IMG/VR virus record: IMGVR_UViG_3300045988_040311
Coordinates: 1-11,775 of that record
Direction: 5' to 3' (one strand)
DNA from: a virus
Length of the DNA: 11,775 nt
The translations under genes and the position numbers were made by a program. Shown here one piece after another: positions 1 to 11,775 of this stretch. The notes beneath the pieces are model-generated. The model saw nothing but the letters and a program-made list of their open reading frames with translations, was not told the origin of the DNA and did not search any database. Positions within the stretch are counted from its first letter, which is position 1, and each line of letters begins with the position of its first letter.

Positions 1-49
1 ACGAGATTACGTACGGTGACTGGAGTTCAGACGTGTGCTCTTCCGATCT
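1..49. other. Illumina TruSeq indexed adapter (reverse complement); technical sequence, not biology
   Basis: 16-49 = GTGACTGGAGTTCAGACGTGTGCTCTTCCGATCT. 8-15 is the reverse complement of the 8-nt index CGTACGTA. 1-7 is the reverse complement of ATCTCGT. The segment is the exact reverse complement of 11727-11775. Confidence 0.95.
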
Positions 50-69
50 AAATATGCACAACGACCCCT

Positions 70-111
70 TTTTTAACTTTTCCCAACACATTTTTAACAT
101 TCGCCAACAGA
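70..111. repeat. Tandem 21-bp direct repeat inside the ITR (TTTTTAAC-N5-CCAACA-type), mirrored at 11665-11706
   Basis: 70-90 tttttaacttttcccaacaca versus 91-111 tttttaacattcgccaacaga, 17/21 identical. The period of 21 bp is about two helical turns. Confidence 0.6.
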
Positions 112-145
112 GTTTGGCACGCTTTTTGCATAGGCCGTGCCAAAC
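112..145. repeat. ITR hairpin/inverted repeat: 10-bp perfect stem, 14-nt loop (mirrored at 11631-11664)
   Basis: 112-121 gtttggcacg is the reverse complement of 136-145 cgtgccaaac. The loop is ctttttgcataggc. Confidence 0.6.
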
Positions 146-251
146 CTCCATAAACCTAAAGAAAAAAAGCACCTACGAACAGCTATTTGGCCCGATATTT
201 GCATAGCAAAAAAACAAAAAATAACCTTTTAAGATATTTTAATACTAAAAA

Positions 252-285
252 TTTGCATTAAGTACACAAAGTAACTACCTTTGCA
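252..285 (+). promoter_or_regulatory. Candidate early promoter, Bacteroidota sigma-AB type (-33 TTTG / -7 TAnnTTTG)
   Basis: TTTG at 252-255, a 20-nt spacer, then TAccTTTG at 276-283 followed by CAAT. It lies 35 nt upstream of the first ATG (318). The architecture matches the element at 7524-7557. Confidence 0.6.
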
Positions 286-317
286 ATATCAAAATTAAAA
301 AACAAAACATTACAGCA

Positions 318-578
318 ATGAAATACGGCATTTATTACACAGCGAGTAACAGCGACGACAATCACCAAAAAAAGTCACGGGGGTGGTACAACGAAGTACC
401 TTATAGCACATTGAGACAAGCAAAAGCTGCCTTAGAGGGCGTTGCGTGTATGCTCACTGAAGATTGTTACAAGTGCACTTACAAAGATAGATTAACGATG
501 ACGGCTGAGCGCACAGACAACAAGCCGCAGCCCACCACCGACCGCGTTATATTTCATATTTGCGTATATCACTACTAA
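318..578 (+). CDS. Hypothetical early protein (86 aa)
   Basis: First ORF downstream of the candidate early promoter, on the same strand as all other genes. No motif recognised. Confidence 0.55.
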   Translation: MKYGIYYTASNSDDNHQKKSRGWYNEVPYSTLRQAKAALEGVACMLTEDCYKCTYKDRLTMTAERTDNKPQPTTDRVIFHICVYHY

Positions 579-589
579 AATATAATACA

Positions 590-943
590 ATGGCAACTAC
601 AGCACAAATGTACGATGAGATTACACGAATATTGCGCGTAACTCGTAACAATGTAGAACACGAGGCAGAACGTAACAATTCGCAATTACTTAGCGATGTT
701 GCGGTAACTATCGACAACATTGCAACCTTAGTACAAAACATTAGTACTGAGATAAAGACAGCACAAGAGGAAGAAAGTGACGCTTTTGTAATTGCTTGTG
801 CTTACATTATTAACAGAGGCTTATCTAACGATTTTACAACGTTCTTAAGAGAAAAAGTTGCAACATCAAGCGAGAGATACAACCACGAGTTTTACAACAA
901 TGCGTACAACTTATTTATAGAACGTTTCACGAAGCGAGTTTAG
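590..943 (+). CDS. Hypothetical early protein (117 aa from ATG 590; the track ORF starts at 560)
   Basis: The ORF track gives 560..943. ATG 590 avoids overlap with the upstream ORF (stop at 578). The sequence looks mostly helical and no family was recognised. Confidence 0.6.
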   Translation: MATTAQMYDEITRILRVTRNNVEHEAERNNSQLLSDVAVTIDNIATLVQNISTEIKTAQEEESDAFVIACAYIINRGLSNDFTTFLREKVATSSERYNHEFYNNAYNLFIERFTKRV

Positions 944-957
944 AACCTATTATACAC

Positions 958-971
958 GTTCCACGTGGAAC
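958..971. promoter_or_regulatory. Perfect 14-bp palindrome GTTCCACGTGGAAC in an intergenic gap (candidate operator/dimer-binding site)
   Basis: gttccacgtggaac equals its own reverse complement. It lies between the stop at 943 and the ATG at 989. Confidence 0.4.
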
Positions 972-988
972 ACAAACCAACAAACGAA

Positions 989-1198
989 ATGAAAAAGAAG
1001 ATTTTAAAGAAAGTAGGTACATTTATTTTTTGTATCTCTTACATTCTTGTTGTGGTGTCTGTACTTTACGGCTTGTGCATGGCTTTGCAAAGTTGCTCAA
1101 TGTACAAGCAGACCGACATTAACGGCCGTACAACAATTGTAACTACCGACACAACGTACATTAACCACAACACATTACTTAAATATCAAGAGAAATGA
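989..1198 (+). CDS. Small membrane protein, possible lipoprotein (69 aa from ATG 989; the track ORF starts at GTG 965)
   Basis: MKKKILKK is followed by a long hydrophobic stretch (VGTFIFCISYILVVVSVLYGLCMAL) and a lipobox-like LQSC. GTG 965 lies inside the palindrome, so ATG 989 is preferred. Confidence 0.55.
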   Translation: MKKKILKKVGTFIFCISYILVVVSVLYGLCMALQSCSMYKQTDINGRTTIVTTDTTYINHNTLLKYQEK

Positions 1199-1365
1199 AC
1201 GAAGACAGAAACGCATTCGATGAAGCGATATTTACCGCTTGTACATCATTAGGCCAACTTATGACCACCAAAGAAGTTAACGCGAACACTCGCACACTTC
1301 TTAAAATCTCGAAGTTTAGAAACTTCTTGATGAACCTCAGCAACGAACACAGCACCAACAATTAA
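1195..1365 (+). CDS. Small hypothetical protein (56 aa), below the ORF-track length cutoff
   Basis: Hand translation gives MNEDRNAFDEAIFTACTSLGQLMTTKEVNANTRTLLKISKFRNFLMNLSNEHSTNN*. The start overlaps the upstream stop as ATGA. It fills an otherwise empty 180-nt gap. The minus-strand track ORF 1179..1361 is its shadow. Confidence 0.5.
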   Translation: MNEDRNAFDEAIFTACTSLGQLMTTKEVNANTRTLLKISKFRNFLMNLSNEHSTNN

Positions 1366-1376
1366 CATTTTGAGTT

Positions 1377-1730
1377 ATGACAAGTTTCGCAGAAAAGTAC
1401 AACAAGGGCAATAAAAACCCCTTTAAGTTTGACATTAAAGACTACGTATTTACGAGCCTTAAGGAGTTATACAATGCTAAACCTAACGAGGTCCACTCGT
1501 TAGACGGCTTTTACTTCACCCGCAGCAAATTTGGTGTAAAAGTCGTGGTGGTTATGTCGGACGTCAAAAAGCTTGTTGATATGCCGATCTACCTAACAAA
1601 GATGTTTAATGACATTGTAAATGACACGGACGCGGTGAATGACATCAAGAGCGGCAAAGTTGGTTTTATTGTACGTAAGTACGAGAGCCACGGCCGTAAC
1701 TGTCACACTATTACTTTTACAGATAAGTAA
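1377..1730 (+). CDS. Hypothetical early protein (117 aa); weak candidate ssDNA-binding protein
   Basis: It sits just upstream of the TP/polymerase pair, where phi29-type phages encode p5/p6. The C-terminal GKVGFIVRKYESHGRNCHTITF loosely resembles the phi29 p5 C-terminus as I remember it. The functional call is speculative. Confidence 0.5.
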   Translation: MTSFAEKYNKGNKNPFKFDIKDYVFTSLKELYNAKPNEVHSLDGFYFTRSKFGVKVVVVMSDVKKLVDMPIYLTKMFNDIVNDTDAVNDIKSGKVGFIVRKYESHGRNCHTITFTDK

Positions 1731-1743
1731 GTTACACGCACCG

Positions 1744-1779
1744 GGGTAGGTGGTTAATAACTGCCTACCCTTTTAATTT
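1744..1779 (+). terminator. Rho-independent terminator after the early gene block
   Basis: Stem gggtaggtgg (1744-1753) pairs with ctgcctaccc (1761-1770), including two G-U pairs. The loop is ttaataa and ttttaattt follows. Confidence 0.65.
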
Positions 1780-1785
1780 GATATT

Positions 1786-2454
1786 ATGAGGTTAAAAGGT
1801 AAAATAGAATACGCTAATACTACTTTAAGCGCAACGAAACGTGCCGAACTCAAAAAAGAAATTTTGGAGAGTTACGAAAGTAGTCCCGAACTGCGTAAAG
1901 AAATAAGACGTGTGTTTCATCAAGCAAATAGACGTATTCAAAACGTTGAGAGCAAAGGTCTATTAAGCCCCGCGGTAAAAGCCTTGAATAAAGGAGGTAT
2001 TGAGGGTTTCAGCAAATTTGCGGTCGGTGATTTATCATGGGACGAGTTAAAACTAGAATACGCAAAAGCGGTTGCCTTTTTAAAACAGCCTACCAGTACA
2101 GCAGGTGGAACACGAGAATACAACGAGCATTTAAAAAAGGCGTACAATCTTACAGACGATGAATTTAATTTAATGGCCGATAGAATAAACGATAAGATAC
2201 AAAGTATATCGGACACCGATTTTGTTGAAAAATATTTAATGCGTTACAAAGATTTTACGGGCGATTTGGAGAGTGAAGCCGCGGACGTAAGTAGCCAAAT
2301 AGAAAGTGACGCGGTGAGCCTTGAAAACGCACTAGACCGAGATTTGGAAAAAGCGGCAAACGAAAAGACAAACGAAATAGAAGAAGATGTACACAACGCC
2401 TTACAAGGTGCTTTAAATTCAATCCTAGATACATTTGACAAATTTGGATTATGA
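1786..2454 (+). CDS. Candidate terminal protein (222 aa)
   Basis: It lies immediately upstream of the protein-primed polymerase and overlaps it by ATGA (2451-2454). Its size is close to phi29 gp3 (266 aa). It has a basic N-terminal part and a very acidic C-terminal part. The assignment rests mainly on synteny. Confidence 0.5.
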   Translation: MRLKGKIEYANTTLSATKRAELKKEILESYESSPELRKEIRRVFHQANRRIQNVESKGLLSPAVKALNKGGIEGFSKFAVGDLSWDELKLEYAKAVAFLKQPTSTAGGTREYNEHLKKAYNLTDDEFNLMADRINDKIQSISDTDFVEKYLMRYKDFTGDLESEAADVSSQIESDAVSLENALDRDLEKAANEKTNEIEEDVHNALQGALNSILDTFDKFGL

Positions 2455-4637
2455 AAAAGATAACGTATGAACAACATAGTGGTATTTATAAGGCAACCGA
2501 CATACAAGATATTTTGCAGTTGGCCGTAAACGACAAAAACGTAATAGGCAATAACAAAGGGTGTAAATTTTACAACGTCCCTTGTGCATTTGATATAGAA
2601 GTAAGTAGTTTTTACCGAGACGAAGACGGCAACACATATACATACGAGCAGTACAGCAAATTAGGGGTAAAAATGGAAAAGTGTGCCATTATGTACGTGT
2701 GGCAATTTGGTATAAATGGGTACGTAATAGTTGGCCGAACATGGGACGAGTTCGCAGTTATGTGTAACACGATAGCAAAAACGTTGGGGTTATCAGCGAA
2801 CAAAAAAATAATTGTGTACATACACAATTTATCATACGAATTTCAGTTTTTTCGCACCCTTTTTGAGTGGGAAAAGGTTTTTAGTATTGATTTGCGCAAA
2901 CCCCTATACGCAACTACAACTATAGGTATAGAATTTAGGTGCAGCTACTTGTTAAGCGGTTATAATTTGGCAAAATTAGGCGAGCAACTACAAAAGTACA
3001 AATGTGCAAAAATGGTTGGAGATTTGGACTACACCAAAATACGACACACACAAACAGAGTTAACACCGAAAGAATTGCTTTATTGCGTGAATGATATAAA
3101 AGTAGTGATGAACTACATACAAGAGCAATTGGAGCAAAACAAGTTAATAACAAGATTACCCCTAACAAAAACGGGGTATGTGCGTAAACATTGCCGCAAA
3201 GCAATGCTAAGCAAAAATGTTAACGGAAAAACCGCGCGTAATTGGGAATGTATCAATTTAATACAGTCTTTAAATATCAACGGCCTACATGAGTTTAATA
3301 TGCTACAAAGGGCGTTTAGTGGCGGCTTTACTCATGGCAACGCCAACCATATAGATGAAATATGTGAAAACGTTGCGAGTTACGATTTTACAAGTAGTTA
3401 CCCTTATGTTATGGTGTCTGAAAAATTCCCTATGAGTAAGGGGGTACGAGTGAACCCCCGAAACATGAAAGAATTCGAGTACTACACAAGTAAGTACCTG
3501 TGTATCTTTGACGTGGAATTTACCAACATTTTTGCAAAAGAATTGCAAGATAACCCTATAAGTGTAAGCAAATGCTATGTCAAGGTAAACCACGTAGAAA
3601 ACAATGGCCGTTTAGTTTGTGCTGCAAAGGTAGCCACTACAATAACAAACATAGACTACAACATAATACGCAACTTTTACACGTGGGGCGGTGTCCGTAT
3701 CGGCGCAATGTATTGCTATAAGGCCGACTATTTGCCAACTGATTTTGTACGTACCATTTTGGACCTATATGAAAATAAGACAAAGTTAAAAGGCGTGCAA
3801 GGAAAAGAAGTGGAGTATCTAAATAGTAAGGAAATGCTAAACAGTTGCTACGGTATGTGTGTTACTAACCCTTTGCGTGATGAGTTCGTATATGACGGCA
3901 AATGGGACGAAAACACACTAACAGACAGCGAAAAAGCAGAAATGTTGCAGAAGTACAACGAAAGTAAAAACCGCTTTTTGTTTTACCCTTGGGGCGTATT
4001 TGTTACCGCCTATGCAAGGCGCAATTTATTTACAGCGATTTATGAGGCAAAGCAAGATTACATTTACAGCGATACAGACAGCATAAAGTTAAAGAACGCA
4101 GCAGCACATAAGCGGTATTTTAATATGTATAACAATGTAGTATATAACAAATTAAAGGAAGCGTGTAAACATCACAACATAGACTTTGCCAAATGCGAAC
4201 CCGAAACCATTAAGGGAGTTACTAAAACGTTAGGCGTTTGGGACTACGAGGGGACATACAAACGTTTTAAGACGTTAGGCGCAAAGAGATATATGGTGCA
4301 AGAAGAAAACGCACTTAATGTAGGCGGCAAAAGTTATGAATATAGCCTAACAATTAGCGGTGTCAACAAAAAATCGGCTATACCATACCTCGTTAAAAAG
4401 TATGGTGACAACATATTTAACGCCTTTACAAATTACCTTGAATTTCCACGCGAAGCCACGGGCAAAAATATACATACGTACATAGACTACAAAATAACGG
4501 GTGAAGTTACCGACTATCAAGGTAAAAAATGTACATTTGCAGAAAACACGGGTGTACATTTAGAGCCAACAAGTTATAATTTATCATTAAGTGTGATGTA
4601 TCTAAATTATCTAAAGGGTATAAAATTAAAAGACTGA
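2451..4637 (+). CDS. Protein-primed family-B DNA polymerase (728 aa)
   Basis: Exo I is FDIE (D48/E50, nt 2592-2600). Exo II is HNLSYEF (N126..E130). Exo III is YCVND (Y211..D215). Motif A is DFTSSYPY. Motif B is KEMLNSCYG. Motif C is YSDTDS (nt 4065-4082). The KxY motif is GAKRY. The order and wording match phi29 gp2-type polymerases. Confidence 0.95.
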   Translation: MKKITYEQHSGIYKATDIQDILQLAVNDKNVIGNNKGCKFYNVPCAFDIEVSSFYRDEDGNTYTYEQYSKLGVKMEKCAIMYVWQFGINGYVIVGRTWDEFAVMCNTIAKTLGLSANKKIIVYIHNLSYEFQFFRTLFEWEKVFSIDLRKPLYATTTIGIEFRCSYLLSGYNLAKLGEQLQKYKCAKMVGDLDYTKIRHTQTELTPKELLYCVNDIKVVMNYIQEQLEQNKLITRLPLTKTGYVRKHCRKAMLSKNVNGKTARNWECINLIQSLNINGLHEFNMLQRAFSGGFTHGNANHIDEICENVASYDFTSSYPYVMVSEKFPMSKGVRVNPRNMKEFEYYTSKYLCIFDVEFTNIFAKELQDNPISVSKCYVKVNHVENNGRLVCAAKVATTITNIDYNIIRNFYTWGGVRIGAMYCYKADYLPTDFVRTILDLYENKTKLKGVQGKEVEYLNSKEMLNSCYGMCVTNPLRDEFVYDGKWDENTLTDSEKAEMLQKYNESKNRFLFYPWGVFVTAYARRNLFTAIYEAKQDYIYSDTDSIKLKNAAAHKRYFNMYNNVVYNKLKEACKHHNIDFAKCEPETIKGVTKTLGVWDYEGTYKRFKTLGAKRYMVQEENALNVGGKSYEYSLTISGVNKKSAIPYLVKKYGDNIFNAFTNYLEFPREATGKNIHTYIDYKITGEVTDYQGKKCTFAENTGVHLEPTSYNLSLSVMYLNYLKGIKLKD
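4530..4542 (+). promoter_or_regulatory. Possible internal promoter -7 box (TGTACATTTGCAG) upstream of the ATPase gene
   Basis: TAcaTTTG lies at 4532-4539. The 13-mer is identical to 5777-5789. It is inside the polymerase 3' end, about 100 nt before ATG 4642, and has no good -33 TTTG. Confidence 0.3.
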
Positions 4638-4641
4638 AACA

Positions 4642-5772
4642 ATGAAGAAAGAAACAAATAAGAAAGAAACGATAAAATTTTACTCGCTCACAAACATATT
4701 AAACAAAAATGCAGATTATAACATAATATTTGGCGAGCGTTCGAACGGCAAAACTTACGCCACTTTGGCGTATGGTATTAAACGTTACATACAGACGGGC
4801 GAACAAATGGCCTATATACGTAGGTGGCGCGAGGATTTACGCGGCAAACGTGCTGAAAATCTGTTTGCTAACCACGTGGCAAACGGGTATATTGAAGAAG
4901 TAACAAATGGAGAATTTAACTCTGTATTTTATATTGGCGGTAAATGGTATCTTGCAAAATACGACCACGAAAAAAAGAAGTACGTACCACAAACTACACC
5001 TTTTTGCTATGGTTTTTGCTTATCAGAGCAAGAGCACGAAAAAAGTAGCAGTTACCCCAACGTTACCACGATTGTTTTTGATGAGTTTTTAACTCGTAGG
5101 TACTATTTGCCCGATGAATTTATGTTGTACATGAACTTGTTAAGTACCATAATAAGACAGCGAGACAACGTTAAAGTATTTATGCTTGGTAACACAATAA
5201 ACAAGTTTTGCCCCTACTTCACCGAAATGGGGTTGAAGCAAGTAACGAACATGGAACAAGGCACTATCGACATATACAAGTTTGGGAAACATGGTGCAGT
5301 AGTGGCGGTGGAGTATTGCAGTACCATTGTTAAACAAAAAGCAAGTAACAAGTACTTTTGCTTTGATAATCAAAATCTTGAAATGATAACGGGCGGCAAA
5401 TGGGAAATGGCGGCCTATCCACATTTGCCCACGAAGTACAAACCAAATGACGTGCTTTTTGTGTATTACATTGTATTCAATGAATATATTTTGCAAGGCA
5501 ACATTATTCAGCACGGAAACGAAAACTTTACGTATATCCACCTAAAGACCACCCCTATAAAAGACCCCGACAACGCGCTAATATATAGCCTAACGATGAA
5601 CGGGAAACCCAACTACAAAAGAAAGTTACTAAGTAGCGCTACATACCTAGAAACGCAAGTTGCGCGGTACTTTGCAACTGATAAAGTATTTTACCAAAAT
5701 AATGAGGTTGGCGAGATTGTGAGAAATTATTTAATGACTTCAGCAAAAACTAACATTGTAAGTATAAAATAA
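4642..5772 (+). CDS. DNA encapsidation/packaging ATPase, phi29 gp16-like (376 aa)
   Basis: Walker A is GERSNGKT (nt 4732-4755). Walker B is TTIVFDE (D147/E148, nt 5080-5085). The size and single-subunit arrangement are typical of the protein-primed podovirus packaging ATPase. Confidence 0.85.
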   Translation: MKKETNKKETIKFYSLTNILNKNADYNIIFGERSNGKTYATLAYGIKRYIQTGEQMAYIRRWREDLRGKRAENLFANHVANGYIEEVTNGEFNSVFYIGGKWYLAKYDHEKKKYVPQTTPFCYGFCLSEQEHEKSSSYPNVTTIVFDEFLTRRYYLPDEFMLYMNLLSTIIRQRDNVKVFMLGNTINKFCPYFTEMGLKQVTNMEQGTIDIYKFGKHGAVVAVEYCSTIVKQKASNKYFCFDNQNLEMITGGKWEMAAYPHLPTKYKPNDVLFVYYIVFNEYILQGNIIQHGNENFTYIHLKTTPIKDPDNALIYSLTMNGKPNYKRKLLSSATYLETQVARYFATDKVFYQNNEVGEIVRNYLMTSAKTNIVSIK

Positions 5773-5776
5773 TTTC

Positions 5777-5789
5777 TGTACATTTGCAG
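5777..5789 (+). promoter_or_regulatory. Candidate late promoter -7 box (TAcaTTTG, 5779-5786) in the ATPase/late-operon gap
   Basis: It is intergenic, 21 nt upstream of ATG 5807. There is only a partial -33 (aTTG at 5755-5758). The 13-mer TGTACATTTGCAG is shared with 4530-4542. Confidence 0.5.
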
Positions 5790-5806
5790 TAATAAAACCT
5801 TACAAA

Positions 5807-6013
5807 ATGGATATTACACAAGTCACACAAATGATTTCAAATGTTGGTTTTCCCATCGCAATGTGCTTAATCGTATTTTATTACATGACAAAACACGATG
5901 AGCAGCACAAAGAGGAAACAGACAACCTACGTACAACTTTGGAGGATAACACCAAAGTTTTAAGCGAGTTATCAACCCTTATAAAAACCTTGACAGATGG
6001 CAAAGAAAGATAA
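5807..6013 (+). CDS. Small single-pass membrane protein (68 aa), YvrJ-like; holin/lysis candidate
   Basis: The N-terminal segment ISNVGFPIAMCLIVFYYM is hydrophobic and resembles the YvrJ-family signature as I remember it. A charged helical tail follows. It is the first gene of the late block. Confidence 0.6.
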   Translation: MDITQVTQMISNVGFPIAMCLIVFYYMTKHDEQHKEETDNLRTTLEDNTKVLSELSTLIKTLTDGKER

Positions 6014-7034
6014 CTTGTACTTAAAGTATCAAGAGCAAATAAAAAACAAAGACAAAAGCGTAAATGGCTACATTCGAAAGATGTTAGCCATCACGCAAGC
6101 CATGTTTGAGTACAAAGGTTTACCCGAAACGTTACCCCAAAACAATTTGGAAAACCTTTTGCAGACCAACGGCAATGTTTTTGTAACTGAGGTAGACGGC
6201 AAAATGTACGCTTTTACTGGTGGTCTTGGAGGTGTACCCAACGCGTACAATGAGGCAACCGAGTACATTGTAAGTAACCCCTACCTCAACCTTAACAAGT
6301 CGTACAAAATAGGAGTTGAAGGCGTCCTAATTAAAAACGATAGTGGTGCAAATAGCCTTTTACCTATCTTCGGTAAATATGGTGTATTGTGTAGTGATAC
6401 GCTTTTGTCGCTTAATACGTGTTCGGTACTCTCTCGTATCACTATGTTAATAAGTGCGAGCGATGACAAGACAAAGCAAAGCGCGGACGATTTTGTAAAC
6501 AAAATCATGCAAGGGGATTTTTCAGTGATTGGCGAAAACGCATTTTTTAAGGGGGTGAACTTGCAAAGCATTTCCACGCAGAGCGCGAACCAAATAACGC
6601 AACTTATTGAACTACTTCAATACTTCAAGGCGTCCGCCTTTAATGAAATAGGCCTAAACGCTAACTACAACCTAAAGCGCGAGCGGTTGAATACAAGCGA
6701 GGTGCAAATGAATGTGGACGCCCTAAACCCCTACGTTGATAATATGCTGCAAGAGCAAAAAAAGGCAGTAGAAAAAATAAACGCTATGTTTGGCACTGAA
6801 ATTAGTGTAGAGTTGGGTAGTAGTTGGGCGATACGCAAAGAAGAAAACAAAACCGAAAACGAAGACAATGAAGATAATAAAAATAATACTTCTGATAGTG
6901 GCGAAAGTGCTAGTGAACAGAAAGAAGAGGAAGTAACAGAAACGGAAACCGAAACCGAAACGGAAACCGAAACGGAAACCGAAACGGACAACGAAAAGGA
7001 CGAAGAAAACGAAGAAGAAAATGAAAATAATTGA
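5997..7034 (+). CDS. Portal (upper collar/connector) protein, phi29 gp10-like (345 aa), with a long acidic low-complexity C-terminal tail
   Basis: Several blocks are collinear with remembered phi29 gp10. MAKKDN...MFEYKGLPETLP matches MARKRS...LFEWENLPPTI. NEATEY matches NQATVF. GLNANYNLKRERLNTSEV matches GIKNANLEKKERMVTDEV. AVEKINAMFGTEISVEL matches ACEKINELYGLNVKVKF. Confidence 0.9.
   Translation: MAKKDNLYLKYQEQIKNKDKSVNGYIRKMLAITQAMFEYKGLPETLPQNNLENLLQTNGNVFVTEVDGKMYAFTGGLGGVPNAYNEATEYIVSNPYLNLNKSYKIGVEGVLIKNDSGANSLLPIFGKYGVLCSDTLLSLNTCSVLSRITMLISASDDKTKQSADDFVNKIMQGDFSVIGENAFFKGVNLQSISTQSANQITQLIELLQYFKASAFNEIGLNANYNLKRERLNTSEVQMNVDALNPYVDNMLQEQKKAVEKINAMFGTEISVELGSSWAIRKEENKTENEDNEDNKNNTSDSGESASEQKEEEVTETETETETETETETETDNEKDEENEEENENN
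6936..6983 (+). repeat. In-frame hexanucleotide microsatellite (ACS-GAA)x8 encoding (Thr-Glu)8
   Basis: The sequence is aca gaa acg gaa acc gaa acc gaa acg gaa acc gaa acg gaa acc gaa, then acg gac. It lies inside the portal C-terminal acidic tail. Confidence 0.9.
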
Positions 7035-7590
7035 CCTTTACCCCGACCCTAAACACGGCCTATTTACGGAGGTGTTCAAACCAAATTTTGCCACGGAATA
7101 CGCTGCAATATTTGGCGACCTTAATAGTGTCGGCCTTGATACGCTTGTACTACTCAACTACAGCGAGCGAGAGTGTATCAACACCATAACACAAGCCAAC
7201 GCCAACGAGTATATAAAAAATATCATTGCGTTGAGTGTTAATAATTGGGTACGTGTTGCGAGTGCCTACAATGCGCAATATGATGTACTTAACCCTATAC
7301 AGCAGCAGACAACACGCGAAGACAAGACCACCGAAAGCGCGAACAATAACAACACAAATGTTTCGTCTAATAAGCCATACAACGAAAAGGATTTTGTGGA
7401 GTACGACAAAGATAGTACCACGTACGACAATACACGTACTAACGATGTGACGAGTACACAAAAGGTTGTAGGCCTTGGCTCGAAGTCAGCAACGGACGAA
7501 CTTACAAAGGAAATTGAATTTAATTTGCAAAATTGGCGCAAAAGTATTATTTTTGCAATTATAAATGATATAACTAAATTAATATACTAA
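7021..7590 (+). CDS. Virion-module protein (189 aa); candidate lower collar/head-tail adaptor, alternatively scaffold
   Basis: It directly follows the portal with a 14-nt overlap, as gene 11 follows gene 10 in phi29. It has helical N- and C-terminal parts flanking a polar T/N/D-rich middle that could form an extended beta-hairpin. The function is inferred from position only. Confidence 0.55.
   Translation: MKIIDLYPDPKHGLFTEVFKPNFATEYAAIFGDLNSVGLDTLVLLNYSERECINTITQANANEYIKNIIALSVNNWVRVASAYNAQYDVLNPIQQQTTREDKTTESANNNNTNVSSNKPYNEKDFVEYDKDSTTYDNTRTNDVTSTQKVVGLGSKSATDELTKEIEFNLQNWRKSIIFAIINDITKLIY
7524..7557 (+). promoter_or_regulatory. Candidate promoter for the major capsid gene (-33 TTTG / -7 TAttTTTG)
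   Basis: TTTG at 7524-7527, a 20-nt spacer, then TAttTTTG at 7548-7555 followed by CAAT. Spacing and flanks match the early promoter at 252-285. It lies 37 nt upstream of ATG 7592, inside the 3' end of the preceding ORF. Confidence 0.55.
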
Positions 7591-7591
7591 C

Positions 7592-8761
7592 ATGGAAGTA
7601 AAACAAATTTTTACCCTAATAAATTCCGTATCTGAGGAAGTATTGGGAACAACAGAACTTGTTAGCGAGGATTTAACGGGCCTTGTCGATTTGGGTAATG
7701 AGGTTTTTAACCAAAACGCGGTAGACAATTACGTAAAATCACTTGTTAACCACATTGGCAAAGTTGTGTTTGTCAATCGTCCTTACGCGGGCAAAATCCC
7801 CTCTGTACTTATGGACGCATGGGAATTTGGTTCAGTACTCGAAAAAATTAGCGCGGACCTGCCAGAGGCCGAAGAGAATAAAAGTTGGGAACTAACGGAC
7901 GGTACCGACTACTCACAAGATGTATTCCATAAGCCACAAGTTACGGCAAAGTTCTTCAATTCAAAGGTAACTTTCGAGGTGCCCGTTTCTATAACCGAGC
8001 GACAAGTTAAGGAGAGTTTTAGCAACGCTGAGCAACTTAACGCGTTTCTTTCGATGATTTACAACGCGGTGGAGAAGTCTATCACCATAAAGACAGACGC
8101 GTTAATTATGCGTACTATCAATAACATGATAGCACAAACTTTAATAGCTGATAACGAGGCCTTTGGTGGCGATAAAATCGACTACGCAACCAATAGCACC
8201 GCCCGTTGTGTCAACTTGCTAAAGTTGTACAAAGATAACAAAGGTACTACTTTGACCGCTGCAAAGGCGCTGACCGACCCCGATTTTATCAAATTCGCTA
8301 GTTACACAATCGGTTTGTACACGGATAGACTCGCCAGTATTTCTAGCGCCTTTAACATTGGAGGTAAGCCACGCTTTACCCCTCGCGAAAACTTACACGT
8401 TGTACTACTTTCGGACTTCGAAAAGGCCGCGCGTGCGTACTTGTACAGCGATACGTACAACAAAGAGCAGGTACTATTGCCTAACGCGGAAAGTGTTCCA
8501 TTTTGGCAGGGAAGCGGCACAAAGTACGATTTTGCAAGCACGGCACACATCGACATCACGGAGACAGGCGGCAAACCCGTTAAAATTAGCGGCGTACTTG
8601 GCGTTATGTTCGATCGAGAAGCGTTAGGCGTTTGTAACCTCAACCGCCGCGTAACTACTAACTATAACGCAAAGGCCGAGTTCTTTAATAACTATTACAA
8701 GTTTGATGCTGGCTACTTCAACGATACAAACGAAAACTTTGTAGTTTTCTTCGTTGCTTAA
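7592..8761 (+). CDS. Major capsid protein, phi29 gp8-like (HK97 fold expected), 389 aa, without a C-terminal Ig-like extension
   Basis: NAVDNYVKSLVNHIGKVVFVNR is collinear with phi29 gp8 NDFITSLVDRIGLVVIRQ. ESFSNAEQLNAFLSMIYNAVEKS is collinear with [23 protein letters not shown]. The gene has its own promoter and a strong downstream terminator. Confidence 0.85.
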   Translation: MEVKQIFTLINSVSEEVLGTTELVSEDLTGLVDLGNEVFNQNAVDNYVKSLVNHIGKVVFVNRPYAGKIPSVLMDAWEFGSVLEKISADLPEAEENKSWELTDGTDYSQDVFHKPQVTAKFFNSKVTFEVPVSITERQVKESFSNAEQLNAFLSMIYNAVEKSITIKTDALIMRTINNMIAQTLIADNEAFGGDKIDYATNSTARCVNLLKLYKDNKGTTLTAAKALTDPDFIKFASYTIGLYTDRLASISSAFNIGGKPRFTPRENLHVVLLSDFEKAARAYLYSDTYNKEQVLLPNAESVPFWQGSGTKYDFASTAHIDITETGGKPVKISGVLGVMFDREALGVCNLNRRVTTNYNAKAEFFNNYYKFDAGYFNDTNENFVVFFVA

Positions 8762-8781
8762 TTGTATTGAGTTGTGATTGA

Positions 8782-8822
8782 GGGTGTAAGGTGTAAACAA
8801 CTTTACACCCTTTTAAATTTTT
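8782..8822 (+). terminator. Rho-independent terminator after the capsid gene
   Basis: ggtgtaaa (8790-8797) pairs with tttacacc (8802-8809) around the loop caac. An alternative 5' arm is gggtgtaa at 8782-8789. The tract ttttaaattttt follows. Confidence 0.7.
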
Positions 8823-8828
8823 ACAAAT

Positions 8829-9278
8829 ATGGTATCAGTAAATTTTTACAACTATAATGGAGATATACGGGTGATAAATAAAACACTACCTACACCCGTT
8901 AATATACCTTGCGAGTTGCGGAAAAGTTTTAACGTGTTAACCCCTACTTTATTAGTAAGAAGAACAACACCCCCAAATTTTAACTACTGCGAAATAGATA
9001 GTTTAGGGCGTTTCTATTCAATTACTGACGTTAAATTTGTAGGTAATTATACCTACGAAATTTCTCTAAAAGTTGACGTTCTGAAAACGTATGAAACGGC
9101 AATTTTACAGACAAAAGCAAGGGTAACAGAAACAGACAACGCGAACCCCTACATATCTAACAGAGAAAACGTATTTAATCGTGTACCTAATTTTGAAAAG
9201 GTTGAATTTCCTAATAAAAACCTATTAGACGAAAACGGCCAAATTGTTATGGTAACACTGAAAGGTACTAACAATTAA
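8829..9278 (+). CDS. Tail-knob N-terminal domain protein (phi29 gp9 N-terminus-like), 149 aa
   Basis: NFNYCEIDSLGRFYSITDVKFVGNYTYEISLKVDVLKTYE parallels phi29 gp9 [39 protein letters not shown]. This is a Caud_tail_N-type domain (family name from memory). Confidence 0.7.
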   Translation: MVSVNFYNYNGDIRVINKTLPTPVNIPCELRKSFNVLTPTLLVRRTTPPNFNYCEIDSLGRFYSITDVKFVGNYTYEISLKVDVLKTYETAILQTKARVTETDNANPYISNRENVFNRVPNFEKVEFPNKNLLDENGQIVMVTLKGTNN

Positions 9279-9288
9279 ACTATAAAAT

Positions 9289-11508
9289 ATGGCACTTGCA
9301 AAAATTAAAATACATGGTAGTTTTCTACATTGTAAACCCGTACCCGATTATATAGAAGTACCACAAAACCTCGATGTTGTAGTAGTTGCTGATGATGGCT
9401 TTATATTCAAGGAAACAGATATGCCCCGTATTGTTTACGACCAATATGTTTCACACTATGAATATAAATTCGACAAGATTACAGAAGACGGGAAAAAAGC
9501 TATTTTTAATAACTACTTCAACGATGGCTTAAAAAATGTACAAATAACCGCAACCGCTTACGAAAGCGGTGTGACCCCTGGCAAACAGATACCCGTAATC
9601 ACTAAGCTAACTAATTGCGCCGCTAACGCTGACCTACACACAGAAGTAGAAGTGGGTAAAACTTTGATCGTTACACTAACGGCAAATGAAGGGTATAAAT
9701 TCGATGCCGCCAAAAGTACACCAAACTTTTCGTACGATGACGAGAGCTACAACGCTATAATTAAAAATTTTACTATTTCGGAAGACGGAGCAACCGCAAC
9801 GGGCAAAATAGTTATAGGAAATTGGGACGATTTCCAAATAAGGGGTACAGCGTACACCATACCTACCCCCGTTAAAAAGGTTGCTGTAACTACTGCCCTA
9901 ACTAATTGCACCGCTAATAGCGACCTACACACAGAAGTAGAGGTGGGCCGAACTTTAAGCGTTACACTAACAGCTAACACGGGGTGCGTATTTGATAAAA
10001 CAAAAAGTGTACCCGCGTTTTCTTATAGCGATGAAAACGCAGTTACTAAAGAAAAACCCTTTACTATCTCTGAAAATGGTAAAACAGCAACGGGCGAAAT
10101 AGTTATGGGTGATTACTCCAATTTTATAATAAAAGGTGAAGCATACACCCAAACTACCCCCGTTAAAAAGGTTGCAGTAACTACCGCCCTAACTAATTGC
10201 ACAGCTAACGCTGACCTACCCACAGAAGTAGAAGTGGGGCAAACTTTAAACGTTACGCTAACAGCGAAAGAAAGTGCTTTGTTTGATGCAAACAAAAGTA
10301 CACCTTATTTCTCATACACTAATGAAAATTTGGACCCCGTAGAAAAGAAATTTACTATTTCAAGCGATAACAGAATCGCAACGGGCAAAGTAGTTATGGG
10401 TGATTGGGAAGACTTCACAATAACAGGTACAGCGTACACACAACCTACACCCGTTAAAAAGGTAGAGGTAGAATCTAATCTTTCTAATTGCACCGCTAAC
10501 GCTGACCTACCCACAGAAGTAGAGGTAGGGCAAACTTTAAAAGTTACACTAACAGCAAATGAGAATACTAAATTTGATGCAACCAAAAGTACACCTCATT
10601 TCTCATATCAAGATGAACACCTTGATTTTAGAACACAAAACCTTACTATTTCAGAAGATAACCTAACAGCAACGGGCGAAATAGTTATGGGGGATTGGGA
10701 TTTGTTCACCATAGAGGGCGAAGCATACCCTGTGGCGGTGGTAGGTGGTAAATATGGTGCGGTTAATGTTTACCTAGTTACTAATGATAACCTAAACGAA
10801 TTTAGTACAAAACGTTTCTTCCGTGTAACGGGTACAGACCCAGAAACGGGCGCGGCTATTTACGATAATGTAGATTTAGGCGACTACGTGAACAAGATTG
10901 TACGTATATATACCCCGATAAAAGCAAGTAGTACAGATGTTATACGATGCGGTAACTACAATACTAAAATAAGATGTTACCAACCCGAAACCGACAAAAT
11001 TACACTCAATTTCGGAGATATCACAATACCTAACCACAATAAAAATAACGTGGATTTTGAAAGCGTTGTGCAATTGTTTTTGCCTTTCTTGGGATTCGTG
11101 AATATTCCAAATGATTACATAGGTAAAACTATAAATTTACAATATGTTATTAACGTTCTAACGGGTAATGCGAGCGCGTTAATATCTTGTAACGGGGTTG
11201 TATTCCAAGTTGAAGAAACAGAACCAAAAACCAACGTTTTATACCTATCACAAAACACAGAGAGCAAAACGATAGGCGGTGACGATTGGAACGAACGGCT
11301 ATTTTACGGAATAGAACCATACGTTTTACTAAAATGGTTTAGTAGTTTGGGTGAGGGTTTGAATAATGACCGAAAAAGCGGTAATATTGGTAGTTTTACG
11401 GGTTTTTCGCGTTTCGATGATGTAGAACCTATCAGCGCAGAAAATATGATGATAGAAGAACAAAAACAAATTTACGATTTGTTGAGTAGTGGTATTTACG
11501 TAGAATAG
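9289..11508 (+). CDS. Large tail protein (739 aa): five tandem 97-aa beta-rich repeat domains fused to a gp9-like tail-knob C-terminal region
   Basis: aa 1-485 are 5 x 97-aa repeats (the first degenerate). aa 486-739 carry LFLPFLGFVNIP...LTGNASALISC and a terminal EEQKQIYDLLSSGIYVE. The latter parallels the phi29 gp9 end NDLQEIRTIFDNGITLWH. Confidence 0.75.
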   Translation: MALAKIKIHGSFLHCKPVPDYIEVPQNLDVVVVADDGFIFKETDMPRIVYDQYVSHYEYKFDKITEDGKKAIFNNYFNDGLKNVQITATAYESGVTPGKQIPVITKLTNCAANADLHTEVEVGKTLIVTLTANEGYKFDAAKSTPNFSYDDESYNAIIKNFTISEDGATATGKIVIGNWDDFQIRGTAYTIPTPVKKVAVTTALTNCTANSDLHTEVEVGRTLSVTLTANTGCVFDKTKSVPAFSYSDENAVTKEKPFTISENGKTATGEIVMGDYSNFIIKGEAYTQTTPVKKVAVTTALTNCTANADLPTEVEVGQTLNVTLTAKESALFDANKSTPYFSYTNENLDPVEKKFTISSDNRIATGKVVMGDWEDFTITGTAYTQPTPVKKVEVESNLSNCTANADLPTEVEVGQTLKVTLTANENTKFDATKSTPHFSYQDEHLDFRTQNLTISEDNLTATGEIVMGDWDLFTIEGEAYPVAVVGGKYGAVNVYLVTNDNLNEFSTKRFFRVTGTDPETGAAIYDNVDLGDYVNKIVRIYTPIKASSTDVIRCGNYNTKIRCYQPETDKITLNFGDITIPNHNKNNVDFESVVQLFLPFLGFVNIPNDYIGKTINLQYVINVLTGNASALISCNGVVFQVEETEPKTNVLYLSQNTESKTIGGDDWNERLFYGIEPYVLLKWFSSLGEGLNNDRKSGNIGSFTGFSRFDDVEPISAENMMIEEQKQIYDLLSSGIYVE
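9580..10743 (+). repeat. Tandem 291-bp coding repeats x4 (9580, 9871, 10162, 10453), plus a degenerate fifth copy at 9289-9579
   Basis: The LTNC(T/A)AN(A/S)DL(H/P)TEVEVG(x)TL(x)VTLTA block recurs with a period of exactly 97 aa (Cys at aa 110, 207, 304, 401). The repeated minus-strand shadow ORFs in the track reflect the same repeats. Confidence 0.9.
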
Positions 11509-11526
11509 AAGCAAATGCTTATGCAA

Positions 11527-11566
11527 ATAGCGCGCCAAAATATTTTGGTGCGCTATTTTTGTTTTG
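11527..11566 (+). terminator. Rho-independent terminator after the tail gene, abutting the right ITR
   Basis: The stem runs 11527-11539 against 11544-11556 (atagcgcgccaaa / tttggtgcgctat, one G-U pair) with an atat loop. The tract ttttgttttg follows. Confidence 0.7.
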
Positions 11567-11726
11567 TTGCTATGCAAATATCGGGCCAAATAGCTGTTCG
11601 TAGGTGCTTTTTTTCTTTAGGTTTATGGAGGTTTGGCACGGCCTATGCAAAAAGCGTGCCAAACTCTGTTGGCGAATGTTAAAAATGTGTTGGGAAAAGT
11701 TAAAAAAGGGGTCGTTGTGCATATTT
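11567..11726. repeat. Right inverted terminal repeat (160 bp)
   Basis: It is the exact reverse complement of 50-209 and ends ...GGGGTCGTTGTGCATATTT-3', followed by the A-tail and the adapter. Confidence 0.95.
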
Positions 11727-11775
11727 AGATCGGAAGAGCACACGTCTGAACTCCAGTCACCGTACGTAATCTCGT
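11727..11775. other. Illumina TruSeq indexed adapter read-through (AGATCGGAAGAGCACACGTCTGAACTCCAGTCAC + index CGTACGTA + ATCTCGT); technical
   Basis: It matches the remembered TruSeq adapter sequence exactly. The leading A is the library A-tail. Confidence 0.95.

What the first reader, a model, noticed from the sequence alone, without database searches (positions are those of the whole stretch)
1..11775. Adapter-capped contig: a physically complete 11,677-bp linear genome of a miniature phi29-like phage
Seen: the same TruSeq adapter read-through abuts both ends, directly against perfect 160-bp ITRs. This is expected when many library fragments end at one defined base, meaning true molecular termini rather than an assembly break. 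Between the ends are 14 ORFs, all on the + strand, about 94% coding by my count. They include a protein-primed PolB, a gp16-like ATPase, a gp10-like portal, a gp8-like capsid protein and gp9-like knob parts. Established, from memory: cultured phi29-type podoviruses are about 16-20 kb with divergent early and late transcription. The only tailed phage I recall at this size, with ITRs and unidirectional genes, is Mycoplasma phage P1 (about 11.7 kb). Inference: this is a near-minimal tailed dsDNA virus from an undescribed lineage.
Basis: partly seen in the sequence, partly recalled or inferred. Interest (0 to 1): 0.8.

Follow-up and report, generated by a model that had tools for sequence, protein, structure and literature searches.

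The report
Complete mini phi29-like gut phage genome
This is a physically complete 11.7-kb linear genome of an uncultured, very small tailed phage, but it belongs to an already known group of miniature phi29-like phages (the Astrithrvirus relatives) and has hundreds of catalogued gut relatives, so it is a new member and not a new lineage.

Summary
A 49-nt TruSeq indexed adapter caps both ends. It abuts a perfect 160-bp inverted terminal repeat (171 bp with one mismatch). The genome between the adapters is 11,677 bp and has 14 same-strand ORFs (93.8% coding). Pfam confirms a protein-primed-type PolB, a gp16 ATPase, a gp10 portal and a phi29-type capsid protein.

More than 25 independent contigs of relatives stop at the same 5'-AAA base, several with adapter abutting it. 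No end-to-end junction was found. The ends are therefore real.

The closest cultured relatives are the 11.2-11.9 kb Astrithrvirus-like phages (Salmonella Astrid/astrithr, Pectobacterium DU_PP_III, Acinetobacter Phanie). Their capsid proteins are 54-59% identical and their PolB 40-45%, and nine genes are collinear. IMG/VR holds 340 relatives, the closest about 86% identical in nucleotides. Contigs 99.9% identical exist in ENA and Logan assemblies.

What differs here:
- All genes are on one strand.
- The early genes are unrelated to those of the cultured relatives.
- No peptidoglycan hydrolase is recognisable.
- There are no Shine-Dalgarno sites, and TAnnTTTG promoter boxes are conserved, which points to a Bacteroidota host (inferred).
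- The distal tail protein carries five Ig-like domains, and close relatives vary in copy number.

Verdict: a new member of a known kind, of moderate interest.

The parts
1..49 (-). TruSeq indexed-adapter read-through (reverse complement), not phage DNA
   Evidence: Exact reverse complement of 11727-11775. Adapter identity is from memory.
50..220 (.). Left inverted terminal repeat: perfect over 50-209 (160 bp), then one mismatch at 210, extending to 220. The 5' terminus reads AAATATGCAC.
   Evidence: The terminus is conserved in relatives.
70..109 (+). Two tandem 21-nt units (TTTTTAACnTTnCCCAACAnA) just inside the terminus. This is a conserved box and a candidate origin element.
   Evidence: TRF. 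TTTAACnTTTCCCAAC is near-invariant in 14 aligned relatives.
113..206 (+). Two iterons TTTGGCnCGnTnTTTGCATAG at 113-133 and 186-206. The first lies in an imperfect palindrome at 112-145. A third copy lies at 11520-11539, just outside the right ITR.
   Evidence: D5, D10, D14. The core TTTGGCACG[CG]TTTTTG is invariant and present in 2-4 copies in relatives. A protein-binding role is inferred.
252..283 (+). Candidate early promoter of Bacteroidota type (TTTG-N20-TACCTTTG), 35 nt upstream of ORF1
   Evidence: Conserved in the window's subclade.
318..1365 (+). ORF1 (318-578, 86 aa), ORF2 (590-943, 117 aa), ORF3 (989-1198, 69 aa, hydrophobic N-terminus with an LQSC lipobox-like site) and ORF4 (1195-1365, 56 aa). 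These are early genes of unknown function.
   Evidence: No family hits. No counterpart in Astrid or Phanie. The ORF3 and ORF4 families occur in about 70 relatives.
1377..1730 (+). ORF5, 117 aa, conserved in 80 relatives, function unknown. An ssDNA-binding role is a guess from size and position only.
   Evidence: No hits.
1743..1771 (+). Intrinsic-terminator-like hairpin plus T run after the early block
   Evidence: 13 pairs.
1786..2454 (+). ORF6, 222 aa, all-alpha: candidate terminal protein. Its stop overlaps the PolB start (ATGA).
   Evidence: Profile match to Astrid ORF002 and Phanie gp2, E 1e-23. PMC11476376 reports a terminal-protein counterpart in these phages without naming the gene; equating it with Astrid ORF002 is my inference from its position upstream of PolB. 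AF2 model is all-alpha with pLDDT 72. No direct match to phi29 TP. T103, T105 and Y150 are invariant and S104 nearly so.
2451..4637 (+). Family-B DNA polymerase of the protein-primed type, 728 aa
   Evidence: PF03175; phrog_1907 2e-70; phi29 DNAP 1xhx 3.5e-11, with motifs A, B, C and KxY aligned. Exo I, II and III were located by pattern; Exo III also lies in the alignment.
4642..5772 (+). gp16-like DNA encapsidation ATPase, 376 aa
   Evidence: PF05894 2e-23; phrog_2150 4e-35.
5779..5786 (+). TACATTTG -7 box upstream of ORF9, a candidate promoter
   Evidence: TAnnTTTG is present upstream of ORF9 in 85 of 86 relatives.
5807..6013 (+). ORF9, 68 aa, one transmembrane helix plus a coiled-coil tail: holin-like membrane protein
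   Evidence: phrog_4898 holin 1.4e-11. Homologous to Astrid ORF005 and Phanie gp5.
5997..7034 (+). Portal (gp10-like upper collar), 345 aa, with a very acidic (TE)n C-terminal tail encoded by 12-nt tandem repeats at 6935-7021
   Evidence: PF05352 3e-15; phrog_2038. TRF.
7021..7590 (+). ORF11, 189 aa: candidate shortened lower collar (gp11 counterpart)
   Evidence: Profile match to Astrid ORF007 and Phanie gp7, about 1e-14. PMC11476376 reports a shortened lower collar in these phages without naming the gene; the mapping to ORF007/gp7 is my inference. No direct match to phi29 gp11.
7524..7555 (+). Candidate late promoter TTTG-N20-TATTTTTG, 37 nt upstream of the capsid gene
   Evidence: The -7 box is present in 81 of 96 relatives.
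7592..8761 (+). Major capsid protein, phi29 type, 389 aa
   Evidence: PF25622 4.8e-53.
8780..8812 (+). Terminator-like hairpin after the capsid gene
8829..9278 (+). ORF13, 149 aa: proximal part of a split tail knob (counterpart of the N-terminal part of phi29 gp9)
   Evidence: Homologous to Astrid ORF009 and Phanie gp9. The top PDB hits of the family profile are the knob proteins of phages C1, phi29 and Andhra, at E 0.05-1. hhalign vs phi29 gp9 gives E 5e-4. Fused with the C-terminal part in L093.
9289..11508 (+). ORF14, 739 aa: distal tail-knob protein. It has five Ig-like domains (residues 1-93, then four 97-aa repeats at nt 9574-10728) followed by a conserved C-terminal knob domain (residues 483-739).
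   Evidence: Repeats. AF2 pLDDT is 85-90 for residues 1-480 and low for the C-terminus. Foldseek matches are Ig-domain arrays. The C-terminus is homologous to Astrid ORF010. Homologues are 448, 545, 642 or 739 aa long.
11525..11558 (+). Palindromic terminator-like hairpin after the last gene; it overlaps the third iteron copy
   Evidence: 15 pairs; I4.
11556..11726 (.). Right inverted terminal repeat (perfect over 11567-11726)
11727..11775 (+). A-tail plus TruSeq indexed-adapter read-through

Best explanation
The window is the complete linear dsDNA genome (11,677 bp, 160/171-bp ITRs, 5'-AAA ends) of an uncultured miniature podophage. It belongs to the phi29-like supergroup, within the radiation that contains the cultured genus Astrithrvirus.

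Shown:
- It encodes a phi29-type capsid protein, portal, gp16 packaging ATPase and protein-primed-type PolB.
- Nine genes (ORF6 to ORF14) are collinear and homologous with Astrid ORF002-010 and Phanie gp2-gp10.
- The ends are real molecular termini shared by many relatives.

Inferred:
- ORF6 is the terminal protein. It primes replication by PolB from both ITRs, with sliding-back on the 3'-TTT.
- The iterons in the ITR bind an origin or regulatory protein.
- Host RNA polymerase transcribes everything left to right from Bacteroidota-type promoters. Hairpin terminators lie after the early block, after the capsid gene and after the last gene.
- TP-DNA is packaged by the gp16-like ATPase, with no detectable pRNA.
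- The tail is a stub: a short lower collar (ORF11) plus a knob split into ORF13 and the C-terminus of ORF14. The lateral Ig-like domains of ORF14 are the only candidate adsorption device.
- The host is probably a gut Bacteroidota.

In taxonomic terms it is a new species in a large, catalogued but unnamed genus-level gut clade.
For: Gene identities.

Closest cultured relatives, all 10.4-11.9 kb: capsid 54-59% and PolB 40-45% identical. Synteny is shown and profile homology (ORF6 1e-23, ORF9 5e-17, ORF11 2e-14, ORF13 5e-32, ORF14 7e-24).

True ends: at least 25 relatives' contigs end exactly at AAATATGCA or AAAGGTACGC. Adapter abuts AAA in L015, L038, L069, L087 and L096. There are no ITR-ITR junctions. 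Among more than 600 ORF14 and 3,365 ORF6 protein clusters, the longest contig never exceeds 12.1 kb among the 120 best clusters listed for each. There is no plasmid match.

Relatives: 340 in IMG/VR. The best is L005, at 95% coverage and 86% identity. Contigs 99.9% identical exist in ENA and Logan.

Host inference: 0 of 14 genes have an SD motif, whereas most Astrid gene starts show a purine-rich GAGG/AAGG-type motif upstream (judged by eye). TAnnTTTG occurs 33 times vs 17.8 +/- 4.1 expected. Full -33/-7 matches lie directly upstream of ORF1 and the capsid gene. The -7 box is conserved at specific genes across the clade, and SD 5-mers occur at 26 of about 880 gene starts. The consensus promoter and SD-less translation of Bacteroidetes are described in PMC6847099.

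Split knob.
Against: - The terminal-protein, lower-collar and knob C-terminal assignments rest on homology to Astrid and Phanie proteins plus a published annotation. Direct sequence-profile and fold comparisons with phi29 TP, gp11 and gp9 were negative or marginal.
- No reads were available, so the pile-up of fragment ends was not seen directly.
- The host is inferred from expression signals only. MAG bins holding relatives are taxonomically scattered.
- No lysin was found, so an autonomous lytic cycle is not fully accounted for.
Confidence: 0.85

Rival explanations
1. It is a helper-dependent (satellite-like) mini-phage, like its cultured relative Acinetobacter phage Phanie. It replicates and packages its own DNA. 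For infectivity its Ig-domain knob must attach to the tail of an unrelated helper phage, and it may also rely on the helper for lysis.
For: Phanie is reported to be non-infectious unless bound to a myophage tail, and the review suggests relatives may behave likewise (PMC11476376). The window has no tail fibre or spike. It has no peptidoglycan hydrolase in any frame, and none of 80 relatives has one. The lateral Ig-like arrays vary in copy number.
Against: Astrid, astrithr and assan have the same tail plan, and Astrid is described as non-satellite (bioRxiv 10.1101/2025.06.18.659913). Gene content therefore does not distinguish the two lifestyles. No helper was identified. Failure to detect a lysin is negative evidence.
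Confidence: 0.15
2. The inverted ends and adapter caps are assembly artefacts (a fold-back or chimeric contig), and the true molecule is circular, longer or permuted.
For: The two ends share one graph path, so identical adapter caps are not independent evidence. Some relatives' contigs carry chimeric extras beyond the terminus, and the near-identical L096 has a junk left end.
Against: The same terminal base recurs in at least 25 independent contigs from several projects and library types. The cultured relative Astrid has an annotated 83-bp terminal repeat. There is no end-to-end junction anywhere. Contig lengths cluster at 11-12 kb. The unique-to-ITR joins at 220/221 and 11555/11556 lie within assembled sequence.
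Confidence: 0.03
3. It is a linear protein-primed plasmid or phage-plasmid, or a defective element, and not a virulent phage.
For: ITRs plus PolB also typify linear plasmids. No lysin was found.
Against: A full capsid, portal, ATPase and tail-knob module is present. There are no partition, integrase or repressor hits. There is no PLSDB match. It is never found embedded in a longer contig. The cultured relatives are lytic phages.
Confidence: 0.04

Closest known systems
Genus Astrithrvirus (Salmonella phages Astrid, astrithr, assan) and unclassified allies (Pectobacterium DU_PP_III, Enterobacter Entb_47, Shigella vB_SHGBLB0004, Vibrio K58 g2)
   Same: Genome of 10.4-11.9 kb. Terminal repeats. 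Collinear block of TP candidate, PolB, gp16 ATPase, small membrane protein, portal, short lower collar, capsid, and a split knob in two genes. No tail fibres. ExoII motif HNLSYEFQF.
   Different: Only 54-59% (capsid) and 40-45% (PolB) identity, with no nucleotide match. The window has five unrelated early genes on the left, where these phages have several minus-strand genes at the right end. It lacks the CHAP lysin or amidase gene. It has no SD sites and carries Bacteroidota-type promoter boxes, whereas these phages have SD sites and enterobacterial hosts. Its ITR is 160/171 bp, against 83 bp annotated in Astrid.
Acinetobacter phage Aci01-2-Phanie
   Same: Same core synteny. The distal knob protein carries a string of Ig-like domains (six reported in Phanie, five here) ahead of a gp9-C-like domain (PMC11476376).
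   Different: Phanie has an amidase gene and two minus-strand genes. Its helper dependence is shown experimentally; nothing comparable is known here.
IMG/VR UViG 3300029828_000086 (L005) and about 340 other uncultivated gut relatives
   Same: L005 aligns over 95% of the genome at about 86% nucleotide identity, with the same gene order and the same AAATATGCA terminus.
   Different: It is a different species by the 95% criterion. ORF2 is only 36% identical. Other close relatives (L003) have swapped tail-knob genes: ORF13 42% and ORF14 31%, against capsid 95%.
Bacillus phage phi29 (Salasmaviridae)
   Same: Protein-primed PolB with a TP-position gene upstream. 5'-AAA termini. phi29-type capsid, portal and gp16 ATPase. 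gp9-like knob N-terminal region.
   Different: phi29 is 19.3 kb with 6-bp ITRs and divergent early and late operons. It has a pRNA, scaffold, head fibres, gp12 appendages, the gp13 tail lysin and the gp15 endolysin. None of these was detected here.
   Same: 11,660 bp, with ITRs (350 bp) and a PolB.
   Different: Its genes are convergent (orf1-6 on +, orf7-11 on -). Only marginal PolB similarity (E 1e-3), and no detectable capsid, portal or ATPase similarity.

Membership tests
phi29-like phages (hallmark set p2, p8, p9, p10, p11, p16 as defined in PMC11476376) | phi29-type major capsid protein (p8) | tested here: met
   PF25622 4.8e-53, covering the full length.
phi29-like phages | Connector / upper collar (p10) | tested here: met
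   PF05352 3.2e-15; phrog_2038 5.5e-36.
phi29-like phages | gp16-type encapsidation ATPase | tested here: met
   PF05894 2.3e-23.
phi29-like phages | Protein-primed family-B DNA polymerase (p2) | tested here: met
   PF03175 7e-12. The only PDB hit is phi29 DNAP, at 3.5e-11. Motifs A, B, C and KxY are aligned with it. Exo I, II and III were located by pattern, and Exo III also lies in the alignment.
phi29-like phages | Tail knob protein (p9) | tested here: inconclusive
   Three of the four top PDB hits of the ORF13 family profile are knob proteins of C1, phi29 and Andhra, but at E 0.05-1. hhalign gives E 4.8e-4 and probability 32%. The ORF14 profile gives no gp9 hit, and its C-terminal domain has low pLDDT. 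A fused version in L093 links the two parts.
phi29-like phages | Lower collar (p11) | tested here: inconclusive
   ORF11 is homologous to Astrid ORF007 and Phanie gp7. There is no detectable similarity to phi29 gp11 or to solved lower collars.
phi29-like phages | Terminal protein covalently linked to the 5' ends | tested here: inconclusive
   ORF6 lies immediately upstream of PolB and overlaps it. It is all-alpha and homologous to Astrid ORF002. It has no match to phi29 TP by profile or fold. Where the adapter at a terminus can be classified, it is always the indexed one, which fits 5'-blocked ends, but only two libraries are informative. Covalent linkage is not testable here.
phi29-like phages | Linear genome with inverted terminal repeats and reiterated terminal bases | tested here: met
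   160-bp perfect ITR and a 5'-AAA terminus conserved in relatives.
Salasmaviridae / Picovirinae (phi29 proper) | Prohead RNA gene | tested here: not met
   No Rfam hit. The only long non-coding stretch folds no better than shuffled sequence, z about -1.
Genus Astrithrvirus | At least 70% genome-wide nucleotide similarity to Astrithrvirus astrithr (ICTV genus criterion, from memory) | tested here: not met
   No megablast match to any GenBank phage. Capsid 57% and PolB 44% amino-acid identity.
Astrithrvirus-like radiation (MCP 'cluster 23' and allies, PMC11476376) | 11-14 kb genome, two-gene knob, short lower collar, no fibres, collinear core | tested here: met
   NJ trees place the window's clade among lineages around Astrid and Phanie.
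Astrithrvirus-like radiation | CHAP/amidase lysin gene after the knob gene, and leftward early genes at the right end | tested here: not met
   Absent from the window and from all 80 IMG/VR relatives examined. Some more distant relatives do have one minus-strand ORF at the right end.
Satellite phages of the Phanie type | Infectivity depends on a helper phage's tail | not testable with these tools
   Only circumstantial evidence: no lysin, no fibres, Ig-domain knob.
Delislevirus (Mycoplasma phage P1) | Homologous structural and replication genes | tested here: not met
   Only PolB fragments match, at E 1e-3 to 4e-3.

The most novel reading that the evidence does not exclude
This abundant gut clade of 11-kb phi29-like phages, probably of Bacteroidota, has dispensed with any muralytic enzyme and any fibre or spike. 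This could be because it is a Phanie-like hitch-hiker that borrows a helper phage's tail and lysis. Alternatively, it lyses and penetrates without a peptidoglycan hydrolase, through a holin-like ORF9, the lipoprotein-like ORF3, or an amurin-type mechanism. Neither has been described for tailed phages of Bacteroidota.
Probability: 0.15. Interest if true: 0.7.

Novelty: new member of a known kind. Interest (0 to 1): 0.32.

Why it matters
The window is a clean, end-to-end reference genome, with exact termini, for a very common but unnamed gut lineage. That lineage sits at the lower size limit of tailed phages, which the literature puts at about 11.6 kb. It extends the Astrithrvirus-like radiation from Proteobacteria to a probable Bacteroidota host. 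It also shows a stripped-down variant: 14 genes on one strand with no recognisable lysin. This sharpens two questions: what is the minimal autonomous gene set of a tailed phage, and are such phages helper-dependent? It does not reveal a new kind of virus.

Tried and rejected
- pRNA: there is no Rfam hit, and the 268-nt left non-coding region shows no excess folding.
- Direct link of ORF6 to phi29 TP: a profile search of PDB, Foldseek against PDB and BFVD, and hhalign were all negative.
- ORF11 vs phi29 gp11: negative.
- ORF14 C-terminal domain: the AF2 monomer has low confidence there, so Foldseek returned only generic Ig arrays. The profile search of PDB was negative.
- ORF1 to ORF5: Pfam, PHROGs and NCBIfam gave nothing, as did hhalign against all phi29 early proteins.
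- Lysin hunt: Pfam was run on the 14 ORFs and on ten alternative-frame or minus-strand ORFs, PHROGs on all 14, and NCBIfam on the ten without a confident family. Extra ORFs of relatives were scanned, and tblastn was run with the Astrid CHAP and Phanie amidase proteins. All were negative.
- Host from MAG bins: the 13 GTDB contigs sit in bins of unrelated taxa, so they are whole-phage contigs that were mis-binned.
- PLSDB plasmids: no match.
- Adapter-terminus and ITR-ITR junction patterns in IMG/VR: only L015 and unrelated contigs were returned.
- Sample accessions were not found in the literature. The Phanie paper is not held.
- My first ITR length of 171 bp perfect was wrong.
- One hhalign script timed out.

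Full report
**1. The observation**

Window bases 1-49 are the exact reverse complement of 11727-11775. The sequence is AGATCGGAAGAGCACACGTCTGAACTCCAGTCAC-CGTACGTA-ATCTCGT. From memory, that is an A-tail plus the TruSeq indexed adapter, index 22.

Between the adapters lie 11,677 bp with GC 38.8%. There is one mismatch at 210 vs 11566, and ten further paired bases reach 220/11556. I first read ('220 nt, 100%') as a perfect 171 bp. That figure was rounding.

Fourteen + strand ORFs cover 93.8% of the genome. An independent gene caller found the same 14 on a 99.97%-identical Logan contig.

Pfam and PHROGs confirm four gene identities:
- PolB: PF03175, phrog_1907 2e-70.
- gp16 ATPase: PF05894 2e-23.
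- Portal: PF05352 3e-15.
- phi29-type capsid protein: PF25622 5e-53.

The only PDB sequence hit of the polymerase is phi29 DNAP (3.5e-11), with motifs A, B, C and KxY aligned. Exo I, II and III were located by pattern; Exo III also lies in the alignment.

**2. Are the ends real?**

Identical adapter caps are not two independent observations. The ITR collapses both ends onto one assembly-graph path. Independent evidence comes from relatives.

- Among about 95 related contigs, at least 25 end exactly at 5'-AAATATGCA (the window's subclade) or 5'-AAAGGTACGC (the neighbouring subclade).
- In L015, L038, L069, L087 and L096, an Illumina adapter abuts the AAA directly.
- Tagmentation-library contigs begin 9-20 nt inside the terminus, as expected at a physical DNA end.
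- No contig of the clade, and no IMG/VR relative, contains an ITR-ITR junction.
- Among more than 600 clusters of ORF14 relatives and 3,365 clusters of ORF6 relatives, the 120 best clusters listed for each all lie on contigs of 12.1 kb or less.
- Where the adapter at a true terminus can be classified, it is always the indexed adapter. That adapter ligates to the 3'-OH. The universal adapter appears only at internal breaks. This fits 5' ends blocked by a residual terminal-protein peptide, but only two libraries are informative.

The first 50 nt are conserved: AAA, then TTTAACnTTTCCCAAC. The ITR also carries 2-4 iterons, TTTGGCACG[CG]TTTTTG.

**3. What it is**

There is no nucleotide match to any GenBank phage. 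Protein searches tell a different story. The capsid protein is 54-59% identical, and the PolB 40-45% identical, to a cultured set of phages of 10.4-11.9 kb:
- Pectobacterium DU_PP_III.
- Acinetobacter Phanie.
- Enterobacter Entb_47.
- Shigella vB_SHGBLB0004.
- Vibrio K58 g2.

Profile HMMs built from the window's relatives match Astrid ORF002-010 and Phanie gp2-gp10 gene for gene and in the same order, except that ORF14 matched Astrid ORF010 only, not Phanie gp10. The E-values are ORF6 1e-23, ORF9 5e-17, ORF11 2e-14, ORF13 5e-32 and ORF14 7e-24.

A 2024 review (PMC11476376) treats these phages as phi29-like phages of Gram-negative hosts. It describes 11-14 kb genomes, a TP counterpart, a shortened lower collar, a two-gene knob and no fibres. 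A 2025 preprint names Astrid (11.6 kb) as the smallest tailed-phage genome. The kind is therefore known.

IMG/VR holds 340 relatives with 76-95% capsid identity, almost all 11-12 kb. The closest is L005, at 95% coverage and about 86% nucleotide identity. Contigs 99.9% identical occur in ENA and Logan assemblies. Rough NJ trees place the window's clade among several lineages around Astrid and Phanie.

Mycoplasma phage P1 has convergent genes and only marginal PolB similarity to the window.

**4. What differs from the cultured relatives**

*(a) Early genes.* ORF1 to ORF5 have no counterpart in Astrid or Phanie. The minus-strand right-end genes of those phages are absent here. The window is strictly unidirectional, although some more distant gut relatives keep one minus-strand ORF at the right end.

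*(b) No lysin.* No peptidoglycan hydrolase is recognisable in any frame. None of 80 relatives has a homologue of the Astrid CHAP protein or the Phanie amidase.

*(c) Expression signals.*
- None of the 14 genes has a Shine-Dalgarno motif, whereas most Astrid gene starts show a purine-rich GAGG/AAGG-type motif upstream (judged by eye).
- TAnnTTTG occurs 33 times against 17.8 +/- 4.1 expected.
- The two + strand matches to TTTG-N17-23-TAnnTTTG lie directly upstream of ORF1 and of the capsid gene.
- Across the clade, the -7 box is conserved upstream of ORF9 (85 of 86), the capsid gene (81 of 96), ORF13 (65 of 90) and ORF6 (56 of 79). It is essentially never present upstream of other genes. SD 5-mers occur at 26 of about 880 gene starts.
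- These are the promoter consensus and the SD-less translation of Bacteroidetes (PMC6847099).

I therefore infer a Bacteroidota host with confidence of about 0.65. MAG bins give no usable host signal.

*(d) The distal knob protein.* ORF14 has five confidently modelled Ig-like domains: residues 1-93 plus four 97-aa repeats. Close relatives carry 1-4 repeats, giving lengths of 448, 545, 642 and 739 aa. In L003, ORF13 and ORF14 are only 42% and 31% identical to the window's, while the capsid is 95% identical. This is the mosaic pattern typical of a specificity module.

**5. Tail and TP assignments**

The top PDB hits of the ORF13 family profile are the knob proteins of phages C1, phi29 and Andhra, all in the same N-terminal region, at E 0.05-1. 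hhalign against phi29 gp9 gives E 5e-4. In the distant relative L093, one 546-aa protein combines an ORF13-like N-terminus with an ORF14-C-like C-terminus. These results support a split gp9.

ORF11 and ORF6 could not be linked directly to phi29 gp11 or to phi29 TP. Their roles rest on position, on homology to the Astrid and Phanie genes, and on the published annotation. The review names the functions but not the genes, so the gene mapping is my inference.

No pRNA was detected.

**6. Mechanism**

The mechanism set out under the best explanation is mostly inferred. In outline:
- TP-primed replication from both ITRs.
- Left-to-right transcription by host polymerase, with hairpin terminators at 1743-1771, 8780-8812 and 11525-11558.
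- gp16-driven packaging.
- A minimal tail.
- A holin-like ORF9 (phrog_4898, 1e-11).

How peptidoglycan is breached at entry and at exit is unexplained. That gap keeps open a Phanie-like helper-dependent lifestyle, or a hydrolase-free lysis.

**7. Verdict**

This is a new member of a known kind, and interest is moderate to low (0.32). Its main value is as an exact-ended reference genome for a very common gut lineage, together with the missing-lysin question.

Noticed in passing
window 1-11775, all six frames; L003-L082: No recognisable peptidoglycan hydrolase anywhere in the genome. There is no homologue of the Astrid CHAP or Phanie amidase gene in any of 80 IMG/VR relatives. How the phage crosses and lyses the cell wall is unexplained.
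   Followed up: partly
window 9574-10728 (ORF14 residues 96-483); P0001-P0120: Homologues of the distal knob protein are 448, 545, 642 or 739 aa long, which corresponds to 1-4 copies of a 97-aa Ig-like unit. The copy number varies among otherwise close relatives.
   Followed up: partly
L093:4498-6135: In a more distant relative (capsid 53% identical), a single 546-aa protein combines an ORF13-like N-terminus with an ORF14-C-terminus-like region. The knob is therefore split in some lineages and fused in others.
   Followed up: partly
window 1-49 and 11727-11775; L038, L096, L050, L068, L034, L057, L012 ends: At true termini, only the indexed (3'-OH-ligated) TruSeq adapter is seen where it can be classified. 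The universal adapter occurs only at internal breaks. Nextera contigs start 9-20 nt inside the end. This fits 5'-blocked (protein-linked) ends, but only two independent libraries are informative.
   Followed up: partly
window 6935-7021 (portal residues ~280-345): The portal ends in an extremely acidic low-complexity tail (TETETETE..., DNEKDEENEEENENN) encoded by 12-nt tandem repeats. Its function is unknown. The portals of Astrid and Phanie differ in length from this one.
   Followed up: no
window 113-133, 186-206, 11520-11539 (and mirrored copies in the right ITR): Iterons with core TTTGGCnCGnTnTTTGCATAG occur in 2-4 copies in relatives. The first sits in an imperfect palindrome (112-145). 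The third copy, outside the ITR, is part of the terminal hairpin at 11525-11558.
   Followed up: partly
window 2823-2840 (PolB residues 125-130); L001 and all relatives: The Exo II motif reads HNLSYEFQF, with glutamate where phi29 has catalytic D66 (HNLKFDGAF). This holds across the whole radiation, including Astrid.
   Followed up: partly
window 989-1198 (ORF3): This small early protein has a long hydrophobic N-terminus ending in a lipobox-like LQSC. It could be an outer-membrane lipoprotein, for example for superinfection exclusion or with a spanin-like role. I read this by eye only.
   Followed up: no
window 2092-2100 and 2233-2235 (ORF6 residues 103-105 and 150): T103, T105 and Y150 are invariant across TP-candidate homologues down to 23% identity, including Astrid and Phanie. 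S104 is nearly invariant. These are candidate priming residues.
   Followed up: no
L096 (ENA ERZ27272141 k141_75467) 1-59: This 99.9%-identical contig carries the same adapter and index at its right end. At its left end it has 59 nt of unrelated sequence in place of the first bases of the ITR, which is an assembly chimera at a terminus. Similar extras occur in L010, L052, L059 and L078.
   Followed up: partly
L003 vs window: The TP candidate is only 63% identical between two genomes whose PolB is 94% identical. This suggests module exchange or fast evolution of the TP.
   Followed up: no

Follow-up and report, generated by a model that had tools for sequence, protein, structure and literature searches.

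Two adjacent genes downstream of the capsid gene of this virus raise the question of whether their products together make up a single tail knob, and what purpose is served by the repeated domains encoded between its halves. We consider it probable that the distal tail tube (the knob, a homolog of phi29 gp9) is encoded here by these two genes, with an Ig-like array fused in front of the distal half.

The genome and its two-gene layout

The window, i.e., the whole stretch of 11,775 nucleotides that was analyzed, is an Astrithrvirus-like phage. The genome is complete at ~11.7 kb and is that of a protein-primed podophage, a miniature phi29-like virus, with a phi29-type capsid protein, connector, packaging ATPase and DNA polymerase (Pfam, PHROGs) and with terminal inverted repeats. 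Its gene order is collinear with that of astrithr, Phanie, Entb_47 and K58 g2, and the capsid protein is 56-59% identical to its counterparts in these phages. The traits of Astrithrvirus-like genomes were all found, namely a length of ~11-14 kb, terminal inverted repeats, a protein-primed family-B DNA polymerase and the lack of a fiber or spike gene; no separate tail fiber or spike gene was detected among the window ORFs. When the whole window was compared with GenBank phages by megablast, only the adapter ends matched. No Shine-Dalgarno motifs were found and therefore, judging from the nucleotide sequence, the host may belong to the Bacteroidota. No window ORF has a lysin-domain match that would indicate an endolysin or tail lysin, and the terminal repeat lies directly 3' of the 739-aa ORF; in relatives, an endolysin gene is a common neighbor of the knob genes, not a defining part of the knob.

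The genes and flanking elements of the knob locus are these:

7021..7590, + strand: context gene, encoding a 189-aa protein, in the place of the shortened lower collar (tail tube), collinear with astrithr gp07 and Phanie gp7
8780..8812, + strand: terminator-like hairpin (13-bp stem, then a T-run) separating the capsid gene from the knob genes
8829..9278, + strand: gene of the putative proximal knob subunit, 149 aa (ORF call), a homolog of the tube-protein-like domain at the N terminus of single-chain knobs
9279..9288, + strand: spacer of 10 nt, ACTATAAAAT, between the knob genes, without a Shine-Dalgarno motif
9289..11508, + strand: gene of the putative distal knob subunit, 739 aa, with five probable beta-sandwich domains and then a conserved 253-aa knob module

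Genes at the position of the 189-aa protein have been assigned in relatives as shortened lower collars (PMC11476376). The protein itself has no profile match in Pfam or PHROGs, and the knob would be expected to dock on it. The hairpin may lower expression of the knob genes relative to that of the capsid gene. The 149-aa ORF ends in TAA at 9276-9278, the 739-aa ORF opens with ATG at 9289, and the two are in different frames, the downstream frame being shut by a TAA at 9283-9285. Fusing both ORFs here would require the removal of two stop codons and one frameshift. The ORF positions, the 10-nt gap, the change of frame and the closing TAA, as an earlier note on this DNA had described them, are all borne out by the sequence.

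The two-gene arrangement is kept in every cultured relative and in 69 metagenomic homologs. The small protein stands alone in 69/69 homologs from many samples (137-174 aa), one cluster of which, at 98% identity, has 55 member sequences, and the annotations of astrithr, Phanie, Entb_47, DU_PP_III and K58 g2 show the split too.

The repeat array

In its N-terminal part, the 739-aa protein is composed as follows:

9289..9582, + strand: domain 1, aa 1-98, a divergent repeat copy, 24-28% identical to units 2-5
9583..10746, + strand: four tandem 97-aa units, aa 99-195, 196-292, 293-389 and 390-486, with 58-65% mutual identity, Ig-like or InlB-B-repeat-like

Tandem Repeats Finder (TRF) reports a period of 291 nt and 3.8 copies at 9607-10700. 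Where five repeats of 97 aa had been counted before, four stand as such, whereas the fifth is the divergent domain 1. The four units are a recent tandem array. Relatives with one, two, three and four tandem units have proteins of 448, 545, 642 and 739 aa, respectively, and domain 1 is retained in all copy-number variants (the 448-, 545- and 642-aa relatives). Array length thus shifts by whole 97-aa units between phages that are at least 76% identical, and this is the variation expected of an element that tunes host range or reach.

Profile matches of the array are weak and all of Ig type, namely designed Ig domains (E ~1e-3), nanobodies, an adnectin and a BIg adhesin. Pfam finds Flg_new_2 in 9/40 members, and also Big_7/8/9 and BACON, none of them reaching its curated cut-off; for both knob ORFs, Pfam and PHROGs return only BatD and a StcE beta-sandwich, at E 0.02-0.06. 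Together with the published models of relatives, these weak hits suggest that the units are Ig-like. We infer that, in a phage lacking a separate fiber or spike gene, the array most likely acts as the adhesin. In what would be a hexameric assembly, the five Ig-like domains of each knob subunit would project sideways as monomeric mini-fibers. If the array is indeed an adhesin, these phages can serve as a minimal model for a tail tube that itself incorporates receptor binding.

Alternatively, the array could serve to dock onto the tail of a helper myophage, and not as a host adhesin, with the losses of the Gly/Ala loop of other knobs and of the endolysin both denoting helper dependence. According to the account of Pourcel et al. 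2024 given in PMC11476376, a Phanie virion becomes infectious only once it has bound the contractile tail of phage Aci01-1; the Phanie knob, as described there, is of the same two-gene design and has six Ig-like domains, attachment of the helper tail is distal, and participation of the domains is suggested by the authors. The window phage is likewise without the Gly/Ala loop, and has no recognizable endolysin, which is present in all cultured relatives. However, the Salmonella, Pectobacterium and Phanie phages are described as isolated, with a need for a helper reported only for Phanie (PMC11476376), and for the Enterobacter, Shigella and Vibrio phages a host or isolation source is given in the record. 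The repeat units, moreover, are unlike those of Phanie, which a tblastn search with the 739-aa protein misses entirely, and there is no sign of a helper in the sample. We thus regard a role of the array in helper docking as unlikely; that the lineage is helper-dependent in the manner of Phanie, the array capturing the tail of a co-infecting phage instead of, or besides, the host surface, also seems quite unlikely to us. Were it true, 'tail borrowing' would be widespread among the very abundant ~11-kb gut podophages, in which 1023 representative clusters have the module described below. Our preferred reading of the array therefore remains that of a putative host adhesin.

The two products and their single-chain relatives

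The small protein consists of two parts:

8829..9119, + strand: confidently folded beta-sandwich domain, aa 1-97 (AF2 pLDDT ~82-94 over residues 1-90 and 63 over 91-100)
9120..9275, + strand: conserved tail, aa 98-149, disordered in the AF2 monomer (pLDDT 41-56)

A Foldseek search with the small-protein model finds phi29 gp9 with a probability of 0.97 and C1 gp12 with 0.99 (TMq 0.44), at E 0.03-0.04 for gp9 and C1, as well as the Andhra knob; no match has E < 1e-3. The best matches are neck or stopper proteins, SaPI1 9mu3_C (E 3e-3) and then 8gtf_M, which is to be expected, because the knob's N-terminal domain shares the tube/stopper fold (PMC9710869, PMC11476376). The only PDB profile matches of the small-protein family are C1 gp12 (E 0.018) and Andhra gp12 (E 0.16), both at their N-terminal domains, and hhalign of this family against knob alignments including C1 and Andhra gives 77-79%, E ~2e-5. 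The resemblance of the 149-aa ORF to the N-terminal block of gp9, claimed in the earlier note, is not significant in BLASTP against phi29 gp9, but it holds in hhalign, which pairs the very block that had been named, FYSITDVKFVGNYTYEISLKVDVLKTYETAI, with gp9 residues 91-121 (E 0.0014). A phmmer search of each knob ORF against PDB sequences gave nothing relevant. PF16838 (Caud_tail_N) and PF20934, both present in 120/120 gp9 relatives among the matches listed, match neither window protein nor any of 42 members of the small-protein family, even at E <= 10.

In the family alignment, R112, P120, F127, G137, M141, T143 and G146 of the tail are invariant or nearly so, and hhalign aligns the tail with residues ~103-126 of the single-chain relatives. 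It may be a linker, or the surface through which the small protein meets the large subunit. By analogy with solved knobs, the 149-aa product, a tube-protein-like beta-sandwich, would form a ring docking on the lower-collar tube, and its conserved, unfolded last 50 residues would most likely wrap onto the second subunit.

The features of the C-terminal part of the 739-aa protein are:

10747..11505, + strand: C-terminal knob module, aa 487-739 (253 aa), homologous to the distal two-thirds of single-chain knobs
11224..11262 (approximate), + strand: short polar loop, aa ~646-658, at the site of the Gly/Ala/Ser-rich hydrophobic loop of relatives, where the pLDDT dips to 55-72
11401..11505, + strand: C-terminal motif GFSRFDDV...EEQKQIYDLLSSGIYVE, the putative counterpart of gp9 NYVQT...DLQEIRTIFDNGITLW; the best, non-significant hhalign match to knob profiles always falls here

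The AF2 model of the module has a pLDDT of 86.9, and a Foldseek search of BFVD matches it to the large protein of Salmonella phage Astrid (E 1.7e-15). The Foldseek comparison that the earlier note had proposed, carried out on monomer models, gave a divided result: the small protein resembles gp9, C1 and Andhra, as described above, but for the module there is no knob in the top 50 PDB matches, the best having E 0.054 and the matches being low-probability jelly-roll or lectin-like folds. Nor did profiles of the module (A2), of the last 68 aa (A4) and of the single-chain relatives (A6) find a knob among PDB sequences. The 739-aa protein compares with phi29 gp9 at E 0.097 in BLASTP, and hhalign of the module with knob profiles gives E 0.075-0.6, over the last ~45 aa only. 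Thus the strings that had been named as gp9-like C-terminal features are present, but direct resemblance to gp9 is not above chance by BLASTP, hhalign, Foldseek or profiles. HHpred matches have been published for relatives (PMC11476376). The module abounds in metagenomes, with 1023 representative proteins matching it; it is C-terminal in 148/148 listed full-length matches inspected (of the 1023), behind N-terminal extensions of 41-780 aa.

The two halves also occur within single proteins, and we assembled a set of these from AD70P2, gut MAGs and 80 IMG/VR loci (439-487 aa). MT836155 (465-aa open frame; 460 aa from the first Met) and MT836263 (487 aa; 471 aa) have single ORFs holding both halves, and in Amedibacillus phage AD70P2 both are in one 439-aa ORF, at the gene-9 position directly 3' of the capsid gene. 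The small-protein profile corresponds to residues 3-126 of the single chain (hhalign 98.7%, E 2e-16, with the 80 IMG/VR relatives added) and the profile of the C-terminal module to residues 151-460 (99.0%, E 8e-18, 245 columns). On this mapping, the fission point would lie at about residues 127-150 of an ancestral-type single chain.

The single-chain proteins are collinear with gp9 through an N-terminal block (E 0.003), the Gly/Ala loop (E 0.05) and a C-terminal YVQT block (E 0.009), a link whose blocks are individually weak; their GYVQT...EIQEVNDLLNGGVYIE aligns with gp9 residues 552-583 at E 0.0086-0.04. Pfam finds no knob families in the single-chain relatives. The probable homology of the module to the distal half of gp9 rests on these intermediates, and the last 253 residues of the 739-aa product would make up the remainder of the knob.

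The absence of a Gly/Ala-rich hydrophobic loop, already observed in the earlier note, is confirmed by a composition scan and by alignment. The best 30-aa window of the 739-aa protein has 10 Gly/Ala/Ser and 5 charges, versus 22 Gly/Ala/Ser and no charge in phi29 gp9, and hhalign places a ~60-aa insertion of a relative (L011) at the equivalent of aa ~646-658. The loop has been lost, and with it would have gone the membrane-active element of gp9-type knobs. Because MT836125 is split but keeps the loop, loop loss is a separate, later event than the split.

An independent argument comes from P0193 (locus L006), in which both knob genes are fused in frame on two contigs, with the inserted domains still inside; on this evidence, the two products probably work as one unit. 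The view of the locus as one split knob with a beta-sandwich array between its halves, first put forward in the earlier note, is thus supported by single-chain proteins that cover both halves in order, by the conserved split and by the in-frame fusion.

It might be argued instead that the 739-aa protein is an ordinary tail fiber or receptor-binding protein on an anchor unrelated to gp9, and the 149-aa protein a separate neck, stopper or tube-terminator protein. The leading Foldseek matches of the small protein, SaPI1 9mu3_C and 8gtf_M, would fit this, as would the fact that neither by fold nor by profile does the C-terminal module match a solved knob significantly. Both proteins, however, map onto one polypeptide in related phages (98.7-99%), which in AD70P2 occupies the gene-9 position after the capsid gene and has a gp9-like loop and C-terminal motif; the neck matches, for their part, follow from the shared tube/stopper fold. 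We thus find this combination very improbable. Finally, since the split is kept across cultured relatives and 69 homologs, a sequencing error is excluded, and there is virtually no chance that the two ORFs are a sequencing or assembly artifact of one gene: P0193 does have one fused frame, but the small protein is stand-alone in all homologs, including the 55-member cluster, the split is annotated in five named phages, and two stop codons and a frameshift would need undoing.

Comparison with known knobs

The knob that we propose, built from two adjacent gene products, can be set against three groups. With phi29 gp9, C1 gp12 and Andhra gp12 (5FB5, 4EO2, 8EGS) it shares an N-terminal tube-like domain and a gene adjoining the capsid gene, and the order of N-terminal domain, Gly/Ala loop and C-terminal motif is common to gp9 and the single-chain intermediates. 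The gp9/gp12 knobs, however, are single chains of 574-599 aa, compared with 149 + 253 aa in the window when the insert is left aside, and they have a membrane-penetrating L-loop, PF16838 and PF20934, all of which the window proteins lack; a match to their distal-half fold was not found in the top 50 Foldseek PDB matches. The single-chain knobs of AD70P2, MT836155, MT836263 and ~13-kb IMG/VR contigs have both domains in the same order and the C-terminal ...L..GV.IE motif. Unlike the window proteins, they are one polypeptide without an Ig-like insertion, and they keep the ~60-aa Gly/Ala/Ser-rich hydrophobic loop.

The closest likeness is to the Astrithrvirus-like knobs. A split knob of two genes with Ig-like insertions has been published before, by Pourcel et al. 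2024 (J Virol 98:e00667-24) and in PMC11476376 (Evseev et al. 2024; section 2.6, Discussion), and the AlphaFold models of Astrid, DU_PP_III and Phanie in the latter have the same plan. In these phages, as in the window, the capsid gene is followed by the gene of a ~147-aa protein and then by that of a large protein, extra domains, in the window probable beta-sandwiches, precede the module, the Gly/Ala loop is missing, and the genome is ~11-12 kb with terminal repeats. The small proteins are homologous (hmmsearch with profile A1: astrithr 5.7e-25, Entb_47 1.4e-26, Phanie 4.2e-19, K58 g2 2.1e-17) and 30-33% identical by tblastn. The last ~250 aa of the large protein share homology with the C-terminal end of astrithr gp10 and of Phanie gp10 (tblastn 23-26%, E down to 1e-11); the E-values of 1e-45 to 1e-56 from hmmsearch with A2x are not independent, as astrithr, Entb_47, Phanie and DU_PP_III are within that alignment. 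Overall, the window knob proteins are 23-33% identical to those of cultured relatives. The window differs in the sequence type of its repeats, for which tblastn gives no match anywhere outside the C-terminal module, in its recent four-unit tandem array, which has different copy numbers in close relatives, and in having no endolysin gene 3' of the knob genes. The analysis thus confirms the published architecture on an uncultured lineage, and adds to it the single-chain intermediates, the in-frame fusion, the variation in whole units and the abundance of the module.

Genome context of the two knob genes

The window is a complete linear phage genome, with a perfect 220-nt inverted repeat at its two ends. 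The terminal 49 nt at either end (1-49 and 11727-11775) are Illumina TruSeq adapter (ACGAGAT-index-GTGACTGGAGTTCAGACGTGTGCTCTTCCGATCT), and these ends match unrelated GenBank records, e.g. MS2 and Andhra. The real genome thus spans approximately 50-11726; it begins near position 50 (AAATATGCAC…), and about 171 bp of the 220-bp repeat are true terminal repeat. Every gene lies on the plus strand, and the two knob (distal tail tube protein) ORFs are the last:

2451-4637, +, family-B protein-primed DNA polymerase
4642-5772, +, phi29 gp16-type packaging ATPase
5807-6013, +, holin-like 68-aa protein (phrog_4898, E 1.4e-11)
5997-7034, +, phi29 gp10-type connector
7021-7590, +, 189-aa protein
7592-8761, +, phi29-type major capsid protein
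8829-9278, +, small knob protein (149 aa)
9289-11508, +, large knob protein (739 aa)

The genes run collinearly with those of Salmonella phage astrithr, Acinetobacter phage Phanie, Enterobacter phage Entb_47, Pectobacterium phage DU_PP_III and Vibrio phage K58 g2, whose capsid proteins are 54-59% identical to that of the window. These five carry an endolysin directly 3' of the large knob gene, whereas an endolysin or tail-lysin domain was recognisable in no ORF of the whole window, including 11509-11555 after the knob gene; only the holin-like ORF was found. The 25 nt upstream of each of the 14 plus-strand genes contain no GGAG/GAGG/AGGA Shine-Dalgarno motif, and the regions 5' of the genes are A/T-rich. 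The missing motifs suggest a host that initiates without Shine-Dalgarno pairing, e.g. one of the Bacteroidota; in contrast, the capsid protein is nearest to those of phages of Proteobacteria.

The connector ends in a strongly acidic low-complexity tail (6935-7021; …TETETETETETETETDNEKDEENEEENENN), which is encoded by tandem repeats of 6, 12 and 18 nt and runs into the start of the following gene. The capsid gene and the large knob gene are each followed immediately by a terminator-like hairpin with a T-run (8780-8812 and 11525-11558, respectively); the former could lower expression of the knob relative to the capsid.

Relationship of the two proteins to single-chain knobs

The small ORF stops with TAA at 9276-9278 and the large ORF starts with ATG at 9289 in another frame, which a TAA at 9283-9285 closes upstream, as the earlier note had described. 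That note regarded both products as halves of a phi29 gp9-like knob. In direct pairwise comparison the likeness to gp9 is below significance for both halves, and profiles were therefore needed to test it. For the small protein, profile-profile comparison with the gp9 family did align the block that had been singled out (E 0.0014). Its 69 homologues are all stand-alone proteins of 137-174 aa on contigs of ~11 kb, one of them named 'major tail protein' by NCBI. When a 42-sequence profile of this family was compared with all PDB sequences, exactly two matches were obtained, both to knob N-terminal domains, namely C1 gp12 (4eo2; E 0.018, residues 50-128) and Andhra gp12 (8egs; E 0.16). Adding these two to the gp9 family raised the profile-profile probability to 79% (E 1.6e-5); against the two alone it was 77% over 91 columns.

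The AlphaFold2 model of the small protein is confident for residues ~1-96 (10-residue block means of 82-94 up to residue 90) and poor for 98-149. The C-terminal 50 residues nonetheless belong to the most conserved part of the family, and would probably fold only against the partner subunit. Foldseek matched the model to neck and stopper proteins, phi29 gp9 (probability 0.97), C1 gp12 (0.99, TMq 0.44) and the Andhra knob, none with E below 1e-3. Neck and stopper matches are expected beside knobs, because tube and stopper proteins have their fold in common with the knob N-terminal domain (PMC9710869, PMC11476376).

The C-module, i.e. the last 253 residues of the large protein, was found in 1023 cluster representatives, and in the 148 listed full-length matches inspected it is always C-terminal, behind N-terminal extensions of 41-780 aa. 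Its model is confident (pLDDT 86.9); in BFVD it matches the predicted structure of the large protein of Astrid, along with further podophage proteins that are likewise uncharacterised (E 1e-17 to 1e-7). The Foldseek comparison that the earlier note had proposed did not bear out its assignment, with no knob among the top 50 PDB matches (best E 0.054), nor did C-module profiles retrieve a knob from PDB sequences. Aligned with knob alignments, the C-module gave E 0.075-0.6, its last ~45 residues always being paired with the last ~45 of the knob. Pfam PF16838 and PF20934, present in every gp9 relative, match neither window protein.

The decisive evidence comes from SINGLE-CHAIN INTERMEDIATES. Both family profiles were run over every ORF in small phi29-like genomes that are more distantly related. 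One ORF of MT836155, open over 465 aa and 460 aa long from its first Met, is matched by both: its N-terminal part by the small-protein profile (E 1.7e-10), its C-terminal part by that of the C-module (E 2.3e-11). The small-protein profile also matches the corresponding ORFs of MT836263 (open over 487 aa, 471 aa from its first Met) and of Amedibacillus phage AD70P2 (cultured, Gram-positive), where the 439-aa ORF comes next after the capsid gene. A scan of IMG/VR yielded 80 loci with full-length single-chain relatives, on ~13-kb contigs. With these aligned, the small-protein family maps to single-chain residues 3-126 (98.7%, E 2e-16) and the C-module family to residues 151-460 (99.0%, E 8e-18, 245 columns). 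The two window proteins are thus the two parts of one ancestral-type polypeptide, divided at a fission and insertion point around residues 127-150, just past the N-terminal domain.

The single-chain proteins also link the family to gp9. Where gp9 has its L-loop, they have ~60 aa that are uncharged and rich in Gly/Ala/Ser (e.g. GNSLGATTSAVGVLGSLASGNLGGAVASGINGI in AD70P2); their C-terminus reads GYVQT...EIQEVNDLLNGGVYIE, against NYVQT...DLQEIRTIFDNGITLW in gp9; and hhalign recovers three collinear blocks, in the N-terminal domain (E 0.0034), loop (E 0.051) and C-terminus (E 0.0086). Each block is weak individually, but given their order and the shared gene position, chance is unlikely.

Fusion, loop loss and the repeat array

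In one relative (P0193; Logan contig SRR28426505, 6001-7875) the two genes form an uninterrupted frame, ...MVTLKGNEN-DTEPTATNNITDLDVN-MPVVISGD..., in which a 16-aa linker (DTEPTATNNITDLDVN) joins the small protein to a large protein with inserted domains. This fusion was seen on two contigs and is the sole such case among 150 listed representatives. Fusions of this kind are a classic sign that two products work together, and this one also shows the array to behave as an insertion between the halves. The window large protein lacks a Gly/Ala-rich uncharged stretch, unlike gp9, as had been noted; at the loop site (aa ~646-658) it has a short, polar loop, modelled with low confidence. In MT836125.1, from a more distant gut phage, the genes are split (175 aa, 2953-3477, and 633 aa, 1068-2966, both minus strand), yet a Gly/Ala/Ser-rich hydrophobic loop is kept at aa 512-541, with a weak Microcin V Pfam match. 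Thus, splitting and loop loss were separate events, and MT836125 is an intermediate between single-chain knobs and the loop-less window form.

The five-repeat array proposed earlier is present, although its units are not equivalent. TRF detects a 291-nt period (3.8 copies, 9607-10700), and the units at aa 99-195, 196-292, 293-389 and 390-486 are 58-65% identical to each other, whereas the first (aa 1-98) is only 24-28% identical to them. Close relatives (P0070-P0095; at least 76% identical) have 1, 2, 3 or 4 tandem 97-aa units (448, 545, 642 and 739 aa), the divergent first domain being kept in all; in a second lineage the protein size steps through 527, 614 and 703 aa. The matches of a 40-sequence unit profile were weak and fell without exception on Ig-type folds, namely designed Ig domains (E ~1e-3), nanobodies, adnectin and the BIg domains that an ice-binding adhesin contains. 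Weak matches to the InlB B-repeat family Flg_new_2 came from nine of its 40 members, and to Big_7/8/9, BACON or CBM families from others, all of them under the curated cut-offs. In PMC11476376, the corresponding domains of Phanie, Astrid, DU_PP_III and a Bacteroidales MAG are reported to be Ig-like in fold.

We favour a two-subunit knob, a structure we consider quite probable. The small subunit would form the collar-proximal ring and the C-module the distal tube, from which six monomeric chains of five beta-sandwich domains each would project. The array is probably an adhesin, given that no fibre or spike gene was found, that the array is variable, and how such domains generally behave. Its main functional rival, which we regard as improbable, is docking to the tail of a helper myophage, as in Phanie, whose virions are infectious only when so docked (Pourcel et al. 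2024, as cited in PMC11476376). A phage with neither membrane-active loop nor recognisable endolysin is compatible with this, but among the relatives covered in PMC11476376 helper dependence is reported only for Phanie. We reject an unrelated fibre plus neck protein, as both proteins map to one gp9-linked polypeptide, and likewise a sequencing or assembly error: the split recurs in every cultured relative and every metagenomic small-protein homologue, and is by this comparison real.

Comparison with known split knobs

Evseev et al. 2024 (PMC11476376, section 2.6 and Discussion) explicitly describe a knob that is split and carries Ig-like insertions, for phi29-like phages that infect Gram-negative hosts, and they attribute such a description to Pourcel et al. 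2024 as well. New here are the single-chain intermediates that map the fission point, the split-with-loop intermediate MT836125, the in-frame fusion of both knob genes in one relative, and the copy-number polymorphism of the tandem units. Megablast of the window found no near match among GenBank phages, and the window phage adds an uncultured member to the Astrithrvirus-like split-knob phages. Its knob proteins share 23-33% identity with those of cultured relatives, from which it differs in carrying another repeat type, at unusually high copy number.
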